Assembly: GCA_041661745.1 (NCBI GenBank)
Contig: JBAZTR010000002.1
Coordinates: forward strand, 68,368-132,367
Origin: Patescibacteria group bacterium
GTDB taxonomy: Bacteria > Patescibacteriota > Patescibacteriia > UBA9934 > GWF2-40-263
DNA: 64,000 bases
Direction of reading: 5' to 3'
Shown: piece after piece, positions 1-64,000 of the stretch
Position numbering within the stretch: position 1 is the first letter of the stretch
Layout: every line of letters starts with the position of its first letter
Position numbers and translations under genes: made by a program
Notes under the pieces: model-generated
What the model was told of the DNA's origin: nothing
The model's database searches: none
The model's input: only the letters and a program-made list of their open reading frames with translations

Positions 1-1693
1 TAACCTTAACATCAATTAACGGGTAACCGGCCAAAACACCGCGATCAGAGGCTTCGTGAGCTCCTTTATCAATAGGCGAAATGTATTCGCGCGGGATTGA
101 ACCACCTTTGATTTCCTCAAAGAATTCATAACCCTTGCCTGGTTCGTTCTTTTCGATTCTGAGCCAGCAGTGACCATATTGACCACGACCGCCAGACTGA
201 CGAATATACTTACCTTCGGCTTCGGATGAACCGCGAATAGTTTCCTTATAAGCAACCTGTGGTTTACCAACAGTGGCTTCCACATTAAATTCGCGCTTCA
301 TGCGATCGACAATAATGTCGAGGTGGAGTTCGCCCATACCACCGATGATTGTCTGCAAAGTTTCTTCGTCAGTATGTACTTTGAAAGTCGGGTCTTCTTC
401 GGCCAATTTTTGAAGAGCAACGGCCATTTTTTCTTGGTCAACTTTGGTCTTAGGTTCAATAGCAATAAAGATAACCGGCTCAGGAAAGGTAATTGATTCA
501 AGAACAATTGGATGATCAGGGTCACACAAGGTATGACCGGTAAAAGTACTCTTTAAACCAACGGCCGCGGCGATTTCACCAGCATAAACTTCGTCTACAT
601 CCTCGCGGCTGTTGGCGTGCAAACGAACAATGCGACCCAAACGTTCGCGCTCGCCAGTAATGGAGTTTAAAACATACGAGCCGGCTTTGACTGTACCAGA
701 ATAAACGCGGAAAAAAGCCAGTTTCCCAACAAACGGATCAGCGGCGATTTTGAAAGCCAAAGCCGTGAATGGTTCGGAATCCTCTGGTTTTCGGGCAATA
801 ATAATTTCAGAATTATCAGGATCAGTTCCTGTCATTGGCGGAACATCGAGCGGCGATGGTAGATAGTCAACGACCGCATCAAGCATCATTTGGACACCTT
901 TGTTTTTTAAGGCACTACCACAAAGAATCGGAATAACCTGGGTGGCAATGCAAGCTTTACGCAAAACACGCTTTAAATCTTCCAAAGGGATTTCTTCACC
1001 GGCCAAATATTTGGTCATGAGGGCTTCGTCGTTTTCCACGATGGCCTCAATAAGTTGCGCTCGGTATTTTTTGGCCAAATCCAACATGTCGGCCGGAACC
1101 TCTGATTCTTCAATGTCTTTACCCATTTCGTCTTTATAAATCTCGGCTTTCATGCGCAACAAATCGACAATACCGACAAATTTATCTTCAGTTCCAATAG
1201 GCAACTGAATAGGATAGGCATTCTTGGTTAAACGATTATGAATCGATTCGACATCCTTAAAAAAATCAGCCCCGGTACGATCGAGTTTATTAATAAAGCA
1301 CAAACGCGGCACGTTGTAATCATCAGCGTAACGCCAGTTGGTTTCGGACTGTGGTTCCACGCCAGCCACGCCATCGAAAATAACGCAGGCGCCGTCGAGC
1401 ACACGAAGGGAACGCTTAACTTCAACCGTAAAATCAATGTGTCCTGGGGTATCAATTAGGTTAATGCGGTGACCTTTCCAAAAACAAGTGGTAGCCGCGG
1501 CAGTAATGGTGATACCGCGTTCCTGTTCCTGTTCCATCCAGTCCATAGTGGCCGCACCTTCATGAACCTCACCAATTTTATGCTTTTTACCAGTGTAATA
1601 AAGGACGCGCTCGGACACTGTCGTCTTACCAGCGTCAATGTGGGCAATAATCCCGATATTACGGGTTTTTTCTTGAGAATATTCTCGAGGCAT
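1..1693 (-). CDS. fusA: Elongation factor G, N-terminal ~564 aa; gene continues past the window edge
   Basis: Continuous minus-strand ORF starting at ATG 1691-1693. Translation [35 protein letters not shown]...DTPGHIDF is a canonical EF-G GTPase. The ORF is absent from the supplied track because it is edge-truncated. It lies 6 nt downstream of rpsG, the classic str operon order. Confidence 0.9.
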
Positions 1694-1699
1694 AAATTT

Positions 1700-2167
1700 T
1701 TATTTAGCAAAATGAGCAAACGCTTTGTTGGCTTCGGCCATACGCTGAACATCCTGTTTCTTTTTGACGGCGTCACCTTCACCTTTGGCCGCGGCCATAA
1801 GCTCATCGGCCAATTTTTGGGCCATTGGACGGCCTTTTTTGCCGCGGGTGGTATCCAAAATCCAGCGGAACGACAAAGCCAGTCGGCGTTCACCGCGGAC
1901 TGGCATTGGAATTTGATAGTTAGCACCACCGACGCGTTTGGATTTAACTTCCAAGGACGGCATGGTGTTTTTTAAAGCATTCTCAAAAACCTCGACCGGA
2001 TCGGACTTGGTTTTTTCGGAAATAATGTTGAACGCTGAATAAACAATGTCTTGGGCAATGGTTTTTTTACCGCTGACCATGACATAGTTTATTAATTTAG
2101 CGACTTGGACATTGCCATATTTGGCATCGGGGGCAATAACCCGAAGAGTTGCGGATTTACCACGCAT
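1700..2167 (-). CDS. rpsG: 30S ribosomal protein S7
   Basis: 155 aa ORF MRGKSATLRVIAPDAKYGN... with typical S7 sequence. Positioned between rpsL and fusA. Confidence 0.95.
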   Translation of the reverse strand: MRGKSATLRVIAPDAKYGNVQVAKLINYVMVSGKKTIAQDIVYSAFNIISEKTKSDPVEVFENALKNTMPSLEVKSKRVGGANYQIPMPVRGERRLALSFRWILDTTRGKKGRPMAQKLADELMAAAKGEGDAVKKKQDVQRMAEANKAFAHFAK

Positions 2168-2234
2168 AAATATTTACTTTCGGCCGGTTAGCTTCCCCGC
2201 GTGTGGGGTACTCCGCCGAAAAAATTAAGAATGA

Positions 2235-2660
2235 TTACTTTTTAGCTTTAGGTTTTTTGACGCCGTAAAGAGAACGGCTGCGATTGCGACCAGAAACACC
2301 TTGAGTGTCGTAAACACCACGAACGATGTGATAACGGACACCAGGCAAATCTTTAACACGACCGCCACGAATCATAACGATAGAGTGTTCCTGAAGGTTA
2401 TGACCTTCGCCCGGAATGTAGGCGGTAACTTCCATACCATTGGAAAGACGAACACGAGCAATTTTACGAATGGCTGAGTTCGGTTTCTTTGGGGTCATGG
2501 TGGTAACCTTAACACACACGCCGCGCTTAAAAGATGCGCCCATGGCAATTTCATTGCGCTTGCGATGCAAGGAATCCAAAGAAATCTGCATGGCTGGCGA
2601 TTTGCTCTTTGCCTTTTTAGAATGACGTCCTTTACGGATTAATTGATGAATTGTAGGCAT
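2235..2660 (-). CDS. rpsL: 30S ribosomal protein S12
   Basis: 141 aa [12 protein letters not shown]...PKKPNSA...GVKDL, canonical S12. Confidence 0.95.
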
Positions 2661-2687
2661 AATTAAACTTTTTTAGATGGCAAAAGA

Positions 2688-2716
2688 GTATCACGGAGTG
2701 TGGATGACGTCAAGAT
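2688..2716 (-). promoter_or_regulatory. Candidate sigma70-type promoter of the str operon (TTGACG-17-TACTCT on minus strand)
   Basis: Minus-strand reading ...cTTGACGtcatccacactccgtgaTACTCTtttgcc... lies about 30 nt upstream of the rpsL ATG. Confidence 0.35.
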
Positions 2717-2736
2717 TTAATGGGCCCTATCGGGCT

Positions 2737-3450
2737 TTAAGGCTTTATGGCCACCAAAATCTTTTCCACGTATTCCTTAACCTTTAATTGCTCGACTAGA
2801 GGATTCTCAAGTTCCAAAGCGATAAACGGAGGAACTTGCGATAAAGAAACATTTTTTAAATAATCAAAATCAGTAAGATTGTTAAACCAATGATAGGAAC
2901 AACGGAAACTCTGTTCGCGTTCGTCGAAATGAGGTTCTTCCCTTACTGCACTAATATGACCACAACCGATCGGAAAACGGGAATAAATTTCTTGCCACTG
3001 TTTAAAGGTGTCGGGAAAAAATCTACGGGCGTCCTCCACGTGTGAAAAATCCAGACATAAACCAGCAAAACCCTTGAGGTCTTCTTCGGTAATCGGGGCG
3101 AAAGTATTTTCGATATAAATCTGCTGGTAATATTTTGTCAGGTCGTGTTCCATGCCAAACTCAGACAAAAGATGAAAATTAAAAGCTTTTGTTTGCCAAC
3201 GCTTGATTAAATATTCCAACTCCTCTGGTCGCATATCCGAACGAATATGAACAAAAGGAATTTCTTCGAGTTTAGTATTTTCTAAAGCATGAAAAAGTTC
3301 TTGGCGTTCTTCAAAGCCTATAGTCGTGACGAAAACCGCAACTTGTTTTAAACCAAGTTGATCAATTTCCTTAACTTTTTCCCGCCAGCCACCCAAACCA
3401 TCCTTACTCAATAAAGTCGAGGTTACGGTGGGCAAAATCAAACTTTTCAT
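2737..3450 (-). CDS. Xylose isomerase-like TIM-barrel (AP endonuclease 2 family) sugar-phosphate isomerase/epimerase-like protein; function uncertain
   Basis: Start chosen at internal ATG (MKSLILPTV), 1 nt after the upstream M50 protease stop. Motifs GLCLDFSH and CGHISAV resemble the metal-binding His motifs of the xylose-isomerase-like fold. Confidence 0.35.
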   Translation of the reverse strand: MKSLILPTVTSTLLSKDGLGGWREKVKEIDQLGLKQVAVFVTTIGFEERQELFHALENTKLEEIPFVHIRSDMRPEELEYLIKRWQTKAFNFHLLSEFGMEHDLTKYYQQIYIENTFAPITEEDLKGFAGLCLDFSHVEDARRFFPDTFKQWQEIYSRFPIGCGHISAVREEPHFDEREQSFRCSYHWFNNLTDFDYLKNVSLSQVPPFIALELENPLVEQLKVKEYVEKILVAIKP

Positions 3451-3451
3451 A

Positions 3452-4114
3452 CTAGAAAAACATGGTCTGAATCGGCCCAAGCAGAAAACCGGCCGTGTGA
3501 TTTACCAAAAAATCCAAAAAGAAAAAAATGTTTACGCCAGCAAAAGAGAGAAAAATCAAAAGCATTAGTAAAAGTTGACCGCGTTGCTCAATCATTTGGC
3601 CAAGCTGTGGGTTATGAAGGAAAGTGTCAAAAATAGCATGCCAAATTTTTGAACCATCAAGTGGTGGCAAAGGAATTAGATTAAAAAATAACAAACCAAG
3701 GTTCAAAATAATAACCAGGTATAAAAAGAAAACCAAAAGATTATTAACGGCGATTAACTCGGCCCCAAGTAGTGCCTGTAAAATAAAGGCAGAAAATGCC
3801 GCCAGTAAAAAATTAGAAGCTGGACCGGCCAAAGCCACCCAAACACCGTCCCACCTAGTGTTCTTTAAATTATAAGGATTAAACGGCACAGGCTTGGCCC
3901 AACCATAACCAATTAAAAGAAAAGAAATAAAACCAAACAAATCAAGGTGTGACAAGGGATTCAAAGTCAGACGACCGGCCGCTTCAGCCGTGTGGTCGCC
4001 GCGAAGGTTGGCAACCATGGCATGTGAAAATTCATGGATAGTAAGGGCTGATAAGACCGCCACCACCCAAGCGACAGCAAGAAAAGGGTCAGAAAAAAGG
4101 AGTTGGAAGAACAT
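3452..4114 (-). CDS. M50 family (site-2 protease-like) zinc metalloprotease, multi-TM
   Basis: HEFSHAM (HExxH) motif inside a hydrophobic protein. Several predicted TM helices. Confidence 0.7.
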   Translation of the reverse strand: MFFQLLFSDPFLAVAWVVAVLSALTIHEFSHAMVANLRGDHTAEAAGRLTLNPLSHLDLFGFISFLLIGYGWAKPVPFNPYNLKNTRWDGVWVALAGPASNFLLAAFSAFILQALLGAELIAVNNLLVFFLYLVIILNLGLLFFNLIPLPPLDGSKIWHAIFDTFLHNPQLGQMIEQRGQLLLMLLIFLSFAGVNIFFFLDFLVNHTAGFLLGPIQTMFF

Positions 4115-4117
4115 ATT

Positions 4118-4232
4118 TGAGAAAGTAGGAAGTAGTGAGTAGTGAGTAGTTTGGCCGGCATTATAATAGCATTACTTGCCTTTTTTAGTCGAATAAGTTA
4201 TCATAACGACGCTAAAAACTACTTACTACCTA
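4118..4232. repeat. Divergent-promoter region with mirrored CTAC-type leaders for the M50 protease gene (-) and rpmB (+)
   Basis: Plus strand has GTAG-rich gtaggaagtagtgagtagtgagtag (4118-4146), which is a CTAC-rich leader on the protease mRNA. CTAC-rich ctacttactacc (4214-4229) lies directly before the rpmB ATG. Confidence 0.55.
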
Positions 4233-4234
4233 AT

Positions 4235-4474
4235 ATGTCTAAATTCTGTGACGCTTGTGGCCGCGGCGCTTTAACCATTAACTTGCGCAGTAAAAGCGAA
4301 AACGCTGTTAAATCCAAGCAACAAGTAAATTTGCAAACCGCCAAAATTGACGGGAAACGCGTTAGTATCTGCACCCGTTGCATGAAGACCATGGCCAAAA
4401 AGCCGGGTTTGATTAAAATCACCCCACGCAAAGTTCGTTTGGCCGGACGAAAGACCAAGCAATCCGCAAAGTAA
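4235..4474 (+). CDS. rpmB: 50S ribosomal protein L28
   Basis: Internal ATG at 4235. MSKFCDACGRGALTINLRSKSENAVKSKQQVNLQ... matches the L28 pattern (C..C..N.RSH..N.TKR...NLQ). Confidence 0.7.
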   Translation: MSKFCDACGRGALTINLRSKSENAVKSKQQVNLQTAKIDGKRVSICTRCMKTMAKKPGLIKITPRKVRLAGRKTKQSAK

Positions 4475-4486
4475 TTAAAGTTAAAA

Positions 4487-4522
4487 AATCCGATCGTGGA
4501 AAACGATCGGATTTTTGTTTTA
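4487..4522. terminator. Bidirectional intrinsic terminator between rpmB (+) and murA (-)
   Basis: aaaaaTCCGATCGTggaaaACGATCGGAtttttgtttt: perfect 10-bp stem flanked by A and T runs. Confidence 0.7.
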
Positions 4523-5830
4523 CTATTCTTCAACTCTTTTAATATTCGCTCCCAGCCCTTTCAGCTTTTCTTCCAAACGTTCGTAACCGCGATCAAGATG
4601 TTCGATACCAGTTAAGACCGACTCACCTTCGGCCACTAAGGCGGCTAAGACCAAAGCCAAGCCAGCGCGAATGTCGGGCACAACAATTGGCGCGGCTTTT
4701 AACGGTGTTGGTCCGTTAATAACCGCAGCGTGTTTGTAGTTCATGCCTTTGAAGCGGCAATTTATTTCGCCGAGACAATTTGGGAACAAGGTGATGTCAG
4801 CTCCCATAATATTCAGAGTCTCGGTATATCCGAAACGTTCTTCATAAACTGTTTCATGAACAACACTGGTTCCTTGAGCTTGTGTTAAAACGACAGTGAA
4901 CGGCTGTTGCCAATCGGTCATAAAACCGGGATGAGTATCGGTTTCAAGTTCAATGCCGTGTAAACCATTATCGCGTTTAAACAAAATGCCATCTTCCCTG
5001 ACTTCGTAAGTGCCACCAATTTTTCTGACAGCGTTTAAAAAAGTTATCAAGTGATCGTGTACCGCGCCTTTGATAAAAATTTCACCATTGGTGGCCATGG
5101 CCATACAAGCGTAACTGACGGCTTCGTTTCGATCGGGCATAACCCGAGCCTGACAACCATTTAGTTTCTCAACACCGATAATTTCAAATTGACGACCGAC
5201 CCCGACCTCAATTATGGCCCCCATTTTTTGGAGCATCTTAACCAGTTCCATAATCTCTGGTTCGATAGCGGCGTTTCTAATAACCGTGCGCCCCTTGGCC
5301 AGAACACCGGCCAAAATAACTGTCTCGGTCGCGCCAACCGAAGGAAACGGCAGTTCAATTAATGTGCCTTTCAGACGACCTTCGACCGAGGCACGATAAC
5401 CATCAGGAAGCTCCTCGATTTTCGCGCCCATTTTCTTTAAGGCATCAAGGTGAAAGTTAACCGGCCGCGGCCCAATTTTATCGCCACCGGCCACCGGCAC
5501 AAAAGCTTCGCCAACGCGATGAAGCAACGGAGCGATAGATAAAACAGAGATACGATTTTGGCGTGACAAACCGGTCACGGACGGCGAGGAAATTTTAGCC
5601 GCGTTAACCTCGACTGTATGTTCGGCCACCCATGTGGTGGTGGCACCAATGGCGTGAAGAATTTCTTCAGTAATCTGGACCTCGGCATGACGCGGCAGAT
5701 TTTCCAAAATCACCGGCTCATCGGTTAAAAGAGCGGCGATCATCATTTTAGACGAAGCGTTTTTTGCTCCAGAAAGTTCCACGGTTCCCTTTAAAGGTTT
5801 ACCGCCAATAATATGATAAGTTGATGTCAT
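4523..5830 (-). CDS. murA: UDP-N-acetylglucosamine 1-carboxyvinyltransferase
   Basis: MTSTYHIIGGKPLKGTVELSGAKNA... has full-length similarity to MurA. Start at internal Met, 13 codons into the track ORF. Confidence 0.9.
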   Translation of the reverse strand: MTSTYHIIGGKPLKGTVELSGAKNASSKMMIAALLTDEPVILENLPRHAEVQITEEILHAIGATTTWVAEHTVEVNAAKISSPSVTGLSRQNRISVLSIAPLLHRVGEAFVPVAGGDKIGPRPVNFHLDALKKMGAKIEELPDGYRASVEGRLKGTLIELPFPSVGATETVILAGVLAKGRTVIRNAAIEPEIMELVKMLQKMGAIIEVGVGRQFEIIGVEKLNGCQARVMPDRNEAVSYACMAMATNGEIFIKGAVHDHLITFLNAVRKIGGTYEVREDGILFKRDNGLHGIELETDTHPGFMTDWQQPFTVVLTQAQGTSVVHETVYEERFGYTETLNIMGADITLFPNCLGEINCRFKGMNYKHAAVINGPTPLKAAPIVVPDIRAGLALVLAALVAEGESVLTGIEHLDRGYERLEEKLKGLGANIKRVEE

Positions 5831-5868
5831 AGGAAGTAGCTTGTAGGAGGTAGCTTGTAGATTAGACA
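5826..5868. repeat. CTAC-type leader repeat upstream of murA (single arm)
   Basis: Plus strand ggaagtagcttgtaggaggtagcttgtagattagacac. Reverse complement ctacaagctacctcctacaagctacttcc directly precedes the murA ATG. Confidence 0.5.
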
Positions 5869-6452
5869 CTAATATTTTTTAGAAAATCTTTTAATTTGGA
5901 GAAAGCACGACCACGATGACTTAAGGTGTGTTTTTCTTCACGCGGCATTTCGGCAAAAGTTTGTTCGTGGTCAGCCGGAATAAAAATTTGATCGTAAGGT
6001 AATTTGGGGTTGGCGATACCGCGACGTTCTTTAATGACTCGGCCGGGCGAGAGTCCTTCAAAAACATATTCACGACCATCCGGCATAACCAAGGCCACCG
6101 CACAATGAAAAGCCGCGCCAAGATTTTCTTCCGGGATATCTTTTATTTTATTCAAAGTAAAATCAACGAGGTCGTTCCCTTCACCGGCCCAACGCGCCGT
6201 GTAAATACCAGGAGCACCATTAAGAGCCTCGAGACAAATTCCAGAGTCGTCGGCCACCGCACAGGTGCCACTTTTGGAACAAACGAACCGGGCTTTCTTT
6301 AAAGCATTCTCTTTAAAAGTTAAACCGTCCTCGATTGGGTCTTCGGTAACTCCAGCTTCGTCGGCACTTGAGACTTCGATGTTTAATTCATCCAGAAGTT
6401 CTTGCATCTCTTTTATTTTTCCGGGGTTATGGGTGGCGAAAATCAATTTCAT
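5862..6452 (-). CDS. rdgB: Non-canonical purine NTP pyrophosphatase (RdgB/HAM1 family)
   Basis: MKLIFATHNPGKIKEM...SHRGRA is typical of Ham1/RdgB. Confidence 0.85.
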   Translation of the reverse strand: MKLIFATHNPGKIKEMQELLDELNIEVSSADEAGVTEDPIEDGLTFKENALKKARFVCSKSGTCAVADDSGICLEALNGAPGIYTARWAGEGNDLVDFTLNKIKDIPEENLGAAFHCAVALVMPDGREYVFEGLSPGRVIKERRGIANPKLPYDQIFIPADHEQTFAEMPREEKHTLSHRGRAFSKLKDFLKNISV

Positions 6453-6475
6453 AATTGCTAATCCACCTTAGCAGA

Positions 6476-6507
6476 AAAAAGGGCGTCTTGGCAACCACGC
6501 CCCTTTT
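6476..6507. terminator. Hairpin with flanking A/T runs upstream of rdgB
   Basis: aaaaaAGGGCGtcttggcaaccaCGCCCCtttt. May insulate rdgB from read-through coming from the island to its right. Confidence 0.4.
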
Positions 6508-6547
6508 CATAAAACCCACTTTGGTTTAAAGTAATGGACGCGAAGCT

Positions 6548-6623
6548 CGGGCTATAGCGCAGTTGGTAGCGCGCTTGCATGGGGTGCAAGAGGCCGTGGG
6601 TTCAAGTCCCGCTAGCCCGACCA
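6548..6623 (+). tRNA. tRNA-Pro (anticodon GGG)
   Basis: Cloverleaf parsed by hand: acceptor CGGGCTA/TAGCCCG, D arm GCGC-AGTTGGTA-GCGC, anticodon stem CTTGC/GCAAG with loop ATGGGGT, T arm GTGGG-TTCAAGT-CCCGC, encoded CCA. Confidence 0.85.
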
Positions 6624-6624
6624 A

Positions 6625-6660
6625 AAACACACGAATAAATTTCGCGTGTTTTTATTTTAA
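6625..6660. terminator. Bidirectional intrinsic terminator after tRNA-Pro and after the convergent RelA/SpoT-like gene
   Basis: aaaaACACACGaataaatttCGCGTGTttttatttt. Confidence 0.65.
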
Positions 6661-6701
6661 TAAAAAAACACGACCAGCGAATGGCCGTGAAGAGATCTCT
6701 T

Positions 6702-7799
6702 TTAGTAACGCCGACTGGCCGCGCGAGCTAGAGCAAATTCACGCAGCACCTCGAGGCCATCCTCCCACCGAATGCCGAAGAGCTTCTGTGGATATCGAAC
6801 CTTTAAAAACTCCCCAAGTCGACTGGCTTCATAGACCAGGTGGTGAGTCGGACCCGGCCTAACATTCATAGCGAGATAAACCTCCCACGAAGCCAACTGG
6901 AACTCGAAAGCCTTGGAATGCCAGCGTACTCTTAACCGACGAAGCCCTTTGACACCTGGACCAGAAGAATAATTACTAATACTGGTCCGTTCGTATACAA
7001 CAGCGTTCAGTTGACGCAAGGCTACTTCAAGTCGAGCGATCGTTTCGGAAAAATCACCGGAGACCACGGTGATTCTGATTGCCCGACGATCATCAAGATT
7101 AACACGAAAAACTTCACCCTCTTCAAGACAGTCACGAAACAGTTTCAGGATTATGGCGAAGCGCTCCTTAGGACGATCTTCGAAGTAAATCCTAGCTGCA
7201 CCAAAGTCGCGGCAAGCCAGCGTCAGTTGGTTGGTTTCGTAGACAGCCCTGTCAAAACAGTAACTGAGCTTCTGCTCAGTGGCCGAACTTGAGAAGACCT
7301 CGCTAAACAGGACCTCAACAAGGCTTTGCAAGTCTCGATTGACCCGACGGAACGGATCAAACTTTTCCACCATGGCCAAGGCGATGGATACATCAAGCAA
7401 AACCAACGCTTCGAACGATCGCCGCGGATCCGGCGGGTGGCCACCGAAGTGATTAACGGCTAGATCAATAAGATCGCCGGCGGTATTGGCCAAGCTGACC
7501 CGAGAGTCCAGACCGAGTCGAGAACTAAAGGGGTAAAGAACGCCGTTTTCGATCCCCCTAAAGCCGCTGACGGCAACCGGAATAGCGGCATCGATTTGCT
7601 TTTTGTCTCTTGGTAAGGAACTGAGGATCCAGTCTCGTCTTCTCCCAATGACTTCATCCATTCTAGCGGTTCCTTCTACGACCTTTTGCCAATCGTTAAC
7701 CGAATCAGCAATAAGTTTTCGAAGCCTTTCCACAACACCCTCCTGGGACGAAATAAAAGGAACGCCCACCCATCTTACATGGCGAGCGTTCCTGGTCAA
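6702..7799 (-). CDS. RelA/SpoT-domain (alarmone-synthetase fold) nucleotidyltransferase with an N-terminal extension of about 200 aa; possible toxSAS-like protein
   Basis: C-terminal half carries the synthetase motifs in order: RPKERFAIILK (RxKxxxSxxxK-like), DDRRAIRITVV (DxxGxR), GVKGLRRLRVRW (GYRSLH-like), EFQLAS (EIQIRT-like) and HHLVYE (HxxxYK-like). The gene is visibly GC-richer than neighbours. Alternative TTG start lies 10 nt after the ndk stop. Confidence 0.5.
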   Translation of the reverse strand: MTRNARHVRWVGVPFISSQEGVVERLRKLIADSVNDWQKVVEGTARMDEVIGRRRDWILSSLPRDKKQIDAAIPVAVSGFRGIENGVLYPFSSRLGLDSRVSLANTAGDLIDLAVNHFGGHPPDPRRSFEALVLLDVSIALAMVEKFDPFRRVNRDLQSLVEVLFSEVFSSSATEQKLSYCFDRAVYETNQLTLACRDFGAARIYFEDRPKERFAIILKLFRDCLEEGEVFRVNLDDRRAIRITVVSGDFSETIARLEVALRQLNAVVYERTSISNYSSGPGVKGLRRLRVRWHSKAFEFQLASWEVYLAMNVRPGPTHHLVYEASRLGEFLKVRYPQKLFGIRWEDGLEVLREFALARAASRRY

Positions 7800-7808
7800 G
7801 ATTCCAAA

Positions 7809-8306
7809 TTACTTTTTAATTGTAAACTGCGTGTATAAAGGATTAAAGTCAACCAACTCCTCTGGTTTAAACCAAACAGCAATCTCCGTCTCAGCTTCCT
7901 CCGGACTACCGGAAGCGTGAACCATGTTGAAAACACCAATACCTCGTTCGTCGGCATGAGCAAAAGAAACGTGAGCGTAATCGCCACGGATGGTTCCAGG
8001 CGCGGCTGACTTTGGTTCAGTTGTGCCAACCATTTTACGGGTGACCTCAACCATTTCAACGCCTTCAACAACAATGGCAACAATTGGACCAGAGGTGAGC
8101 ATGTTAATCATGAGCTCGCGAACTTTTTCGCCACGGCGACGGGCCAAATCTTCAGTGTAATGTTTGCTGGCCGTATCTTTCTCTGACACCAAAAGTTTCA
8201 TACCAACAATTTTGGCGCCGACGCGCTCGAAACGTGTGATAATTTCACCGATAATACCGCGCTCTAAAGCGTCGGGTTTCAGAAGGACTAGGGAACGTTG
8301 AATCAT
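7809..8306 (-). CDS. ndk: Nucleoside diphosphate kinase
   Basis: MIQRSLVLLKPDALERGIIGEIITRFE...NMVHASGSPEEA is canonical NDK. Confidence 0.9.
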   Translation of the reverse strand: MIQRSLVLLKPDALERGIIGEIITRFERVGAKIVGMKLLVSEKDTASKHYTEDLARRRGEKVRELMINMLTSGPIVAIVVEGVEMVEVTRKMVGTTEPKSAAPGTIRGDYAHVSFAHADERGIGVFNMVHASGSPEEAETEIAVWFKPEELVDFNPLYTQFTIKK

Positions 8307-8458
8307 ATTTTAGCTTGTAGCTTGTAGCTTGTAGGAGGTAGGTTTTTCCGGCTCCAACAGACAACAAGCCGATTAATTTTCTGCAAAAAGATTAACATTT
8401 TATTTTTAAAAAAGCAATGATTCCTGCCTACAAGCTACTTCCTACAAACTACAAGCTA
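8307..8458. repeat. Long imperfect inverted repeat: GTAG-type arm (8310-8342) and CTAC-type arm (8421-8458) around a ~90 nt spacer, forming the ndk leader
   Basis: Left arm tagcttgtagcttgtagcttgtaggaggtagg. Reverse complement of right arm is tagcttgtagtttgtaggaagtagcttgtaggcagg. On the mRNA strand the CTAC-rich arm ends immediately before the ndk ATG. Confidence 0.6.
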
Positions 8459-9388
8459 AAACGGCAATGGCCGACTCTCCACTATCGGTTCCCCACCGGT
8501 CGAGGTAATTAAAACATCGCCATCGAGATCAGTGCGGAAAATTTTGATGCCACGCGTCTGCAAACGTTCAAGAGTGGCCGGATGTGGATGGCCGTAATCG
8601 TTATCAGTGCCAACCGAAATAATGGCGTAGCGCGGCTTAGCAACTTCAAGGAAACTCCCCGAAGTGGAAGTGACACTGCCATGGTGCGCGACCTTCAAAA
8701 CATCAACCGGTTCGGCCAGGTCGTCAAAAATTTCGTCTTCCTCATCAATCGGAGCATCGCCGGTTAAAAGAATCGAGGTCTCACCATAAGTTAAAAGAAG
8801 AACAACCGAGGCTTCGTTTAAGTTGTCGAGTTTTTTGTTTTGTAAATTGGTGTCTGGGGCGATAATTTCTAACCTCACCCCTGCGCCCCTCTCCTTCGCA
8901 AGGAGAGGGGGAGTTCCCTCTGACACCAAGTCCATCACTGCTCCTTGTCCCTCGGTCAACTCGCGAACACTGTCTTGTAGGTCGTCATAACCAAGCACAC
9001 CCGTCTCATAAATTGTCCCGACATTGTAACGAGACAAAACCTCGGGCAAACCACCTTCGTGATCGGCGTGAGGATGAGTGATAATAACAGCATCAATGGA
9101 ACGGTCCCACGGCAACATGACCTGACCAAGTTTGGTTAAAACCGAACTGTCGGCTCCGGCATCCACCAGAATTTGTTCGCCCTCGGGTGTTTCGATGAAA
9201 ATTGCATCGGCTTGCCCCACGTCAAAAATCCAAACCTTCAATTCTTTATCAAGTTGCATTGTATAAAACATCTGCCAGGTTAAAGCTAAAACCATAGCCA
9301 AGGTCATAAGACCAAGGCCAACCAACTTTTTCCGTTGCGCGGAAAATTTTATTGGTCGAGCGCGAGTTTGGATCGGCGAGCGAGCCAT
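8456..9388 (-). CDS. comEC: ComEC C-terminal part: single TM helix plus metallo-beta-lactamase domain (separate ORF or frameshifted continuation of comEC)
   Basis: MARSPIQTRARPIKF...TM...VWIFDVGQADAIFIE...HPHADHEGG...VAHHGS is the ComEC/Rec2 MBL domain. It overlaps the upstream ComEC N-terminal ORF by about 37 nt in a different frame. It also contains in-frame palindromic element copy A. Confidence 0.7.
   Translation of the reverse strand: MARSPIQTRARPIKFSAQRKKLVGLGLMTLAMVLALTWQMFYTMQLDKELKVWIFDVGQADAIFIETPEGEQILVDAGADSSVLTKLGQVMLPWDRSIDAVIITHPHADHEGGLPEVLSRYNVGTIYETGVLGYDDLQDSVRELTEGQGAVMDLVSEGTPPLLAKERGAGVRLEIIAPDTNLQNKKLDNLNEASVVLLLTYGETSILLTGDAPIDEEDEIFDDLAEPVDVLKVAHHGSVTSTSGSFLEVAKPRYAIISVGTDNDYGHPHPATLERLQTRGIKIFRTDLDGDVLITSTGGEPIVESRPLPF
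8870..8911. repeat. GC-rich palindromic element copy A, in-frame inside the comEC beta-lactamase domain (encodes ...TPPLLAKERGAGVRL...)
   Basis: TAACCTCACCCCtgcgCCCCTCTCCTTcgcAAGGAGAGGGGg. Same core as copies B and C. Antisense to the host gene and read in a different frame from copy B. Confidence 0.75.
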
Positions 9389-10686
9389 AATAAAAAGATA
9401 AAGACAACAAAAGCCAAAACTGCTGACAAAATTTTTGGTAAAACAATTGAAGCAAAAAAAACTGAACCAAACCAAGTCACTAAAAGCAAAACAAACGAAC
9501 TCAAAGCCGAAGCCGGAACAGCGACAATCGCCCCGAGCGTAACGGAAAGCCAACCAACACCGAGAGCTACCCCACCAAGAAGCATGAGATATGGAATCCA
9601 CGGCAAAATAAGGAGGTTAACTAAAGGCGCGATAAGTGAAGTTGAACCAAAGTGCCAGAGCATTATCGGCAGGGTGGCCGAAATGGCGGCAAGCGAAGCA
9701 GCACACGATTCACGCAAACCAAAAACTTCAGGAATAAAATTTACTCGCTCGCCAAACCAGTTACCTAGTAGCATCAAACCGGCTGTCGCCCCAAAAGAAA
9801 GTTGAAAACCAACATCGGTAATCAAATGCGGATTAAAAATCATCATGAGGAAAGCCGAAAGAAGAAGGAGATTGCCGGCATGCGGGGTGCGACCAAGCCA
9901 GGTGCCGAGCATAACCGTCGAGGCCATAATGCCAGCGCGAATAACCGGCGGCGTCGCCCCGGCCAAAAAGATATAGAGAATAACCAGTAAGCCGGAAACA
10001 ATAATCGCTCGTCGTCGACCAAGGGTACTCCGCATGAGAAGAACTAAAAGAAGCTGAGAAAAAATAGAAACGTTATAACCCGAAGCGGCCATGACATGTG
10101 AAAGTCCGGTGTGTGAAAAATCACCCTTCATGTCTTGGCTTAACCCCTGACTGCCGCCAAAAAGAATTCCGCTCATAAACGCGGCATGTGGCTCGGGGAA
10201 AATTTTTCCCAGCCGTTCAATCATAGCCAGACGAAGTGATAAAAGAGCATCGCTAATATTCCACGCAGCCTTCCCTTGCACCACTAACTCCTCTGGGCGA
10301 TAACACACGGCGTAAACTCCACGACTTTCAAGATAAGCGGCGTAGTCAAAATCATTAAACGGTTCGGGCACGACCAGTTCACAACGAAATTCCAAAATAT
10401 CGCCAGTAGAAAAGTTCTGCCACTTAGGTAAACGTGCCAAAATTTTTCCGTTCTGTTCTTCGCCGCCAACCTGAATATTTTTTAGGGTCACTTCTTGCGC
10501 CGAATCGCGCTGAACAATCTCCCCGGCAATTGTACCGGTCATGACCGTTTCTTTATTAACAAAATCACGAACCGTGGGGCTCGTGATTTCATCAAAAAAT
10601 AATGCTTTAGCCGACAAACCAACTATCAAAACCAGTAGGATGACAAAGAGGGATCGCGACGGTGACTTATCGAGTCCCCACACCAT
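9349..10686 (-). CDS. comEC: ComEC N-terminal part: DUF4131-like region plus polytopic competence channel domain
   Basis: About 10 predicted TM helices. Region ...GLSHVMAASGYNVSI... is typical of the ComEC competence domain. Its start overlaps the ugd stop by 20 nt. Confidence 0.75.
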   Translation of the reverse strand: MVWGLDKSPSRSLFVILLVLIVGLSAKALFFDEITSPTVRDFVNKETVMTGTIAGEIVQRDSAQEVTLKNIQVGGEEQNGKILARLPKWQNFSTGDILEFRCELVVPEPFNDFDYAAYLESRGVYAVCYRPEELVVQGKAAWNISDALLSLRLAMIERLGKIFPEPHAAFMSGILFGGSQGLSQDMKGDFSHTGLSHVMAASGYNVSIFSQLLLVLLMRSTLGRRRAIIVSGLLVILYIFLAGATPPVIRAGIMASTVMLGTWLGRTPHAGNLLLLSAFLMMIFNPHLITDVGFQLSFGATAGLMLLGNWFGERVNFIPEVFGLRESCAASLAAISATLPIMLWHFGSTSLIAPLVNLLILPWIPYLMLLGGVALGVGWLSVTLGAIVAVPASALSSFVLLLVTWFGSVFFASIVLPKILSAVLAFVVFIFLLWLARRSKLALDQ

Positions 10687-11980
10687 AATAGGTGAAGCCT
10701 AAATCTTTCAAATGTTGGTCGACAAGTAAATTGCGTCCATCAAAAATAACCGGATTCAGCATGCGCTCACGAACGGCGTCAAAAGAGACCTCGCGAAACT
10801 CCGGCCAGTCGGTTAGGACAAGCAAAGCTTCAGCTCCCTCAACCGCATCAACCGCTGTTGGAGCAAAAAGAACGCGATCGCTCAACACTTCTTTGGCTCG
10901 TTCCGCGGCCATGGGGTCATAAACAATAACTTCGGCCCCATTGGCAAACAATCGTTTAACAATATCAATGGCCGCTGACTCGCGGATATCATCAGTACCA
11001 CCTTTATAAGATAACCCCCACACAGCCAAAGTTCGCCCCTTCAAACCACCGAGCTTTTCTTCCACGCGACGAACAAAAATTTCTCGTTGGTGATTATTAA
11101 CTTCGATCACGGCTGACAAAAGTTTGAAGTCATAACCGTTGCGTCCGGCGATTTGGTGAAGAGCCGAAACGTCTTTAGGAAAACAAGAACCACCGTACCC
11201 TACTCCGGCTTTCAAAAAGTGCGGACCAATGCGCGGATCAAGACCAATGGAACGAACAATTTCTGTAACATCAGCTCCGACCAAATCAGCCAAATTAGCA
11301 ATTTCATTAATGAAAGAAATTTTAGTGGCCAGAAAAGCGTTGGCTGCGTATTTGGCCAACTCGGCGTTTTCAATAGTGGTCATTACGCGCGGCGCGACAA
11401 TTCCTTCGTGCAAACGCTCGAGCAAACTTGCGGCCAAAGCGTCATTGGTACCAATAACGATGCGCGACGGATTCATGAAATCACGCAAGGCCGTGCCTTC
11501 GGCCAAAAATTCCGGAACCGAGGCCGCCAACACCAAATCAGCCAACTCGCTGTGCTCGGCCGTGCGCATGCCTTCGCGCACGCGAGCCAAAACTTTTTTA
11601 TTAGTGCCAACCGGCACAGTACTTTTGGTAACAATTACCGCTTCGTGATCCAAACTTTTTCCAATCTCATCAGCCACGGAAAAAACCGCTGACAAATCCG
11701 CTTCACCACTTAAAAGCGGCGGCGTCCCAACGGCAATCATAATTATTTCAGCTCCGCTGATAACCGAAGCAAGATCAGAAGTAAAAATAATTCGACCGGC
11801 TTCCTGCATTTCCTGCAACAGCTCGTAAAGTCCCGGCTCAAAAAATGGCGGCTCGCCCAAATCAAGTCTGGCAACCTTGGCCGCGTCGCGATCAACACAA
11901 ACCACCCGGTGGCCGAGCTTGGCGTAACCTAAGCCGGAAACCAGGCCAACATATCCGGTACCGATAATAACAATATTCAT
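10667..11980 (-). CDS. ugd: UDP-glucose 6-dehydrogenase (nucleotide-sugar dehydrogenase family)
   Basis: MNIVIIGTGYVGLVSG... N-terminal Rossmann fold, GGSCFPKD catalytic-Cys region. Length 437 aa. Confidence 0.85.
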   Translation of the reverse strand: MNIVIIGTGYVGLVSGLGYAKLGHRVVCVDRDAAKVARLDLGEPPFFEPGLYELLQEMQEAGRIIFTSDLASVISGAEIIMIAVGTPPLLSGEADLSAVFSVADEIGKSLDHEAVIVTKSTVPVGTNKKVLARVREGMRTAEHSELADLVLAASVPEFLAEGTALRDFMNPSRIVIGTNDALAASLLERLHEGIVAPRVMTTIENAELAKYAANAFLATKISFINEIANLADLVGADVTEIVRSIGLDPRIGPHFLKAGVGYGGSCFPKDVSALHQIAGRNGYDFKLLSAVIEVNNHQREIFVRRVEEKLGGLKGRTLAVWGLSYKGGTDDIRESAAIDIVKRLFANGAEVIVYDPMAAERAKEVLSDRVLFAPTAVDAVEGAEALLVLTDWPEFREVSFDAVRERMLNPVIFDGRNLLVDQHLKDLGFTYYGVGTR

Positions 11981-12000
11981 ACGAGAGGAATCTTAACAAA

Positions 12001-12045
12001 GGGGCGAAAGGGGTACAAGGGGTGGAAGGGGTAAAACGGGAATAA
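12001..12045. repeat. Periodic G-rich repeat (AAGGGGT x4, about 10-nt period); equals a CCCCTT-repeat leader on the ugd mRNA strand
   Basis: ggggcgaaaggggtacaaggggtggaaggggtaaaacggg. Reverse complement lies 25-65 nt upstream of the ugd ATG. Confidence 0.6.
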
Positions 12046-12068
12046 AAAAAGGCCTCCTAGTGGAGGCG
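12041..12068 (-). terminator. Intrinsic terminator after the GC-rich hypothetical gene
   Basis: Minus-strand reading: hairpin GCCTCC-tagt-GGAGGC followed by a T7 run. Confidence 0.55.
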
Positions 12069-12090
12069 AGACAGGGTGTGGAAGTTGGGG

Positions 12091-12588
12091 CTAGCCCGTG
12101 ATGCCGAGCCGCCGGGCATCGGCGATGGCTTGTGCCCGCCGCTCCTCCTCGCTCTGGGCGAGGCGTGCCGCCTGCTCCCGTTGCTGCTTCACCTCGACCC
12201 AGGCCGCGGCGACGGCATTCTCGTTCTCCTGGACGTAGAGAAGGGCTCTCTGCCACTCCTCGGACCTGTCGAACCCCTTGACCATGTACTTGTTGTCGCC
12301 AGACCGGTAGACGGAAAGACAGATCTTGTTACCGAGATGGATGGTGACTTCTTGTCCACCCATGCCGGTCATGCCGTCCTCGAAGAAGAACGAGAGCCCG
12401 CCGAAGTCGAGAAGCTCGCTCTTCGTGTGGTAACGGTACGTGTATTCCTCACTGGAAACGACTCGTCCGCGTCTCTCGATGAGGTCAGGAACGAAGGTGA
12501 AGATGCCGTCGAGGAAATTCTGCCGCTTAGCGACCATTTCCTCGATGGCAGCCGTGGGAAGATCGGAAGCAGAGCGGGATGCGGGCAT
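12091..12588 (-). CDS. Hypothetical protein with C-terminal coiled-coil; GC-rich cassette
   Basis: Protein-like composition on the minus strand; the overlapping plus-strand ORF is L/G/R-rich antisense noise. Bracketed by terminators at 12041-12068 and 12653-12682. Very GC-rich by eye. Confidence 0.4.
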   Translation of the reverse strand: MPASRSASDLPTAAIEEMVAKRQNFLDGIFTFVPDLIERRGRVVSSEEYTYRYHTKSELLDFGGLSFFFEDGMTGMGGQEVTIHLGNKICLSVYRSGDNKYMVKGFDRSEEWQRALLYVQENENAVAAAWVEVKQQREQAARLAQSEEERRAQAIADARRLGITG

Positions 12589-12652
12589 AGTGTCTCCCAG
12601 AGGCTAGGGGTGAAAGGCCGGCTCGACTTTACCCAAAAAATAAAATTAAGTC

Positions 12653-12682
12653 AAAAAAACCGACCAAGCGGCCGGTTTTTTC
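12653..12682. terminator. Bidirectional intrinsic terminator downstream of the serine protease gene
   Basis: aaaaaaaCCGACCaagcGGCCGGtttttt. Confidence 0.55.
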
Positions 12683-12696
12683 AAACTCGTAATTTT

Positions 12697-13962
12697 CTAA
12701 AAAAGACTGGAAGGAATTTTTTCCAAATCAGTGTCGGCAATGCCCAGGCTTAAGAATCTCATTATGTCGTAGGCGGCATCGCCATCCTCTAAATAAACCC
12801 GATAACATTTATCCGGGTGAACATACCAAGCTTCGCCGTGTTGTTGAACCTGCAACAAAATTTTTCCTTTTAATTGATTGGCCAAAGAATTTGTCGCACA
12901 AACACTGTTAGCGGTCAAGACTTCGCTTGAACTTTCAATTAAGGGAATCTTGGCCAAGTCAGCATCGGTAATACCCAAACTAAAGTAGCGCATCATAGTG
13001 TAAGCAGCCGCGCCGTCTTCCATGTAATAACGCATGTTGTCTTTAGGGTTAACATACCAAGCTTCACCATTTTGTTCGACTTGAAGCAAAATACGTCCTT
13101 TCATTCTTTCCACCAACGCAGCGTCATATTTGGAGGGATCGTACTCACCGGAAGTGGACACTGTCACCTGCGCTGTTTCGTCTCCGTCGCCGGGCAAGGT
13201 GAAATATTCCGGGTAGTATTCCTCGTCTGTGGCAAAATAATAACAAACTCCGGCTGAGCAAGCCTTATTTCCCCATTCATAAAGGGTCGAATAATCCCGA
13301 GTAAAAGTATCAGCCCCGAAGGCGTCTTCAAAAATTGCGTTAAGATTTTCTATCCAAGTATAAGAATTCAGTTCACCCGAAGCCACCGCAGTGGGGATAC
13401 CAAAATAATTTCCCAAAGCGTCAAAGGCACCACCGCCAGAATTTCCATGTTCAGCCTGGGCGTCAGATTTAATCCAATCGGTACCGTCGAAGCCGGAAAT
13501 AGTTCCGCTAGTGGAGGTAATTGTTGAACCGGCCAAACCGGCATCAGGGTAACCAAGCAGGGTTATATCCTCACCCAAAATCATGGAGTCGGCGTTTCCC
13601 CATTCAGCACTCGAAGGAAAAATATATGGCTCGCCATATTCATCGGTAGCCTCAAGAAAGGCATAATCAAAATAATTATCGTATCTAACAATAGTTGGCG
13701 TTAACCAAAAAGCCACTTCCGGAATTTCATAGGGACTTATCGCGTAGCCGCCATAACAAGTTTCCTCTGTTTCGCCATAAGAATTTTGGACAACGTGAGC
13801 ATTAGTTAAAATCACGTTATCAAAAATCACTACTCCGGACCCGGTGTATTCGGGACACTCGATGTAGACCACGTTCTGGACATTGTCGGTAATCGAACCA
13901 GTGGCCGAGGCCATGGCCGGAAAAAGGAGAAATGCCCCAAGCAGAAAAAATATTCTTTTCAT
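12697..13962 (-). CDS. Secreted trypsin-like (S1) serine protease with two C-terminal tandem repeats of about 57 aa
   Basis: Signal peptide MKRIFFLLGAFLLFPAMASA. TNAHV (His) and GNSGG (Ser) motifs. Repeated KG(R/K)ILLQV(E/Q)Q(N/H)GEAWYV...MR(Y/F)(F/L)SLGI.D.DL.KIP modules. Confidence 0.7.
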   Translation of the reverse strand: MKRIFFLLGAFLLFPAMASATGSITDNVQNVVYIECPEYTGSGVVIFDNVILTNAHVVQNSYGETEETCYGGYAISPYEIPEVAFWLTPTIVRYDNYFDYAFLEATDEYGEPYIFPSSAEWGNADSMILGEDITLLGYPDAGLAGSTITSTSGTISGFDGTDWIKSDAQAEHGNSGGGAFDALGNYFGIPTAVASGELNSYTWIENLNAIFEDAFGADTFTRDYSTLYEWGNKACSAGVCYYFATDEEYYPEYFTLPGDGDETAQVTVSTSGEYDPSKYDAALVERMKGRILLQVEQNGEAWYVNPKDNMRYYMEDGAAAYTMMRYFSLGITDADLAKIPLIESSSEVLTANSVCATNSLANQLKGKILLQVQQHGEAWYVHPDKCYRVYLEDGDAAYDIMRFLSLGIADTDLEKIPSSLF

Positions 13963-14016
13963 ATTTATTTGGATTAAAAACCGCACTTATTATATCACGA
14001 CACTTAATTAAATTAA

Positions 14017-14041
14017 GAGACAGGGTGATTAACCCTGTCTC
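14017..14041 (-). terminator. Hairpin downstream of leuS
   Basis: GAGACAGGGTgattaACCCTGTCTC: perfect 10-bp stem. The flanking U-run is weak. Confidence 0.45.
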
Positions 14042-14050
14042 AACACTGTT

Positions 14051-16930
14051 TTACTTGATGACGATATTCATTAACTTGCCCGGGACAAAAATCGTTTTAA
14101 CGATTTCTTTTCCGTCTAAATATTTCTTTACGTTGTCTTCAGTTTCCGCCGCCGCTTTCACCTCAGCTTCGCCCGCTTCGGGCGAAACCACGATCGTCCC
14201 GCGAAGTTTTCCATTAACCTGGACGGCAATCGTCACCTCGTCCTCTTTCACAAGTTCGGGATCAAACTCCGGCCACGATCCTTCTTCGACAAAACCTTTA
14301 CCACCAAACGAAGAATAAATTTCGTTGGCCAAGTGCGGAGCAAAAGGACACAAGACACGAACGAATTTTAAAAGATTGTCTTTAGTGATTCCTTTCTCTT
14401 CGTAAACCACATTCACAAAAGTCATCATTTGCGCCACGGCTGTGTTGAAACGAAAACTGTCGATATCCTCGGAAACTTTTTTAATTGTTTGATGAAGGGC
14501 CCGGGTAACTTTCTTAGTTTCTTCTTTAATTATAATTTGTTCCAACCCGGAAACTCGTTCCAAAAAGCGTCTGGTCCCGACCAAACCATTGGTACTCCAC
14601 ACGGCCGGTTGATTAAACGGCCCCATAAACATTTCATAAACCCGCAGAGCATCGGCTCCGTAATCGTTTACCATGTCGTCGGGATTAATTACATTACCCC
14701 AGCGCTTCGACATTTTGCGACCATCTTCGGCCAGAATCAAACCAACGTTTTGTAAACGAGTAAAAGGTTCCTCAACGCTAACCGCGCCAATATCAAAAAG
14801 AAACTTGTGCCAAAACCGCGCATAGATAAGGTGACGGGTGGCATGCTCGGCTCCACCAACATACAAATCAACCGGCGACCAATATTTTTCTTTTTTAGCA
14901 TCAACCAAAGCTGTGTCATTTTTAGGATCCATGTACCGCAAATAATACCAACAACTGCCAGCCCATTGCGGCATGGTGTTGGTTTCACGTTTGGCCGGGC
15001 CGCCACAGTTAGGACAAGTTGTGTTAACCCACTCGTCAATGTTGGCCAGCGGCGATTCGCCAGTGCCTGTTGGTTCGTAGTGTTCAACTTGTGGAAGTTC
15101 AAGCGGTAGTTGATCTTCCGGAAGGGCGACGACTCCACACTTGGCACAATGCACAAGCGGAATTGGCTCGCCCCAATAACGCTGGCGAGAAAAAACCCAA
15201 TCACGAAGTTTATATTGCGTTTGGCATTGGCCCAAACCCTTTTCTTCCAACCAAGAAATCATGTCAGCTTTGGCTTTCCAGGTCGGCAGGCCATCCAAAA
15301 AGTCGGAATTAATGGCTACGCCTTCTTCAACAAAAACCGGTGCACCTTCCTTGTAGGCGTACCAAATCATCGGGCCATCGACAACGTTAACGGTTTTTTC
15401 TACTTCACTTTCATCAAACCAAACCGGCTCGTGATTTTTTAATTCTTCGGCCGGAATTTCATCATGATCATCGTTTACTAAATCCAAAACCGCCACACGA
15501 ATTTGCGCATATCGATTTTGACCTTTGTGCGCAGCAAAATATTCGGTGTGAACTTCGAAACCGACATCTTTAACAAATTTAAAATTTTTATAACCGGTTT
15601 CCTCGGTCGCTTCACGGATAGCCGCGGTAGATAAATCTTCGTCACCTTCAATACCACCGATAATAAAGGTGTGGAGGTGCGAACGGCTAGGTGTAATATT
15701 AGAAAACCAATTAAGCAGCAAAACTTTTCCGTCTTTCGGGTTACGAATAATGACATGAACGTTTTTGCGACGGCTTTCCGGAACCCCTTCGTGCGGCGGA
15801 TTGGCTGGATCAATGAAATGGGGAGCGACTACTTGTTTAATTGGCAAATTATATTTTGTGGCAAAGGCAAAATCGCGTTCATCGTGTGCTGGCACGGCCA
15901 TAATGGCGCCGGTGCCGTAGCCCATCAAAACATAATCAGCCACCCAAATCGGAATTTTTTCATTGTTGGCCGGATTGATGGCATAAGCGCCGGTGAAGAC
16001 GCCAGTTTTTTCTTTGGTATCATCGCCGCGTTCAATATCTGTTTTAGCTTTCGTGGCGGCAAGGTAATTTTCAACCTCAACTCGACATTCACTAGTGGTA
16101 ATTTCCGAAACAAGCGAATGTTCAGGAGCCAAAACCATGTAAGTCGCGCCAAATAAAGTGTCGGGACGGGTGGTGAAAACTCTAACCTCACCCCTTCCCT
16201 CTCCTTCGTAAGGAGAGGGGGAAACGATTTTGAAAGTAACTTCCGCCCCCTCGCTCTTACCAATCCACTCCCGCTGCATTTGCTTAATCGAGTCCGGCCA
16301 TTCGGTCAGCTTATCGAGATCGGCAAGCAGACGATCGGCATAATCGGTAATTTTCAAAACCCACTGGCGCATTGGTTTTTGTTCAACCACACTGCCGCAG
16401 CGTTCACATTTACCATCGTCCAAATCTTCATTGGCCAAACCGGTTTGGCAACTCGGGCACCAATTGATTGGTTCGAAAGATTCATAAGCCAAACCTTTTT
16501 TAAACATCTGAAGAAACGCCCATTGTGTCCATTTATAATATTTTGGATCAGTTGTGTTTACTTCCCTGTCCCAATCATAAGTAAAACCAAGAATGGAAAG
16601 CTGTTTTTTAAAAACTTCAATATTCTGCTTAGTAGCCACGGCCGGATGGACTTTATTTTTAATGGCAAAATTTTCCGCCGGCAAGCCAAAAGCATCCCAA
16701 CCCATGGGGTGAAGAACAGAAAAACCCTGCATCATTTTAGTGCGAGCTACAACATCGGTGGCAATGTAGCCTTTAGGGTGACCAACGTGAAGCCCGGCGC
16801 CGGAAGGATATGGAAACATGTCGAGGGCATAAAACTTTTTCTTGCCAGAATCTTCATTAGTTTTAAAAATGCCGGACTTGGCCCATTTTTCCTGCCACTT
16901 TTTCTCAATTTGTTTGTGATCGTAAGGCAT
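14051..16930 (-). CDS. leuS: Leucyl-tRNA synthetase carrying an inserted Nudix hydrolase domain (about residues 385-530) and an in-frame palindromic element (residues 237-251)
   Basis: HVGH motif (GAGLHVGHPKGY), KMSKR motif (GRKMSKRWGN) and CP1 editing region (TTRPDT). A Nudix box GGIEGDEDLSTAAIREATEETGY sits between AVPAHDERDFAFATKY and the leucyl-specific region YKLRDWVFSRQRYWGEPIP. Confidence 0.9.
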   Translation of the reverse strand: MPYDHKQIEKKWQEKWAKSGIFKTNEDSGKKKFYALDMFPYPSGAGLHVGHPKGYIATDVVARTKMMQGFSVLHPMGWDAFGLPAENFAIKNKVHPAVATKQNIEVFKKQLSILGFTYDWDREVNTTDPKYYKWTQWAFLQMFKKGLAYESFEPINWCPSCQTGLANEDLDDGKCERCGSVVEQKPMRQWVLKITDYADRLLADLDKLTEWPDSIKQMQREWIGKSEGAEVTFKIVSPSPYEGEGRGEVRVFTTRPDTLFGATYMVLAPEHSLVSEITTSECRVEVENYLAATKAKTDIERGDDTKEKTGVFTGAYAINPANNEKIPIWVADYVLMGYGTGAIMAVPAHDERDFAFATKYNLPIKQVVAPHFIDPANPPHEGVPESRRKNVHVIIRNPKDGKVLLLNWFSNITPSRSHLHTFIIGGIEGDEDLSTAAIREATEETGYKNFKFVKDVGFEVHTEYFAAHKGQNRYAQIRVAVLDLVNDDHDEIPAEELKNHEPVWFDESEVEKTVNVVDGPMIWYAYKEGAPVFVEEGVAINSDFLDGLPTWKAKADMISWLEEKGLGQCQTQYKLRDWVFSRQRYWGEPIPLVHCAKCGVVALPEDQLPLELPQVEHYEPTGTGESPLANIDEWVNTTCPNCGGPAKRETNTMPQWAGSCWYYLRYMDPKNDTALVDAKKEKYWSPVDLYVGGAEHATRHLIYARFWHKFLFDIGAVSVEEPFTRLQNVGLILAEDGRKMSKRWGNVINPDDMVNDYGADALRVYEMFMGPFNQPAVWSTNGLVGTRRFLERVSGLEQIIIKEETKKVTRALHQTIKKVSEDIDSFRFNTAVAQMMTFVNVVYEEKGITKDNLLKFVRVLCPFAPHLANEIYSSFGGKGFVEEGSWPEFDPELVKEDEVTIAVQVNGKLRGTIVVSPEAGEAEVKAAAETEDNVKKYLDGKEIVKTIFVPGKLMNIVIK
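15340..15780 (-). other. Nudix hydrolase domain inserted within the leuS coding sequence (approximate bounds)
   Basis: Nudix signature GX5EX7REUXEEXGU is satisfied by GGIEGDEDLSTAAIREATEETGY. About 150 aa are extra relative to E. coli LeuS at this position. Confidence 0.6.
16183..16221. repeat. GC-rich palindromic element copy B, in-frame inside leuS (encodes ...SPSPYEGEGRGEVRV...)
   Basis: TAACCTCACCCCttCCCTCTCCTTcgtAAGGAGAGGGGg. Base composition contrasts sharply with the surrounding leuS sequence. Confidence 0.8.
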
Positions 16931-16960
16931 ATTTACGCTTGGAAGTGTAGCAAATTACCT

Positions 16961-17075
16961 TGAGGTTTGGAAGGGTTATGAAGGGCTCCGAAGGGTTGTA
17001 AAGGGTTATTGAACTATATTCTTTAATATAAATCTTCCAAAGCCCTTCCCAGCCCTTCAAGACACTTCATAAAAA
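16961..17075. repeat. Inverted repeat built from periodic GAAGGG / CCCTTC units in the leuS leader
   Basis: Left arm ggaagggttatgaagggctccgaagggttgtaaagggtta, loop of about 30 nt, right arm tccaaagcccttcccagcccttcaagacac. On the mRNA strand the CCCTTC-rich arm precedes the leuS ATG by about 35 nt. Confidence 0.6.
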
Positions 17076-17138
17076 AATTCCCACCATATTTCAAACAGGT
17101 CACCACCTTAAACTAACAAACAAAATTAACAAGATTAT

Positions 17139-17168
17139 AAAAAACGACGGACAAGCCGTCGTTTTTTT
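17139..17168. terminator. Bidirectional intrinsic terminator after gdhA
   Basis: aaaaaACGACGGacaaGCCGTCGTttttttt. Confidence 0.7.
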
Positions 17169-17178
17169 CTAAAATAAA

Positions 17179-18405
17179 TTATTTCATGGCCGCTTCGATT
17201 CTTTCCATAGCCACGACAAAGGCCGCTTCGCGGACTGTACAGTTCAAAAAAGTTTTTTTATCCCATACCGCTGTAAGAGCAGCTTGCATGGTTTCACCTA
17301 ATTTAGCTTTCACTTGCTCTTCGGTCCATTTTTCATCCTTCATGTTTTGTGCCCACTCAAAATAACTAACAGTAACACCACCGGCGTTGGCCAGAATATC
17401 TGGAACAACCGGAATACCACGGGCCGCAAAAATTTCGTCAGCTTCTGGGGTAGTCGGACCGTTGGCAACTTCAAGAATCGCTTTAGCTTTAACGCGTGGG
17501 GCGTTGTCAGCCAAAAATTGATTCTCCAAAGCCGCTGGCACCAACACTTCGCACTCAAGCTCAAGCAATTCAGCATTAGAAATATTCTGAGCACCAGGAA
17601 AATTTTGAACCGAACCGGTTTCTTTCTTGTGAGCGTCAACGGCAGTTACATCCAAACCTTCTGGGTTATAAATTCCACCACGTGAATCGGACAAGCCCAC
17701 GACTTTATAACCGTTCTTAAAAAAGAGATTGGCCATTTGGTGTCCAGCATTGCCAAAACCTTGGACAACAATGCGACAAGCTTCCTTACTAATATTCAAA
17801 CGCTCGCGCAAACCTTCAAAAACAAAGTAACCGCCATCACCCGTGGCCGTGCCACGACCAAGCGAACCGCCGGCTTCAATGGTTTTCCCAGTAATAACAG
17901 CGAGCGGATGCGGATGATTGGTGGTTTTTTTAAATTCATCGACAATCCAATCCATTTCGCGCGGGGTGGTGTTAACATCCGGGGCTGGCACGTCTTTTTC
18001 CGGACCAATCACATCGGCTAAAGCCTTAGCCCAACCGCGCGTTAAACGTTCGAGTTCGCCAACCGAAAGAGTTTTTGGATCAACGGTAATTCCCCCCTTG
18101 CCGCCACCCATAGGAATTCCAACCACGGCACATTTCATGGACATCCAAAGAGCTAAAGCTCGCACCTCATCAATATTTGTTTCGTGATGATAACGGATAC
18201 CGCCTTTGTACGGCCCACGAGCGTTGTTGTGTTGAACGCGGTAGCCGGTAAAAATCTTTTGTGTACCATCATCCATTTTTATAGGAATCGCAATCTGAAT
18301 TTCCCGTTGTGGCTGACGCAGTTGGGCCAAAAAATCAGGGTTAAAAGACTGAAATTTGGCGGCCCGATCAAGCTGTTTCAAAGCGCTCTCGAATGGATTA
18401 GGCAT
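17179..18405 (-). CDS. gdhA: NAD(P)-dependent glutamate dehydrogenase
   Basis: KGGIRYH, GVPMGGGKGG and NAGGV motifs. Start at internal Met MPNPFESALKQ. Confidence 0.85.
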   Translation of the reverse strand: MPNPFESALKQLDRAAKFQSFNPDFLAQLRQPQREIQIAIPIKMDDGTQKIFTGYRVQHNNARGPYKGGIRYHHETNIDEVRALALWMSMKCAVVGIPMGGGKGGITVDPKTLSVGELERLTRGWAKALADVIGPEKDVPAPDVNTTPREMDWIVDEFKKTTNHPHPLAVITGKTIEAGGSLGRGTATGDGGYFVFEGLRERLNISKEACRIVVQGFGNAGHQMANLFFKNGYKVVGLSDSRGGIYNPEGLDVTAVDAHKKETGSVQNFPGAQNISNAELLELECEVLVPAALENQFLADNAPRVKAKAILEVANGPTTPEADEIFAARGIPVVPDILANAGGVTVSYFEWAQNMKDEKWTEEQVKAKLGETMQAALTAVWDKKTFLNCTVREAAFVVAMERIEAAMK

Positions 18406-18562
18406 AGTGCAAAAAATTATTTTTTTCCTAGGACGAATATAGATTAATACTTTGGTAAGTGGAGGGCAACAAAAAAAGTGTATAACCATTGACAACAAGG
18501 AAATTTTATGTTAAAAATAACCGCCTCTTTGAGTCCACCCCGCAAATTCTCCCGGAGGAGAA

Positions 18563-18811
18563 ATGCTAGGAAAGTTCCTTGGCAACGAATTCGCCACGCC
18601 GGTCACGGCAGTCACTCTCATGGTTGCGGCCATGCTCATCTACGCCGGAATGGCCTGCCGACTGCACGTTGGCACGCCGGCCTTCATCTGGTTGGCCCTG
18701 GTGTTGGCCTTCCTGGTGGAGGCCAACCTCGAGTGCCTCCCGGCCCGGTGGATGACGAAGGGTTTTGCCGTGGCCCTCGCCGGCGCCGCGGCCGTCTGCG
18801 TCATCTTCTGA
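18563..18811 (+). CDS. Small GC-rich membrane protein with 2 predicted TM helices; hypothetical
   Basis: GGAGGAG Shine-Dalgarno 6 nt upstream of the ATG. Two hydrophobic helices. Overlapping longer ORFs on both strands are R/G/P-rich noise. Immediately followed by palindromic element copy F plus a T-run. Confidence 0.35.
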   Translation: MLGKFLGNEFATPVTAVTLMVAAMLIYAGMACRLHVGTPAFIWLALVLAFLVEANLECLPARWMTKGFAVALAGAAAVCVIF

Positions 18812-18813
18812 GT

Positions 18814-18860
18814 CTTCCTCCCCAACCCGCCCCTCCTCAACTCTCGAGGAGCGGTTTTTT
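18814..18860 (+). repeat. GC-rich palindromic element copy F, acting as terminator stem after the small membrane ORF
   Basis: CTTCCTCCCCAACCCGCCCCTCCTCaactctcGAGGAGCGG + TTTTTTT. Aligns with copy C sense sequence CCTCACCCCCCAACCCCTCTCCTTacgAAGGAGAGGGG. Confidence 0.6.
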
Positions 18861-18870
18861 TAATCAAAAA

Positions 18871-18892
18871 AACAACGGTCGAAACCGTCGTT
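18871..18892 (-). terminator. trxB terminator hairpin
   Basis: Minus-strand reading AACGACGGtttcgaCCGTTGTT followed by a T-run. Confidence 0.5.
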
Positions 18893-18894
18893 TT

Positions 18895-18950
18895 CACCTC
18901 TCCCCTTCTCCCCTCTCCTTCGTAAGGAGAGGGGTTGGGGGGTGAGGTTA
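18895..18950 (-). repeat. GC-rich palindromic element copy C at the 3' end of trxB; its TAA terminus is the trxB stop codon
   Basis: Minus-strand reading TAACCTCACCCCccaaCCCCTCTCCTTacgAAGGAGAGGGGagaaggggagaggtga. Copies C and F are tail-to-tail around two convergent terminators. Confidence 0.75.
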
Positions 18951-19871
18951 TTTTTGTAACCAACGTTCAGCATCCATGGCTGCCATACAACCAGTACCAG
19001 CCGAAGTGATAGCCTGACGATAACGAGTATCGGCAACATCACCGCCGGCGAAAACACCAGGGACACTGGTTTCACTCCCACGCCCCTTACATATAATGTA
19101 ACCACGCTCATCCATTTCCACTTGTCCCTTAAACATTTCTGTATTCGGTTTGTGGCCAATGGCCGGAAAAATGCCATCGACCTTAATTTCTGTTTCCTCG
19201 TTGGTTTTAGAATTCAGAACTTTTGCGCCGGTTACCTTTGTCCCATCACCAAGAACTTCTTTAACCGAAACATTCCAAACAAAATTAATTTTTGCTTCGG
19301 CCTGGGCTTTCTCTTGCATGATTTTTGAGGCTTTTAGACTTTCACCGCGTACCAGAACTGTTACCTTATTGGCAAACTTAGCGAGGTCAAGAGCCTCCTC
19401 CATAGCGGCATCACCACCACCAACAACCGCGACTTCTTTACCTTTAAAGAAAAAGCCATCGCAAGTGGCGCAAACCGAAACCCCCTTACCTTTATACTGT
19501 TCCTCGCCCGGCACATTCATCCAAATGGCCGAGGCTCCGGTGGCAATAACCAAACTCTCGGTTTGGTATTCCGCCCCGCTGGTCGAAACAATCTTAAAAG
19601 GCTGCGCCGACAAATCAACCGAAGCAATATTTTCGGCGATAATTTTTGTTCCAAACTTTTCCGCCTGTTTTCGCATGCGCTCTTCCATTAACTCCGAACC
19701 ATAAACACCTTCAGGAAAGCCGGGAAAATTTTCGACGACTGTTGTCCACATTAATTGCCCGCCTGGTTGCGGCCCGGAAAACAAAACCGGAGCAAGTTCA
19801 GCTCGCGCGGCGTAAATGGCCGCCGTGTAACCGGCCGGACCAGCGCCGATGATGATTATTTTTTCTGACAT
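18948..19871 (-). CDS. trxB: Thioredoxin-disulfide reductase
   Basis: GAGPAGYTAA FAD motif, CATC redox site, GGGDAAMEEA NADPH motif. Confidence 0.9.
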   Translation of the reverse strand: MSEKIIIIGAGPAGYTAAIYAARAELAPVLFSGPQPGGQLMWTTVVENFPGFPEGVYGSELMEERMRKQAEKFGTKIIAENIASVDLSAQPFKIVSTSGAEYQTESLVIATGASAIWMNVPGEEQYKGKGVSVCATCDGFFFKGKEVAVVGGGDAAMEEALDLAKFANKVTVLVRGESLKASKIMQEKAQAEAKINFVWNVSVKEVLGDGTKVTGAKVLNSKTNEETEIKVDGIFPAIGHKPNTEMFKGQVEMDERGYIICKGRGSETSVPGVFAGGDVADTRYRQAITSAGTGCMAAMDAERWLQK

Positions 19872-19877
19872 AAATTA

Positions 19878-20426
19878 TCAATTAATTAAATATTCCCAAC
19901 CCGGTTGCCAGGCTTTGTTTTTCCGCCAATCCTCGGCAAAAGCTTGTTCCCAGGTTTTATTTTTTAGCAGGACGTCGAGAGCTAACTGCGGCGCTTTGTG
20001 AGCCACAATAGCCACGTGCTTACCGTCATAATTTTCTTTTAGGTGCTTAAGAAAATCAGCGATTCTTATTTTAACATCTTCATAACTTTCTCCGCCAGGG
20101 AAACGGTTGATAATATTTTGTTCCTGAAGCGGCTCGACAATGCTTGAGGGTTGGGCGTTAAAGTCCCCGTAGTCGCATTCACGAAGTCGCTTATCTTGAA
20201 TAATCTGCCAACCACTATCACCAAAAGTCAATTGTGCCGAAGCAACTGCTCGTTTCAAATCAGAACAAAAAACCACATCAAATTTCTTATCTTTGATATG
20301 GTTTTTTAATTCAATAGATTGTTTTATCCCAAGTTCGGATAATTCAGCATCATGACAGCCGGAAGAAATCTCTCTTTCATTATCAGTGGTGGTTCCGTGA
20401 ACAAAGTAAGTAATTTGAACTGACAT
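19878..20426 (-). CDS. Histidine phosphatase family protein (phosphoglycerate mutase-like)
   Basis: N-terminal VHGTTTDNE resembles the RHG catalytic motif of branch-1 histidine phosphatases. Length 182 aa. Confidence 0.55.
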   Translation of the reverse strand: MSVQITYFVHGTTTDNEREISSGCHDAELSELGIKQSIELKNHIKDKKFDVVFCSDLKRAVASAQLTFGDSGWQIIQDKRLRECDYGDFNAQPSSIVEPLQEQNIINRFPGGESYEDVKIRIADFLKHLKENYDGKHVAIVAHKAPQLALDVLLKNKTWEQAFAEDWRKNKAWQPGWEYLIN

Positions 20427-20430
20427 AAAA

Positions 20431-20482
20431 CAGGGGTTCTCCCTCTCTCGTCGCCACGACGGGGGAGGGTTGGGGTGGGGGC
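20431..20482 (-). repeat. Divergent copy E of the GC-rich palindromic element family, intergenic between trxA and the histidine phosphatase gene
   Basis: Minus-strand reading gcCCCCACCCCAACCCTCCCCCgtcgtggcgacgAGAGAGGGagaacccc. It has the same architecture, with compensatory changes that keep a stem (CCCTCCCCCGTCG / CGACGAGAGAGGG). Confidence 0.5.
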
Positions 20483-20800
20483 CTAGAGCGCTCGCTCAAT
20501 TCTTTCCTTCATCGCTTCCTTGGTTAAAGCTCCGGAAAACTGATCAACCGGCTGACCACCTTTAAAAACCATGAAGGTTGGAATAGAAAGGATATTAAAA
20601 CGTTGAGCCACCTCGGTTTCTTCGTCAACATTAACTTTGGCCACAATAACGGAATCCATCTCATTGGCCAGCTCTTCGACAATCGGCCCCATCATGCGAC
20701 ACGGACCGCACCACGGTGCCCAGAAATCGACAAACACCGGCTTATCAGATTGCAAAATGGTTTGATCAAAATTTTGTGAAGTTAAGTTGAGTTCAGACAT
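20483..20800 (-). CDS. trxA: Thioredoxin
   Basis: WAPWCGPCRM active site. Length 105 aa. Confidence 0.9.
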   Translation of the reverse strand: MSELNLTSQNFDQTILQSDKPVFVDFWAPWCGPCRMMGPIVEELANEMDSVIVAKVNVDEETEVAQRFNILSIPTFMVFKGGQPVDQFSGALTKEAMKERIERAL

Positions 20801-20811
20801 ATTTTTATTTT

Positions 20812-20900
20812 AGGTGTGTAGTAGGTAGGTCAGTAGTGGGTAGGCAAAAACCTCCGTCGAGACATCTTGCCTACATACTACCTACTACATACTATCAGCC
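20812..20900. repeat. Inverted repeat forming the trxA leader: GTAG-type arm plus CTAC-type arm
   Basis: Left arm gtgtagtaggtaggtcagtagtgggtaggca, 22 nt loop, right arm tgcctacatactacctactacatac. The CTAC-rich strand ends about 15 nt before the trxA ATG on the mRNA strand. Confidence 0.6.
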
Positions 20901-20907
20901 TTAATTA

Positions 20908-22929
20908 TTATCTAGCACGAATACCTTTAATTTCAAGAAGCCGTCCTTTAACTTCTTCAGTATAGAGTTCGAAAATATCACCAGCTTCGGCTTTGGTTTT
21001 ACTCTTATAACCAACACCGCATTCTTGTCCGGCTTTGGCATCCTTAACCTCGGCTCGACCAATTTGAACGGTAAGGATTTCACCTTCACCAACAATTTGT
21101 TCGGCTCGCCAGATACGAATTTTTGCCTTGGGTTTTATTTTACCATCTTTAACGCGCAAGCCAACAATCCAACCGTTATCAAGTTTTTTAAAGTTAGCTA
21201 AAACCTCGGCTTTACCAATTTCCGTCACCACGGTCTCTGATGGCAAAAGTTTTTGCAGGTCAGTTAAAAGATCTTCGAATAATTTATAAATAATGCTGTA
21301 CTCGCGAACCGTAACATTTTTGTCACGAGCCAATTCTTCAGCCGTTGTGGTTGGCTTGGCGTTGAAACCAATAACCACAGCACCGGTTGCTTCGGCATTT
21401 AGAATATCTGACTCGACAATATGCCCGAGTCCTTTGCCGACCACCTCAATACCAACCTCGGGATGTTGCACGGTGTCGAGCATACCAAGAATAGCCTCGA
21501 GCGAACCGAGCACATCGGCGCGCAACACCACCTTACGAGTTTGTTTGACTCCCTCGCCGTCAGTCGGCGCAGCGTGTTTAATGGAGGCGACTTCTTCAGT
21601 GGCGCGCATTGGTTTAACTTTAAGTTTTTTAAGAGCCGCGGCATCGGCCGGAACTTCAATTACATCGCCAACTGCCGGAGCGGCGCGAAGTCCAATAAGT
21701 TTTACCGGCATTGATGGCGGAGCGATTTTTACCAACTCGCCTTTCCAATCACGCATGGCCCGAACGCGGCCATAAAGTGCATCGGCCACACCAAGATCAT
21801 CACCAATCCGCAAAGTGCCGGCCTGCACCAAAATTGAAGCAACCGGTCCTTCACCCGGATCAACGTGTGACTCGATAACCGTACCAATGGCCGGACGGTC
21901 TGGGTTGGCACGAATAAATTTTTCGTTCATGTCGGCCGTCAAAATCAAAACATCTAGTAAATCATCAATACCAGTGCCGAGCTTAGCGGCCACAGGAATG
22001 ATCACGGTTTTTCCACCCCATTCTTCTGGAATCAAATTCAATTCTGCCAACTGGCCTTTAACCCGTTCTTGGTTAGCATCGGGTTTATCGATTTTATTCA
22101 AAGCCACGACAAACGGTAAGTGGCTAGACTGAATAATATTAACAGCCTCTTTGGTTTGTGGTTGCACACCATCATCAGCGGCTACAACTAGAATAGCAAT
22201 ATCAGCCACCTTAGCTCCGCGTGAACGCATGACTGTAAAAGCTTCGTGTCCAGGTGTATCAATAAAAGTTAAAAGACGGCCTTTGCGTTCAACTTGATAG
22301 GCACCAATGTGTTGGGTGATTCCACCAGCCTCAGACTCCATGACATTGGTTTTACGAATAGCGTCAAGAATTTTTGTTTTGCCGTGGTCAACGTGACCCA
22401 TGACAACAATAACCGGCGGACGATTTTTTAGGGTCTCTTCGGTTTCTTCGGCCGCGACTTCGGTCAAACGCTTGTCGGCCTCGGGATTAACTGCTTCCTC
22501 TTTTCCTTCTTCCTCAAGAGTTGCCTTGTAACCCAAATCCTCGGCAATGATTGAAGCTGTGTCAAAATCCAATCTCTCGTTAAGCGAAGCAAAAATTCCG
22601 CTACGCATTAATTCCTGCATAACCTTAGGTACTGGCAACTGCAAAAGCGAAGCAAAATCACGAACGGTTATAATGGCTGGCAAGACAATTGGTTTTTGTT
22701 CTTCGGCTGTCCGAGACTCACGGCGTTCTTGCTCGGCCTTTTGCGTTTCCATTCTTTCCTGTAATCTTTGACGGCGCTTTAATTCGGCCCAAGCATTCTG
22801 AATCTGACCAGCCACACGGTCATCAACCTTGATGGCGTGTGTACCAATACTAAAACCAAGCTCCGGCAGTTTGCTCCGTAACTCCTCTGGTAACACATTC
22901 AGGCGACGAGCCAGTTCGGATATATTCAT
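20908..22929 (-). CDS. infB: Translation initiation factor IF-2
   Basis: [16 protein letters not shown]-domain, DTPGHEAF motif, characteristic C-terminal domain. Confidence 0.9.
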
Positions 22930-22972
22930 AAGTGGTTAAATAATAATGCTTTTAGTAGAATAAGTAAAGATT

Positions 22973-23611
22973 ATGCCCTTCCTTCTTATCGACAAGCCGG
23001 TCGGTCCAACTTCACACGATATTGTTGACCAAGTCCGCCGAATAACCGGCGAACGTCGTGTCGGCCACGCCGGAACACTGGATCCCTTTGCCAGTGGTCT
23101 TTTAATTGTCGCTGTCGGCCGCGAATCAACCAAGGAATTGAGTAAATTCGTTGGCCTTGGCAAGGTTTACGAAGCGACCTTTATTTTGGGCGGATCAAGT
23201 GATACTGATGACCGTACTGGTAAAATAACGCCGGTACCCTTACCGCCTGGCTTAACTGAGGAGAAGATAAAAACAGCTATTGGCAAATTCATTGGTGAAA
23301 TCGAACAAATTCCACCAGCCTACGCAGCCATAAAAATTGGCGGCAAAAAAATGTACGAAGCGGCCCGCGAAGGCAAACCACTGGAGGCAAAAGCCAGGCC
23401 AGTGACGATTTTTGAGTACGATCTAACTTCCACACCGCTCGTGAAAACCGATACGGTAGAAATCCGTGTATACATAAAATGTTCGTCAGGCACCTACATC
23501 CGAGCCCTGGCTCGCGACCTTGGTCAAGCCTTGGGGACTGGCGGGTATGTCTCGGAACTAAGGCGAACAGCCATCGGACAATATAAGGTAGAGGACGCAA
23601 AAACCCTGTAA
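22973..23611 (+). CDS. truB: tRNA pseudouridine(55) synthase
   Basis: LLIDKPVGPTSHDIV...GHAGTLDPFASGLL catalytic Asp motif. Confidence 0.85.
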   Translation: MPFLLIDKPVGPTSHDIVDQVRRITGERRVGHAGTLDPFASGLLIVAVGRESTKELSKFVGLGKVYEATFILGGSSDTDDRTGKITPVPLPPGLTEEKIKTAIGKFIGEIEQIPPAYAAIKIGGKKMYEAAREGKPLEAKARPVTIFEYDLTSTPLVKTDTVEIRVYIKCSSGTYIRALARDLGQALGTGGYVSELRRTAIGQYKVEDAKTL

Positions 23612-23867
23612 AATCACCCCTTGCTCAAAGGATGATTTTATGAGATAATAAAAGCGTAAAAAATAATTTTCAGTATCCAGACAGAAGTTTTCGTCAATAC
23701 GCTTTTAACCATGCTTTCCAAACCTTGGAAATAAATATGATGCGCGCTAATCCGCTAATTAAAGCCGATTTACCCAGACCGCTAGCCGCGACATCTTTTT
23801 TGTTATAAACCCGAGTTAGGAAAAAATAAGCGTTTTTATGGAACTTCTTGGATACCAAGAGGTTTTT

Positions 23868-25406
23868 ATGTTAACAACTGACAATCTCCTTATCATCGCC
23901 GCGGCGATGGGGGTTGCCCTGGGATTCGTCATTGGTTATTTCCTCCGTCGTTTCATTGCCCACAAGGCCGTGCAAAACGCCGAAGTAAGAGCGGAAAAAA
24001 CCATTGCCGATGCCAAGGCCAAACAGCAAGAAATGATCCTTGAGGCCAAAGAAAAATCCCTCAAGATTATCGACGAAGCTAAACAAGAGGAAACAACTCG
24101 TCGTCACGAACTGCAAGAAACGCAAAAACGTTTGGAAAAACGCGAAGCGACCTTTGACCAAAAAATTCTTGATCTTGAAGACAAGAAAAACAAGCTGGAA
24201 GAAAAAACCAAACAGGTCGAGGAAATCAAAAAGAAAATTTTAGAGTTGCGTGATCAAGAAACCACTAAACTTCAAGAAGTCGCCGGCTTAACCAAAGAGC
24301 AAGCTCAAGAACGTTTATTGAAAGCCATCGAGGAAACCAATCAAGAAGCATTACTTAGTCGTTTGCGCAAAATGGAACAAGCCACCGAAGAAGAGTTAGA
24401 ACGCGAATCGCGCAAACTTATTTCTTTGGCTATTACCCGCTTTGCCGCGCCGCAGGCTGTGGAAACCACAACTGTGGCCGTGTCTTTGCCGTCGGATGAA
24501 ATGAAAGGCCGCATCATTGGTAAAGAAGGTCGCAACATTAAAGCCATCGAACTCTTAACTGGTACAGAAATCATTGTCGACGAAACACCAGAAATGATTA
24601 CCGTCAGCGGCTTCTCGCCTATTCGCCGTCAGGTGGCCAAATTAGCTTTGGAAATGCTTATCAAAGATGGCCGTATTCAACCGGCTCGTATTGAGGAAGC
24701 AATTACTGAAGCCAAAAAACAATTATCACAAGAAATCAAAAAAGCCGGCGAAGAAGCTTTGTACGCTTTGGGTATTCCGGTTTCCTCCATTGATCCTAAA
24801 CTGGTTTCCATTCTTGGCCGCTTAAAGTATCGCACGAGTTATGGCCAGAATGTTCTGCAACACTCCATTGAAGTGGCCCAACTCGCCGCGGCCATGGCCG
24901 AAGAGCTTGGCGCTGATGTCGCCATTTGTAAAAAAGGCGGTATCTTCCACGATATTGGCAAAGCTGTTGACCACGACATGCAAGGGGCTCACCCGGAGAT
25001 TGGCTACAACATCATGAAGAAGTTTGGCCTGCCGGAAGAAATTTGTTATCAATCGGTCGCCCACCACGAGGATCGCCCGCGCACCATTGAAGCCGCTTTG
25101 ATTAAAGCCGGTGACGCTATCAGTGGCGCCAGACCAGGGGCTCGTAAACAATCTTTGGAACAATTCATCCAGCGTATGGAAGAGCTGGAAAAAACCGCTT
25201 CGACTTTTGAAGGTGTTGAAAAGGCTTACGCTATTCAAGCTGGCCGCGAAGTCCGGGTCTTTATTCAACCGGAAAAAATTAACGACATGGAATCGTATCA
25301 ACTGGCCAAAGACATTGCCACTAAAATTGAAAGCGAACTGCAGTATCCCGGTGAAATTAAAGTGACGGTAATTAGGGAAACCCGCGTCATTGAATACGCT
25401 AGATAA
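23868..25406 (+). CDS. rny: Ribonuclease Y
   Basis: N-terminal TM helix, long coiled-coil, KH domain (GKEGRNIKAIE) and HD domain (HHED...). AAGAGG Shine-Dalgarno 7 nt upstream of the chosen ATG. Confidence 0.85.
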   Translation: MLTTDNLLIIAAAMGVALGFVIGYFLRRFIAHKAVQNAEVRAEKTIADAKAKQQEMILEAKEKSLKIIDEAKQEETTRRHELQETQKRLEKREATFDQKILDLEDKKNKLEEKTKQVEEIKKKILELRDQETTKLQEVAGLTKEQAQERLLKAIEETNQEALLSRLRKMEQATEEELERESRKLISLAITRFAAPQAVETTTVAVSLPSDEMKGRIIGKEGRNIKAIELLTGTEIIVDETPEMITVSGFSPIRRQVAKLALEMLIKDGRIQPARIEEAITEAKKQLSQEIKKAGEEALYALGIPVSSIDPKLVSILGRLKYRTSYGQNVLQHSIEVAQLAAAMAEELGADVAICKKGGIFHDIGKAVDHDMQGAHPEIGYNIMKKFGLPEEICYQSVAHHEDRPRTIEAALIKAGDAISGARPGARKQSLEQFIQRMEELEKTASTFEGVEKAYAIQAGREVRVFIQPEKINDMESYQLAKDIATKIESELQYPGEIKVTVIRETRVIEYAR

Positions 25407-25446
25407 AATGCAGGGGCGGACATTCGTTCGCCCCTCATTTAAAAAT

Positions 25447-26247
25447 ATGAAGATATTAATGTTTGGCGACACGATTGGAAAAATTGGTCGTGAAACCGTC
25501 AAAAAAATTCTCCCCGATCTGCGCGCCGAGTTTCAACCAGACTTCGTTATCATGAACGCGGAAAATTTGGCCCACGGTTTTGGTATTACTAAAAAAATTA
25601 TTTTAGAAATGATCGAGGCCGGCGTTGACGCCTTCACTTCCGGCAACCATGTCTTGGCCAACCCCAGTTGTGACGAGGTTTTTGCTGATCCGGAATTAAA
25701 AAAACTTGTTCTTAGACCGTATAATATTCCCCACCAAAGTGGAGCAGGTTATTCAGTCGTAGAAAAAAACGGTAAAAAAATTCTGCTTGCCAGTTTGTCC
25801 GGAAATGTTTTTATGGAAGATAAAGCTGCCAGTAACTTTATTGTGGCGGCTGATGAAATTTTAGAAAAGACTAGGGGCGAAAAAATTGCTGCCAAGCTTT
25901 TCGACTTCCACGCCGAAGCAACCTCAGAAAAAGCTGTCCTTGGTCTATACCTCGATGGCCGCATTTCGGCCTTTGTCGGCACACACACCCACGTTCCAAC
26001 AGCTGATGAAAGACTTTTACCTAAAGGTACAGCTTTTGTTTCTGACATTGGTATGGTTGGGGCGCACAATCAAGCAATCGGTGGAGCATACGAACCGATC
26101 TTGGTCGGTATGAGGGTTGGTGAGCTCGGTAAGTTCGAGGTCCCAGAATCGGGCCCGGTCGAAGTGAATGCCATCCTTATTGAAATTGACGAAGAAACCG
26201 GATTGGCCAAGGGTATAAAAAGGGTACGGAAGACCTTGACACTTTGA
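25447..26247 (+). CDS. ymdB: YmdB-like 2',3'-cyclic-nucleotide phosphodiesterase (calcineurin-like metallophosphoesterase)
   Basis: MKILMFGDTIGKIGRE...NAENLAHGFG...GNH... matches B. subtilis YmdB. The rny-ymdB arrangement is conserved in Firmicutes. Confidence 0.7.
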   Translation: MKILMFGDTIGKIGRETVKKILPDLRAEFQPDFVIMNAENLAHGFGITKKIILEMIEAGVDAFTSGNHVLANPSCDEVFADPELKKLVLRPYNIPHQSGAGYSVVEKNGKKILLASLSGNVFMEDKAASNFIVAADEILEKTRGEKIAAKLFDFHAEATSEKAVLGLYLDGRISAFVGTHTHVPTADERLLPKGTAFVSDIGMVGAHNQAIGGAYEPILVGMRVGELGKFEVPESGPVEVNAILIEIDEETGLAKGIKRVRKTLTL

Positions 26248-26293
26248 AGACTTTTTGGCTATACTATCAATAGAAATAAACATTCTCCTCAAT

Positions 26294-26629
26294 ATGAACA
26301 AAGCAGAATTGGCCCTTAAAATTTCCGAAAAATTGAACATTGCCAAAAAGCAGGCCGAAGATTTTGTCGAGGCTTTTGACGACATCGTTACCAACACCTT
26401 GGTGAATGATGGCGAAGTCACTATTGCTGGATTTGGCACCTTCTCGGCTCGCGTCCGTCGCGGTCGTGCTGGGGTTAATCCACAAAACCCAACAGAGAAA
26501 ATCCAAATTCCTTCAGTTAAGGTTCCAAAATTCAAAGCTGGTAAATCATTAAAAGATGCTTTAAAGGGCAAAACCGCCAAACCGGCCACTGCCCCGGCCC
26601 CGGAAACTCCAGTTGCACCGGCCATTTAA
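26294..26629 (+). CDS. hup: HU family DNA-binding protein with Ala/Pro-rich C-terminal tail
   Basis: MNKAELALKISEKLNIAKKQAEDFVEAF...GFGTFSARVRRGRAGVNPQNPTEKIQIP is the HU/IHF fold signature. Confidence 0.85.
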   Translation: MNKAELALKISEKLNIAKKQAEDFVEAFDDIVTNTLVNDGEVTIAGFGTFSARVRRGRAGVNPQNPTEKIQIPSVKVPKFKAGKSLKDALKGKTAKPATAPAPETPVAPAI

Positions 26630-26640
26630 ATAGAATAGAA

Positions 26641-26676
26641 AAAAGAGAGTCTGAGAAGGCTCTCTTTTAGTTTTCA
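26641..26676. terminator. Bidirectional terminator between hup (+) and the MFS transporter gene (-)
   Basis: aaaAGAGAGtctgagaaggCTCTCTtttagtttt. Confidence 0.6.
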
Positions 26677-27861
26677 GACACGCGGCCTGAAGAGATACAG
26701 AACCAAAGCTCCGGCCACCATGAGGCTGCCACAAATCATCCAGACCGTGGCAATAGTCGTGTTGTCACTCGGTGCTTGACGCAGACTAAACCACACCACG
26801 AAGGGAGTAACAGCAAAACCCAAACGGCCGAGGAGCGACTGAAGCGAGCTAAAGGTCGCCCGATACGAACTTTCCACGCGATGATGAATGAAGACGTCGG
26901 AAAGTGGCTCGAAGATACCGCGGCCAAGTTCATGGATGATCACCATAGGCAGAACGAAACCCCAACCTCCGAAGACTGGAATCAGTGCCATGCCGATGCC
27001 GCTCATGGCCAAGGCGATGAGAATGCCTGACTCTTCCCGTCCGTTCAAAACACGGCGGCTTCTCACGACAAAACCAGCAATCGGCACGGCCGGATACATA
27101 ACCAGCCAAGCAATGGAACCGCCTGATGGCCCGAAGAGCTCGTTGAAGTAAACGGCCCAGTAGTGATTGAAGGAAACCACCAAACCGAAAACAATCATAC
27201 TCGCGGCCACCCACACCAGGGCGCGACTCTGGCAAAGAAGAGTGAAGCTTTGCTTCAACGCTTCGAGCTCGGAAATCTTTTCCTCGGGCTCGCCGTGACC
27301 ATTCATACGATACTTGGCCAGCCACCAGACGAAAATTCCACTAACTACCAGCGGCAACCAAACGAAGTGCAACCCGATTGACTGGGCCAGAGTGTTGGCA
27401 AGAAGAGCGACAACGAACAAGACCGAACCATGAATAACTTTATCCATGGCAAAAGCTTTTTTGGTCGCGTGCTTCAACTCGTCATCGATCAAGCCGGAAC
27501 ACTTCAGCGAATCAACCATCCAGGCCTGCTTGGCTCCGGACATGAAAGCGCCGCCCACACCGACCAAGGCCTCGGCCAACATGGCGCTCCACAAACCTTC
27601 GGCAAAAAAGTAGGTGAGCGCACCAACGGCGTAGAAAAGACCGGACATGCCAATCGACCATGAACGACTGCGGCCATCGGCCAAGGCGCCGGTTGGAAGT
27701 TCAGCACAAATAACCGTGACCCAAAAAATCGTGTTGATCAAACTAAACTCGGCGTAAGACAAACCGAGCGAAGCCATGAATGGGCCATAAGCAACACAGG
27801 TGGCGCCCATGCCAACAGCCAGTGCGGCCGACAGAAGGTAGTACATTGATTGGGGACGCAT
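26674..27861 (-). CDS. Major facilitator superfamily transporter
   Basis: About 12 predicted TM helices. Conserved MFS loop-like motif GALADGRSRSW. Moderately GC-rich relative to flanks. Confidence 0.7.
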   Translation of the reverse strand: MRPQSMYYLLSAALAVGMGATCVAYGPFMASLGLSYAEFSLINTIFWVTVICAELPTGALADGRSRSWSIGMSGLFYAVGALTYFFAEGLWSAMLAEALVGVGGAFMSGAKQAWMVDSLKCSGLIDDELKHATKKAFAMDKVIHGSVLFVVALLANTLAQSIGLHFVWLPLVVSGIFVWWLAKYRMNGHGEPEEKISELEALKQSFTLLCQSRALVWVAASMIVFGLVVSFNHYWAVYFNELFGPSGGSIAWLVMYPAVPIAGFVVRSRRVLNGREESGILIALAMSGIGMALIPVFGGWGFVLPMVIIHELGRGIFEPLSDVFIHHRVESSYRATFSSLQSLLGRLGFAVTPFVVWFSLRQAPSDNTTIATVWMICGSLMVAGALVLYLFRPRV

Positions 27862-27888
27862 AATCGACTCCTTGGGGCGAATTAAAAC

Positions 27889-27909
27889 AACCCGGGGATT
27901 TCCCGGGTT
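27889..27909. promoter_or_regulatory. Perfect palindrome AACCCGGGGAtttCCCGGGTT in the 5' region of the MFS transporter gene; candidate operator
   Basis: 9-bp arms with a 3-bp spacer. Located between a TTGACA-like -35 element (complement of 27938-27943) and the AAGGAG Shine-Dalgarno of the transporter. Confidence 0.5.
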
Positions 27910-28143
27910 GCTTAGAAATTGATTTAATTTAACTACGTGTCAAAAAAATCAGTGGCCGACAACCCGAGAAACGCAAAACTTCGCCAATACCGATAACAGT
28001 ATTGAAGTGGTAAGACATTTTCGGATTGTGCCAACAATTATTCATAATTCTAGTCCGCTTTGGACTACATCTATATAGTCGTTCGGACCAGGCAAAGTAT
28101 CACATTTGGTTAAAAATAGCAATGATACAATCAAAAAACCGCC

Positions 28144-28166
28144 ATCCCTAGGCGGTTTTGATTTTA
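28144..28166. terminator. Bidirectional intrinsic terminator after the lipoprotein gene
   Basis: aaaaaaCCGCCatccctagGCGGttttgatttt. Confidence 0.6.
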
Positions 28167-28170
28167 ATCT

Positions 28171-28725
28171 CTATTCGGAAACTTTTGTTATCGTTTCAAA
28201 AATCGGTTTAAATACTTCTTCCTCGCCCAAAATAACAGAAACAACAATTAAATCTTCTCCGTTCTGAAACAGATAATGAGTTTTATCCATTCCAATAGCC
28301 GTGGTGCTGATCATTTTTTTCATGGCAATTCCGCCCTGGGTTACATCGGTTATTTCCCCAATGGCAATATTCCCTTGATCAGAAGCCTGAAGCGCTTCGG
28401 AAAACTGTTCGACACTGACATTTTTAAAAGCGTAAAAAAGAGCAAGTGTTGCTGGACCCTCTCCTTCACGACTAATGTCGCGAATGGACACAAAAAATTT
28501 TCCATTCAAACCAGCATAAGTCGAATCTTGGTCTTCGCTTGGACGCTCACGCAGCTCCATGGTGTCTGGATATGAAACAGCAAAATTGTAAGCAGTGTCA
28601 GAATAAGTTGTCCAACCGCTTGGAACATGAACCTTGGGGCTGCCACCACCAAATTTTTGACAACCAAAAGCCGTTAGAGTTAAGGCGATTAAAACTAGAG
28701 GTAAAAAATAAAGGATCTTTTTCAT
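28171..28725 (-). CDS. Lipoprotein, hypothetical
   Basis: Start at internal Met MKKILYFLPLVLIALTLTAFGC, giving a signal peptide plus lipobox. The N-terminal extension in the ORF track overlaps tRNA-Arg and is not coding. Confidence 0.5.
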   Translation of the reverse strand: MKKILYFLPLVLIALTLTAFGCQKFGGGSPKVHVPSGWTTYSDTAYNFAVSYPDTMELRERPSEDQDSTYAGLNGKFFVSIRDISREGEGPATLALFYAFKNVSVEQFSEALQASDQGNIAIGEITDVTQGGIAMKKMISTTAIGMDKTHYLFQNGEDLIVVSVILGEEEVFKPIFETITKVSE

Positions 28726-28763
28726 AAAACCGATTTTGGATATAAATAATTTTATTTTATCGC

Positions 28764-28838
28764 TGGTGCGCCTGGAGGGAATTGAACCCCCATTGCTAGT
28801 TCCGAAGACTAGCGCTCTATCCATTGAGCTACAGGCGC
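28764..28838 (-). tRNA. tRNA-Arg (anticodon TCG)
   Basis: Reverse complement GCGCCTGtaGCTCaatggatAGAGCgCTAGTcttcggaACTAGcaatGGGGGttcaattCCTCCCAGGCGCaCCA: clean cloverleaf, anticodon loop CTTCGGA. Confidence 0.85.
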
Positions 28839-28891
28839 GAAATGAGGAACATAAACACGTCACTTTTCCCCCACTAAGAATACGTGAAATC

Positions 28892-28920
28892 TTGACTCGC
28901 GTCAATGATTATGACATAAT
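28892..28920 (+). promoter_or_regulatory. Candidate promoter of tRNA-Lys (TTGACT-17-CATAAT)
   Basis: cTTGACTcgcgtcaatgattatgaCATAATttttcc; the tRNA starts about 18 nt downstream. Confidence 0.5.
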
Positions 28921-28938
28921 TTTTCCGTTGGAAAAAAT

Positions 28939-29015
28939 GCGCGCATAGCTCAGCCCGGTAGAGCAGGTGGCTCTTAACCACTTGGTCGAGGGTTCAAATC
29001 CCCCTGCGCGCACCA
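28939..29015 (+). tRNA. tRNA-Lys (anticodon CTT)
   Basis: GCGCGCAtaGCTCagcccggtaGAGCaGGTGGctcttaaCCACTtggtcGAGGGttcaaatCCCCCTGCGCGCaCCA. Confidence 0.85.
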
Positions 29016-29040
29016 AAAAAATCTCTGTGAAATCAGGGAT

Positions 29041-29100
29041 TTTTTTAAAAACTTTTCCTTCACTTCTCCTCCCTTTAACTCCCTTTCCTCCCCTTCGAAT
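29041..29100. repeat. Pyrimidine-rich periodic tract (CCTTC / CCCTTT units) downstream of tRNA-Lys, overlapping the queH 3' end
   Basis: ccttcacttctcctccctttaactccctttcctccccttcg. Its complement is GAAGGG / AAGGGAG periodic, the same unit family as the leuS and ugd leader repeats. Confidence 0.4.
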
Positions 29101-29659
29101 AAACACACCCACAATAATGTTGATGATAAATTCCCAGTTCCTTGCCGCGTTTTTGCGATTCCATTTCCCCGCCCTGTTTTTTAAAGTCGCCAGCTAAAAA
29201 TTTTATTCCAATCTCGGCGGCGATTTTTTCGCCAATCGGATTAATAATCGCGGCTGGTTTAAAACGACCGACGGTTAAGGTGGTGGCGAAATAATCGAAA
29301 CCTAGTTTTTTGGCTTCTTCAGCCGTGCGTCTCAAACGAAGTTCAAAACAAAGAGGACAGCGCGCTCCGCCCTCGCGCTCGTTCGCAAACCCGCGAACTC
29401 TTTCGAACCAAACCTTGGGGTCGTACTCACCTTCGATCATCGGAAGTTTCAAAAATTCCGACATTTGTTTTACAGCCTCACGACGGTGTTCATATTCCTC
29501 GCATGGATGAATGTTGGGATTGAAATAAAAAATTGTCACAGTAAAATCCTGCGACAATTTTTCAGGAAGCCAAGCGCCGCAAATTCCGCAGCAAGTATGA
29601 AGCAGCAACTTTGGTTTTTCCACATTTAAAAATTTTAAGCGGCTTTTCTTTTTTCCCAA
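29075..29659 (-). CDS. queH: Epoxyqueuosine reductase QueH (DUF208 family)
   Basis: LLLHTCCGICG, FYFNPNIHPCEEYEHR, RCPLCFELRL and FATTLTVGRFK motifs. Overlaps the upstream small ORF by 25 nt. Confidence 0.65.
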   Translation of the reverse strand: MGKKKSRLKFLNVEKPKLLLHTCCGICGAWLPEKLSQDFTVTIFYFNPNIHPCEEYEHRREAVKQMSEFLKLPMIEGEYDPKVWFERVRGFANEREGGARCPLCFELRLRRTAEEAKKLGFDYFATTLTVGRFKPAAIINPIGEKIAAEIGIKFLAGDFKKQGGEMESQKRGKELGIYHQHYCGCVYSKGRKGS

Positions 29660-29910
29660 TTCACCTCTTTACCTAGTAGTTCGGTTGAGACACCGGAAGT
29701 ATAGGCATCCAAAACTCTCCCAACCTCGCCGGCCGGCAAATCAACAAATTTTTCTTTAAGTATTCCAGCGATCAAACCCTTCGCGTCGGCTCGGGTTATT
29801 CCTTTTTTTCTCATTGCGTCATAAAGTTGAGCAATCGCTTCCGCCGGGTTATCAGTTTCCGGAACTCGTAGACTCGATCCCCGCTCTGGTGAATATCCTT
29901 CTCTAAACAT
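29635..29910 (-). CDS. Hypothetical small protein (91 aa) in the rnc-queH operon
   Basis: Only ORF in the gap between rnc and queH, codirectional. No recognisable motif. Confidence 0.3.
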   Translation of the reverse strand: MFREGYSPERGSSLRVPETDNPAEAIAQLYDAMRKKGITRADAKGLIAGILKEKFVDLPAGEVGRVLDAYTSGVSTELLGKEVNWEKRKAA

Positions 29911-29947
29911 ATGGTTAAAAAAAATTACTAATAATTATTAATATTTT

Positions 29948-30637
29948 TTACCAATCTTTTGTTTTTAAAGCTTCCGCGGCCGCCGCTACCTGAGCTTCAT
30001 GTTTCGAGGTTCCGTAACCTTTGGCCACAAGCTCTTTGTTAATGTAAACACCAATTTCAAACTTTTTATTATGGTCCGGGCCCTCTTCGGATAGTACCTT
30101 ATAATTTGGCGTTACGCCAACCCGTTCCTGAGCCGCTTCCTGGAAACGACTCTTGGGATCAATGTGTAATTGGTCACGCAGAATCTCCGGTAACTTTATC
30201 AAAACCGTACGATGAATAAAGTCCTTTGCTTCGTCCCATCCAAGATCCAGATAAATTGAACCGATTACCGCCTCGATAGCATTGGCCAAAATATATCGTC
30301 TGGCTTTGGAGGCTTTGTCTTTTGCTTCACCTTTAGAAAGGTAAAGAAATTCTTCTACATTAAGGCCGTCACAAATAACTGCCATCATGTCGGCATTGAC
30401 CAAGGCCGCCCGCCAGTTGGTGAGTTCACCTTCGGGGTTCTCGTAATTCTTATATAAGAATTCCGTTACCACCAATTCAAGAACAGCATCGCCGAGAAAT
30501 TCCAATCGTTCGTTGTGACCCAGACGAAAGTCGGGGTGCTCGTTTAGGTAAGAGCGGTGAACAAGCGCTTGACGTAACGTGTCCTTATCTTTGAACGTGA
30601 CGCCAAGAGTCTGCTCAAGCTTCTTCAAATCGTTCAT
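29948..30637 (-). CDS. rnc: Ribonuclease III
   Basis: [15 protein letters not shown] RNase III signature plus C-terminal dsRBD. Confidence 0.9.
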
Positions 30638-31125
30638 AATTGTTCTTTTTTATCTTCGTTATCGTTTTCTTTTTTTGGTGGATTAATATCAACCTCTTTT
30701 ATTTCGCCTTTGGCTACAACATCTTTATAAATTGCGCCAAGGACGCCGTTGACGAACTTTCCCGAAGCATCGCCGCCGAAACTTTTGGCCAATTCAATGG
30801 CTTCGTTGATAGCCACTTTGGAGGGCACGCCCGGTGAAAATTTTAATTCGTAAGTGCCGAGCCGTAAAATATTGCGATCCATGCAGGTCATGGATTGGAG
30901 TGGCCACTCCGGAGCGAACTGAACAATAATTTCATCGATTGTCGCCATGTTTTTAATGACCCCGTCAATCGTTTCCTTAACATAACCGGCGTCGTCAAAA
31001 TTCGGAGCAAATTCGGCGCGGTCATACGAAATAATATCATCGAGTTTGTCGGTTGGCTGACCGTTAAAATCCCATTGATAGAGCGATTGCATGACTAAGG
31101 TACGCGCAAGGTGACGGTTGGACAT
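30634..31125 (-). CDS. nusB: Transcription antitermination factor NusB with acidic C-terminal tail
   Basis: [20 protein letters not shown] is the NusB N-terminus. 4-nt overlap with rnc. Confidence 0.8.
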
Positions 31126-31165
31126 AAAGAACAAAAAAAGAGGCAAAAATTGCCTCTGTTATAAA

Positions 31166-31381
31166 TTATTTTTTGGTTGTCTTCTTAACCAAACGCTTGG
31201 CGGCGCGGGTGGTGTCGACAACTTTTTTGCCTTTGTAAGAACCGCAAGCCTTGCAAGCGCGGTGTGGCAAGACAGCAACGCCGCAAGCTTCGCATTTGTT
31301 GATGGAGAGTTTTTTAAGAGCAAAATGCGCGGCTCGACGACGCTTGTCCGAACTAGTTCGGCGATGACCAGGAAGTCCCAT
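31166..31381 (-). CDS. rpmF: 50S ribosomal protein L32
   Basis: RRTSSDKRRRAAHFALK...CEACG...HRACKACGSYKG is the L32 pattern. Confidence 0.75.
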   Translation of the reverse strand: MGLPGHRRTSSDKRRRAAHFALKKLSINKCEACGVAVLPHRACKACGSYKGKKVVDTTRAAKRLVKKTTKK

Positions 31382-31421
31382 AGTGATTTTTAATGAAGAT
31401 TAGTTAATACTGCTGGTTATC

Positions 31422-31450
31422 ATTGTAGCAAAAATAAGAAGATAAGTCAA
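31422..31450 (-). promoter_or_regulatory. Strong sigma70-type promoter of the rpmF-nusB-rnc-queH operon (TTGACT-17-TACAAT)
   Basis: Minus-strand reading gTTGACTtatcttcttatttttgcTACAATgataacc, about 40 nt upstream of the rpmF ATG. Confidence 0.55.
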
Positions 31451-31489
31451 CAAAACCCCGCCGTTCGCGAACGGCGGGGTTCTAAAAAC
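31451..31489 (-). terminator. Intrinsic terminator after gyrA
   Basis: CCCCGCCGTTCGCGAACGGCGGGG: perfect 10-bp stem followed by TTTTGTT on the minus strand. Confidence 0.7.
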
Positions 31490-31492
31490 CAT

Positions 31493-34015
31493 TTAAACCA
31501 CGGCCACACTGGCCACTTTGTCCTTTTCCTCTTTAAAGCGCATAACCCGCACCCCTTGAGTATCGCGGCCAAGAACAGAAACCGAGGTAATGCTGATACG
31601 AATAACCTGTCCGCCGGTGGAAATGACCATAAGGTCACGTTTGTCATCGGCATCAACAATGCGCGCACTGATGACCTTACCGGTTTTGGCCGAAACATGG
31701 GCTGTCCTGATACCAGAACCGCCACGCCCCTGTGTTTTGTATTCATCAATCGGAGTACGTTTGCCCAATCCATTTTCCATAATAACCAAAAGCTGGGCTT
31801 GATCCTTACGTTTGGCCATTTCGGTATTAATTACATCCATGCCAATCACCACATCAGAACCCTTAAGACGAATACCGCGCACCCCAGCCGCTGAACGGCC
31901 CATGGAACGAACACTGTCCTCGTTAAAACGAATTGATTGCCCGGCAGCCGTGACCAATGAAATATCATCTTTGCCGGAAGTTGGTTTAACCCATTCCAAA
32001 TTATCACCGTCGTTTAATTTAATGGCAATCAAACCGTTTTGACGAATGTTTTCAAATTCTTCAATGGCTGTCTTTTTAACAGTTCCTTTACTAGTTATAA
32101 AGAATAAGAATTTGTAAGCATCGTCTTCAGAGAAAGACAGGTACGAAGTGACCGATTCACCCGGCGCCAAGTTAAGGAAGTTAACCAAGGCCTGACCCTT
32201 AGCTGTGCGCGCCGCTTCGGGAATGTCGTAAGCTTTAGTTTTAAAGACACGACCACGATTGGTGAAGAACAAAATATCGCGGTGTGTGGTGGTGGAGAAC
32301 ATTTGTTCAACTTCATCTTCTTCTTTAGTGGTAAGGCCCATGACTCCCTTACCGCCACGAACCTGAGTGCGGAAAGCATCAGGCGAAACCCGTTTGATAT
32401 ATCCGCCACGCGTGATCATGACGACAGTCGCGACATCAGGAATTAAGTCTTCCATGGCAAAGGCCTTAATGCCCTGCTTAACCACCTCAGTGCGACGTTC
32501 GTCGCCATATTTTTCCTTAATTTCTTCGACCTCGTTTTTAACCAGGGTACGGACTTTCTTTTCTGATTTCAAAATCGCTTCCAGTTCGGCAATCAGTTTT
32601 TGTTTTTCTTCCCATTCCTGTTCGATTCTTAAGCGTTCCAAATTGGCCAGCTGTTGCAAGCGCATTTCCAAGATGGCGACCGCTTGCAGTTCGGACAACT
32701 TGAATTTCTTCATCAAGTTAACCCGCGCTTCGTCCTTATCTTTTGATTTTTTAATTGTCTCGATGACTTTGTCGATGTTGAGTAAGGCAATACGTAAGCC
32801 TTCAAGAATATGAGCGCGATCTTTGGCTTTATCAAGCTCGAACTGTGTGCGTCGACGAATAACAACAAAGCGATGTTTTAAAAATTCTTCAATGATTGAT
32901 TTTAAGTTCAAGACCCGCGGCTGAATTCCATCAATCAAGGCCAACATGTTGACGTGAAAAGTTTCTTGCAGCTGCGTTAATTGATACAAGCGGTTCAAAA
33001 CTTTTTTGGGATAAGCATCTTTTTTAAGTTCAATAATAATGCGCACGCCATCATTGGTTGATTCATCCCAAAGATCGCGAATGCCTTCAATTTTTTTATC
33101 GCGCACCAATTCGGCAATTTTTTCCAGAAGCGTCGCTTTATTAACCTGGAAAGGAATTTCTTGAACAATAATCCGCATGTTGCCTTTTTTGTCTTCGGAA
33201 ATCTCGGTCTTGGCGCGAGTCATGATTCCGCCCTTACCTGTGGCATAGGCTTGTTTGATTTCGTTCCAATCGTAAATAATACCACCGGTTGGAAAATCGG
33301 GGCCTTTTACAAATTCTAACAAATCTTCGATGGTGGCTTCGGGGTTATCCAGCAAATGAATTGTGGCATCACAGACCTCGGTTAAGTTATGCGGCGGAAT
33401 GTTGGTAGCCATACCAACGGCAATACCAAGCGTACCGTTGATAAGAAGGTTAGGTGCTTTGGCTGGCAAGACCGACGGTTCCTCGTGGGTACCATCAAAG
33501 TTGGGGTGAAAATCAACGGTATTTTTTTCAATATCAACCAACATTTCTTCAGCCAATGGACGCAGCTTTGATTCAGTGTAACGATAGGCCGCGGCTGAGT
33601 CGCCATCAAGCGAACCAAAGTTACCTTGGCCGTTAATAAGCGGGTAGCGCAACTTAAAATCCTGAGCCATGTGAACCAAGGAATCATAAACCGCCAAGTC
33701 GCCGTGCGGATGATATTTACCAAGTACTTCACCAACCACAGTGGCGCATTTCTTAAAACGCGAATTGGCTCTAAGACCCACTTGCCACATGGAATAAAGA
33801 ATGCGGCGATGCACCGGCTTTAAACCATCACGAACATCGGGCAAAGCGCGACTGACAATAACCGACATGGCGTAATCCAAATACGCGTCGCTCATTTCGT
33901 GACTAATTTCTCGGGCTTCAAGCCGACCGACTAAAGCCGTGTCGCTTAACGGAACCACTTCCTGGTCTTCACCCTTATTCGGCTGATGCTTGATTGTTTT
34001 CTTGAGTTTCGCCAT
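31493..34015 (-). CDS. gyrA: DNA gyrase subunit A
   Basis: [27 protein letters not shown] active-site Tyr region, C-terminal beta-pinwheel repeats. Length 840 aa. Confidence 0.95.
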
Positions 34016-34367
34016 ATTGATTTTCTAAATTTTCTTTCATGATTTCGCCCACTATATTGGAGGCTTCTTTTCTTTGTTCAGTGGCCTCGCCCAAGACCTC
34101 GACAGCATCGCCAATAACTGGGGTGACTTCACTGACCGGTTCTTGCAAACCACTTTTTAAATCAGAACCAATGTCTTGCATACCGTTTTTTATTTCAGAC
34201 ATCTGGGTCAGAGTATTCTTTGACGAAAGGTTAAGATTAGCCCAACTCTTTTTAAAAGAAAAAAACCATCCAACCAACGCCAAACAGATAGTCAGTCCAA
34301 CACTGACGTAAAAAACAGTTTGGCGATTGGCAGGTAGTTTATTGATTCGCATATCACGCCCGCTCAA
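33975..34367 (-). CDS. Small membrane protein, hypothetical (1 TM helix)
   Basis: TM helix VFYVSVGLTICLALVGWFF. Overlaps the gyrA start by about 40 nt, operonic. Confidence 0.35.
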   Translation of the reverse strand: MSGRDMRINKLPANRQTVFYVSVGLTICLALVGWFFSFKKSWANLNLSSKNTLTQMSEIKNGMQDIGSDLKSGLQEPVSEVTPVIGDAVEVLGEATEQRKEASNIVGEIMKENLENQYGETQENNQASAE

Positions 34368-34998
34368 GAGTCATAATCAACATATCTTCTTCTGGCAAAT
34401 CGCGTTTGGTGACCTTGTATTTATTTGTAGTCTCTCGCTGGCAGACTCCCAAGGCTTTACAGAAAGCATCGGCTGTTCCCAAATTTTCTTTTAACCCTTC
34501 AACTGAATGTGTCATGGGAATAACCACGCGCGGCTCAAGCTGTTCAATAACTTCCGAGGCAAGCTTGGGTGAAAGAACCCGCCCACCGCCAGCCGGAATC
34601 ATCAAAATATCGATATTTTTAAGTTCAGCCAACTCGTCGTCAGTCAAAACGCGATTTAAGGCCCCAAGATGCGCTAAATGAACGCCTTCAATTTCAAAAC
34701 GAAAGATGCGATGATCTTCCATTCCCTTTTCGGCCAAAGGCGCCGAAATGGAATAAACGAAAACACCTTTAACCTCGTATTCACCGGGGGTATTAACAAC
34801 AAACGGTTTGCCCTGAATAGCCTCGGTGTTGTTAGCGTCAGCTTCGTCATGACTGACAGCAACCAAATCAGCAGTCAAAGTCCGGGGGAAACGTAAACCG
34901 GTTTCGTTAACATACGGATCAGTGACCAAAGTCACTTCCCCGGCCGGGGTTTTGGTGGTGATTTCAAAGCTCGAAAGTCCGTGCCAAGAGATGTTCAT
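34354..34998 (-). CDS. Metallo-beta-lactamase-fold hydrolase (UPF0173-like)
   Basis: Start at internal ATG MNISWHGLSSFEI; SHDEADAN and HLAHLG motifs. The upstream part of the track ORF is K/R-rich and non-coding-like. Confidence 0.5.
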   Translation of the reverse strand: MNISWHGLSSFEITTKTPAGEVTLVTDPYVNETGLRFPRTLTADLVAVSHDEADANNTEAIQGKPFVVNTPGEYEVKGVFVYSISAPLAEKGMEDHRIFRFEIEGVHLAHLGALNRVLTDDELAELKNIDILMIPAGGGRVLSPKLASEVIEQLEPRVVIPMTHSVEGLKENLGTADAFCKALGVCQRETTNKYKVTKRDLPEEDMLIMTLERA

Positions 34999-35104
34999 AA
35001 AGTAAAAAGTTACGCGTCCAGTATAGCACGTGGGGGCAGTTTGGACAAGCGGAAAATGGGTAAAAAAACAGGCCACGAGAGTGGCCTGTTTTGATCTTTT
35101 TTCC

Positions 35105-35779
35105 TTATTCCTCCCCAAATACCCCTTGCCAATATTCGATTTCTTTTTTAACTGTTTCCAATTTTGGATCAGGCATAGTAACGAGCCATCCTTCCTCAAA
35201 GTTTTTAACCTTATCCAAAATTTCCGCCTCCCATTTTTTATCATGACTGGCCAAAGCTCGCAGAATATCAATTTGTTTCTGAATCTCATCACGTTGTCCC
35301 TCGTACTTCTTTACCAACTTGTCGTACTTGGGCAGATCTTTTTCGCTTAATTCTTTCATTTCTTCCTTAACATGCTCTTCAGCATCCATGAAACCATCTT
35401 CAATCTGATATTTTTCATCAGCATTAAACTGCTCTTCAAACATTTTACTGCGAGTAATTTCTTCGATATTGGCACCCGAGGCTAGAATATCCTCCAACTT
35501 CTTTTTCACGGCATCATCAACGTGTTCCAAAACATGTTCTTTGAGTTTCTCGAGCTTGGTCAGGCCGGTCAGTTCGTTATAGGCGTAGCGATACGGATAT
35601 TCAGCTTTACCGGTGGTAGCCATGGCCTCAGAAATTCTTTTTTCATCAGTATTCGGATCAGTCAAAAGAGCCTCGCATGTTTTTTGCGCTTCGGCCTTAA
35701 TTTCGGCTGGCACGGTTGGTGCCAAATGGTTAATGGCGTATTGGTACTCTTTTAAGATGTATTCATGGGGGTGAGACAT
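35105..35779 (-). CDS. Hypothetical acidic coiled-coil protein
   Basis: Start at internal ATG MSHPHEYILKEY. Pyrimidine-rich leader aacacccacccctct immediately upstream. Confidence 0.4.
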   Translation of the reverse strand: MSHPHEYILKEYQYAINHLAPTVPAEIKAEAQKTCEALLTDPNTDEKRISEAMATTGKAEYPYRYAYNELTGLTKLEKLKEHVLEHVDDAVKKKLEDILASGANIEEITRSKMFEEQFNADEKYQIEDGFMDAEEHVKEEMKELSEKDLPKYDKLVKKYEGQRDEIQKQIDILRALASHDKKWEAEILDKVKNFEEGWLVTMPDPKLETVKKEIEYWQGVFGEE

Positions 35780-35828
35780 AGAGGGGTGGGTGTTAAATCT
35801 AAGGATAGAGTACCAATAAATCGGAATC

Positions 35829-35857
35829 TTGCCAAAAATCCGCCCTTCGGCTATACT
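35829..35857 (+). promoter_or_regulatory. Candidate rpsA promoter (TTGCCA-17-TATACT) followed by a structured leader of about 110 nt
   Basis: cTTGCCAaaaatccgcccttcggcTATACTttcc. The leader contains CTAC motifs and the hairpin GGCCAAACCTGGGGCC. Confidence 0.5.
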
Positions 35858-35968
35858 TTCCACACCCTTCCTACGCTCGAGGCGAGCTACGGAGGGCACG
35901 CCTTTTAATTATTAGTCCCGTTGGGCCAAACCTGGGGCCACCCAGACTCACGCCTACCGGAAAATCAT

Positions 35969-37129
35969 ATGGCTTTAAAGAAGCCCGAAAACGTAAATAG
36001 TGAATTGGGAAAACTGCTCGCTGATGGCGGGTATTTAAAGATCCCAAAAGTTGCCGATGTGGTGCGTGGCAAGGTCTTGTCGACCAACCGCCGCGAAGTC
36101 CGTTTGGACATTGAAGGCATGACCTCAGGCGTTATTCGCGGTCGCGAATTGTTCGCCGAATCAGCTTTCTACGATAATTTAAAAATTGGTGATGAAGTCG
36201 ACGCGACCGTTCTTGAGCTTGAGAACGAAAACGGCGACATGGAACTTTCCTTTCGTTCGGCCGGCCAACAAAAGGCCTGGGACGAATTGCGTCGTTTGTT
36301 CACCACTAGTGAAATCGTTCCAGCTAAAGTTGTTGAAGCTAACAAAGGTGGTCTCCTCATGCGCATCGGTCATGTCACTGGTTTCTTGCCAGTGTCGCAG
36401 CTCTCGCCCGAACACTATCCGCGAGTTTCCGGTGGCGACAAAAATAAAATTTTAGAAAAACTTCGTTCGTATGTCGGCACCGACATGGACGTTCGAGTAA
36501 TCGATGTCAACGAAAACGAAGAAAAATTAATTGTCTCGGAAAAATCAGTTTGGGAAGAACGTCAAAAAGATTTGATCTCGCGTTATCGCGTTGGCGATAA
36601 GGTTATGGGTGAAATCACCGCCTTGGCCGACTTCGGCGCCTTTGTTCGCTTTGATACTTTGGAAGGCTTGGTCCATATCAGCGAAATTGCTTGGCAGCGT
36701 ATCGATCATCCTCGTGATTTATTGAAGGTTGGCCAACAAGTCGAAGCCGAAATCATCGGCATCGAAGGCAGCAAAATTTTCCTCTCCATGAAAAAGTTAG
36801 TTGATGACCCATGGAAGCGCATTCAAGAGGAATACAAAATTGGCGATACCGTTAAAGGAAAGGTTTTGAAGATTAATCCGTTCGGCTTCTTTGTTGAGCT
36901 GACTCCGGAAATCCATGGCTTGGCCCATGTCTCTGAACTTTCCAACCAGCCGAATATTGATCCCACCACCTTGGGTAAAATCGGCGATGAAATGGAATTC
37001 AAAGTCGTCTCGATTGAACCAAAAGAACATCGTCTTGGACTCTCCCTCAAAGCTATGACCGAACCGGAAGTTAAAACAGAAGAAGTTAAAGCTCCTGAAG
37101 AAACCAAGGAAGAAGTCAAAGCCGAATAA
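35969..37129 (+). CDS. rpsA: 30S ribosomal protein S1 (4 S1 domains)
   Basis: Repeated S1 OB-fold modules (GDEVDATVLELE, GDKVMGEITALADFGAFV, GDTVKGKVLKINPFGFFVEL). Start at internal Met MALKKPENV. Confidence 0.8.
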   Translation: MALKKPENVNSELGKLLADGGYLKIPKVADVVRGKVLSTNRREVRLDIEGMTSGVIRGRELFAESAFYDNLKIGDEVDATVLELENENGDMELSFRSAGQQKAWDELRRLFTTSEIVPAKVVEANKGGLLMRIGHVTGFLPVSQLSPEHYPRVSGGDKNKILEKLRSYVGTDMDVRVIDVNENEEKLIVSEKSVWEERQKDLISRYRVGDKVMGEITALADFGAFVRFDTLEGLVHISEIAWQRIDHPRDLLKVGQQVEAEIIGIEGSKIFLSMKKLVDDPWKRIQEEYKIGDTVKGKVLKINPFGFFVELTPEIHGLAHVSELSNQPNIDPTTLGKIGDEMEFKVVSIEPKEHRLGLSLKAMTEPEVKTEEVKAPEETKEEVKAE

Positions 37130-37134
37130 TCAAA

Positions 37135-37167
37135 CAAAAAAGCAGGGCTAACGGCCCTGCTTTTTGG
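37135..37167 (+). terminator. Intrinsic terminator after rpsA
   Basis: aaaaaaGCAGGGCtaacGGCCCTGCtttttgg. Confidence 0.75.
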
Positions 37168-37169
37168 TC

Positions 37170-37197
37170 TTGAAAAATCCAGCCGGTCGTGTATAAT
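37170..37197 (+). promoter_or_regulatory. Near-consensus promoter of ftsH (TTGAAA-16-TATAAT); predicts an essentially leaderless transcript
   Basis: cTTGAAAaatccagccggtcgtgTATAATttcttcgttATG. The -10 ends 9 nt before the ATG at 37207. Confidence 0.55.
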
Positions 37198-37206
37198 TTC
37201 TTCGTT

Positions 37207-39015
37207 ATGAAACCATTATCAAAAAACTTCATTCTCTTTATTTTAGTCCTATTGGTCATTGGGGCCATTTTCTCGACCTATAGTCTAAAAACCGATAAGC
37301 CAACCGAAGTCGGACTCAACACTTTGGTTGAGCAGGTGGCTAGTGGCCAAGTTCAATCGTTGGCCATATCCGGCAACGAAGTTGAAATTACTTTAAAAGA
37401 CGGCACCTTAGAAAAAACTACTAAGGAAGCCGACTTGTCGTTGACCGAACTTTTCGCTACCTACAATCTTGATCCGGCTGTGGTCGCGGCCGTGGACATG
37501 CAAATCGAAAACGAAAGCGGTAGTGGAATTTTTTGGGGGGTCATTATTCCTACTCTCTTACCAATTCTTCTTATCACTCTGCTCTTTTGGTTCATGATTC
37601 GCCAAATGCAAGGGGCCAACAACAAAGCCATGATGTTTGGTCAGGCCGGGGCGCGCGAATTTTCTAAGGATGCTAAAAATAAAGTTTCTTTCAAAGATGT
37701 TGCCGGAGCGCGTGAAGCTAAGGAAGAGTTAATGGAAGAAGTCGATTTCTTAAAAAATCCAAAAAAGTTTATTGACCTCGGAGCGAAAATTCCGAAAGGG
37801 GTTTTGCTCATGGGTCCGCCGGGCACTGGTAAAACTTTAATGGCTCGCGCGGTGGCCGGTGAAGCCGGTGTTCCCTTCTACCACATCAGCGGTTCGGAAT
37901 TTGTGGAAATGTTCGTTGGTGTTGGTGCCGCTCGGGTGCGTGATTTGTTTGCCAAAGCAAAAAAGAACGCTCCGTGCATTATCTTTATTGATGAAATTGA
38001 TGCTGTCGGTCGACAACGTGGAGCTGGCCTTGGTGGCAGTCACGATGAACGCGAACAAACTTTAAACCAAATCTTAGTGGAAATGGATGGCTTCGAACCA
38101 AACCTTGGGGTCATTATTATTGCCGCCACCAACCGCCCCGATGTTCTTGATCCGGCCTTACTACGCCCAGGTCGTTTCGATCGTCGCGTTATTTTGGATA
38201 TGCCGGACATTGGCGAACGCGAGGAAATATTAAAAATTCACGCTAACGGCAAGCCGCTTGAAGCCGATATCAATGTTCGCCGCGTGGCCGAGCGCACCCC
38301 GGGCTTTTCCGGAGCTGATTTGTCCAACGTTTTAAACGAGGCAGCCATTCGCGCGGCTCGTAACAACCAGACGATTATTACTTTGATCGATGTTTTAGAG
38401 TCAATTGAAAAGGTTTTGCTGGGACCAGAACGCAAAAGCTTTATTCTACTTCCCAAGGAACGGGAAATCACTGCTTATCACGAAGCTGGCCATGCCTTGG
38501 TAGCCCATATTTTGCCGCACGCTGATCCGGTTCATAAAGTTTCCATCATTAGCCGTGGTCGCGCCGCTGGTTACACTATTAAACTCCCGAGCGAAGACAA
38601 AAAAATGCACAGCAAGTCTGAATTTCTCGACGACATTGCCGTCTTCTTGGCCGGCCACTTGGTGGAACAAGAAATTTTTGGTGATGTTACCACCGGTGCT
38701 TCCGATGATTTACGCAAAGCCACCGGCTTGGCTCGCGAACTCGTCACCTCTTACGGCATGAGTGATCTTGGCACACGTACCTTTGGTGACAAGGATGAAA
38801 TGATTTTCCTTGGCCGTGAAATTCACGAGGCCCGAGATTATTCCGAAAAAACCGCCGAGGCTATTGATAACGAAGTAAACAACATCATTACTCGCGCTCA
38901 CGGCGTGGCTTGTGATATCATTAGTAAAGAACGCGCCAAACTTGATTTGATTGCTAAGACGCTTTTGGAAAAAGAAACAATTGAAAAAGACGAGTTTGAA
39001 GCGTTAATGAAATAA
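37207..39015 (+). CDS. ftsH: ATP-dependent zinc metalloprotease FtsH
   Basis: Two N-terminal TM helices, AAA+ Walker [17 protein letters not shown] zinc motif. Confidence 0.9.
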
Positions 39016-39031
39016 AAGACCAAAGGAGGAT

Positions 39032-39994
39032 ATGTCAAAACCAATTTATCGCCCGCTATTTTTAGAGGCCTGGAAAAAATCCTGGCACCACAAACGTTTG
39101 TGGGTCTTGGGAATTTTTGCCACGATTATGGCTTCCGGCGGGCTTTTTGAATCCATTTTTGGCAATTGGCAAACTGCTTTAAAAGGCCGAGAAATGTTGG
39201 AGCAATGTATTAATGGCACTCTCCCGGGTTATCAATGGTTGGTTTCTTATAGTCGTTACTTATCAATGCTTGAACCAAGGCAACAGTACACAATATCAGC
39301 CGTTGTTATTTTGCTTCTGCTTGGTCTAATCTCTTTAGGTGCTTTGGCTCAAGGAGCGATTTTGGTTGGTGGGCTAGAAAAACATTCCCTTAGTTTCCGC
39401 GAACTCCTCAAAAAAAGCTATCATTTTTTCTGGCGCATTCTTGGAATTGATATTATCGGCAAAATCGGCCTGGCCCTACTTTTTATTATTACCGTGGCCC
39501 CGGTCGCTTTCCTAAATCCTCTACCGTACGGTTGGCATCAATATCCGCCAATCATTTCCTTAGCTGTTTTCTTAGTTGGAATGATTGCTGTCACGACATT
39601 ACAAATGCTTTCCCTGGTCGGAGTCGTTAGAAAACATCTGAATATTTCCGGGGCTATCCACGAGGCTTGGGATATCTTCCGTTTTCATGTCGTCGTAACA
39701 CTTGAACTGGGGATTCTGCTTTTTATCACTTCCTTCCTCGCAACTTTGGTTACCATGGCTTTGCTGTTTATCTTATCCATACCGCTCATACTGTTATTTG
39801 TTATAGCAACCATCCTCGGCTCAGCCGGTTTCTATCTGCTTTCCATCTTTGCTTCCATTGTCATCGTTGTCGCCATTATCCTTCTTGCCTCGGGACTTCT
39901 TACAACCTTTCAATACACGGTTTGGTCTTTATATTTTGAAGAAGCCGGCCGTTTCGGAATTATTCCAAAAATTAAAAGATGGTTTAAAAAATAA
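39032..39994 (+). CDS. Polytopic membrane protein, hypothetical
   Basis: GGAGG Shine-Dalgarno upstream. At least 6 predicted TM helices. No recognisable family. Confidence 0.45.
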   Translation: MSKPIYRPLFLEAWKKSWHHKRLWVLGIFATIMASGGLFESIFGNWQTALKGREMLEQCINGTLPGYQWLVSYSRYLSMLEPRQQYTISAVVILLLLGLISLGALAQGAILVGGLEKHSLSFRELLKKSYHFFWRILGIDIIGKIGLALLFIITVAPVAFLNPLPYGWHQYPPIISLAVFLVGMIAVTTLQMLSLVGVVRKHLNISGAIHEAWDIFRFHVVVTLELGILLFITSFLATLVTMALLFILSIPLILLFVIATILGSAGFYLLSIFASIVIVVAIILLASGLLTTFQYTVWSLYFEEAGRFGIIPKIKRWFKK

Positions 39995-40007
39995 TCAACT
40001 GTTTGAA

Positions 40008-40036
40008 AACACCGGATAAAAAGCCGGTGTTTTTAT
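40008..40036 (+). terminator. Intrinsic terminator
   Basis: aaAACACCGGataaaaaGCCGGTGTTttt. Confidence 0.7.
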
Positions 40037-40121
40037 TTCTATCCTCTTAACCGCCTTTAACCTCCCGTGCTATACTAGAACCACGCTCGCTCTCGTCTTT
40101 CAGACTTCGGCGAGATAAAAT

Positions 40122-41885
40122 ATGTCGGACTTACCATCAATTGAAGACTTATTAAAAAAGAAACCCTCGCCTGCTTCCTTGCCCGTGGCCAGTGCCACCT
40201 TCGCCCCAGCCGCCTCAACGGCGCCCGCAGCCGCGGCCCCGGCCTCAGATTTAGAAGAAAAAATGAAGGAAGTTCGTTTAAAGGAAAAGGAAGATGAAGC
40301 GCAAGGAAAAGCGCGCGACCTTGGCGTATCTTTCGTTAACCTAAAAGGCTTCCCGATCAGCCCGGAAGCTTTGTCTTTGATTCCTCGCGAGCAAGCGGAA
40401 AAATTAAAAGTTGTCTGTTTTTTACACACTGGTCCGGAAATTCGTTTGGCTGCTCTGGAACCAAAAAGCGAAGGGGTCCAAGAGTTGGCCTTTCAGTTAG
40501 CTGAACGTTATAAAGCCAACAGTGTGGTCTATCAGGTCTCCGAGGAAAGCATGCGCTTGGCCATGAAGGCTTACGATTCCCTGCCGAAATTTAAACCGAT
40601 TGTTAAAGGGGTAAAAATAACTGATACCGAATTAGCCAAGTTTCAAGCGGCCATGACCACCTTTGCTGATATTCAAAAAACTATTCAGAACGCTTCGGTT
40701 ACCGATATTTTAACCATCGTTGTGGCCGCTGCCCTTAAATTTGATTCCAGCGACATTCATATTGAGGCTGAGGAAAATAAAATCGTTGTGCGTTATCGCC
40801 TGGACGGCGTTTTACAGGATGTCGCCGATCTGCCACACGAAGAATGGAAAAAAATTATCTCGCGTATTAAATTGATCTCTGGTTTAAAAATTAATATTGT
40901 CGAACGTCCGCAGGATGGCCGTTTCACAATTTTTATCAAAGATGGCGACACCGACGTTCGTGTTTCCACCATTCCCACCAACTGGGGCGAATCAGTGGTT
41001 ATGCGTCTCTTGAAACCGGAATCGATTGATGTTTCTTTCTCACAACTCGGCTGGCGACCAATCTTGGAAAAAAAGATTTTGCGTGAAATCGAAAAGCCGC
41101 ATGGCATGATTGTCACCACCGGTCCGACCGGCTCTGGTAAAACCACGACTCTTTACGCTATTCTTAAAAAATTAAATAAGTCCGATGTAAAAATCATCAC
41201 TTTGGAAGATCCGATCGAATACAAAATCGAAGGTCTAAACCAATCACAAATTGATGCCTCAAAAAATTACACTTTTGCCGCCGGTCTCCGTTCTATTCTT
41301 CGCCAAGATCCGGACATTATCATGGTCGGCGAAATTCGCGACCTGGAAACAGCCGACACAGCCATCAACGCCGCCCTTACCGGGCACCTTCTTCTTTCCA
41401 CTATCCATACCAACTCCGCTTCCGGGGCTTTGCCGCGTTTTATTTCCATGGGAGTCAAACCATTTTTACTTGCCCCGGCCCTAAACGCAATTGTCGGCCA
41501 ACGCTTGGTACGCAAGGTTTGCGAAAAATGTAAAACCAATGACGCTTTGACACCAGAACGATTGGAAGAAGTTAAAAAAATACTTGGCGTTATTTCTCCG
41601 ACTTCGGGTGAAGCTATTCCCGACCTAAATAATCTAAAATTTTATAAAGGAACCGGTTGTGAAGAATGTAACAACACTGGTTACAAAGGTCGCATCGGTA
41701 TTTATGAAGTTATTTTAATGGATGATACGGTTCGTGCTTCCCTTTCAGAAAATATCTCCGAATATGAAGCGCAAAAACTAGCCTTGGCTCAAGGTATGGT
41801 CACCATGTCGCAAGACGGTTTACTTAAAGCCCTTGATGGCATTACTGATGTGGCCGAGGTGTTCCGGGTAACTGGCGGCACATAA
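40122..41885 (+). CDS. pilB: Type IV pilus assembly / type II secretion ATPase (PilB/GspE family)
   Basis: N1 domain, Walker A GPTGSGKTTT, Asp box, Walker B and His box, tetracysteine motif CEKC...CEEC. The Ala/Pro-rich low-complexity N-terminus is GC-rich. Confidence 0.85.
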   Translation: MSDLPSIEDLLKKKPSPASLPVASATFAPAASTAPAAAAPASDLEEKMKEVRLKEKEDEAQGKARDLGVSFVNLKGFPISPEALSLIPREQAEKLKVVCFLHTGPEIRLAALEPKSEGVQELAFQLAERYKANSVVYQVSEESMRLAMKAYDSLPKFKPIVKGVKITDTELAKFQAAMTTFADIQKTIQNASVTDILTIVVAAALKFDSSDIHIEAEENKIVVRYRLDGVLQDVADLPHEEWKKIISRIKLISGLKINIVERPQDGRFTIFIKDGDTDVRVSTIPTNWGESVVMRLLKPESIDVSFSQLGWRPILEKKILREIEKPHGMIVTTGPTGSGKTTTLYAILKKLNKSDVKIITLEDPIEYKIEGLNQSQIDASKNYTFAAGLRSILRQDPDIIMVGEIRDLETADTAINAALTGHLLLSTIHTNSASGALPRFISMGVKPFLLAPALNAIVGQRLVRKVCEKCKTNDALTPERLEEVKKILGVISPTSGEAIPDLNNLKFYKGTGCEECNNTGYKGRIGIYEVILMDDTVRASLSENISEYEAQKLALAQGMVTMSQDGLLKALDGITDVAEVFRVTGGT

Positions 41886-41895
41886 TTTTACAACC

Positions 41896-41932
41896 AAAAA
41901 ATACCTGCCGCATGGCAGGTATTTTATTTTTT
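41896..41932. terminator. Bidirectional terminator between pilB (+) and tsaE (-)
   Basis: aaaaaATACCTGCCgcatGGCAGGTATtttatttttt. Confidence 0.7.
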
Positions 41933-41933
41933 A

Positions 41934-42360
41934 TTATTCGATAGTGATGATACGCTCGGTTTCTGTGCTACCAGTTTCAAATCTTACTACTCGATCGGTT
42001 TTAATTTCCGCTTCTTCGACCATTCCCGGCCACTCGATTAACACAATTGAGTCCGGCCGACCGACCCACTCCTCCAAACCAAGATTTAATAAATCGTCCG
42101 GCGTGCGCAAACGATAGGCGTCGACGTGAACGATTTTTTTTATATGGTCATGAGTGGCTGGATAAACATTCATTACCGTAAAGGTCGGGCTGCGCGCCAA
42201 CCCCTCGGCTCCAAAGGCCACGGCCAGACCTTGAACAAAGGTTGTTTTGCCAGCCCCTATTTCGCCCTCAAGAGCAACAACTTCACCACCCTTAAGAGTG
42301 GCCGCAAATTCCGCGGCAATAATCTTGGTCTGTTCAAGTGATTCGGACTTGTATTCCATA
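41934..42360 (-). CDS. tsaE: tRNA threonylcarbamoyladenosine biosynthesis protein TsaE (P-loop ATPase)
   Basis: GEIGAGKTTF Walker A. ATG immediately abuts the tsaD TAG stop. My reading of the printed sequence and the ORF-track frame disagree by 1 nt near 42300-42360, so coordinates carry about 1 nt uncertainty. Confidence 0.7.
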
Positions 42361-43395
42361 CTAAGCGAGACGGAGATTAGGATCAGCCTCAAACTTAAGA
42401 GGATCGATAAATTCTTTTCGCTCGGCACGCCACGCTCCAGCCGCGGCAATCATGGCCGCGTTGTCGCCAGTAAATTCAAGTGATGGAAAAAATACCGGCA
42501 AGGGCGACAATTTATTTTTCATTTCTTCGCGAAGTAACAAATTAGCCGAAACACCGCCAGAAACGATAACTGATTTAGCATTGGTCTTTGCAACAGCTTT
42601 AATTGTTTTTTCAACCAAAACATCGACCACAGCTTGCTCAAAGGAGGCACAGACGTCTTCGATTCCCCCTCCCACATTGGGGGAGGGGTTAGGGGAGAGG
42701 GATTCGGGATGAGTCTTAAGATAAACCGCTACCGCTGTTTTTAATCCGGAAAAACTAAAATCAAAATCTTTGCTGTCTAACATTGGCCGGGGAAAATCTA
42801 TTGCCCCTCTTTTCCCTTCTAACGCATGTTTAGAAATTTGCGGCCCGCCCGGATATGGCAAATCAAGAAGTTTAGCTACTTTGTCGAAAGCTTCACCGGC
42901 TGCATCATCACGTGTGCGCCCCAAAAGTTCATACTCACAAAAATTTTTCATGAGTAAAAGTTCGGTGTGTCCGCCGGAAACCAATAAACAGACGGCGGGA
43001 AATTCCGGCGGGGTCTCGACCGCAGCAATAAAAGCGCTGGCAATGTGTCCCTCCATATGGTTCACGGCCACCAATGGTTTTTTCCAAGCAAAGGCTAAAG
43101 TTTTAGCTGCTTCAACCCCAATCCTGAGGGCTGGAACCAAGCCCGGGCCAGCCGTAACAGCAATCGCGTCGATATCGGCTCCGTCGTGTGACACACCAGC
43201 CGCTTCAAGCAAGGGAAAAACCACATTAACGTGACAGCGAGCCGCCACCTCGGGTACCACTCCGCCATACTCGGCATGTTTGGCCGCCTGTGAAGCAATC
43301 AAACTTTTCTCAACAACAAAACTCCGGAGGCCATCGCTCGAAACGATGGCGACCGAAGTTTCATCACAACTTGTTTCAAGTCCTAATAAACGCAC
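42361..43395 (-). CDS. tsaD: tRNA N6-adenosine threonylcarbamoyltransferase TsaD (Kae1/Gcp family) carrying in-frame palindromic element copy D
   Basis: MRLLGLETSCDETSVAIV...HMEGH metal-binding motif. Inserted peptide ...SLSPNPSPNVGGGIED... at residues about 232-247. Confidence 0.9.
   Translation of the reverse strand: MRLLGLETSCDETSVAIVSSDGLRSFVVEKSLIASQAAKHAEYGGVVPEVAARCHVNVVFPLLEAAGVSHDGADIDAIAVTAGPGLVPALRIGVEAAKTLAFAWKKPLVAVNHMEGHIASAFIAAVETPPEFPAVCLLVSGGHTELLLMKNFCEYELLGRTRDDAAGEAFDKVAKLLDLPYPGGPQISKHALEGKRGAIDFPRPMLDSKDFDFSFSGLKTAVAVYLKTHPESLSPNPSPNVGGGIEDVCASFEQAVVDVLVEKTIKAVAKTNAKSVIVSGGVSANLLLREEMKNKLSPLPVFFPSLEFTGDNAAMIAAAGAWRAERKEFIDPLKFEADPNLRLA
42662..42706. repeat. GC-rich palindromic element copy D (divergent), in-frame inside tsaD
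   Basis: attCCCCCTCCCacattGGGGGAGGGGttaggggagaggg. Sense to tsaD it reads TCCCTCTCCCCTAACCCCTCCCCCaatgtGGGAGGGGG. It encodes a P/S-rich then G-rich peptide, like copy B. Confidence 0.6.
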
Positions 43396-43400
43396 ATTAA

Positions 43401-44147
43401 CTATTTTTTGGAAAAACCTTCAAAAGCTTTTAGAACTTCCAACGGGACGGCAAAGACAACAGTGTTCGAGGCATCAGAAGAAATGTCGTTAATCGAATTC
43501 AAAGTACGAAGATGTAAGGCACCTGGAGAATCGGAAAGCATTCGAGCGGCTTTGGCCAAATTTTCAGCTGCGGCGACTTCGCCCTCGGCGCTAATAATGA
43601 CAGCGCGACGTTCACGCTCGGCTTCGGCTTGTTTGGCAATGGTACGAATCATTTCTTGTGGCAAATTAATATCTTTCAGTTCGGTCACAGTAACTTCCAC
43701 ACCCCAACCCATAGTGGCTTCGTCCACAAGTTTTTCGATCTTATCAGAAATGACGCCGCGCTGACTCAAAAGTTCGTCGAGAGTCACTTCACCGACAATG
43801 TTACGCATGGTTGTCTGCGCCAACTGAAGAACGGCGTAGTCGACATGTTCAACCTCAAGAATAGCTTTACCGGCATCAACAACTTTATAATAAATAACCG
43901 CGTTGATTTTAGCTGAAACGTTGTCTTTGGTAATCGCGTCCTGTGAAGGAACATCAATCGCTTTTAAACGCATATCGACTTTGCGGATGGATTGAAAAAC
44001 CGGAATGATTGGATACCAGCCCGGGTTAACGATGCCGGAAAACTTACCCATGGTAAATTTAACGCCGCGTTCGTATTGGTTGACCTGTTTTAAACAGGAG
44101 AGGAAAAAGATAACCACGAGGATTATCAGAGGAATGTAGGCTTCCAT
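43401..44147 (-). CDS. SPFH/band-7 (stomatin/prohibitin-like) membrane protein
   Basis: N-terminal TM helix, band-7 domain (YERGVKFTMGKF...), C-terminal coiled-coil AEAERER. Confidence 0.8.
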   Translation of the reverse strand: MEAYIPLIILVVIFFLSCLKQVNQYERGVKFTMGKFSGIVNPGWYPIIPVFQSIRKVDMRLKAIDVPSQDAITKDNVSAKINAVIYYKVVDAGKAILEVEHVDYAVLQLAQTTMRNIVGEVTLDELLSQRGVISDKIEKLVDEATMGWGVEVTVTELKDINLPQEMIRTIAKQAEAERERRAVIISAEGEVAAAENLAKAARMLSDSPGALHLRTLNSINDISSDASNTVVFAVPLEVLKAFEGFSKK

Positions 44148-44166
44148 AAATAATTTCTTTTAATTA

Positions 44167-44631
44167 TTAATCTTCGATTAAAACTTTTTTACTTCGATCT
44201 TTTTTAACTTTTCCGCGCCGTGTTTTTTCATCAAGTTGTCGCCGCCGCACGGCCCGCGGTTTTCTGGTCGGAATACGCGGCACAATTGGCCTTAAAGCAT
44301 CCTCAAGATCGGCCAGAAAATTATCCAATACCATTTCCCGATTTTGCCTTTGTGACCGGGTAACCTGACATGCCATAACCAGTTCGCCTTTTTTATTAAT
44401 CATGCCGGCTAAGGCGCTTTTTATTCTGGTCTTTTCTTCAGGTGAAAAAACTAACGAGGTTTCAACATTCCAACGAAGATGCACCTTGGTATCGCTAGTA
44501 TTAACCCCTTGGCCGCCAGGTCCCCCGGAACGAGCGAAATCGAATTGTAATTCGGCCCTAAGAGCTGTTTCGTCAAAAAATCTCGCCTCACCATCAATTA
44601 CGGCCGGATTATGCCCAAATTCCTTTGGCAT
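44167..44631 (-). CDS. arfB: Alternative ribosome-rescue factor ArfB-like (peptidyl-tRNA hydrolase; class I release-factor GGQ domain) with basic C-terminal tail
   Basis: SGGPGGQGVNTSDTKV GGQ motif. K/R-rich tail KPRAVRRRQLDEKTRRGKVKKDRSKK. Confidence 0.65.
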   Translation of the reverse strand: MPKEFGHNPAVIDGEARFFDETALRAELQFDFARSGGPGGQGVNTSDTKVHLRWNVETSLVFSPEEKTRIKSALAGMINKKGELVMACQVTRSQRQNREMVLDNFLADLEDALRPIVPRIPTRKPRAVRRRQLDEKTRRGKVKKDRSKKVLIED

Positions 44632-44716
44632 AAAAATATTAATTATTTCTTTAAAATAATAGCATAACGGCGTGGAACAGCAACCCTTGACCAAAGGGCA
44701 AAAAAAGCGTTAAATA

Positions 44717-45253
44717 ATGGCGGGGACACAGACCGGAGGAAGAACCATGGTACACCATGCCGTGGCTCTGCCTGTTAGCGAGGATGGCCGTGAGGTCCTC
44801 CTCGCGTGTCACACTGAGGGAACCAATTATGGGGCCCTCCTTCCTCCCAGTGGTAAGGTGAAGCCAACGGATCGAAACGCCCAAGCTGCTGCGGTCAGGG
44901 AAACCCGCGAAGAGCTGGGTATCGATCTCGACGATCCACGATGCGTAGGTGTCGTGGAGGTCCTCAAGGAAGACGGCGACTGGCTGAGACTGTTCGTCTT
45001 TGTCTCGCGCTACCGTGGGAAGCCCCGGAAAAGCAACGAGATGAGAGACGCGCGTCTCTTCCCGATCGACGACCTGCCTCTCGAGGACATGTGGCCCGAT
45101 GCTAGTAGCTGGGTGCCTCACGTGATCAACCATGGTCACGACGCCCCGCCACTCGGGTTCAGGCTTCGCCACGTGCGTGGACCAAATGGCCGTCCCGGGT
45201 TCCTTGTCAAAAGGTTCAACCCGGCCGCGTTGGTCAGGAGGTACTGCGCATGA
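44717..45253 (+). CDS. Nudix hydrolase; GC-rich island gene
   Basis: Nudix box GKVKPTDRNAQAAAVRETREELGI. Markedly GC-rich by eye. The overlapping antisense ORF 44651-45319 is judged spurious. Confidence 0.55.
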   Translation: MAGTQTGGRTMVHHAVALPVSEDGREVLLACHTEGTNYGALLPPSGKVKPTDRNAQAAAVRETREELGIDLDDPRCVGVVEVLKEDGDWLRLFVFVSRYRGKPRKSNEMRDARLFPIDDLPLEDMWPDASSWVPHVINHGHDAPPLGFRLRHVRGPNGRPGFLVKRFNPAALVRRYCA

Positions 45254-45413
45254 CCACCTCACCCAACAACCCCTCGGCCGCCAGGCCAAGGACTCACGTC
45301 GATCGTTCGAGCACCCCACTTGCTCATGGTCGGCGTTTTATTTCTCCACGAGAGTGTCTGGCTTATTCCTTGACTCCTTTTCAAAAATCATTTATCATAA
45401 CCGCGCAATTTAT

Positions 45414-45488
45414 GGCCCCATCGTCTAACGGTTAGGACGCGAGCTTTTCAAGCTTGTAATCCGGGTTCGATTCCCGGTGGGGTCACCA
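45414..45488 (+). tRNA. tRNA-Glu (anticodon TTC)
   Basis: GGCCCCAtcGTCtaacggttaGGACgCGAGCttttcaaGCTTGtaatCCGGGttcgattCCCGGTGGGGTCaCCA. Confidence 0.85.
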
Positions 45489-45492
45489 CAAA

Positions 45493-45526
45493 GGTCATCT
45501 GTAAAAACAGGTGATTTTTGTTTTTA
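45493..45526 (+). terminator. Intrinsic terminator after tRNA-Glu
   Basis: TCATCTGtaaaaaCAGGTGAtttttgttttt. Confidence 0.6.
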
Positions 45527-45571
45527 AAAAACCGCCCGCCAAGCGAACCTTGGGGACGGGACGAACGAAGA

Positions 45572-46444
45572 CTACTCCTCCAAGAAACGTCGGTGTTGTT
45601 CGACCATCGCGAGCAACTCGGGGCCGGTGAAGACTGGGCGTTGAATTGTCTGCCAGTCGTTGGTCGAACGTGCAGGGTCCCACGGGCAAATCGAACGCAT
45701 CCAGTCAAGGCGAGTCCGCACATCAGTCGCACCTTCGGGATTGATCCGAGTATAGTGGAGGATATGGCCGTTGTGAATGCGGTCCAGGTTGCGTCGCGAC
45801 CTATCCAAATCGCGGAAGCGCTGCGGCGTCATGCGCTCAATAAGCACACGAACGGCCCACATAACCTCACCATGACAGACGATGATGACCGAGCCGTTGG
45901 ACTGCTCGCGGTGAAGTGAGTCAAAGAAAGCATGCAGACGATCAAGGACATCGGCCAGTGATTCACCGCCACCCGGCCGCCACCACACACCATCACGTTC
46001 CCTACGAGCCAAATTTTCGGCCATCTCGCCAGTGGCCCGCTGTTCAGCCGTGGCCGAACTAAGCCGACCCCAGTCGCGCTCGGACAGCATGGGGTGCAAA
46101 AGCCACTCAGCCCCCGGCATTTCTAGCAACCCGGCCGTTTCGATGGCCCGAGCGTACCAGCTAGTCAGGTAACGAGTGAAGCCTGCGGGAAACTCACGCC
46201 GCAGCCACTCACCGGCGGCCGCAGCTTGATTGCAGCCGCGCGGACTAAGACGCCATTCCTGGGTGTGAACCGCGTCGAGCTTGGCCATGAGTGAGCTATC
46301 GCCTTTTTTTACCAGAGCCTGGGCAACATTCCCCTCGCTCTCTCCGTGACGAACGAGGACAAGATTAAGCGGCATAGTCATGGACACATCCCCTTTCATT
46401 GAGCCTTGGAAATCGACCTTAACACCTAATTTTTTAAGCGTCAA
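45572..46444 (-). CDS. Histidine phosphatase family protein (phosphoglycerate mutase-like); GC-rich island gene
   Basis: LVLVRHGESEGN RHG catalytic motif. Start may be the internal Met MPLNLVLV at about 46375. GC-rich like the adjacent Nudix gene. Confidence 0.55.
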   Translation of the reverse strand: MTLKKLGVKVDFQGSMKGDVSMTMPLNLVLVRHGESEGNVAQALVKKGDSSLMAKLDAVHTQEWRLSPRGCNQAAAAGEWLRREFPAGFTRYLTSWYARAIETAGLLEMPGAEWLLHPMLSERDWGRLSSATAEQRATGEMAENLARRERDGVWWRPGGGESLADVLDRLHAFFDSLHREQSNGSVIIVCHGEVMWAVRVLIERMTPQRFRDLDRSRRNLDRIHNGHILHYTRINPEGATDVRTRLDWMRSICPWDPARSTNDWQTIQRPVFTGPELLAMVEQHRRFLEE

Positions 46445-46496
46445 TTATAAAAAACCGCTTTAATTTTCAAAAAAAATAAGCTATAATTGTTCCGTT

Positions 46497-46907
46497 ATGG
46501 AAAAAGTTGTGCTCTATTTTATCTTTTACGGTTTTGTTGGTTGGCTCATGGACACGGGCTTTCGCACTATTCGTGATAAAAAATTCAGTCAAGGTAGTTT
46601 TCTAAAAATTCCCTTTTGTTCAACCTACGGTTTGGGGGCGTTATTACTTTTGCTTATCCAATCATGGATCATTGAACAAAATATTTTAGTCCAATTTGTT
46701 CTTTTGGCTGTTGTTTTATCGGCTTTTGAATTTATTATCGGTTTTTTGTCATCACACGTCTGGGGGAAACGTTACTGGGATTATTCTAAACAGCCATTTA
46801 ATCTTTTTGGCCACACCGATCTTGAACATGCCATTTATTGGGGCGGCCTGGGGGTACTCTTTATTCATGTTGTTCACCCCATGGTAACCGCCATTTTTAC
46901 TTTTTAA
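46497..46907 (+). CDS. Small polytopic membrane protein, hypothetical
   Basis: 4 predicted TM helices. Confidence 0.45.
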   Translation: MEKVVLYFIFYGFVGWLMDTGFRTIRDKKFSQGSFLKIPFCSTYGLGALLLLLIQSWIIEQNILVQFVLLAVVLSAFEFIIGFLSSHVWGKRYWDYSKQPFNLFGHTDLEHAIYWGGLGVLFIHVVHPMVTAIFTF

Positions 46908-46953
46908 TGGCTTCTCAGGGTTTCAAAAAAGATATACAATATAAACAACTTAT

Positions 46954-47649
46954 ATGTTTAATCTTCCTTTTCTTTTTATCGCGCTGATACTATTTTTTAT
47001 CTGGGCCCTTTTATTTTTCTTTGGCAAAAACACACGGCGTGAACAAATTATCATGAGTTTGGCCGGCCTGGTTCTGACTCCAGCCGTTCTAATGGTGGCC
47101 TCTAATGATTATCGCGTAACCGGAACCTTGTCCTACGGCCTTATCGGTGTTGAAGATTTAATTTTTGCTTTTTCTTTTACTGGTGTCGCGGCCGTGGTTT
47201 ATGAAATTCTAATTGGCCGACGTTTAGTGCCGGCTCGCCACAAACATTTGTGGGGCAAACATCCCATTAATTGGTTTGCTTCGCTAGTCATTATTCTTGG
47301 CAGCTGGGCCTTGGTATCAATGGCCGCCTTGTGGCTATTTCCGGTTAATTCAGTCTACGCTTTAATGGTCGGTGGTTTGTTGGTTTTAACCTACATCATT
47401 ACCGATCGTCACGATTTAATTTTTGACGCCTTATTCTCTGGGTTATTCATGGCCATCTTAGTCTTTGGTTTGGAACAGTTATTTTTTGTTCAACTTTTTC
47501 CAACCGAAGCGGCCGCTATTTGGCAAGTCGATCGCCTTTCCGGTTTTCTCCCCGGTGGCGTTCCGGTTGAAGAAATAATTTGGGTTTTAATCGTTGGTAT
47601 GGCCATTGGCCCGGTTTATGAATTTGTCCGACACTATCGCGTTAAATAA
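46954..47649 (+). CDS. Polytopic membrane protein, hypothetical
   Basis: 6-7 predicted TM helices. Confidence 0.45.
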   Translation: MFNLPFLFIALILFFIWALLFFFGKNTRREQIIMSLAGLVLTPAVLMVASNDYRVTGTLSYGLIGVEDLIFAFSFTGVAAVVYEILIGRRLVPARHKHLWGKHPINWFASLVIILGSWALVSMAALWLFPVNSVYALMVGGLLVLTYIITDRHDLIFDALFSGLFMAILVFGLEQLFFVQLFPTEAAAIWQVDRLSGFLPGGVPVEEIIWVLIVGMAIGPVYEFVRHYRVK

Positions 47650-47650
47650 T

Positions 47651-48028
47651 ATGTCTGAATTTCAGACCATGGCAAAAGAGGAAACCTGGCTCCCCGAACA
47701 CGAGGGCCAACTTTCAATTGATGTCTTGGAAGATGATCAAAATATTTATATTCGCTCAGCCGTGGCCGGTGTTAATGCTGATGATTTGGATGTCACTATT
47801 ACTCATGATACTGTAACCATCCGTGGCCAGCGTCACCACAACTGCGAACATTGGGTTGAAGCCACAACTCATTTAGAGGAATGTTTTTGGGGCAGTTTTT
47901 CCCGTTCGATTGTTTTGCCAAGTCATGTCCGACCAGAGGCCGCCGACGCGGTTATGAAAAACGGCATTCTAACCATTACAATTCCTAAAACCGAATCAGC
48001 TAAAAACCTCGATGTTGTAGAGTGGTAA
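47651..48028 (+). CDS. Hsp20/alpha-crystallin small heat-shock protein
   Basis: Alpha-crystallin domain ending ...GILTITIPK. Confidence 0.8.
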   Translation: MSEFQTMAKEETWLPEHEGQLSIDVLEDDQNIYIRSAVAGVNADDLDVTITHDTVTIRGQRHHNCEHWVEATTHLEECFWGSFSRSIVLPSHVRPEAADAVMKNGILTITIPKTESAKNLDVVEW

Positions 48029-48034
48029 AATCAT

Positions 48035-49975
48035 ATGCACCTGCCATTATTCCTAAACGACGAATCAGCGCCTTCCGAAGAAAATAAGAAGGCGTTTTCT
48101 AAACCGCTTAAAATCGGTTTGATTATCGGTGTGGCCGTTATCCTTATCGGCTATGCCGGAACTTTTGCCTGGGCCAAATCTTATGAAAACCGCCTGGCCC
48201 CACGCACAAGCATTGATTCAATAAAGCTTAGTGGTGACAATCCTGACCAAGCCAAACAAAAAATCAACACCCGGGTTGATGAAATACTTTTAAACGGTCT
48301 TCAATTATCCGTCGACGGACAATTGCGAACAGTCCCGCTCTCCCCAACAGCCGCCGAAACCGGCGAATATATTATTTTTGATGTAAACCAGGCAATTGAA
48401 GACGCTCTTTCCAAGCAACGTGGAAACATCTCAGTATTTCAACCTTTTGTTTTCTTATATACCATTATTCGCGGAAACGAAATTAAACTTCCGGTATCAA
48501 TAAACGAAGAGGGTTTGCGCGCGGCAATCCTTAATACTTTTCCCGACAGTATCCAGGAACCGCTCAACGCTGGTTTTTCTTTCAAACAAAATGGTGAGGA
48601 ATGGACCGTTGAAGTTACACCATCAGCCAAAGGTTTTACCATTCCGACAGCTGAATTGTTTTACAAACTCAGAGTTCTTCTTGCCGAACTCGATCCACAA
48701 CCGATTGTTTTGACTCGTGCTTACGAAGAACCGACGATTATTGAAACTGACGTGGCTAAACTTTCAGATGCGGCCATGGCCGCGGTTGTCGTCGCTCCCT
48801 ACACCATTACTTATGAAGATCAAACCTGGAAAGTTGATGCCGCAACCTTAACCCCAGCCCTTCAGCCACTACTTAATAAAGACAAGGAATTAATTCTTTC
48901 TGTTTCAGCCGACGGGCTCAAACCATTGTTTGACGAAATTGCCATCAAGGTAGAAAAACCGGCCGTTGACGCGCGGATAGCTATGGAAAACGAACGGATC
49001 ACCGATTTTCAAGGCAGCTCTAACGGTGTAGCCATTGATCGTGAGGCCACAGCCGCCGCCTTATCAGACATTATTCAAACCCTTCCAAAAATTACCGAGG
49101 TCACAGAAATAAATAAAAACGCCGAACTGGTGGTTGTAATAACTGAACCGACAGTAAAGATGGAAAGCATTAATAACTTTGGAATTAAAGAAGTTTTGGG
49201 CGTCGGCACTTCCAACTACAAAGGTAGCCCGACCAATCGTATCAAAAACATCCGCAATGGGGTGCGACTTCTTAATGGGATTCTGATTAAACCAGGCGAA
49301 GAATTTTCCCTACTTAAAGCCTTGAGTCCTTTTAATACCACCAATGGATATTTGGCCGAGTTGGTAATTAAAGGTGACAAAATCGAACCAGAAGTCGGCG
49401 GTGGCTTATGCCAAATTGGCACCACTACTTTCCGTGCTGCCATGAACTCAGGTTTGCCTGTTACCGAACGTCGTAACCATTCTTTGGTAGTCAGTTATTA
49501 CAATGATCCAACCAACAATAAACCAGGCACTGATGCCACCATTTACGAGCCGGCCCCTGATTTAAAGTTTATAAACGACACCGGTAACTACATTATCTTC
49601 CAAGCGGAAATGGACGAAGTTAATTACGATTTATATTTCAGTTTTTGGGGAACTTCTGATGGCCGAAAAGGCTCGTACACTCCCCCAACGCTAATTCGCT
49701 GGATCGGTGTTGGTGAAGATCAAAGAACAGAGACCTTAGATCTTGCCCCAGGGGTTGAACAATGCCAACACGCCTATGTTGGAGCTGACACCACCTTTAC
49801 TTACACTATAGAACGGGCCGATGGAACGAAAGAGGAAACGGTTTTCGATTCCCATTATCGTCCTTTACCAAAAATCTGTTTAGTCGGCGTTGAAGAACTA
49901 ACACCAACCCCCGAGGAAACAACTGATGAAACCACGATTCCGACCGAAGAACCGGTTGTGCCTCTCGCCGAATAA
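48035..49975 (+). CDS. VanW family protein with N-terminal TM anchor
   Basis: C-terminal VanW-domain motif EVGGGLCQIGTTTFRAAMNSGLPVTERRNHS. Confidence 0.65.
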   Translation: MHLPLFLNDESAPSEENKKAFSKPLKIGLIIGVAVILIGYAGTFAWAKSYENRLAPRTSIDSIKLSGDNPDQAKQKINTRVDEILLNGLQLSVDGQLRTVPLSPTAAETGEYIIFDVNQAIEDALSKQRGNISVFQPFVFLYTIIRGNEIKLPVSINEEGLRAAILNTFPDSIQEPLNAGFSFKQNGEEWTVEVTPSAKGFTIPTAELFYKLRVLLAELDPQPIVLTRAYEEPTIIETDVAKLSDAAMAAVVVAPYTITYEDQTWKVDAATLTPALQPLLNKDKELILSVSADGLKPLFDEIAIKVEKPAVDARIAMENERITDFQGSSNGVAIDREATAAALSDIIQTLPKITEVTEINKNAELVVVITEPTVKMESINNFGIKEVLGVGTSNYKGSPTNRIKNIRNGVRLLNGILIKPGEEFSLLKALSPFNTTNGYLAELVIKGDKIEPEVGGGLCQIGTTTFRAAMNSGLPVTERRNHSLVVSYYNDPTNNKPGTDATIYEPAPDLKFINDTGNYIIFQAEMDEVNYDLYFSFWGTSDGRKGSYTPPTLIRWIGVGEDQRTETLDLAPGVEQCQHAYVGADTTFTYTIERADGTKEETVFDSHYRPLPKICLVGVEELTPTPEETTDETTIPTEEPVVPLAE

Positions 49976-49994
49976 TTTTATCCACAAATTTGTA

Positions 49995-50022
49995 TTGTAA
50001 AAAACCACCAACAAGGTAATAT
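49995..50022 (+). promoter_or_regulatory. Candidate promoter (TTGTAA-16-TAATAT) of the non-coding locus
   Basis: atTTGTAAaaaaccaccaacaaggTAATATcaaatc. Confidence 0.4.
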
Positions 50023-50029
50023 CAAATCA

Positions 50030-50322
50030 ACCCATTGGTGGATGCCCGTGCATTCGTCTCCGGGTCTCAAACCAAAAGAAAAAAAAGAATCCTCCTTCGC
50101 TCTTCGAGCTTCGGGGGACAAGAAAACCGTTGCCGTGAAGAAACTGCAGGCAAGAAATTTCGAACGAGGATTGAACGAGTCGAAACCCGGTCATCCGAGA
50201 CCGAAATCCCATGCTTGTCGTGCCTGCAGGTTCCTTACGACAACGGCTTTTCTATTTGGAACGTGACCGGACATGATAACCTATTCCAAGGAGACTGTCA
50301 ATACTTAAAACTCAGAAAATAA
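50030..50322 (+). ncRNA. Candidate structured non-coding RNA of about 300 nt; class unresolved
   Basis: No convincing CDS: the only ORFs are R/K-rich and overlap each other. Promoter upstream and intrinsic terminator downstream. Complementary long-range segments GUCUC-CGGG (about 50050) and CCCGG...GAGAC (about 50197-50212), plus internal hairpin GTCGTgcctgcaggttccttACGAC. Confidence 0.3.
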
Positions 50323-50352
50323 AAAATAAGGCTAAAACCCCTTATTTTTTAT
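50323..50352. terminator. Bidirectional intrinsic terminator shared by the ncRNA candidate (+) and clpP (-)
   Basis: aaaAATAAGGctaaaaccCCTTATTtttt. Confidence 0.65.
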
Positions 50353-50358
50353 ATTTTT

Positions 50359-50943
50359 TTACTCTTTATTAAAAACCTTGTCGACCAGACCGTATTTTTT
50401 GGCTTCATCGGCACTCATAAAATTATCACGTTCGGTGTCTGCTTCGATTGTTTTAAGCAACTGCCCGGTATGAGTAGCCAAAATCTGATTTAAACGATCT
50501 TTGGTCTTTAAAATTCGCTCGGCATGAATCTTAATATCCGTAGCTTGACCCTGAAATCCACCCAAAACTTGGTGAATCATAACTTCAGAATTAGGTAAAA
50601 CAAAACGTTTACCCTTGGCTCCGGCCGCAAGCAAAACCGCGGCCATGGAAGCGGCCATACCAATGCAGGTCGTGGAAACGTCGGGCTTTACGTATTGCAT
50701 GGCATCGTAAATTGCTAAACCGGCGGAAACCGAACCGCCTGGAGAATTGATATACAACTTAATATCCTTGGTTTTATCCTGACTCTCAAGAAACAAAAGT
50801 TGCGCAATAATTGTGTTAGCCGAAACATCATCAATCTCGGAACCGAGAAAAATAATACGATCCTTAAGCAGGCGTGAATAAATGTCGTAAGCGCGTTCAC
50901 CGTTGCTGGTTTTTTCGATAACCGTAGGGATTAGGAAAGACAT
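50359..50943 (-). CDS. clpP: ATP-dependent Clp protease proteolytic subunit
   Basis: Ser-His-Asp triad context (GMAASMAA...MIHQ), canonical ClpP length. Confidence 0.9.
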
Positions 50944-50965
50944 AAAAAAGTAATGTTTAATAATC

Positions 50966-51939
50966 TTATTTTAGCACTTCTTCGATCCTCCAGCAACCAT
51001 CGGGACCACAGACAAGATGAGAATTTTTAATAGTAAAACCGGCCGCTTTGGTGTGTCCACCACCGCCATGAGCCCGAGCGATTGCCGCCACATCCCCGCT
51101 TCTGGTGCGCATACTGGCTTTGACCCCGTTATCTTTAGTTTCGCGGAAAACGCAAATCGTGTCAGCCGCCAAGGCCCAATTCAAATAGTTTGATAAGCCG
51201 TCAATATCCTCTTCGCTTGCCCCGAAAGTCTCCAAATCTTGTCTGGTGATGGCTGTGGCCACGGCCTGAAATTCTTCGTGGTTAAACAGGCGTTCCAAGG
51301 CAATGCCCCACATTCGTAAAGCTGGAATTGAACGATTTTTTAAAAGCAGACGAATTGCCTCACTGCCCCGAGCGCCCAACATAAGCATTTCCGAAGCTCG
51401 CTCCAAAACCAAAGCGCTGGTGGCGTTATTAGAAAAGGCTGTGGTGTCAAAAATCAAACCGGAAAAAAGGCAAGTGGCCATTTCTTTATTTATAGAAATT
51501 TTATTCTCCTTGAAAAAACGAATAATGATTTCACAAGTGGCTGGTGCGGTCGCGTCGACAAAATGTAGGTGGCCAAATTTAGGGTTCGAAGAGTGGTGAT
51601 CAATATTTATGACAAACGGTTTGGGGCCGGACAATTTAGCTACCGTGTCCTCAATAAACTGAGCGTCAGAACAATCGAAAGAAACAACCAAGTCTGGAGA
51701 AAGTTTAGCCAGCTCGGCTGGATCAAAAAAACAAATATTCTGATGCGGTAGAATGCGATATTTTTCCGGTACGGCCTCGGAAATAAAAACCTTAACCGGC
51801 TTTCCTAACTGTAATAAATAATCAGCCATGGCCAAAGATGAACCAAGGGAGTCGCCATCCAACCTTTCGTCCGCGACAAGCAACGGTTGTTTGGCTTGGA
51901 TGAGCTTTTCGTGGATTTGTTCCAAGGTGGAATAGCTCA
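50966..51939 (-). CDS. nrnA: DHH-family phosphoesterase (NrnA-like oligoribonuclease / pAp phosphatase)
   Basis: DHH motif (INIDHHSSN) and DHHA1 GGGH motif. Start at internal [11 protein letters not shown]; the upstream part of the track ORF is antisense noise across the GC-rich island. Confidence 0.7.
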
Positions 51940-51984
51940 TAAGCAAGGAATGAGTATAAAGGAATTTCGGAAAACGGTCAAGAT

Positions 51985-52010
51985 TAAAAAAGCCCGCACG
52001 GATGTGCGAG
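51985..52010 (-). terminator. Intrinsic terminator after the caspase-like gene
   Basis: Minus-strand reading: hairpin CGCACatccGTGCG followed by GGCTTTTTT. Confidence 0.5.
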
Positions 52011-52020
52011 CGAGGCGGCT

Positions 52021-53070
52021 TCAGAAGCGGAAGACGAGGATGCCAGTGCCGGTGGCCAGCAGAACACCGCCGACAGCCAAGGTGCTGATCTGCGAGGCGC
52101 GAACCGCCTCGTAGGCCTTCTGGTCGCGCGGCTCCAGGGGCTCCATGAGGTAGGCGTCGCCGATCCCGTAGAGGGAGGCGCTGGCGACCCCAAAGAACAG
52201 TCCGGAGCCGATGACCGCCCAGCCGGCGTTCGGGTGCCCCTTCTTCTTGCCGGGGACGACCGGGGCCGGCGGCAGTACCGCGACTGCCCGAACGGGCGGC
52301 ATCGCGATGACATCGGTCGGATCGTAGTTGCCGGTCACGTCGACGTGTGCCTTGTCTTCGGTGGCCTCGCCGACCCTCTTGTCGACGAAACGCTGGAACT
52401 CGGCCACGGTGATTTCGCCGTTGCCGGAGGCGTCGGCCAGACCGTCCAGGCCTTCGGCTACCACTTGACCGAAACCTGCCCACTCCGAACCAGTGTTGGC
52501 CGGAAGGTAGGACACGGCCAGGATGTTCGGAGCCTGGTCGGACCAGTGGCGCGACTGCGGACCAACCAAGGCCACGTTGCCGAGCGAACCCTGACGCATG
52601 GTCTGGGTCACGACGATGACCTGAACCCCGGGCTTGATGGACCCCATGAGCCCATCGACCCTGACGCCGCTGGCCATGACATCACTTGGGTTGACGTCCC
52701 AGGGCAACAGGTAGGGGTCATCGAAGTCGCCCCCGACGGCCAGCATGGAGATGTAGAGGAAGAGCGAGTCGCCGGCCTCCAGGTTGATGGCGAAGTCGTT
52801 CGAGAAGAGACTCTCGATGTCGACCTTGTTGGCCTTGCTGCTCACCACGAGGTTGACCTCGTAGCCGGAAGCCTTCAGGGCCAGACCCAGCTGGCGAGTC
52901 TGCTCCAGCCCAGCGTCGAGCGACCGCGGCAAGGTGGTGTCCTGGTAGTTGTCGACAGCCAGGACGACCGCGATCTTCTTCGGATCCCCATCCTCGGCCC
53001 CCGCCACTGCAGGGCAAAGGAGGGAGAACAGGAAAGCCATGGCAACGGCGAAGGCCAGACGATTGAACAT
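52021..53070 (-). CDS. Secreted/membrane-anchored caspase-like (peptidase C14-like) domain protein with EF-hand calcium-binding loop and C-terminal TM helices; GC-rich island gene
   Basis: Signal peptide MFNRLAFAVAMAFLFSLLCPAVAGA. Caspase-like block KIAVVLAVDNYQD...ASGYEV...GDSLFLYIS...VQVIVVTQTMRQG. EF-hand DASGNGEITVAEF. Two C-terminal hydrophobic helices. Very GC-rich by eye. Confidence 0.4.
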   Translation of the reverse strand: MFNRLAFAVAMAFLFSLLCPAVAGAEDGDPKKIAVVLAVDNYQDTTLPRSLDAGLEQTRQLGLALKASGYEVNLVVSSKANKVDIESLFSNDFAINLEAGDSLFLYISMLAVGGDFDDPYLLPWDVNPSDVMASGVRVDGLMGSIKPGVQVIVVTQTMRQGSLGNVALVGPQSRHWSDQAPNILAVSYLPANTGSEWAGFGQVVAEGLDGLADASGNGEITVAEFQRFVDKRVGEATEDKAHVDVTGNYDPTDVIAMPPVRAVAVLPPAPVVPGKKKGHPNAGWAVIGSGLFFGVASASLYGIGDAYLMEPLEPRDQKAYEAVRASQISTLAVGGVLLATGTGILVFRF

Positions 53071-53166
53071 TTCTGAACTCCCACAGGTGGAAAATTGGGT
53101 GAAACCGACGCCTAATTCTTATCATAAAATCGAAAAAAGTCAAGGATGTGTTATAATATTTCCGAT

Positions 53167-55455
53167 ATGTATCTCGCCAAACTGGAACTTCAGGGTTTCA
53201 AAACCTTTGCCGGCAAAACCACCTTACTTTTCCCCGGACAAAAAGATGGTGGCTATTCCGTAACCACTATTGTTGGCCCCAACGGCTCGGGTAAATCAAA
53301 CCTGGCCGATGCTATTCGTTGGGCCCTTGGTGAACAAAGTCTCAAACTCCTCCGCGGAAAAAATTCCGAGGATGTTATTTTTTCCGGCTCGGCTAATAAG
53401 TCTCGCTCGGGTTTTGCCGAGGTTAACCTGACTTTTGACAACAGCGACCATGTCGTACCAGTTGATTTTTCCGAAGTGGTAATTACTCGCAAACTTTATC
53501 GCGACGGTGAATCGGAATATTTGGTCAATGGCAGCACCGCCCGCCTCTCCGACATTCGACTTATGCTGGCCGAGGCTAATGTTGGTCAACAATCGTACTC
53601 GGTTATTGGCCAAGGCATGGTTGATCACATTTTGGTGGCCACGCCCGAAGAGCGCAAAGCTTTTTTTGACGACGCCATGGGGGTTAAACCATTACAATTA
53701 AAACGACATGACGCGATTTTAAAATTAAAACGCACGGCGGAAAATCTTTCTGAAGTAAAAATGCTTTTAATGGAAATCGAGCCACGTTTGAAGAGCTTAA
53801 AACGCCAAGCTAATCGTTTAGAAAAACGGGCCATTATCGAAACCGAGCTAAAAGATCTGCGGCAGCGTTATTACAGCTCGCTCTGGTGGTCATTACACGA
53901 TCAATCGGTCTCGGTTCGTGACAAACACGACAAAATGGAAGGCGCTGTTGGACGTGTGATCGAACGGGTAAAAGATTTGGAAACAAAAGTTTCGACCAAA
54001 GAGGCCGAGGAACGCGGTAAAGAAAAAACTAATGCCGGACTTTTGGCTCTGCAAAAAGAATATCAGGAAACGCAACGCGAGCGGGCCCGTCTTCGCGATG
54101 AGGAGTTCGTGGTTGAACGTCAAATCGAATTAACCAAAGTAAAAGCCGAGACCACTTGGGCCCCACTGCCCCTTTCTAAAATTATCGAGGAAGTGGAAAA
54201 CATCAAGGTCTCGCAAAAAGGTTTGGTAGCGGCGTTACGCGCGGCCAAATCAATGGATGATGTTAAAAAAATCGCCGATGAAGCGGAAACAGTTTTTGAT
54301 CGCTCCAGTCTATTAGTTAGTCGCTTACAAAAACCAACGCCGATTGAAGCTAAACCAGATCCGGCTTTGGTGGCCAAACGAGAAAAAATTAAAATCGAAC
54401 GTTTAGGTATCGAAAACAAACTGGTTGAGCTGGAAAAATCCATTAACACTTCGGCCAGCCAAGAAAAAACCGATCGCACGGAATTGTTTGCCATGCACCG
54501 CGAGCTTCGACAAGCCGAGGAAGAACGTCATCACCTCGAGGCCGACTGGCATGAAACCCAAATTGAATTGGCTCGGTTGGAAGAACGCGAAAAAAATCTT
54601 GATCGCGAAATCCAAGAGGAAATGGGGGCTGAGGCCATGACTTCAAAAAGTAATCGCCCGACCGGACAAATAAATACCGATGAATTATACCCGGAGATTC
54701 AACGTTTACGTTATCAACTGGAACTCATTGGCGGGATTGATCCGGAAACTTTAAAAGAATATGAAAGTACCAATGAGCGCTTCACCTTTCTTTCCGCTCA
54801 AACCGAAGATTTGGAAAAAGCCATTAGGGACACTGAAAAAGTTATTGATGAATTGGACGAAAAAATTAAAGAACAGTCCGAAGAAGCCTTTAAAAAAATA
54901 AACAAGGAGTTTTCTAAATTCTTTAAAATGCTTTTTGGTGGCGGATCGTGCGAATTGGTTAAACTGACGGTCGAGGATTTGGCCCCGGAAGAAAGCGAAG
55001 TAAGTTTGGAACGTGCTCTAAATGACACAGCCGAAACCGAACAGATTAAAGAAGAACGACCAATTTTTGTCGAAAAGAAAGATCGGGTCATCGGGGTTGA
55101 TATTTACGCCACCCCGCCAGGCAAAAAATTAAAATCACTAAACCTCCTTTCCGGCGGCGAACGGGCCCTGACCTCGATTGCCTTGGTCTCGGCCATCATG
55201 GCCACCAACCCGGCCCCGTTCGTAGTTCTTGATGAAGTCGATGCCGCGCTTGATGAAGCCAACACTGTCCGCTTTGCTTCTATTCTCGATGAGCTGGCTA
55301 AACTAACACAATTTATTGTCATCACCCACAACCGTGCCACTATGGAAAAAGCCGATGTTCTTTACGGCGTTACTATGGGTGAGGAAGGTACCAGTAAAGT
55401 TCTCTCGGTCCGTTTGGAAAATGTGGCTGGCGGAAATGGAACGGCAAGACGATAA
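53167..55455 (+). CDS. smc: SMC-family chromosome segregation ATPase, unusually short (about 760 aa)
   Basis: N-terminal Walker A GPNGSGKSN and RGKNSEDVIFSG, long coiled coils, C-terminal signature LSGGERALTSIAL and Walker B VLDEVDAALD. Confidence 0.7.
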   Translation: MYLAKLELQGFKTFAGKTTLLFPGQKDGGYSVTTIVGPNGSGKSNLADAIRWALGEQSLKLLRGKNSEDVIFSGSANKSRSGFAEVNLTFDNSDHVVPVDFSEVVITRKLYRDGESEYLVNGSTARLSDIRLMLAEANVGQQSYSVIGQGMVDHILVATPEERKAFFDDAMGVKPLQLKRHDAILKLKRTAENLSEVKMLLMEIEPRLKSLKRQANRLEKRAIIETELKDLRQRYYSSLWWSLHDQSVSVRDKHDKMEGAVGRVIERVKDLETKVSTKEAEERGKEKTNAGLLALQKEYQETQRERARLRDEEFVVERQIELTKVKAETTWAPLPLSKIIEEVENIKVSQKGLVAALRAAKSMDDVKKIADEAETVFDRSSLLVSRLQKPTPIEAKPDPALVAKREKIKIERLGIENKLVELEKSINTSASQEKTDRTELFAMHRELRQAEEERHHLEADWHETQIELARLEEREKNLDREIQEEMGAEAMTSKSNRPTGQINTDELYPEIQRLRYQLELIGGIDPETLKEYESTNERFTFLSAQTEDLEKAIRDTEKVIDELDEKIKEQSEEAFKKINKEFSKFFKMLFGGGSCELVKLTVEDLAPEESEVSLERALNDTAETEQIKEERPIFVEKKDRVIGVDIYATPPGKKLKSLNLLSGGERALTSIALVSAIMATNPAPFVVLDEVDAALDEANTVRFASILDELAKLTQFIVITHNRATMEKADVLYGVTMGEEGTSKVLSVRLENVAGGNGTARR

Positions 55456-55690
55456 TAAAACTCCCCAGGCTGAAGTCCGAGTGCATTCGGTGAAAATAGA
55501 CAAAAAACTAGTCGAGTAATCGTCTAGTTTTTAAAAACATGGGGCTAGTTTAGTGTTGGTTTTTTATAAAGAATTCCCGTCCTGTCCGTATGTACACAAT
55601 ATTAAACTCTCTTGTAAAAATCAAAGAAAAAATGTACTCTAAAAATAGGCTTAGGTACAAAATTTTCATAAAATTATTACACCATAAGAT

Positions 55691-56788
55691 ATGAGTAAAT
55701 CAATAAAATGGGTTATCGGAATAGTTGCAGTCGTTGTTGTCGTGGCCATCGGATACTTTGTATCAAGAGGTCCGAAAGAGGTTTCGGAAGTCCCGATTAA
55801 AATTGGGATGGTTGCACCAATGACCGGTGATCTCGCCTTCATGGGCGAGGGGATAAGAGACGCTATTTTATTGGCCAAAGAAAACATGAGTAGCACGAAA
55901 TATACCTACGAAGTAATTTTTGAGGACGACCAACTGGATCCTAAAATGACCGCAAGCGCCGTCAATAAACTAATAAGTGTAGACAAAGCTGATGTAATTA
56001 TATCTTTTAGTTCCGTGACAGGAAATGTGATCACACCAATTGCAGAACAAAACGAAGTTGTGCATTTTGGCATAGCCTCAGATCCTAACGTGGCAATAGG
56101 TAAATTTAACTTCATCCATTGGACGCCTCCCTCTGAGGAAAATAAGGTTTTCATTGAAGAATTGCAACGAAGAGGGATTAAAAAACTGGGAGTGTTCGAG
56201 TCGAACGCACAAGGTGCTGCCGCTGTAATGGCCGACTTGCAAGAAAGATTAAAAGGGACGGATATTGAAATAGTAACTGACCAGGTATTTAACTTTGGCG
56301 AAAAAGACTTTAGAAGTATTATCGCTAAAGCAAAAAACAGCGAAGCAGAAATTTACTTATTAATGGCTTTCTCGCCAGAGTTAGAAATATTAGCCAAGCA
56401 AATGAAAGAAGCCGGAATAAACACGCCACTTACCTCTATTGAATCTTTTGAACTTAGCGAGCAGGTAGCTCTTTTCGAGGGAGATTGGTACGTCAACGCC
56501 GCTGACCCGACGGGAGATTTTGCTGATAAGTTCAAAACGAAAACTGGCAAAAACCCAACATTGGGAGCGGCTAACGGATATGATATTTTTAACTTAGTGG
56601 TTGCAGCCACCGAAAAAATTATAAGTTCAACAAAACCTACGCCCGACCAAATTGTAAGTGAACTAATGAATATTAAAGACTTCAGCGGCGCGCTTGGTAA
56701 CTTAAGTATTGACGAAGATGGACTTGTTGTATCAAAGGCAGCCATCCGTATGATAAAAGACGGGCAACCTGTTAGTGTCAGTGAGTAG
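55691..56788 (+). CDS. ABC transporter substrate-binding protein (branched-chain amino acid / LivJ-like, Peripla_BP_6)
   Basis: N-terminal anchor/signal, IKIGMVAPMTGDLAFMGEG typical of LivJ/K-type binders. First gene of a 5-gene liv operon. Confidence 0.8.
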   Translation: MSKSIKWVIGIVAVVVVVAIGYFVSRGPKEVSEVPIKIGMVAPMTGDLAFMGEGIRDAILLAKENMSSTKYTYEVIFEDDQLDPKMTASAVNKLISVDKADVIISFSSVTGNVITPIAEQNEVVHFGIASDPNVAIGKFNFIHWTPPSEENKVFIEELQRRGIKKLGVFESNAQGAAAVMADLQERLKGTDIEIVTDQVFNFGEKDFRSIIAKAKNSEAEIYLLMAFSPELEILAKQMKEAGINTPLTSIESFELSEQVALFEGDWYVNAADPTGDFADKFKTKTGKNPTLGAANGYDIFNLVVAATEKIISSTKPTPDQIVSELMNIKDFSGALGNLSIDEDGLVVSKAAIRMIKDGQPVSVSE

Positions 56789-56878
56789 AAACCCGACCTT
56801 ATGTGCAGAATAAAATTGCCTCGTTTTGCGAGGCAATTTTTTTGAAAAAACACGATGAACCAGGTAAAATAAAACTAA

Positions 56879-57745
56879 ATGAATATACTTCCACAACTCA
56901 TCTTGAACGGCATTATCGCTGGAGCGATATATACTTTGGTCACACTGGGTTTTAATCTCATTTACGGCGCGACAAAATTCTTCAATTTAGCGCACGGCGT
57001 AATGGCGGCAATCGGCGGCTACGCGATGTTTTATTTTGCCAAAACCTTAGGACTAAATGTTTATATTGCGGTTATTCTCGGTGTCGTTTTAGTCGGTCTT
57101 GTCGGTTTTGGCCTAGATAAACTCATTTATCGCCCGCTTCGCAAGCGTAAAGCGTCAAATATGGTTTTATTTGTTGCTTCACTTGGAGCAATGACTACCT
57201 TACAAGCCGTTATTGCAATCCTCTTTTCCAGTCAATTCAAAACGCTTTCACAAAACTTTGGTACCCAAAAATTTTTCATAATTTTTGGTGGCACCGTAAC
57301 ACAAACACAGCTTGTTATTTTATTATCTGCTGTTTTAGTTATGGCAGGGCTCGTTGTCCTTCTTTACAAAACGCAATTTGGCCGGGCCGTACGAGCCATC
57401 AGCGATGACGAGGAAGCAGCGCAGATTATCGGTATAGATACCAACAAAATAATTGGCTATGTTTTTTTCATCGGCTCGGCAATTGCTGGACTTACTGGAA
57501 TTTTGGTCGGTTTTGATGTAGGTATTGAACCGGAAATGGGATCGAACTTACTGCTCAAAGGTGTCATTGCTTCCGTTGTCGGTGGGGTCGGCAATATCTA
57601 CGGTGGAGTTTTGGGCGCGTTTCTTTTGGGATTTGCGGAAAATTTCGGCATTTGGAAAATATCTGGCGAATGGAAAGACGCCATTGCCTTTGCCCTCTTG
57701 ATTACATTTTTAATTTTCCGTCCCCGCGGAATTATGAATAAGTAG
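56879..57745 (+). CDS. livH: Branched-chain amino acid ABC transporter permease
   Basis: 8 TM helices, LivH-type permease. Followed immediately by livM (2 nt gap). Confidence 0.85.
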   Translation: MNILPQLILNGIIAGAIYTLVTLGFNLIYGATKFFNLAHGVMAAIGGYAMFYFAKTLGLNVYIAVILGVVLVGLVGFGLDKLIYRPLRKRKASNMVLFVASLGAMTTLQAVIAILFSSQFKTLSQNFGTQKFFIIFGGTVTQTQLVILLSAVLVMAGLVVLLYKTQFGRAVRAISDDEEAAQIIGIDTNKIIGYVFFIGSAIAGLTGILVGFDVGIEPEMGSNLLLKGVIASVVGGVGNIYGGVLGAFLLGFAENFGIWKISGEWKDAIAFALLITFLIFRPRGIMNK

Positions 57746-57746
57746 T

Positions 57747-58613
57747 ATGGTATATTTGGAACATTTAGCCATTTTATTTGCCATCTACGCTATCTTAGGT
57801 ATGAGTTTGAACTTGGTTGTTGGCTACACTGGACTTTTGTCCGTAACCCATGCCGCTTTTTACGGCATTGGTGCCTATACTACGGCAATACTTCTGACAA
57901 AAAGCGATGTTGGTTTTTTCAGTTCTTTGATTTTAGGAATTATCATTGCAGCCGCTGTAAGTTTCCTCATCGGCATAGTTTTGTCTAAGCTCAAAGGTGA
58001 TTATTATGCCCTTGGTACATTTGGATTTAACACGATTATCTTTGCTGTCTTTTTGAACTGGCAAAAATTGACGAGGGGCCCTCTGGGTATTCCCGGAGTT
58101 CCCAAGCCGGAGTTATTCGGCATAAACTTTGCGAATAATTTTAATTTCCTAGTTCTTGTTTTGATATTTCTGATCTTGACATATTTTGCCTCACGTTTTG
58201 TCGTCAACTCCTCTTTCGGCCGAGTATTGAAAGCAATTCGCGAAGACGAAACGGCCATTGCTGTTTTCGGATACAACGCTTTGTATTTCAAACTTACGAT
58301 TTTCGTTATTTCCGCCGCCATGGCAGCGATTGCCGGATCTTTCTTTGCTTCCTATGTTACTTTCATTGACTCCTCCAGTTTTCAGTTGGCGGAGTCGATG
58401 TTCATTCTTGCGATTATTATTTTGGGTGGACTCGCCAACCTACGCGGTTCGATTTTAGGCGCATTATTTTTGATACTGCTTCCTGAAATTTTACGTTTCG
58501 TCGGCTTTCCGTCCGGCATCGAGGCTCAAATGCGACAGGCCGTGTATGGCATAATTTTGATTTTACTCATGCTCTATCGGCCGCAGGGGTTAATAGGTGA
58601 ATACAAGTTATGA
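57747..58613 (+). CDS. livM: Branched-chain amino acid ABC transporter permease
   Basis: LivM-type permease. 4-nt overlap with livG. Confidence 0.85.
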   Translation: MVYLEHLAILFAIYAILGMSLNLVVGYTGLLSVTHAAFYGIGAYTTAILLTKSDVGFFSSLILGIIIAAAVSFLIGIVLSKLKGDYYALGTFGFNTIIFAVFLNWQKLTRGPLGIPGVPKPELFGINFANNFNFLVLVLIFLILTYFASRFVVNSSFGRVLKAIREDETAIAVFGYNALYFKLTIFVISAAMAAIAGSFFASYVTFIDSSSFQLAESMFILAIIILGGLANLRGSILGALFLILLPEILRFVGFPSGIEAQMRQAVYGIILILLMLYRPQGLIGEYKL

Positions 58614-59344
58614 AAATTCTTAAAACAAAAAATTTAGAAAAACGATTTAACGGCGTTCGTGCCGTTGATCGACTTTCAATAAGAATTGAAAAAGGAAAGA
58701 TCACCGGCATTATCGGACCGAACGGCTCCGGCAAAACAACACTTATTAATCTTTTGAGCGGGATTCTGGAAATGGATAGCGGAGAAATTATTGTCGATGG
58801 TATAAAAAAAAATACAAGGATACTGCCACACCAAATTTTTTTCTACGGTATTACCCGTACTTTTCAAAATGTTCGGCTGTTTGAACAAATGACGGTGATG
58901 GACAACATTTTAGTTGTCGTAACCGAGAGAAATGTTTTTAGTTCGCTTTTTGAGAGGCACACTGAATACCACAAAAAAATCGCCGAGGAAGTTTTGCAGA
59001 AAGTCGGTCTTTGGGAGAAAAAAGATCAGTTGGCCTTCAATCTTTCCTACGGCCAACGAAAACTTTTGGAGATTGCCCGGACATTAGCAACGAAGGTGGA
59101 AATTTATCTTTTTGATGAACCTTTTGCCGGACTTTTTCCAGAGATGAGAAAAATCGTTTCCATCATTCTTCAAGAGTTAAGGCAAGAAAATAAAACCATT
59201 GTCTTGATTGAGCACGATATCGGTTTAATCCGAGAACTTTGCGACCATGTTTTTGTGATGAATGAGGGCAAACTATTGGTCGAAGGCAAGCCCGACTCTG
59301 TTTTAAAAAAAAGAGAGGTTGTTGAGGCGTATCTTGGTGGATAA
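58610..59344 (+). CDS. livG: ABC transporter ATP-binding protein (LivG-like)
   Basis: Walker A GPNGSGKTT, signature SYGQRK, Walker B IYLFDEP. Confidence 0.85.
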   Translation: MKILKTKNLEKRFNGVRAVDRLSIRIEKGKITGIIGPNGSGKTTLINLLSGILEMDSGEIIVDGIKKNTRILPHQIFFYGITRTFQNVRLFEQMTVMDNILVVVTERNVFSSLFERHTEYHKKIAEEVLQKVGLWEKKDQLAFNLSYGQRKLLEIARTLATKVEIYLFDEPFAGLFPEMRKIVSIILQELRQENKTIVLIEHDIGLIRELCDHVFVMNEGKLLVEGKPDSVLKKREVVEAYLGG

Positions 59345-59353
59345 ATAATAAAT

Positions 59354-60073
59354 ATGGAAAAAGAAACTTTACTACAACTTCACAACGTTTCGGTTAACTA
59401 CGGCGGAGTAAAGGCTCTCAATGGTGTCGATATTTCGCTTGATGAGGGTGAAATCGTGGCTTTGATGGGTCCAAACGGCGCGGGTAAATCAACAATACTC
59501 AAGACGATTTTCGGCTTGGCGCCAATTCATTCCGGAAAAATTTTATGGCACGAAAAAGAGATAAAACCGGTTTCCTATGAGGTCGTGAAAAGAGGTATTT
59601 CTTTTGTTCCACAAGGCCGAAGAGTATTTAGTCATTTAACGATTGAAGAAAATTTGGAAATCGGCGGTTTTATCGTTGACGATAAAAAGGAATTGAAAAG
59701 ACGAATCGCCGAGGCAATGGAGACTTTTCCAATACTGAAACAACGGTGTAAAGCTAAAGCCGGAACGCTTTCCGGCGGTCAACAGCAGATGCTTGCCTTG
59801 GCGCGAGGGCTGATGACCGAACCGAAAGTTTTACTTCTCGACGAACCATCTCTTGGTCTTGCGCCAAAAATCGTTAAAGAGGTTTTTGCAAAGATTAAAG
59901 AAATAAACGAAAAACACAAAACGGCAATTTTGGTAGTCGAGCACAACATTAAATCGTTGCTTGATATCGCCAATCGTGGTTATGTTCTAGATAAAGGAAG
60001 TGTCGTAGCAAAAGACACCGCACAAAAGCTTCTTGAGAGCGATATTTTAGAAAAGGTATTTATGGGTAAATAA
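59354..60073 (+). CDS. livF: ABC transporter ATP-binding protein (LivF-like)
   Basis: Walker A GPNGAGKST, signature LSGGQQQ, Walker B LLLDEPS. Confidence 0.85.
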   Translation: MEKETLLQLHNVSVNYGGVKALNGVDISLDEGEIVALMGPNGAGKSTILKTIFGLAPIHSGKILWHEKEIKPVSYEVVKRGISFVPQGRRVFSHLTIEENLEIGGFIVDDKKELKRRIAEAMETFPILKQRCKAKAGTLSGGQQQMLALARGLMTEPKVLLLDEPSLGLAPKIVKEVFAKIKEINEKHKTAILVVEHNIKSLLDIANRGYVLDKGSVVAKDTAQKLLESDILEKVFMGK

Positions 60074-60126
60074 AAAACTCTAACCATATTAATAGTTATG
60101 AGTTTTTTATATTCCTCGAATCCTTC

Positions 60127-62997
60127 TTATTTCCTAGTTTCAAAAATTTCCTTCAAAAACTGTCCGGTATAACTAGTCTTAACTTTGGCCACCTCACGAG
60201 GCGTACCTTCGGCCACCACCATACCGCCCTTGTTCCCGCCATCCGGACCCATGTCGATAATCCAATCAGCGCCTTTGATGACATCAGGGTTATGCTCGAT
60301 GATCAAAACCGTATTGCCCTTATCCGCCAAACGATGAAGAACATCCAAAAGTTTTTTAATATCTTCAAAGTGAAGGCCGGTGGTCGGTTCATCAAGAATA
60401 TACAAAGTCTTACCAGTGGCCCGACGAGAAAGTTCTGTGGCCAACTTAACACGTTGGGCTTCACCACCAGACAAAGTCGTAGCTGATTGGCCGAGGTGCA
60501 TATAGCCAAGTCCGACCTCGCGCAAAATTCCCAGCTTGTCGGCAATGGCCGGTTGGTCGGAAAAGAAACGGAACGATTCTTCCACGGTCATATCCAAAAC
60601 ATCGGCAATATTTTTACCTTTGTAATGAATTTCCAAAACCTCGGCGTTGTAGCGACGACCATGACACTCGTGACATTCAGCGTAAACGTCGGGCATGAAC
60701 TGCATTTCAATGCGCTGCAAGCCATCACCACCGCAAGCCTCACAACGACCGCCACCTTTGACGTTGAAGCTAAACTTACCGGCATCAAAACGACGAAGTT
60801 TGGCTTCCGGCACCTCAGTAAACAAATCGCGCACGGCCGTGAACAGGCCGGTGTAGGTGGCCGGGTTGGAACGCGGGGTGCGACCAATAGGTGATTGATC
60901 AATGGCCACGATTTTATCAAGATTTTCTAGCCCCAAAATTTTATCATGCTCGGCCGGCAGTTCTTTGGCCCGATAAAAATGGCGCTCCAGTGCCTTCGCT
61001 AAAATCTCCAAAATCAAAGTTGATTTACCGGAACCGGAAACACCGGTAACACAAGTTAAAGTGCCGAGCGGTAAATTGACCGTGACGTTTTTCAGGTTAA
61101 AAGCACGCGCCCCGACAATGGTTAATTTTTTACCACTGCCCTTGCGAACGCGGGCTGGCACAGGAATTTCTTTTTTACCAGATAAATATTGTCCGGTTAG
61201 CGATTCTTTATTTTTAGTTAAATCTTTAATGGTACCCTCGGCAATAATTTCACCACCATAAGTGCCGGCGCCGGGCCCGACATCAATTATCCAATCAGCC
61301 TCATTCATCATGGCGGCATCGTGTTCAACAACAATAACACTGTTACCCTGGTCACGGAGTTTTTTAAGGGTTTCAATTAATTTTTCGTTATCGCGTGGAT
61401 GCAGACCAATAGACGGTTCGTCCAAAATATAAATCACACCGGTTAAACCATTGCCAAGTTGCGTAGCCAAACGAACGCGTTGCGATTCACCACCAGACAA
61501 AGTCATGGCACTGCGATCAAGGGTTAAATAACCTAACCCAACATCAAGCAAGTTGCGTAGACGACCACTAACTTCTTTGGCCACCCGTTCCATGACTTCT
61601 AGGTCAGAACCGGCCAAGCCACAGCAACACCGTTCCTGTTTACTTTTGACGGTGTGCTTACCCGGCACATAAGCTTTAAAAAATTCGGCCAGTTCATCCA
61701 ACGGCTTATTTACGAAATCGGAAATGGAAAAATTCAAAACCTTAACCGCCAAAGCCTCCGGTTTCAAACGTTGACCACGACAAGCTGTACAGAGCAAGGT
61801 GCGCATGTAGCACTCCAACTCGTGACGAACATAATCAGAATCGGTTTCTTTATATTTTCTTTCAAGCATGGCCAAAATGCCCGGGAAAGTTACGGTCTGA
61901 CCATCGATGTCGTAAGTTTCCTCACCGGTACCGTCAAATAAAACTTTCATTTTAACCGCGGGAATTTTTTCCACCGGAGTCCCCATGGGAATTTTATGGC
62001 GATGTCCGACGGCTTCAAGCAAACGCATTTGCGCCGCCGAATTACCGGCCGCCCTGGACCACGGCCGAATCGCCCCTTCGTCTAAAGTTAAACGCTTATT
62101 AGGAATAACCAACTCTGGTTCAAAAACAAGTTTAACCCCAAGGCCGGTACAATCCGGGCAGGCTCCGTGTGGCGAGTTAAAAGAAAAAGAACGCGGTTCA
62201 GGCTTGGACACCGACAACTGACAATCAGCACAATAGTAAGCCTGGGAAAACAAACGATCTTCGCCATCAGATTCGGACACCGCATTAACCACACCGTTAC
62301 CATACTCTAAGGCCTTACCAACCAATTCTTTAATTCGAGCTAACGGAAGGTTGCTGTCGGGTTCAAAAGTCGCAATCAATAAATCAATTGTGTGTGGCTT
62401 GGCCTTATCCTTCCGCATTTCAAGTGCTTCCTCGGTATCCATAATGACACCATCAAAACGTATTGACTTGAAACCAGAATCAAGTGCTGTTAACAGAACT
62501 TGTTTATGTTCACCTTTTTGTTCGCGGACAATCGGAGCAAACAAATAAAGCGTTCCGACCTCGCGGAGTTTATTTATAGTTGAAGAGATTTGTTCCAAAG
62601 TTTGCTCTTTCAATTCGCGCTGACATTTTGGGCAATGCGGTTTACCAATGCGGGCGAAAAGAATACGCAAAGCGTCGTAAACCTCAGTTACGGTGCCGAC
62701 GGTCGAACGCGGATTGTGCGAAGAAGATTTTTGATCAATGGCCACGGTTGGCGACAACCCGGTAATTTCATCAACATCGGGCTTGTCTTGCATTTCCAAA
62801 AATTGGCGAGCATAGCTAGACAGCGATTCCATAAAGCGACGCTGACCCTCGGCATAAATGGTGTCAAAGGCCAGAGAGGATTTTCCCGAACCGGATAAAC
62901 CGGTAATCACCACGAAACTATTTTTAGGGATATCGACGTCAACATTTTTCAAATTATGAACGCGCGCCCCGCGCACGGAAATGCAATTTTTTGTCAT
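60127..62997 (-). CDS. uvrA: Excinuclease ABC subunit A
   Basis: Two ABC ATPase modules ([20 protein letters not shown]), zinc-finger Cys clusters. About 955 aa. Confidence 0.9.
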
Positions 62998-63061
62998 AGA
63001 TAAAAGCGTGGGACATGGTACCACGCTTTTGTTTTTGCTGCAAGGATTCGATTATTCGATT

Positions 63062-64000
63062 TTATTTAGGTGTGGAAGCACAATTAGCTGTACCTAAAAT
63101 ATTTAAAGAATATGTGCACTTAGTATTCGTTTTTGCCCCAATTCCACAGGAATCTTCCTCGCAAACGGTTTTTAAACTTATATCTGAAGAATCGGGAGCG
63201 TAATAACCTAAAGGCGGTTGAACTCTGCCTGTCTTTGTCTTTTGATCTTTATAATCTTCACATTTTGCAACACTGGAACTGGAACAATCGAGTGTTAAAA
63301 GAACACACTTATTTAGTGATGCATCCGAGCCAAAAAGTGCTCCGTGATCGTAAAAACATTCATACGAAATTTTAGGAATTCCATTACCGCCAGTGGTATC
63401 TGTCCGCAAATCATATTGAGAACACGCAGAAGAGTCAACGGCTAGACCGGCGATGGTTTGGTTCATCTCTTCACAAGCAAGACAGCGATCGGCCGGATCT
63501 AGACGGGTACATTTTTGGTAGGTTTCAGGACAGGTGTTCCAGTGACAAGTTTTTTGTTCGGCCTCTGGAACATCTTTTCCGTTTTCTTTTACAAGTTTAG
63601 AAACCGTGCTGCCACATTTACCAGTAGTTGGTTCTAAAGTATATATTCCTTTGGCCTGAATGGATTCGCAACTGGTCGAATCAGAAATAAACATGACTCC
63701 TTGCATTTTTGGAATTTGCGGCATTTCTAATTTAATCAACTGGGGGTTAACGGTAAAAAGAATAAGAGCCGCACACATAAGCAAAACTAATCCGGTCAAT
63801 GCTTTGGTGATTCGCTCTTTAGCTTTAGAAATTTCCCCACCGCCCGGCGAACTAACATACTGCAAGCCACCGACCATTAACATAAGAACAGCAAAAATCG
63901 TGGCAATACTTAAAAGAAATTTATAGGTCTTATCAACATAATCCCCTAAACCGGTAACACTGGCCGTAATTCTACCGGCAATCGGCAAACTTACCCCAAG
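63062..64000 (-). CDS. Cys-rich secreted/membrane-anchored protein, hypothetical; N-terminus beyond window edge
   Basis: Hydrophobic N-terminal segments followed by a Cys-rich region of about 200 aa (C..C motifs). ORF remains open at position 64000. Confidence 0.3.
   Translation of the reverse strand, partial: LGVSLPIAGRITASVTGLGDYVDKTYKFLLSIATIFAVLMLMVGGLQYVSSPGGGEISKAKERITKALTGLVLLMCAALILFTVNPQLIKLEMPQIPKMQGVMFISDSTSCESIQAKGIYTLEPTTGKCGSTVSKLVKENGKDVPEAEQKTCHWNTCPETYQKCTRLDPADRCLACEEMNQTIAGLAVDSSACSQYDLRTDTTGGNGIPKISYECFYDHGALFGSDASLNKCVLLTLDCSSSSVAKCEDYKDQKTKTGRVQPPLGYYAPDSSDISLKTVCEEDSCGIGAKTNTKCTYSLNILGTANCASTPK

What the first reader, a model, noticed from the sequence alone, without database searches (positions are those of the whole stretch)
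16183..16221. Family of GC-rich palindromic elements inserted in-frame into essential genes (RPE-like)
At least six copies share the same short element, with core TAACCTCACCCC-(2-4 nt)-CCCTCTCCTT-NNN-AAGGAGAGGGG (a 10-bp stem).

In-frame copies inside conserved genes:
- B in leuS, at 16183-16221.
- A in the comEC beta-lactamase domain, at 8870-8911.
- D in tsaD, at 42662-42706.

Copies at gene ends:
- C at 18895-18950.
- F at 18814-18860.
- E at 20431-20482.

The in-frame copies are translated without breaking the host frame. The same DNA is read in different frames and orientations: PSPYEGEGRGEV in LeuS, TPPLLAKERGAGVRL in ComEC, SLSPNPSPNVGGGIE in TsaD. That behaviour is the hallmark of Rickettsia palindromic elements. 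The elements are strongly GC-rich against an AT-moderate background. Divergent copies keep the stem through compensatory changes, which implies selection on the hairpin.

I am not aware of such protein-invading palindromic repeats being described for a CPR/Patescibacteria-like genome, so this may be a new selfish-repeat family.
Basis: seen in the sequence. Interest (0 to 1): 0.85.

Follow-up and report, generated by a model that had tools for sequence, protein, structure and literature searches.

The report
Triplex-motif repeats inside essential genes
The short GC-rich repeats are real and sit in frame inside LeuS, ComEC and TsaD of a Patescibacteria genome, but they belong to a long-known family found in many phyla (E. 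coli BoxC, the 'intrastrand triplex motif'), and here they prove to be linked to a small DUF559 nuclease gene that may explain how such repeats spread.

Summary
All six copies exist. A, B and C are near-identical (0 expected by chance). A, B and D are read in frame in the ComEC MBL domain, LeuS and TsaD.

They are not plain palindromes and not a new CPR family. Each is a three-block unit: a C-rich stem, a G-rich stem, and a mirror G-rich arm. This is the architecture of E. coli BoxC / PIT / 'TM-ECO' intrastrand-triplex repeats (Holder 2015). The same composite occurs in at least 120 stretches from more than 10 phyla. Stem and arm covary as triplex rules predict (88% against 15% in a swap control).

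Close relatives show empty, solo and decayed states at the same sites.

New lead: at the exact LeuS site, relatives carry TM–DUF559–TM in frame. DUF559 is a nuclease domain related to EDxHD homing endonucleases. In 80 independent metagenomic DUF559 loci, 56 of 72 have a TM within 200 bp downstream and 43 of 70 upstream (about 0.03 expected). E. coli ycjD also sits beside a BoxC.

Best reading: these are solo or non-autonomous derivatives of a DUF559-associated selfish cassette that survive only in tolerant protein loops. The causal role of DUF559 is inferred, not shown.

The parts
16183..16221 (-). Copy B. Triplex-motif (TM) unit: C-stem CCCTCTCCTT, loop ACG, G1 AAGGAGAGGG, linker, G2 GGGGTGAGGTT. 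It reads 5'-3' on the minus (coding) strand, in frame in leuS, giving SPSPYEGEGRGEVR at aa 237-250.
   Evidence: n=10, 0/0 mismatches. The site is empty in L122/P0002 and P0005, holds a solo copy in L123/P0008, and holds TM-DUF559-TM in L124/P0003.
8870..8911 (-). Copy A. TM unit in frame in the ComEC metallo-beta-lactamase-domain ORF, giving PPLLAKERGAGVRL.
   Evidence: n=11, 0/0 mismatches. Orthologous copies in L124 (a different variant), L122 (long loop) and L123 (internally deleted).
18894..18950 (.). Copy C. Full palindrome: arm, hairpin, arm, so a TM is readable on both strands. Its terminal TTA (18948-18950) is the trxB stop codon on the minus strand.
   Evidence: I1; -20.3 kcal/mol, z -6.1. 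Absent in L123, where trxB and gdh are 4 bp apart.
18814..18856 (-). Copy F. Diverged TM directly after the stop of the small ORF 18563-18811. Its hairpin plus T-run matches a terminator pattern on the + strand.
   Evidence: strict hit 18815-18854; terminator-like 18833-18851.
20441..20482 (+). Copy E. Diverged TM with a 13-bp stem that fills the 56-bp trx / histidine-phosphatase spacer.
   Evidence: relaxed settings only. Orthologous copy in L123; AT-rich empty spacer in L122.
42662..42706 (+). Copy D. Diverged TM (CCCCTCCC / GGGGGAGGGG / GGGGAGAGGG) read on the opposite strand, in frame in tsaD, giving SLSPNPSPNVGGG.
   Evidence: strict, 1/1 mismatches; basal loop 18 aa against 29 here; 11-aa gap against 6NAK; coil between helices, lower pLDDT.
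14051..16930 (-). leuS, host gene of copy B. It also carries a NUDIX domain insert.
8456..9601 (-). ComEC C-terminal metallo-beta-lactamase ORF, host of copy A. Probable true start at 9388.
42361..43395 (-). tsaD, host gene of copy D.

Best explanation
**What the elements are (shown).**
- The six elements are copies of the G/C-rich intrastrand-triplex repeat. This repeat is known in E. coli as BoxC / PIT / TM-ECO and is dispersed across many bacterial phyla.
- Each unit is a pyrimidine stem, a purine stem, and a second purine arm that mirrors the stem. On single-stranded DNA it can fold into a hairpin with a third strand (G*G-C, A*A-T and T*A-T triads).
- The window carries a register-shifted variant: CCCCTCTCCTT / AAGGAGAGGGG / GGGGTGAGGTT.
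- Copies are gained, lost and eroded quickly between close relatives. Copies within one genome share that genome's own variant.

**Link to DUF559 (shown).** Inverted TM units bracket small DUF559 (Vsr-like, EDxHD homing-endonuclease-related) genes. This is seen in Patescibacteria, Bacteroidota, Alphaproteobacteria and many metagenomic loci. E. coli ycjD has a TM only downstream, plus a degenerate one overlapping its stop codon. At the very LeuS site of copy B, relatives carry TM–DUF559–TM in frame.

**Origin of the window copies (inferred).**
- They are solo or non-autonomous derivatives of such cassettes.
- Recombination or slippage between the two flanking hairpins would delete the nuclease gene and leave arm-hairpin-arm (copy C).
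- Further loss would leave hairpin plus one arm (A, B, D).

**How they spread (inferred).**
- New copies would arise by repair or recombination after nuclease action on the folded repeat. This is the same logic as REP with RAYT, or as homing.

**Why copies survive in genes (inferred).**
- In gene-dense CPR genomes, the copies that persist are those that keep the reading frame, contain no stop codon, and land in variable surface loops.
- There they encode Pro/Ser/Gly/Glu-rich linkers, with no evidence of benefit to the host protein.
For: **Architecture and membership.**
- Detector hits with 0 mismatches over 10-11 triads for A, B and C, and 0 hits in shuffles.
- The published TM-ECO sequences have the same three blocks.
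- Across 323 Py/Pu hairpins with a G-rich arm, 88.2% have a perfect mirror arm, against 15.5% (maximum 21.4%) when arms are swapped among different stems.

**Distribution.** At least 120 stretches from more than 10 phyla, plus 64 viral-contig stretches.

**Insertion and turnover.**
- The LeuS site is empty, solo or composite within relatives of 80-84% identity.
- Site E is present in L123 and empty in L122. Sites C and F are absent in L123.
- The TsaD loop is 18 aa in 29 homologues and expanded with TM-like peptides in many CPR lineages.
- Alignments to solved structures show gaps at the elements. The TsaD insert is modelled as coil with lower pLDDT.
- The orthologous ComEC copy differs between the window and L124 by a parallel change in all three blocks.

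**Link to DUF559.**
- All 6 DUF559 hits in the TM-selected loci are bracketed by inverted TMs.
- Reciprocally, 80 DUF559 loci were chosen by peptide patterns inside the domain only. A TM lies within 200 bp upstream in 43 of 70, downstream in 56 of 72, and on both sides in 36. Background is 0.12 per kb, about 0.03 per flank.
- The Bacteroidota cassette in L013/L125 carries the same TM variant as the window.
- E. coli ycjD lies 168 bp from TM-ECO #9, and its stop codon overlaps a degenerate TM.
- The DUF559 profile matches PDB 3HRL (9e-35) and the homing endonuclease I-Bth0305I, 3R3P (3.4e-6).
- Family-invariant residues are kept in the LeuS-embedded copies.

**Generality in CPR.** 9 of 21 TM sites lie inside long ORFs. 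Pfam confirms these hosts are real genes: UvrD, LigA, Dus, FemAB and others.
Against: - No DUF559 gene lies in the 64-kb window, in L122 or in L123. No DUF559 remnant lies between copies F and C.
- Most TM copies everywhere are solo. About 6 of 138 pattern matches had a DUF559 neighbour.
- Two opposite bracket orientations occur, so there is no single 'transposon' architecture.
- Three loci of a Chloroflexi-type DUF559 subfamily have only weak TM-like hairpins upstream and none downstream.
- About 38% of E. coli genomes lack the ycjD block yet still carry some TMs. The copy-number difference in a 60-genome sample is modest and confounded by phylogeny.
- The LeuS DUF559 inserts are no more similar to each other than their host genes are, so there is no sign of recent homing.
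- No DUF559 was found in 64 TM-bearing viral stretches.
- No target-site duplication could be defined.
- DUF559 nuclease activity on TM DNA has never been tested. Holder et al. could not detect triplexes in vivo.
Confidence: 0.6

Rival explanations
1. One reading: a previously undescribed, CPR-specific family of RPE-like palindromic selfish repeats.
For: In-frame copies in LeuS, ComEC and TsaD. The hairpin is kept through compensatory change. In-frame copies are common in other CPR genomes.
Against: The same composite motif occurs in more than 10 phyla. It matches the published BoxC / PIT / TM-ECO class. The outer arm is a mirror block, not part of a palindrome. The size (36-57 nt) and host do not fit RPE, which is 105-146 bp and specific to Rickettsia.
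Confidence: 0.04
2. TM repeats spread by a mechanism unrelated to DUF559. Candidates are template switching or slippage at the folded structure, or a trans-acting transposase. On this view DUF559 genes are separate selfish genes that preferentially land in, or are retained between, TM copies, for example because TMs are their cleavage targets or safe harbours.
For: Most TMs are solo. There is no DUF559 in the window or in viral TM loci. E. coli strains without ycjD retain TMs. Two bracket orientations exist, and ~150-bp TM-spacer-TM units flank the gene in L144. Copies A-C end in TA/TAA. Holder et al. link TMs to local instability without any mobile-element association.
Against: The DUF559–TM association is very tight in distance: 3-40 bp downstream and 23-60 bp upstream in most loci. 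It holds across phyla. The composite and the solo copy occupy the same LeuS site. The two flanks of a cassette carry the same TM variant.
Confidence: 0.28
3. TMs are host-beneficial DNA or RNA elements, such as terminators, recombination or replication signals, or regulators. They would be kept by selection for that role and arise convergently, with the in-gene copies being functional linkers.
For: Copy F matches a terminator pattern behind a small ORF. Copies C and E sit exactly at gene ends. Structure-preserving covariation implies selection on the fold.
Against: Presence and absence vary among relatives of 80-84% identity. The peptides are read in different frames and orientations and are not conserved. 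There is no Rfam match. PIT elements showed no promoter or terminator activity in E. coli, and purine-motif triplexes do not form in RNA. Near-identical sequence across phyla is hard to reach by convergence.
Confidence: 0.07
4. The segments are native low-complexity Pro/Gly loops that evolved in place, and the DNA resemblance is coincidental or an assembly artefact.
For: The host loops vary in length in all lineages.
Against: The DNA is identical over 23-41 nt between unrelated genes, with 0 expected by chance. Orthologous copies appear in independent assemblies (L123, L124). Empty sites exist in close relatives.
Confidence: 0.01

Closest known systems
BoxC / PIT elements / TM-ECO G/C-rich intrastrand triplex motif (Bergler 1992; Hoyne & Maher 2000, 2002; Holder et al. 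2015, PMC4666352)
   Same: It has the same three-block design: C-stem, loop, G-stem, short linker, mirror G-arm with a T opposite the stem's A. Block sequences are nearly the same (GGGAGAGGG/GGGTGAGGG in E. coli, GGAGAGGGG/GGGGTGAGG here). It also shares the multi-copy occurrence, the palindromic double form, the strong within-genome conservation, and the rapid local deletion and rearrangement between relatives.
   Different: The register is shifted by one base and the stems are 10-11 nt, so the strict TM-ECO regular expression does not match. The host is a Patescibacteria genome. Three of six copies are inside coding sequence, whereas TM-ECO is 'always intergenic' in E. coli K-12. The link to DUF559 genes is not mentioned in that literature.
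Rickettsia palindromic elements (RPE; Ogata et al. 2000; summarised in PMC2229807)
   Same: It is a small palindromic repeat found both between genes and fused in frame into conserved protein genes. It is apparently neutral and sits in variable loops.
   Different: RPEs are 105-146 bp, are restricted to Rickettsia, and form long simple stem-loops. No triplex (mirror) block or associated nuclease gene is described for them. The elements here are 36-57 nt and occur in many phyla.
REP / REPIN elements with their RAYT (TnpA-REP) gene
   Same: Short structured repeats are dispersed in many copies, while a small nuclease-type gene (single-copy in E. coli K-12) is bracketed by inverted copies of the repeat. 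Singlets and inverted doublets both occur.
   Different: There is no GTAG/CGTC tag (PMC3733652 title and abstract). The bracketed gene is a PD-(D/E)XK/Vsr-like DUF559, not a HUH Y1 transposase. REP families are specific to a species or genus, whereas this repeat is nearly identical across phyla.
EDxHD homing endonucleases (I-Bth0305I; PMC3239194, PMC3384342, PMC2677866) and inteins
   Same: The DUF559 profile matches I-Bth0305I (3R3P, E 3.4e-6). The nuclease ORF sits in frame in conserved genes: LeuS, and an HsdM-like ORF in L129. The same LeuS site is occupied in several lineages.
   Different: There is no intron or intein splicing domain around the LeuS insert (Pfam lists). The domain apparently stays in the mature protein, joined by TM-encoded linkers. 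There is no sign of recent homing.

Membership tests
BoxC / PIT / TM-ECO intrastrand triplex motif | Three consecutive blocks on one strand: a C-rich stem, loop 1 (3-6 nt), a complementary G-rich stem, loop 2 (~3 nt), and a second G-rich block. | tested here: met
   A (n=11, loops 3/4), B (n=10, 3/3), C on both strands (n=11, 3/4), D (n=10, 3/3), F (n=9, 7/6). E is found only with relaxed settings.
BoxC / PIT / TM-ECO intrastrand triplex motif | The third block obeys purine-motif triad rules (G*G-C, A*A-T, T*A-T) antiparallel to the purine stem, with at most 1 mismatch. | tested here: met
   0 mismatches in A, B and C(+), 1 in D, F and C(-), and 0 hits in 20 shuffles. Family-wide covariation is 88% against 15% in the swap control.
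BoxC / PIT / TM-ECO intrastrand triplex motif | Exact published TM-ECO pattern CCCTCNCCC N3-6 GGGNGAGGG N3 GGGNGAGGG. | tested here: not met
   0 matches in the window. It matches E. coli L121 and two other loci. The window copies are a register-shifted variant of the class.
BoxC / PIT / TM-ECO intrastrand triplex motif | Intergenic location (always, in E. coli K-12). | tested here: not met
   A, B and D are inside ORFs. C, E and F are at gene ends.
BoxC / PIT / TM-ECO intrastrand triplex motif | The single strand forms a stable triplex in vitro (CD/NMR). | not testable with these tools
   Only hairpin folding could be computed.
BoxC / PIT / TM-ECO intrastrand triplex motif | Raised local variability (deletion or erosion of the motif) between close relatives. 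| tested here: met
   empty, solo, composite and internally deleted states at orthologous sites.
Rickettsia palindromic elements (RPE) | 105-146 bp long stem-loop repeat, specific to Rickettsia. | tested here: not met
   The elements are 36-57 nt. The host is Patescibacteria. The definition is from PMC2229807.
Rickettsia palindromic elements (RPE) | In-frame fusion into conserved protein genes without disrupting them. | tested here: met
Rickettsia palindromic elements (RPE) | Sequence similarity to an RPE family consensus. | not tested
REP/RAYT-type system (REPtron) | A nuclease or transposase gene bracketed by inverted copies of the dispersed repeat. | tested here: met
   For DUF559 and TM in related and unrelated genomes. 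Not in the window itself, which has no DUF559.
REP/RAYT-type system (REPtron) | The bracketed gene is a HUH Y1 (IS200/IS605-like) transposase, and the repeat carries a GTAG/CGTC tag. | tested here: not met
   The gene is PF04480/PF18741. No GTAG tag is visible in the TM sequences.
MITE | Terminal inverted repeats plus a target-site duplication, derived from an IS that encodes a transposase. | tested here: inconclusive
   The arms are inverted and A-C end in TA/TAA. No duplication could be defined against the empty sites, and no transposase is associated.
Homing-endonuclease element / intein | The nuclease is homologous to a characterised homing endonuclease family. | tested here: met
   3R3P (I-Bth0305I), E 3.4e-6.
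Homing-endonuclease element / intein | A self-splicing intron or intein context that removes the insert. | tested here: not met
   No intein or Hint domain in the LeuS proteins that carry DUF559 (Pfam lists).
Homing-endonuclease element / intein | Evidence of recent horizontal homing (insert more similar than host gene). | tested here: not met
   insert identity 53-74%, against 56-87% for the host flanks.

The most novel reading that the evidence does not exclude
BoxC/PIT/TM repeats have lacked an explanation since the 1990s. On this reading they are the cis elements (ends, targets or solo remnants) of a widespread selfish system. Its protein partner would be the small DUF559 nuclease (Vsr-like, EDxHD-related; YcjD in E. 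coli), making it a REP/RAYT-like partnership built on a different nuclease fold and on a triplex-forming DNA structure. In gene-dense Patescibacteria the system would invade essential genes such as LeuS, TsaD, ComEC, UvrD and LigA directly in frame, using the repeat-encoded Pro/Gly-rich linkers in place of intein or intron splicing.
Probability: 0.4. Interest if true: 0.85.

Novelty: new variant of a known kind. Interest (0 to 1): 0.68.

Why it matters
The repeat family itself is known, so the 'new selfish-repeat family' claim falls. Three things go beyond what the searchable literature says.

1. **Reach of the family.** Essentially the same ~40-nt triplex-forming unit is present from E. coli to Cyanobacteria, Bacteroidota and Patescibacteria.
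2. **Coding insertions.** In Patescibacteria the unit is commonly embedded in frame in core enzymes, with rapid gain, loss and erosion. This matters for annotation, for alignment and phylogenomics of CPR marker proteins, and for understanding loop evolution.
3. **A candidate protein partner.** The unit is tightly and reciprocally associated with DUF559 nuclease genes, including E. coli ycjD.
   - The origin and spread of BoxC/PIT elements is an old open question.
   - This makes it directly testable in E. coli through YcjD biochemistry on TM DNA and ycjD genetics against TM turnover.
   - It also suggests a biological role for a very large domain of unknown function.

Tried and rejected
- **Rfam, whole window at gathering scores:** only 4 tRNAs, nothing at the elements.
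- **Literature search for CPR, palindromic and in-frame terms:** nothing relevant.
- **RPE membership:** rejected on size and host.
- **DUF559 remnant in the GC-rich 18.5-18.95 kb spacer between F and C:** none in a six-frame hmmsearch at maximum sensitivity. The spacer instead holds a small membrane-like ORF.
- **Metagenome scan with the 9-sequence DUF559 alignment:** It was redone with 3 Bacteroidota-type sequences, so the reciprocal sample is biased to that subfamily.
- **Recent-homing test on the LeuS inserts:** negative.
- **L013 against L125, to define cassette ends:** uninformative, because they are orthologous loci.
- **E. coli ycjD presence against TM copies:** only a modest, confounded difference. 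The ycjD-negative allele is a different island, not a clean empty site.
- **Viral contigs:** TMs are present but no DUF559.
- **Chloroflexi-type DUF559 genes:** only weak TM-like hairpins upstream.
- **First mirror-covariation attempt:** it used a loop-proximal register and was noisy. It was replaced by the stem-base register.
- **ORF-context statistic:** it uses stop-to-stop ORFs and over-calls in high-GC genomes. Only the CPR cases were checked with Pfam.

Full report
**1. The observation**

- All six elements are at the stated coordinates.
- The hairpin core CCCTCTCCTT-NNN-AAGGAGAGGG occurs three times (A 8887-8909, B 16197-16219, C 18911-18933). None occurs in 100 dinucleotide-preserving shuffles.
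- The flanking TAACCTCACCCC is exact at A and B and, in reverse complement, at C.
- The repeat finder groups A, B and C as one family and pairs A with C as inverted repeats (D2 and I1).
- C is a complete 57-nt palindrome with outer arms, an internal loop and an 11-bp inner stem. Its DNA fold is -20.3 kcal/mol, z = -6.1. A and B have the inner hairpin and one arm only (z = -3.4 and -2.8). D, E and F are far more diverged.
- The window is 45.9% GC and the elements are 59-76% GC.
- The host ORFs are LeuS (with editing and NUDIX domains), a ComEC metallo-beta-lactamase-domain ORF, and TsaD.
- The elements are read through in frame as SPSPYEGEGRGEVR, PPLLAKERGAGVRL and PESLSPNPSPNVGGGI. Two orientations and different codon phases are used.
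- Copy C's terminal TTA is the trxB stop codon. E fills the 56-bp trx / His-phosphatase spacer. F follows the stop of a small ORF and matches a terminator pattern.

**2. What the element is**

The hits come from Cyanobacteria, Bacteroidota, Chloroflexota, Armatimonadota, Alpha- and Gammaproteobacteria, Nitrospirota, Verrucomicrobiota, Acidobacteriota, Gemmatimonadota, Planctomycetota and many Patescibacteria lineages. In nearly all of them the arm is followed by the complementary GGAGAGGGG, and often by a second arm, GGGGTGAGG. The family is therefore not CPR-specific.

A full-text search for the sequence words led to Holder et al. 2015 (PMC4666352). That paper describes the E. coli 'BoxC' / 'PIT' / 'TM-ECO' repeat 5'-CCCTCNCCC N3-6 GGGNGAGGG N3 GGGNGAGGG, for example CCCTCTCCCTGTGGGAGAGGGCCGGGGTGAGGGC. 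According to the paper:

- There are 3610 copies in 262 proteobacterial genomes.
- Related G/C-rich motifs are abundant in cyanobacteria.
- The single strand forms a class II purine-motif intrastrand triplex in vitro.
- No triplex was detected in vivo.
- It has no promoter or terminator activity.
- It is always intergenic in K-12.
- No link to mobile elements was found.
- It is associated with local genomic instability.

The window elements have the same three blocks, shifted by one base: CCCCTCTCC(TT) / (AA)GGAGAGGGG / GGGGTGAGG. This explains why the 'outer arm' is neither a copy nor a complement of the stem. It is the stem's mirror image, with a T opposite one of the stem's two A's and an A opposite the other.

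**3. Membership tests**

- I wrote a generic class-II detector. It looks for a C-block, loop 3-9, a purine block, loop 1-6, and a mirror block obeying G*G, A*A and T*A. Block length is 8-11, with at most 1 mismatch in each pairing.
- It returns A, B, C (both strands), D and F in the window, and E with relaxed settings. It returned nothing in 20 block shuffles.
- The literal TM-ECO regular expression does not match the window, so this is a sequence variant of the class.
- To test the third-strand rule without circularity, I collected every perfect Py/Pu hairpin in all fetched DNA that has any G-rich, C-free 8-mer downstream (n = 323). Of these, 88.2% have a perfect 8/8 mirror arm. When arms are swapped between hairpins with different stems the figure is 15.5% (sd 2.0, maximum 21.4%).
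- As the stem changes (GAGAGGGG, GGAGAGGG, AGGAGGGG, AAGGGGGG and others), the arm follows as its mirror.

**4. Insertions or native sequence?**

*LeuS.*
- Among the 120 best homologues (Patescibacteria, Uhrbacteria/Magasanikbacteria-like), the segment between SEGAEV-F-I and VFTTRPDT is short and unrelated in most.
- The closest full-length relatives are empty there: P0002 (84% identity) has NFQISEFSNSQITVF, and P0005 (71%) is similar.
- P0008 shares the same solo element.
- Against T. thermophilus LeuRS (1H3N) the element aligns to a 7-residue gap just before the TTRPDT editing motif.

*TsaD.*
- The loop between FSFSGLKT and ASF(E/Q) is 18 aa in 29 homologues and 29 aa here.
- Many CPR TsaDs carry other TM-like peptides at the same place.
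- T. maritima TsaD (6NAK) aligns with an 11-residue gap exactly at ESLSPNPSPNV.
- An AlphaFold model (pLDDT 93.4) puts residues 234-244 in a coil between two helices. The mean pLDDT of residues 231-240 is 79.

*ComEC.*
- All three syntenic relatives carry a TM-like segment in different states.
- L124 has an intact copy of another variant. L122 has a long-loop form. L123 has an internally deleted remnant.
- Against the solved ComEC domain 9IC4 the net gain is only 2 residues, so loop residues were replaced rather than simply added.

*Other sites.*
- Site E is conserved in L123 and absent from L122. C and F are absent from L123, where trxB and gdh are 4 bp apart.
- Insertion polymorphism among close relatives is thus shown for B, C/F and E.
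- The ComEC copies of the window and L124 differ by a parallel change in all three blocks, and each genome's copies share its own variant. This points to concerted evolution or re-insertion.

**5. Generality in CPR**

- In the TM-selected loci, 9 of 21 TM sites from Patescibacteria lie at least 30 codons inside an ORF of at least 150 aa (55% for random positions).
- The figures are 3 of 47 in Cyanobacteria (56% random) and 27 of 101 in other phyla (75% random).
- Pfam confirms that the CPR hosts are real genes: UvrD, NAD-dependent DNA ligase, Dus, FemAB, an amidohydrolase, DHH and DeoC.
- In-frame TM copies in conserved genes are therefore a general feature of these small genomes, unlike E. 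coli.

**6. The DUF559 lead**

*The composite in LeuS.*
- At the same LeuS site, five homologues (P0003, P0004, P0009, P0010, P0099; 53-84% identity) read HLSPNPSPKGRG – about 110 aa – LPFGEGPGEVIKVFTTRPDT.
- The middle part is a DUF559 (PF04480/PF18741) domain.
- At the DNA level (L124) the left flank is CACCTCTCCCC-CAA-CCCCTCCCC-GAAA-GGGAGGGG, a TM in reverse orientation. The right flank is CCCTCCC-TTTT-GGGGAGGG-CCC-GGGAGAGG, a TM in forward orientation.
- The window's solo copy sits where the right-hand TM sits.

*Forward test.*
- A DUF559 HMM built from these inserts plus E. coli YcjD found DUF559 in six of the fetched loci: five of the 120 TM-selected loci (L013, L095, L102, L106, L120) and L124, the LeuS locus above. 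These are Bacteroidota, Methylobacterium and Patescibacteria.
- In every one the domain is bracketed by inverted TMs.
- L013/L125 carry exactly the window's TM variant: AACCTCACCCC-CAA-CCCCTCTCCTT…AGGAGAGGGG – gene – CCCCCTCTCCTT…AAGGAGAGGGG-CTA-GGGGTGAGGTT.

*Reciprocal test.*
- 80 metagenomic DUF559 loci were retrieved by peptide patterns inside the domain only.
- A strict TM lies within 200 bp upstream in 43 of 70 evaluable loci, downstream in 56 of 72, and on both sides in 36.
- Typical distances are 23-60 bp upstream and 3-40 bp downstream.
- The density in the far flanks is 0.12 per kb, or about 0.03 expected per flank.

*E. coli.*
- The DUF559 gene ycjD (1351407-1351760) lies 168 bp from TM-ECO #9 (1351204-1351239). 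This is the intergenic region next to fabI/envM. From my own recollection, not from any tool result, the paper that first described BoxC reported the envM sequence.
- The ycjD stop codon overlaps a degenerate TM (…NRRSPSP*).

*Relationship to known nucleases.*
- The DUF559 profile matches PDB 3HRL (9e-35) and 3R3P (3.4e-6). 3R3P is I-Bth0305I, the type member of the EDxHD homing endonucleases (PMC3239194, PMC3384342).
- The family-invariant E-x-D-G-x-x-H…D residues are kept in the LeuS-embedded copies.
- I found no paper that links DUF559 or ycjD with BoxC/TM. The library does not cover most subscription journals.

**7. Limits of the DUF559 link**

- Two opposite bracket orientations occur. 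In some loci the arms face outward (L013, L124, L125-129). E. coli ycjD has only a downstream TM, in the orientation of that arrangement. In the majority of the metagenome sample the arms lie next to the gene.
- Some loci show ~150-bp TM-spacer-TM units on both sides of the gene.
- Three loci of a Chloroflexi-type subfamily have only weak TM-like hairpins in a conserved upstream leader.
- No DUF559 is present in the window, L122 or L123, or in 64 TM-bearing viral stretches.
- In E. coli the ycjD block is present in 3375 of 5426 complete genomes. Sampled genomes without it still have TMs, though fewer megablast-detectable copies (mean about 2.6 against 4.2 places, n = 23 and 37). That difference is confounded by phylogroup.
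- The LeuS inserts are no more similar to one another than their hosts are. That cassette is therefore old and vertically inherited with losses, not recently homed.

**8. Mechanism proposed**

*Shown:*
- the three-block, structure-preserving repeat;
- its distribution across phyla;
- its fast turnover;
- its in-frame survival in variable loops;
- the tight TM–DUF559 bracket.

*Inferred:*
- TM–DUF559–TM is the autonomous form. Because the hairpins on the two sides are both direct and inverted repeats of each other, recombination or replication slippage between them removes the gene and leaves arm-hairpin-arm (copy C).
- Further erosion gives hairpin plus one arm (A, B, D). Longer-loop or degraded forms (E, F) are older.
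- New copies arise when the nuclease acts on the folded repeat and the break is repaired from another copy. This is REP/RAYT-like or homing-like.
- In coding DNA, only copies that keep the frame, carry no stop codon and lie in tolerant loops persist.
- For the full palindrome C, three of its six reading frames are fully open. The peptides are rich in Pro, Ser, Gly and Glu.

I put about 0.9 on membership of the BoxC/TM class and on the reality of the TM–DUF559 association. I put about 0.4-0.45 on DUF559 being the agent that spreads TMs.

**9. Verdict**

- Its interpretation is right about behaviour (selfish, in-frame, structure under selection) and wrong about novelty and about the structure.
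- The element is a new sequence variant of a known repeat class, in a new host and a new (coding) context.
- The session's added value is the reciprocal association with DUF559 nuclease genes. It offers a testable answer to how BoxC/PIT repeats arise and spread.

Noticed in passing
window 14051-16930 (-), LeuS aa 387-516: LeuS carries a NUDIX hydrolase domain inserted after the editing domain. Most of the 120 closest CPR LeuS homologues share it. Some carry further inserted domains (alpha/beta-hydrolase, HAD, Ham1, DUF559), giving proteins of up to ~1550 aa.
   Followed up: partly
window 5821-5863, 8308-8351, 8427-8467: A second, unrelated repeat family is built from AGCTTGTAG(G) units (GTAGCTTGTAGGAGGTAGCTTGTAG). 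It lies at gene boundaries, with two inverted copies 84 nt apart between ndk and the ComEC MBL ORF.
   Followed up: no
window 18563-18811 (+): An 82-aa membrane-like ORF of 60% GC sits in the gdh-trxB spacer. It is preceded by a promoter-like site (18489-18518), followed by TM copy F acting as a terminator-like hairpin, and bracketed by F and C. The whole spacer is absent in relative L123, where trxB and gdh are 4 bp apart. The ORF has no Pfam hit.
   Followed up: partly
window 8456-10686 (-): ComEC is encoded as two overlapping ORFs: DUF4131+Competence at 9349-10686 and the metallo-beta-lactamase domain at 8456-9388/9601. The same split is seen in the three syntenic relatives.
   Followed up: partly
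L129 420-3074: In a metagenomic contig, an 884-aa HsdM-like (N6-methylase motif NPPF) ORF contains an in-frame TM-DUF559-TM cassette and a further TM-like peptide downstream. This is a second host gene with the same kind of insertion as LeuS.
   Followed up: partly
L096 833-4228: A Moraniibacteriota UvrD helicase carries both an intein (Pfam Intein_splicing/Hint) and an in-frame TM copy in its N-terminal helicase domain.
   Followed up: no
L270, L276, L277 (about 190 nt upstream of the DUF559 gene at 1501): Chloroflexi-type DUF559 genes (N-terminus MPVKNIIPGQ) share a conserved ~190-nt upstream leader with two TM-like hairpins. They sit next to MazE/PIN, AbiE, restriction-methylase or TIR genes. 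Many members lie on very short contigs, as expected for repeats.
   Followed up: partly
L121 (E. coli K-12 1351040-1351830) and L269: The 3' end of ycjD (ETVLENI...) is duplicated between the gene and TM-ECO #9. In the ~38% of E. coli genomes without ycjD, the region upstream of fabI is a different island (TetR/RND efflux), with a TM-arm remnant (CCCCAACCTCCCCC) near the breakpoint.
   Followed up: partly
L205-L268 (IMG/VR contigs): The TM composite occurs in 64 viral-contig stretches, with up to 10 strict TMs in L253. One stretch (L251) comes from the same sample as the close relative L122. None encodes DUF559.
   Followed up: partly
window 52001-54000: This is the highest-GC stretch of the window (55.8% against a mean of 45.9%), with long overlapping ORFs on both strands. 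It was not examined.
   Followed up: no

Follow-up and report, generated by a model that had tools for sequence, protein, structure and literature searches.

Why should the leucyl-tRNA synthetase (LeuRS) of a Patescibacteria (CPR) bacterium contain a complete Nudix hydrolase domain, as an earlier note on this locus had claimed? The gene, leuS, lies on the minus strand, as do all of the features described below, at positions 14051–16930 of the window (the whole 64-kb stretch of DNA analysed), and was identified as a bacterial-type LeuRS of 959 amino acids from its ORF, from TIGR00396 and from alignment to T. thermophilus LeuRS (1H3N; E 7e-244). In the NCBIfam scan, TIGR00396 (the bacterial LeuRS equivalog) scored 1052 bits, the cut-off being 548, with the match broken in two by the Nudix insert. 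The synthetic and editing motifs were intact: HVGH (HIGH) at 16778–16789, KMSKR (KMSKS) at 14702–14716 and, within the CP1 editing domain, the threonine-rich TTRPDT at 16157–16174 and AHDERD at 15872–15889, all four of which were unvaried among relatives. The N-terminal part of CP1 covered residues 220–371 (15818–16273; PF13603, profile positions 1–143 of 185), and its T253, T254, R255, D257, T258, H349, D350, R352 and D353 were invariant in 66 aligned LeuRS proteins, insert-bearing or insert-less. The C-terminal part, residues 533–572 (15215–15334), was pushed downstream by the insert; it aligned to T. thermophilus LeuRS from residue 377 on, contained an invariant G537 and an almost invariant S542, and ran into YKLRDW. 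The block YKLRDWVFSRQRYWGEPIP (residues 573–591), which had been taken for the leucyl-specific region, is instead the CP1-to-core return, as YKLRDW...RYWG marks the conserved return from CP1 into the catalytic core, and alignment to T. thermophilus LeuRS revealed that the leucine-specific domain is absent from the leuS product.

The Nudix cassette extends from approximately residue 370 to residue 536 (~15323–15823). It replaces a 13-residue CP1 loop (T. thermophilus LeuRS 364–376), because the alignment to the T. thermophilus enzyme jumps from 363 to 377 across the insert (query 3–369 to 4–363 and query 533–735 to 377–580). As the spacing between AVPAHD and YKLRDW was 228 residues here versus 73–76 in close relatives without the insert, ~152 residues are extra, in agreement with the ~150 estimated before; the boundaries found here are slightly wider than the 15340–15780 given previously. 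The domain does lie between the blocks first named; AVPAHDERDFAFATKY (residues 345–360), the Nudix box GGIEGDEDLSTAAIREATEETGY and YKLRDWVFSRQRYWGEPIP were all found in the 959-residue ORF. The Pfam NUDIX profile (PF00293) matched residues 387–516 (15383–15772) at an E-value of 2.5e-11, with a score of 44.1 bits where the gathering threshold is 21.1. The box, read from the sequence at residues 425–447 (15590–15658), has the form G-x5-E-x7-R-E-U-x-E-E-x-G-U with Ala and Tyr, not Ile/Leu/Val, at the U positions, and is the sole strict Nudix box within the window. On its 3′ side there is a family-specific block, Y464-F465-A-A-H468-K469-G-Q-N472-R473 (15512–15541), a candidate base-stacking and polyphosphate-binding element.

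The AF2 model of the insert alone had a pLDDT of 94 and a pTM of 0.88. In the full-length LeuRS model (pTM 0.78), 10-residue blocks of the insert scored 86–94 with a single one at 76, and the junctions were confident and modelled as continuous strands, with linkers of low confidence absent. Foldseek analysis of the insert model returned 550 PDB matches at E≤0.001, and the 50 listed were all of the Nudix family (best TM 0.64–0.79). By these models, the insert is predicted to fold as an autonomous Nudix domain, an alpha/beta/alpha sandwich. Both the complete domain and its independent folding, for which an AlphaFold model had been proposed as a check, were thus upheld.

An assembly chimera or a frameshift joining a Nudix gene to leuS was rejected, and we give it practically no weight. 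The frame is uninterrupted and the AF2 junctions are continuous; the identical protein (MFA6131881.1) has been deposited, on two contigs (the longest of 217,810 bases) and in NCBI, JGI and ENA, and the architecture recurs, with the same junctions, in >100 independent LeuRS from metagenomes. The gene is therefore not chimeric, as the earlier note had held in denying a recent fusion artefact. An intein or transposon-like element was rejected as well: the leuS product had no Hint or endonuclease Pfam match, the junctions read VAP|HFID and VFVEE|GVA without the nucleophile pattern of Cys/Ser/Thr then HN, and no meaningful flanking direct or inverted repeats or mobile-element signatures were found at 15323/15823. 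The base composition had been called native, which holds for the overall GC (0.43 for the insert, 0.46 for the rest of the gene and 0.459 for the window), but the GC3 of the insert (0.367) was below the minimum (0.38) of any equal-sized stretch elsewhere in leuS.

A Nudix domain was present at the same LeuRS site in 105 of the 120 best LeuRS homologues, all from CPR/Patescibacteria, a share that is biased upward and is not a prevalence estimate because the query LeuRS itself contains the insert. The distribution among CPR LeuS proteins had been suggested for checking; the architecture is indeed unusual for bacteria in general, but it is common within Patescibacteria. For the analysis of conservation, 106 sequences whose insert occupies this site were aligned, including two in which the insert was not Nudix. 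Within the box, G425 was found in 102 of the sequences, G426 in 103, E431 in 97, R439 in 100, E440 in 105, E443 in 103, E444 in 104 and G446 in 101, so that catalytic and box residues were kept in 92–99% of the aligned inserts though the mean insert identity was ~35%. In the downstream block, position 464 was Phe or Tyr in 103 sequences, and K469, N472 and R473 were found in 101, 99 and 91 respectively; a basic cluster of R388, H468, K469, R473 and H500 was also conserved. Compared with the nearest relative (L092), dN/dS came to 0.084 in the insert and 0.10 in the LeuRS core. Thus purifying selection acts with equal strength on the insert and on the synthetase. We reasoned that a domain under this constraint, with all of its metal-binding and catalytic residues kept, is most likely an active enzyme, as predicted from its sequence.

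Alternatively, the Nudix fold might serve without catalysis as a nucleotide- or RNA-binding or regulatory module, for example in Ap4A/NTP sensing or tRNA contact. Such a role would suit a conserved sub-lineage with E431 changed to Gln and R439 to Ala (GG.E.GQT...A.AEI.EE.G), which comprises inserted (L001, L007, P0021 and P0106) and free-standing forms, and there are Nudix proteins, for example CFIm25/NUDT21, that bind Ap4A although they are catalytically dead (PMC7705103). However, the leuS copy studied here has the full box, the catalytic residues were kept in about 92% or more of the homologues, and even the Gln/Ala variant still holds all three metal-binding glutamates, making a non-catalytic module very unlikely.

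What might such an enzyme act on? The best profile matches of the insert were 2AZW (1.7e-10), followed by AvrM14 and the lupin and Aquifex Ap4A hydrolases (3e-9 to 2e-8), with the other Nudix classes trailing the Ap4A hydrolases, RppH and AvrM14 by just 1–2 orders of E-value. Structural matching by Foldseek also placed 2AZW best, and gave TM values of 0.64/0.79 for the Aquifex Ap4A hydrolase and 0.67/0.70 for RppH. The insert was 17–24% identical with the Ap4A hydrolases, RppH and AvrM14, its nearest characterised relatives; such remote similarity, like the first rank of 2AZW, speaks against an Ap4A-type assignment. Enterococcus faecalis 2AZW, a MutT/Nudix protein from structural genomics which to our knowledge has no assigned function, and AvrM14, a secreted flax-rust fungal effector and mRNA-decapping Nudix enzyme, match nearly the entire length of the insert domain, with the K..(N/Q)R and W motifs included, but neither is fused to a synthetase. 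The asymmetric Nudix Ap4A hydrolases (NUDT2, lupin 1F3Y and Aquifex aq_158 3I7U) and E. coli RppH/NudH have the fold and the box in common with the insert; in contrast, they are free-standing, whereas the insert is embedded in a synthetase and its family has a signature of its own (W408, HK..NR, W504 and an N-terminal F.D..NPP.EGK strand). A conserved tyrosine ~17 residues past the Nudix box is responsible for adenine stacking in Ap4A hydrolase/RppH-like Nudix enzymes. Y464 is located at +17 from the box; in hhalign (probability 89%) it aligns with Tyr87 of human NUDT2 and K469 with Lys92, and R388 aligns with Arg8 of RppH. The basic cluster would be compatible with a polyphosphate substrate. 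The Ap4A-type role suggested in the earlier note is plausible, with indirect support from the nearest characterised relatives and from the tyrosine that aligns with Tyr87.

Dinucleoside polyphosphates, Ap4A among them, classically come from synthetases, and Nudix enzymes are one class that removes them. LeuRS in E. coli is only a weak Ap4A producer, which speaks against a clearing role. Ap4A and Ap4N are made by synthetases from the aminoacyl-adenylate, and the Nudix enzymes NUDT2 and RppH/NudH cleave them asymmetrically (PMC7705103). In the reading that we prefer, to which we give a little less than an even chance, a gene-sized Nudix cassette sits in frame within a surface loop of CP1 that is permissive for insertion, and the probably active module would hydrolyse nucleoside-5′-polyphosphates of the Ap4A/Np4N type, or related 5′-polyphosphate or cap-like ends. 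Its targets would be the adenylylated side products that synthetases form from their aminoacyl-adenylate, and the tether to the synthetase would place the hydrolase at the source with its expression in step, thus coupling it to LeuRS chemistry.

The earlier note had also suggested that the module acts on mis-activated aminoacyl-adenylates, in other words, that it performs pre-transfer editing. What speaks for this is its position, within the editing domain and 17 residues past AHDERD. However, aminoacyl-adenylates are mixed anhydrides on a nucleoside monophosphate and Nudix enzymes typically take nucleoside-diphosphate-X compounds, which aminoacyl-AMP is not; furthermore, the motifs for post-transfer editing in CP1 are intact and do not vary between insert-bearing and insert-less proteins, and the same module is also found free-standing, at other LeuRS sites and in ProRS. 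The suggestion found no support, and we consider this role highly improbable.

A different question is whether the association with LeuRS is functional, because the insert behaves as a cassette: between close relatives it has been exchanged, lost and duplicated. In syntenic relatives with a LeuRS ~80% identical to the present one, the Nudix domain was only 35% identical or was missing altogether, as in P0008/L090, showing that LeuRS does not need the insert. In one pair of LeuRS proteins the cores were 95% identical and the inserts 38%, with sharp boundaries. The insertion had been described as old, which agrees with the widespread association at this site but not with such turnover of the cassette. 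In other bacteria the same CP1 loop was occupied by unrelated domains, namely DUF559 in Panacagrimonas and an unknown one in Chloroflexi. Other LeuRS loops in the relatives carried Ham1 (ITPase family), HAD and alpha/beta-hydrolase (Ser_hydrolase) domains, suggesting an accretion of house-cleaning enzymes. The same Nudix family occurred at three or more further LeuRS sites, in some proteins in tandem with up to three copies. A GTDB species scan with back-translated patterns was dominated by the generic HDERDFAF motif, and ~13 of the 80 loci kept bore the insert (L001–L012 at the same site and L018 at another CP1 site), which are named examples and not a measure of prevalence.

Taken together, the variable presence, the exchange and the unrelated inserts of this loop form a pattern that fits a permissive landing pad, not a specific partnership. 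The insert could thus be a passenger, an active general house-cleaning or nucleotide-salvage Nudix enzyme whose chemistry is unrelated to LeuRS, embedded in an essential and constitutively expressed gene of a streamlined genome; recombination between the leuS flanks, which are conserved, would let it spread and be swapped. Most free-standing copies being unlinked to leuS is also in keeping with this explanation, which we regard as a real possibility, if on balance a doubtful one. Against it, the family is confined almost entirely to LeuRS, with one ProRS and some CP1-fragment proteins, and is not spread over assorted large proteins; it has entered LeuRS independently at several sites; and the insert is without the flanking repeats or signatures of a mobile element.

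The specific association with LeuRS was seen most clearly in an unbiased insert-profile scan of 1.84 billion representatives, which gave 187 matches at E≤1e-30. The best 150 of these contained ~100 LeuRS, one ProRS and ~30 free-standing proteins, with no other large host protein among them. Stand-alone proteins of ~280 amino acids, in which a CP1 fragment is joined to the same Nudix family, were also found. The free-standing members interleave with the inserted ones, indicating repeated insertion events; the same family has therefore entered LeuRS repeatedly across CPR bacteria. Judged from sequence, the family is a predicted Nudix pyrophosphohydrolase subfamily, mainly of CPR bacteria, with a cassette of ~165 amino acids, the size of a whole gene. 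One lineage had a free-standing gene of the family directly upstream of leuS, once with an insert-less and once with an insert-bearing LeuRS. No such linkage was found in the other four of the five free-standing lineages checked, making the neighbourhood weak evidence of a functional link. Weaker Nudix ORFs (E 1e-8 to 1e-12) were located downstream of leuS in Saccharibacteria loci, and these are not independent evidence, as similarity of that degree is expected of Nudix proteins generically and the loci share synteny.

A literature search on Nudix together with LeuRS, synthetases or CPR found no relevant work, and NCBIfam, of which only the generic TIGR00396 was matched, had no model for a LeuRS with a Nudix domain; the architecture seems to be undescribed. 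Class I synthetases tolerate insertions in surface loops of the CP1 type, and the present host is a canonical bacterial LeuRS with its insert in a CP1 surface loop, like lineage-specific CP1 insertions. The CP1 additions that we know of, however, are structural or tRNA-binding elements, never a second enzyme with an active site of its own, and in this respect the LeuRS proteins of CPR relatives, with as many as three copies of Nudix as well as other hydrolases, are different. The NCBIfam scan brought up a precedent in which a class I synthetase of prokaryotes carries an extra catalytic domain (NF040702, ‘isoleucine--tRNA ligase, N-acetyltransferase domain-containing’), although there the added domain is GNAT and the host IleRS, whereas here a Nudix domain is added to LeuRS.

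In a wider sense, CPR LeuRS, and occasionally ProRS, may be a specific and recurrent host of one lineage-specific Nudix family, with independent insertion at four or more loops, tandem copies, cassette exchange and combinations with Ham1, HAD and alpha/beta-hydrolase domains, pointing to either a new coupling or a new mobility; we put this forward as a proposal that is rather unlikely. If it is true, it would mean either an unrecognised coupling of aminoacyl-adenylate chemistry to the hydrolysis of Np4N or 5′-polyphosphates, with the synthetase clearing its own alarmone or cap-donor by-products, or a new in-frame, domain-level gene mobility aimed at an essential gene. A natural synthetase–Nudix fusion would provide an experimental handle on the need to clear Ap4A-type products at the source, especially in CPR bacteria with their minimal genomes reliant on nucleotide salvage, and natural controls exist in orthologues ~80% identical with a different Nudix domain or none. 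For annotation, the name ‘leucine--tRNA ligase’ hides a second probable enzyme. An enzyme domain that is gained, lost, swapped and multiplied inside an essential gene clearly exemplifies modular evolution at the level of domains, and the cassette process may account for the giant multi-hydrolase LeuRS (up to ~1,560 amino acids) of some CPR lineages.

The leuS gene is an uninterrupted ORF of 959 codons on the minus strand (window 14051-16930), and its product was identified as a bacterial leucyl-tRNA synthetase (LeuRS) by TIGR00396 (1052 bits, where the cut-off is 548), with the match falling into two stretches. Pfam detected the class I core, the anticodon-binding domain, the LeuRS editing domain PF13603 (residues 220-371, the match ending at profile position 143 of 185) and a NUDIX domain of the PF00293 type (residues 387-516, E 2.5e-11, 44.1 bits against 21.1), as an earlier note had proposed from sequence strings that were all found in the ORF. 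The Nudix box GGIEGDEDLSTAAIREATEETGY (residues 425-447, window 15590-15658, minus strand) follows the pattern G-x5-E-x7-REUxEE-x-GU and is the sole such box within the 64-kb window. Alignment with Thermus thermophilus LeuRS (1H3N) paired residues 3-369 with 4-363 and residues 533-735 with 377-580, showing that ~163 residues occupy the place of a loop in the editing domain CP1 that is 13 residues long in T. thermophilus. The insert (residues ~370-536, window ~15323-15823) lies just past the conserved AHDxRD motif of CP1. The HIGH (HVGH), KMSKS (KMSKR), Thr-rich (TTRPDT) and AHDERD motifs are intact, and none of them varied across an alignment of 66 relatives, insert-bearing or not. The leucine-specific domain is absent from LeuS (residues ~735-739, window 14702-14730 region), and ~56 residues of the T. 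thermophilus enzyme (581-636) have no counterpart. Independent folding of the insert was supported by AlphaFold2, which gave a pLDDT of 94 and a pTM of 0.88 for the insert alone. In the full-length model (pLDDT 87.8, pTM 0.78), one 10-residue block of the insert scored 76 and the others 86-94, and the junctions were confident continuous strands with no floppy linkers.

MFA6131881.1 ('MAG: Patescibacteria group bacterium') is a deposited protein identical to LeuS and is present on two contigs, the longest of 217,810 bases. Together with the uninterrupted ORF, this argues against the chimeric assembly that the earlier note had raised, and the reading of the fusion as an artefact is unsupported and has next to no probability. 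Among the best 120 LeuRS homologues, a list biased to insert-bearers because the query itself has the insert, 105 carried a Nudix domain at the same site, two an unrelated insert and 13 a short loop. The spacing between AVPAHD and YKLRDW was 217-228 residues in insert-bearers; it was 73-76 in the nearest relatives without an insert and reached ~105 in a few others lacking it. Source names of the homologues include Uhrbacteria, Magasanikbacteria, Paceibacterota and Parcubacteria, and a GTDB species scan added carriers in Saccharibacteria, Parcubacteria and Gracilibacteria. The gracilibacterial gene (L011, 6001-6726) encodes an insert-bearing LeuRS with several in-frame TGA (UGA) codons, which fits genetic code 25; such genes would be fragmented by standard gene callers.

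Mean identity was only ~35% between inserts, against 61-70% between LeuRS cores. Across 106 aligned sequences carrying an insert at the LeuS site, Nudix-box residues were nevertheless conserved in 92-99%. Conservation extended to family-specific positions outside the box, namely R388, W408, [FY]464, H468, K469, N472, R473, L484, H500 and W504. Comparison with L092, the nearest relative that shares the cassette type of LeuS, gave Nei-Gojobori dN/dS values of 0.084 (insert), 0.10 (LeuRS core) and 0.12 (CP1), which are rough because dS was ~1.2-1.4, near saturation. The Nudix insert is thus maintained. A non-catalytic role, for which a minority sub-lineage carrying E431Q and R439A is the only support, appears improbable.

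The earlier note had described an old insertion, a view that is too simple given the differences at the site between syntenic relatives. The gene order TrxB-like reductase, glutamate dehydrogenase, leuS is common to three genomes, and UDP-glucose dehydrogenase lies further downstream in the window, L090 and L092, the L091 locus stopping at leuS. These leuS genes are ~80% identical at the nucleotide level yet unlike at the insert site: the window and L092 share one Nudix type (84% identical), the Nudix domain of L091/P0005 is only 35% identical, and L090/P0008 has no insert. For L091/P0005, the drop in nucleotide identity, from ~0.8 to ~0.45-0.6, coincides exactly with the stretch bounded by residues ~365-375 and ~530-540. 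Likewise, P0017 and P0021 have cores ~95% identical and inserts 38% identical, with sharp boundaries, and core and insert identities were essentially uncorrelated (Spearman 0.03, 5,356 pairs). The insert therefore behaves as a cassette and not as a static ancient insertion. Its base composition, reported earlier as native, is broadly so in GC (0.43 against 0.46 for the remainder of leuS), but its GC3 of 0.367 is below that of every equal-sized stretch elsewhere in the gene. No direct or inverted repeats were found flanking the insert, and an intein or endonuclease element was rejected, its signature being absent. Recombination via the conserved leuS flanks would be the simplest mechanism of exchange.

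Short islands of 57-65% GC in this 46% GC genome (window 12001-12600, 18508-18951, 44651-45351, 45551-46401 and 51951-53101) each hold one ORF that lacks any Pfam match (for example 12091-12588, minus; 18508-18945, plus; 52021-53070, minus). No kinship among them was found by blastn and tblastx, and two lie at points where genes of the syntenic relative L090 directly adjoin, so they look like small inserted variable genes. Downstream of leuS, a secreted-looking Trypsin_2 peptidase of 429 residues (window 12697-13986, minus strand), with two tandem ~60-residue repeats (…ILLQV.Q.GEAWYV.P…) at its C-terminus, is encoded also in L092 and is missing from the syntenic L090.

The CP1 loop is a general insertion hotspot. 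It holds DUF559 (a Vsr-like endonuclease) in Panacagrimonas sp. of the Gammaproteobacteria (L020, 6001-6777) and a ~125-residue domain with 'GPWY.H..G' in Chloroflexi (L060, L070) and some Patescibacteria (CPR; L040, P0075, P0086). These cases favour the main rival explanation, as do the dispensability of the insert in close relatives and the presence of Ham1, HAD and alpha/beta-hydrolase domains at different loops of related LeuRS. On this explanation, which we regard as a serious possibility, the module would be an active but unrelated house-cleaning enzyme that an essential gene carries in one of its permissive loops. Giant LeuRS of 1,150-1,560 residues in related CPR bacteria (P0015, P0033, P0039, P0029, P0057, P0036, P0003) contain in-frame insertions at four loops: as many as three Nudix domains, together with Ham1 (ITPase family), HAD, Ser_hydrolase (alpha/beta) or DUF559 domains. 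The LeuRS of L092 (P0002) has an extra 131-residue in-frame insert (KEQIEKTATRINFRRQD...) after the equivalent of residue 598, without a precomputed Pfam match, at the loop holding alpha/beta-hydrolase or HAD domains in other relatives.

A scan of 1.84 billion representative proteins with an insert profile gave 829 matches at E<=1e-10, of which 187 reached E<=1e-30. Among the best 150, ~100 were LeuRS, complete or fragments; ~30 were free-standing proteins of 150-200 residues with a start Met and the same boundaries as the insert; one was a class II ProRS (P0233) in which the module separates the anticodon-binding domain from the C-terminal domain; ~15 were other small architectures; and none was an unrelated large host protein. 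P0233 has 643 residues, with its Pfam-confirmed module at 383-539. Proteins of ~280 residues recurrently pair a C-terminal CP1-like half-domain with a Nudix domain placed in the homologous loop (PF13603 and PF00293; P0287, P0290, P0232, P0237, P0252; loci L087-L089). They lack the Thr-rich editing motif and occur in AT-rich genomes with leuS not adjacent, and P0232 has an additional N-terminal region. In relatives, members of the same Nudix family are found at three or more additional places in LeuRS; these precede the CP1 core, frequently with two members in tandem, or follow residue ~600, so that some LeuRS have three copies. Free-standing members often had an inserted module as nearest neighbour (50-60% identity), closer than any free-standing one, which indicates that insertion or excision took place independently several times. 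One CPR lineage has a free-standing gene of this Nudix family directly upstream of leuS (L081, 8001-8492 and 9071-11494; P0137 contig), 2 nt before an insert-bearing LeuRS in one genome and ~580 nt before an insert-less 807-residue LeuRS in the other; no such linkage was found in four other lineages. That the family recurs almost exclusively with LeuRS, ProRS and CP1 fragments speaks for a specific link, and we tentatively favour the reading that the insert is a predicted active Nudix pyrophosphohydrolase with a function coupled to the chemistry of the synthetase.

A single-sequence PDB search with the insert was weak (best E 0.014). The family profile matched 2AZW, an Enterococcus faecalis Nudix protein (E 1.7e-10), the decapping Nudix AvrM14 (3e-9) and the Ap4A hydrolases of lupin (8e-9) and Aquifex (2e-8), followed by other Nudix classes (1e-7 to 1e-6). 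We know of no function for 2AZW. The highest-ranking Foldseek matches included 2AZW, the Aquifex Ap4A hydrolase (TM 0.64/0.79) and Escherichia coli RppH (0.67/0.70). In hhalign alignments, Y464, 17 residues past the box, paired with Tyr87 and K469 with Lys92 of human NUDT2, and R388 with Arg8 of RppH. These matches, together with the conserved basic cluster, point to a nucleoside-5'-polyphosphate (Ap4A/Np4N) or 5'-ppp/cap-like RNA ends as candidate substrates, a lead and not an assignment at 17-24% identity to the Ap4A hydrolases, RppH and AvrM14. Synthetases form Ap4A and Ap4N from the aminoacyl-adenylate, and the Nudix enzymes NUDT2 and RppH/NudH cleave them asymmetrically (PMC7705103). On the favoured reading, the module would clear adenylylated polyphosphate by-products at source. 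Hydrolysis of the aminoacyl-adenylates themselves, also suggested earlier, is unsupported and very improbable.

Full-text literature searches turned up no account of a Nudix domain within LeuRS or any CPR synthetase; the architecture is apparent only from automatic Pfam annotations of proteins named plain 'leucine--tRNA ligase'. Each family is already known, and their fusion would surprise synthetase specialists. Because natural controls with and without the insert exist, its role is directly testable.

Follow-up and report, generated by a model that had tools for sequence, protein, structure and literature searches.

Two short GC-rich hairpin elements, copy C at the 3' end of trxB and copy F at the 3' end of a convergent small ORF, are probably non-autonomous palindromic repeats of a mobile type that are spreading in Uhrbacteria and survive in protein loops and after stop codons. 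They were analyzed in a 64-kb stretch of DNA (hereafter the window) from a Patescibacteria (Candidatus Uhrbacteria-like) MAG, together with ~56 kb of sequence from close relatives. The window TrxB was 100% identical to P0001, a thioredoxin-disulfide reductase encoded on a 217-kb contig of a Patescibacteria MAG, and among the matches listed the next TrxB relatives were from Uhrbacteria. Genome and metagenome scans with TrxB identified at least three close relatives, and others were added one by one. The minus-strand gene order infB, trxA, His_Phos gene, trxB, gdh and leuS was syntenic in several relatives; the small ORF lies on the plus strand between trxB and gdh. Patescibacteria have tiny, tightly packed genomes and, to our knowledge, are not known for dispersed repeats.

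A family of GC-rich palindromic repeats

The family consists of lineage-specific GC-rich palindromic repeats of ~40-55 nt in a genome of ~46% GC (window mean 45.9%). About 8 copies were present in 64 kb, three of them inside genes (A, B and E; Table 1). The shared layout is a C-rich box (CCTCACCCC or CCCCAAC) and a hairpin with the 5' arm CCCCTCYCC, separated by a short spacer, frequently TAA, TAG or AA. The copies were too heterogeneous to align in register, and a rule-based scan with shuffled controls was used, not a covariance model. A relaxed scan for the C-rich box plus hairpin revealed 8 matches in the window compared with 0-1 in first-order Markov shuffles; six of these were copies A, B, C (on both strands), E and F, and the other two were likely false positives. 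The 23-nt core CCCTCTCCTTNNNAAGGAGAGGG occurred three times in the window (at 8887, 16197 and 18911; 0.00 expected), and the 12-mer TAACCTCACCCC was identical at 12/12 positions in copies A (ComEC-like gene), B (LeuRS) and C. Relative L001 has family copies of its own, the cores of which differ from those of the window, where A, B and C share TAACCTCACCCC plus the core. Comparison with Rfam 15 revealed only tRNAs above the gathering threshold in the window; across positions 18400-19050 the best hits were generic hairpin matches of 17-23 bits against thresholds of 50-79.

Table 1. Repeat copies and associated features, in window coordinates unless a relative is named
Feature	Position	Strand	Basis or remark
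trxB, thioredoxin-disulfide reductase, 307 aa, ends ...AERWLQK*	18948..19871	-	ORF list, P0001 match, TrxB alignment
trxB stop TAA, also first triplet of the TAACCTCACCCC arm of copy C	18948-18950	-	12-mer shared with copies A and B
Copy C, 55-nt near-perfect palindrome	about 18896-18950	-	Core repeat, repeat families, fold
Native trxB intrinsic terminator, hairpin AAAACGACGG-TTTC-GACCGTTGTTTT + U7	18866..18894	-	Fold -13.2 kcal/mol
Copy F: C-rich leader CTTCCTCCCCAACCC, hairpin 18829-18855, T7 18855-18861	18812..18861	+	Terminator scan, fold
Small membrane-protein ORF, 82 aa, GC 64%, GC3 84%, SD GGAGG upstream, stop TGA 18809-18811	18563..18811	+	
Promoter-like site of the small ORF, TTGACA-18-AAAAAT	18489..18518	+	Conserved in L167
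Copy A, in frame (minus-strand reading) in ComEC-like MBL gene, ...PPLLAKERGAGVRL...	8870..8911	+	
Copy B, in frame (minus-strand reading) in LeuRS, ...SPSPYEGEGRGEVRV...	16183..16221	+	
Copy D, from directly after trxA stop TAG (20483-20485) to just before His_Phos ATG (20426)	20430..20482	-	
Copy E, in frame in TsaD, ...SLSPNPSPNVGGG...	42662..42704	-	
Copy H: TAG, then CCCCAACTTCCACACCC leader, GCCTCC/GGAGGC hairpin, T7; after GC-rich ORF 12091..12588	12044..12090	-	
Copy G (weak): TGA-cca-CCTCACCCAACAACCCCTC + GGCC hairpin; after GC-rich Nudix-like ORF 44717..45253	45254..45296	+	
trxB-gdh variable slot	window 18412-18947; L081 3925-4504; L083 3934-6193; L001 4919-5609; L086 2366-3096		
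(GGGGATA)3GGG runs	L165 3938-3968; L166 2050-2080		
GC-rich islands	12091-12588; 18563-18811; 44717-46444 (around tRNA-Glu 45414-45488); 52021-53070		

A search for an empty counterpart of the copy A site revealed that nearly all close ComEC-like homologs carry an element-like peptide (LPPxxxGEG) in the loop, and the element-free ComEC-like homologs were too distant for nucleotide alignment at copy A. In homologs P0124-P0142 the loop peptides read LPPSYG..GGG, LPLLTKEGV and PPLTLGEGLG; they were absent in distant homologs. To judge from these peptides, the loop would be either an old insertion that is continually rewritten or a site that has been re-invaded.

The arrangement of copy D, which fills the space between trxA and the His_Phos gene, was also identified in L169 and L081. 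Its G-rich 3' arm GAGAGAGGGAGAA is SD-like and ends just before the His_Phos start codon (20426-20482, minus strand), and positions 812-885 of L169 have the same arrangement with GGGAGGAGGAGAGAACTTATG. Opening of the copy D hairpin may couple translation of trxA and the His_Phos gene.

Copy C and the 3' end of trxB

Past trxB, the minus strand reads TAA-CCTCACCCCCCAA-CCCCTCTCCTT-ACG-AAGGAGAGGGG-AGAA-GGGGAGAGGTG, followed by AAAACGACGGTTTCGACCGTTG and T7. The TAA runs straight into TAACCTCACCCCCCAACCCCTCTCCTTACGAAGGAGAGGGGAGAAGGGGAGAGGTG, and copy C is built from the outer arms CCTCACCCC/GGGGAGAGG and the inner hairpin CCCCTCTCCTT-ACG-AAGGAGAGGGG. The copy forms an interrupted hairpin of 20 bp (-36.6 kcal/mol, z = -5.8), the stem of which already includes the last A of the trxB stop codon, and the native trxB terminator lies immediately 3' of it. 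Thus, the first-pass annotation was correct in that copy C begins with the TAA of trxB and sits ahead of the terminator hairpin. Copy C itself is not a terminator, as no U-run follows it directly and the native terminator comes next; a GC-rich hairpin with a U-run at its 3' end was found in copy F and in the native trxB terminator, but not in copy C alone. Copy C now separates the trxB stop from the old terminator as a very stable hairpin in the 3' UTR. Copies C and F had also been described as lying tail-to-tail. Both are element-type sequences placed directly after stop codons, as described; the orientation of C, however, rests on the arm that matches better, which adjoins the TAA, because C is a true palindrome that aligns with copy A in both orientations.

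To examine the C-terminus of TrxB, 30 relatives were aligned and the DNA was read at 13 trxB 3' ends. The closest relatives end WLxx* at one alignment column. In the element-free relatives L001, L169 and L170, TrxB ends at this same column (WLKE* or WLRE*) with the stop codon TAA, and therefore the native protein does not extend past the stop. A terminator homologous to that of the window follows the trxB TAA in L001 and trxB in L081. In L081 and L082 a shorter form of the element (CCTCACTCCC-TTCTCTCT-GGGGGTGAGG) comes after the trxB TAA, and TrxB of L081 also ends WLQK*; L171 has a family member 6 nt past the trxB TAA. The first-pass annotation had held that the element was recruited as the trxB stop codon and had asked whether the native protein runs on where the element is absent. 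In these relatives the protein has the same length at its C-terminus, the very outcome named there as counting against the idea, and for trxB the proposal is contradicted. From these alignments, copy C appears to have landed at, or merged with, a pre-existing trxB stop, with the TrxB protein unchanged and nothing truncated. The TAA may be the old stop that served as landing site or an element-borne replacement of an identical triplet; the protein would be the same either way.

The 3' end of trxB, a hot spot, is occupied by differing repeats in most relatives. TrxB gains 2-11 residues in seven of them (L085, L165, L166, L168, L083, L086 and L172). In L085, L165, L166 and L168, G-rich runs displace the trxB stop and add GVGERGSSFLLR, GKGDRG, GIGDRG or RDRG; these runs correspond to the other strand of such elements or to (GGGGATA)n. 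L083 and L086 carry other repeat types at the trxB end and have short extensions. Analysis of other gene ends revealed a further case in L001, where TruB ends ...PTLKPLT* and an element (CCCCTCACC-TAA-CCTCTCCCCCAGGGAGAGGGG) contains the PLT codons plus the TAA; the window TruB, which has no element, stops seven residues earlier. The L001 TruB stop therefore reads as a genuine element-supplied stop. At trxA, the protein ends at the same residue in 8/8 genomes, with a family member 0-3 nt past the stop in the window, L169 and L081 and none in the five others. Reshaping of gene 3' ends, as first suggested, was thus borne out by the TrxB tails of the seven relatives and by TruB of L001. The wider claim that the elements are recruited as stop codons and terminators applies in part: the TruB stop and the predicted terminator of copy F fit it, whereas the trxB stop does not and copy C is no terminator.

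Two side observations concern the repeats found in this slot. The (GGGGATA)3GGG run is a canonical G-quadruplex motif, and it is read through by trxB in L165 and L166 to give the GKGDRG or GIGDRG tail. The trxB 3' slot holds TGTAG-type repeats in L086 (2366-2405) and GGAGT-type repeats in L083 (3934-3965).

Copy F and the small membrane-protein ORF

The small ORF displayed strong coding periodicity, with GC fractions of 0.61, 0.47 and 0.84 at the three codon positions. No Pfam match was identified and a word-index search returned only the ORF itself; an exhaustive search revealed P0122 as its only homolog (45% identity, E = 2e-9). On the P0122 contig, L167, gdh lies on one side and is 86% identical over 77 aligned N-terminal residues, and the promoter-like and SD sequences of the window ORF are kept. 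The possibility that the ORF is a non-gene or an assembly chimera was ruled out by its GC3 periodicity, by records from several sources and by this syntenic ortholog. The ortholog in L167 is only 51% GC, despite the 86% identity of the flanking gdh.

Copy F starts 1 nt after the small-ORF TGA with GTCTTCCTCCCCAACCC, followed by the hairpin and T7, in agreement with the first description of this end. The hairpin has 9 bp with one C·C mismatch and the loop AACTCTC (-13.8 kcal/mol, z = -2.5), and a terminator scan identified copy F as the only terminator-like site on the plus strand here. The L167 ortholog ends ...ICVIF*, then TGA, a C-rich leader, a hairpin and a T-run; the loop CAACTCT and the T-run are kept, and the stem is different but pairing. 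Copy F is therefore old and travels with its gene, and its structure has been kept despite sequence change, as expected of a working terminator. These features support copy F as a putative intrinsic terminator of the small ORF, and the first-pass reading of its hairpin in this role agrees with the kept loop, stem pairing and T-run.

We consider it likely that copy F also belongs to the repeat family. It is a much weaker member than copy C, and beyond CCCCAACCC and the general layout the two have little in common. The CCCCAACCC motif is common to F, C and D (4 matches in all compared with 0.64 expected; 3/4 stop-adjacent). The leader of F is C-rich (12/18 C), as is that of H (9/18), whereas ordinary terminators in the window have A-rich leaders; among ~75 terminator-like hairpins, one other, at 41423, also reaches 9/18 C. 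Copy F was kept in the family because this C-rich leader sets it apart from ordinary terminators.

The small ORF is one of several GC-rich islands (58-76% GC, GC3 up to 0.84) that look like acquired genes in the 46% GC genome. An F-type end is not a general property of such islands, as ORF 52021..53070 has an ordinary terminator. The content of the trxB-gdh interval varies, with unrelated small ORFs from one relative to the next; across genomes these comprise membrane-like ORFs of 82, 55, 53, 31 and 153 aa and, in L001, an uncharacterised ORF of 170 aa. A promoter-like motif, GTGTATAACCATTGAC, adjoins gdh and is conserved in the window, L167 and L081.

Placement, occupancy and origin of the copies

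Family copies start 0-7 nt past stop codons in real excess over chance. In the window, 5/27 C-rich tracts start between -2 and +3 nt from the stop of a long ORF on the same strand, and in the relatives (~56 kb) 6/41 start between -3 and +7 nt from such a stop, compared with an expectation of ~3% in which spurious ORFs were counted too. The genes concerned are trxA, trxB, gdh, small ORFs and the Nudix-like gene. The preference for gene 3' ends that had been suggested from trxB and the small ORF was therefore recovered as a positional excess; it could reflect selection on the survival of insertions, not a preference during insertion. Occupancy of orthologous sites was a mosaic. At the trxB 3' end, the window, L081/L082 and L171 have an element and L001, L169 and L170 have none, and in L169 the trxA copy is present and the trxB copy absent. 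In the LeuRS loop, the element lies in opposite orientations in the window and L001. The stop-adjacent excess, the occupancy mosaic and the opposite LeuRS orientations together point to repeated gain and loss, and therefore to a spreading repeat. No target-site duplication or direct repeat flanked copies A, B or C (TAA was found on the 5' side only), and no clean filled-versus-empty junction was found at orthologous sites; nor did a transposase, RAYT gene or IS element come to light among the window features considered. For this reason, we infer mobility from the distribution of the copies only.

To account for these observations, we propose that a repeat of the REP, MITE or RPE kind spreads in the genome and that its copies come and go at orthologous sites. 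Purifying selection would leave the harmless copies, namely those in tolerant protein loops, in stop-free frames and, above all, just 3' of stop codons. Copy C would have landed on or right after the pre-existing trxB TAA, and copy F would be an older, diverged copy, the hairpin and T-run of which serve the convergent small ORF as a terminator. A hairpin at a gene 3' end would be an inert or stabilising 3'-UTR structure (C) or, given a T-run, the terminator itself (F and H). By analogy with E. coli REPs that lie no more than 15 nt from a stop, copy C might damp TrxB synthesis.

Several other readings of copies C and F were weighed against this proposal. It is conceivable, although we doubt it, that only C is an element and that F is the native terminator of the small ORF with a leader that is C-rich by composition or chance. 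The orthology of F in L167, its unremarkable hairpin (z = -2.5), a likeness to C that is confined to CCCCAACCC and general C-richness, and the high GC content of the small ORF itself are all consistent with a plain terminator. However, the C-rich leaders of F and H depart from the A-rich norm, and CCCCAACCC is over-represented, mostly next to stops. In several genomes, the stops of trxA, trxB, gdh and other ORFs are followed by the same series of C-box, spacer and hairpin with a C-rich arm. The stop-adjacent hairpins might also be selected cis-regulatory 3'-UTR devices and not selfish insertions, which we regard as unlikely; they could lower expression by ribosome stalling, protect the mRNA 3' end or, in the case of D, couple translation through the SD-like arm. 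The stem of copy C begins at the last base of the UAA, and the terminating ribosome must therefore melt it; according to PMC12306157, which cites its reference 17 for this, ribosome stalling has been reported for REPs located no more than 15 nt from a stop. The position of the D arm just upstream of the next ATG in both the window and L169, and the conservation of F across two species, point the same way. Against such a device stand the patchy occupancy of orthologous sites among close relatives, the in-frame members of the same family within coding regions, and the unrelated repeats that fill the same trxB slot in other relatives.

A more specific reading, in which the family homes to stop codons, inserting at T-R-R stops or 3' of them, perhaps through a single-strand mechanism like that of IS200/IS605 with a TAA-type target, and acts on the terminating ribosome, seems to us quite improbable. 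If true, the C-rich arm would mask the SD-like G-rich arm and termination would open the hairpin; the opened hairpin would then tune the upstream gene or re-initiation on the next, as the layout of copy D suggests, and the family would be a mobile regulatory module of the Candidate Phyla Radiation (CPR) that targets stop codons. We give little credence to insertion of the element into the coding end of trxB, such that its own TAA now terminates an originally longer or different protein. The 12-mer shared with A and B includes the TAA, which does not act as a stop in those two copies, and the TruB stop of L001 shows the type of change envisaged; yet the three element-free relatives end TrxB at the identical column with TAA, and L081, with its shorter element, has the same WLQK* end. 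Least credible is an origin without mobile units, in which the hairpins arise locally at recombination-prone gene ends by slippage, by gene conversion between GC-rich tracts or from structure-prone G4/i-motif sequences. The simple (GGGGATA)3 runs at the same trxB site in relatives, the variable trxB-gdh interval with its different small ORFs, and the lack of a target-site duplication at A, B and C are compatible with local formation. Against it, copies in unrelated genes 2.7-10 kb apart are identical at 12/12 and 23/23 nt, so that copying from a template is needed, and the LeuRS element has opposite orientations in two relatives.

The copies were compared with known systems, and they constitute a new repeat family of an already known kind (REP, MITE, RPE or SPRITE-like). 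Similar to the REPs of Enterobacteria and Pseudomonas, they are short GC-rich imperfect palindromes that are repeated in the genome and would be transcribed into 3' UTRs; unlike REPs, about half of the copies lie in frame inside genes, the copy number is low and a distinctive C-rich leader box is present. REPs are defined as palindromes of 20-40 nt with many intergenic copies; the elements are palindromic and repeated, but at ~8 copies per 64 kb, 3 of which are intragenic. In E. coli, the distance from the end of the preceding ORF is 1-20 nt for many REPs, and at such positions they can affect translation or mRNA stability (PMC12306157). REP end tags read GTAG or CGTC (PMC3733652); no such tag was identified in A, B or C, where the ends read TAACCTCACC... 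and ...GGAGAGGTG, and an internal CGTC occurs in D only. With respect to MITEs, terminal inverted repeats were found in C (CCTCACCCC / GGGGAGAGG), A and B lack a second arm, and a target-site duplication was not detected at A, B or C.

Small bacterial repeats are known to fuse in frame, extend ORF 3' ends and mimic terminators (PMC3184786, PMC10969869). RPEs are the closest parallel in setting, as palindromes in a small-genome, host-dependent bacterium that lie in frame in housekeeping genes without destroying them (PMC10969869, PMC3184786). They are, however, ~100-150 bp, AT-richer and unrelated in sequence, whereas the copies described here are 40-55 nt, GC-rich and often just past stops; with this length, a Patescibacteria host and no Rfam or sequence match, the family does not belong to the RPEs. 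Copies F and H resemble SPRITE, a dispersed repeat that mimics an intrinsic terminator at gene 3' ends (PMC3184786, PMC10969869), although SPRITE is ~105 nt, of other sequence and from another phylum, and only some copies here (F and H) have a T-run. Enterobacterial and Yersinia repeat units and BRE (Delihas reviews) are joined to ORF ends, with C-terminal residues added or replaced (PMC3184786), which parallels the TrxB tails of the relatives and TruB of L001; in contrast, trxB of the window neither gains nor loses residues. Yeast mitochondrial GC clusters such as GC42 are also short GC-rich hairpin elements that spread in an AT-richer genome, with conserved stems, variable loops and presence/absence between strains (PMC4478555), but they are organellar, mostly intergenic and use AG as target site; copies A, B and C showed no target duplication. 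An integron attC site (GTTRRRY / RYYYAAC) was rejected: the arms read GGTGAGGTTAGAG / GGTGAGGTTAGAA, the core motif fails because GTTAGAG and GTTAGAA miss the final Y, and a cassette array is lacking. In the literature searched, repeats of this sort had not been described for Patescibacteria.

The family tolerates in-frame life in essential genes (LeuRS and TsaD), repeatedly settles a few bases from stop codons and, in some copies, would supply the terminator hairpin. It thus offers a compact natural example of selfish hairpins becoming 3'-end architecture. In practical terms, automated MAG annotation picks up spurious C-terminal extensions and 'PSPxxGEG' peptides from the copies, which also mark hypervariable slots such as the trxB-gdh interval.

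Further observations were made on LeuRS and on other repeats. Between GAEVTF and VFTTRPDT, LeuRS has a hypervariable loop that is a hot spot for insertions. LeuRS of the window carries a Nudix-box insertion, GGIEGDEDLSTAAIREATEETGY, and LeuRS of relatives carries a DUF559 (Vsr-like endonuclease) insertion, which in L001 adjoins the element site; the regions concerned are window 14051-16930 (minus strand), L001 8720-8915 and L081 6397-6924. A C-rich near-tandem with four ACCCCTT-like units lies at 12010-12034 (minus strand), between the T-run of copy H and the ATG of a UDP-glucose dehydrogenase-like gene (11980). A second, unrelated repeat family is built on GTAGCTTGTAGG / TGTAG units, with direct and inverted copies in the window at 5821-5860, 8308-8351 and 8427-8467.
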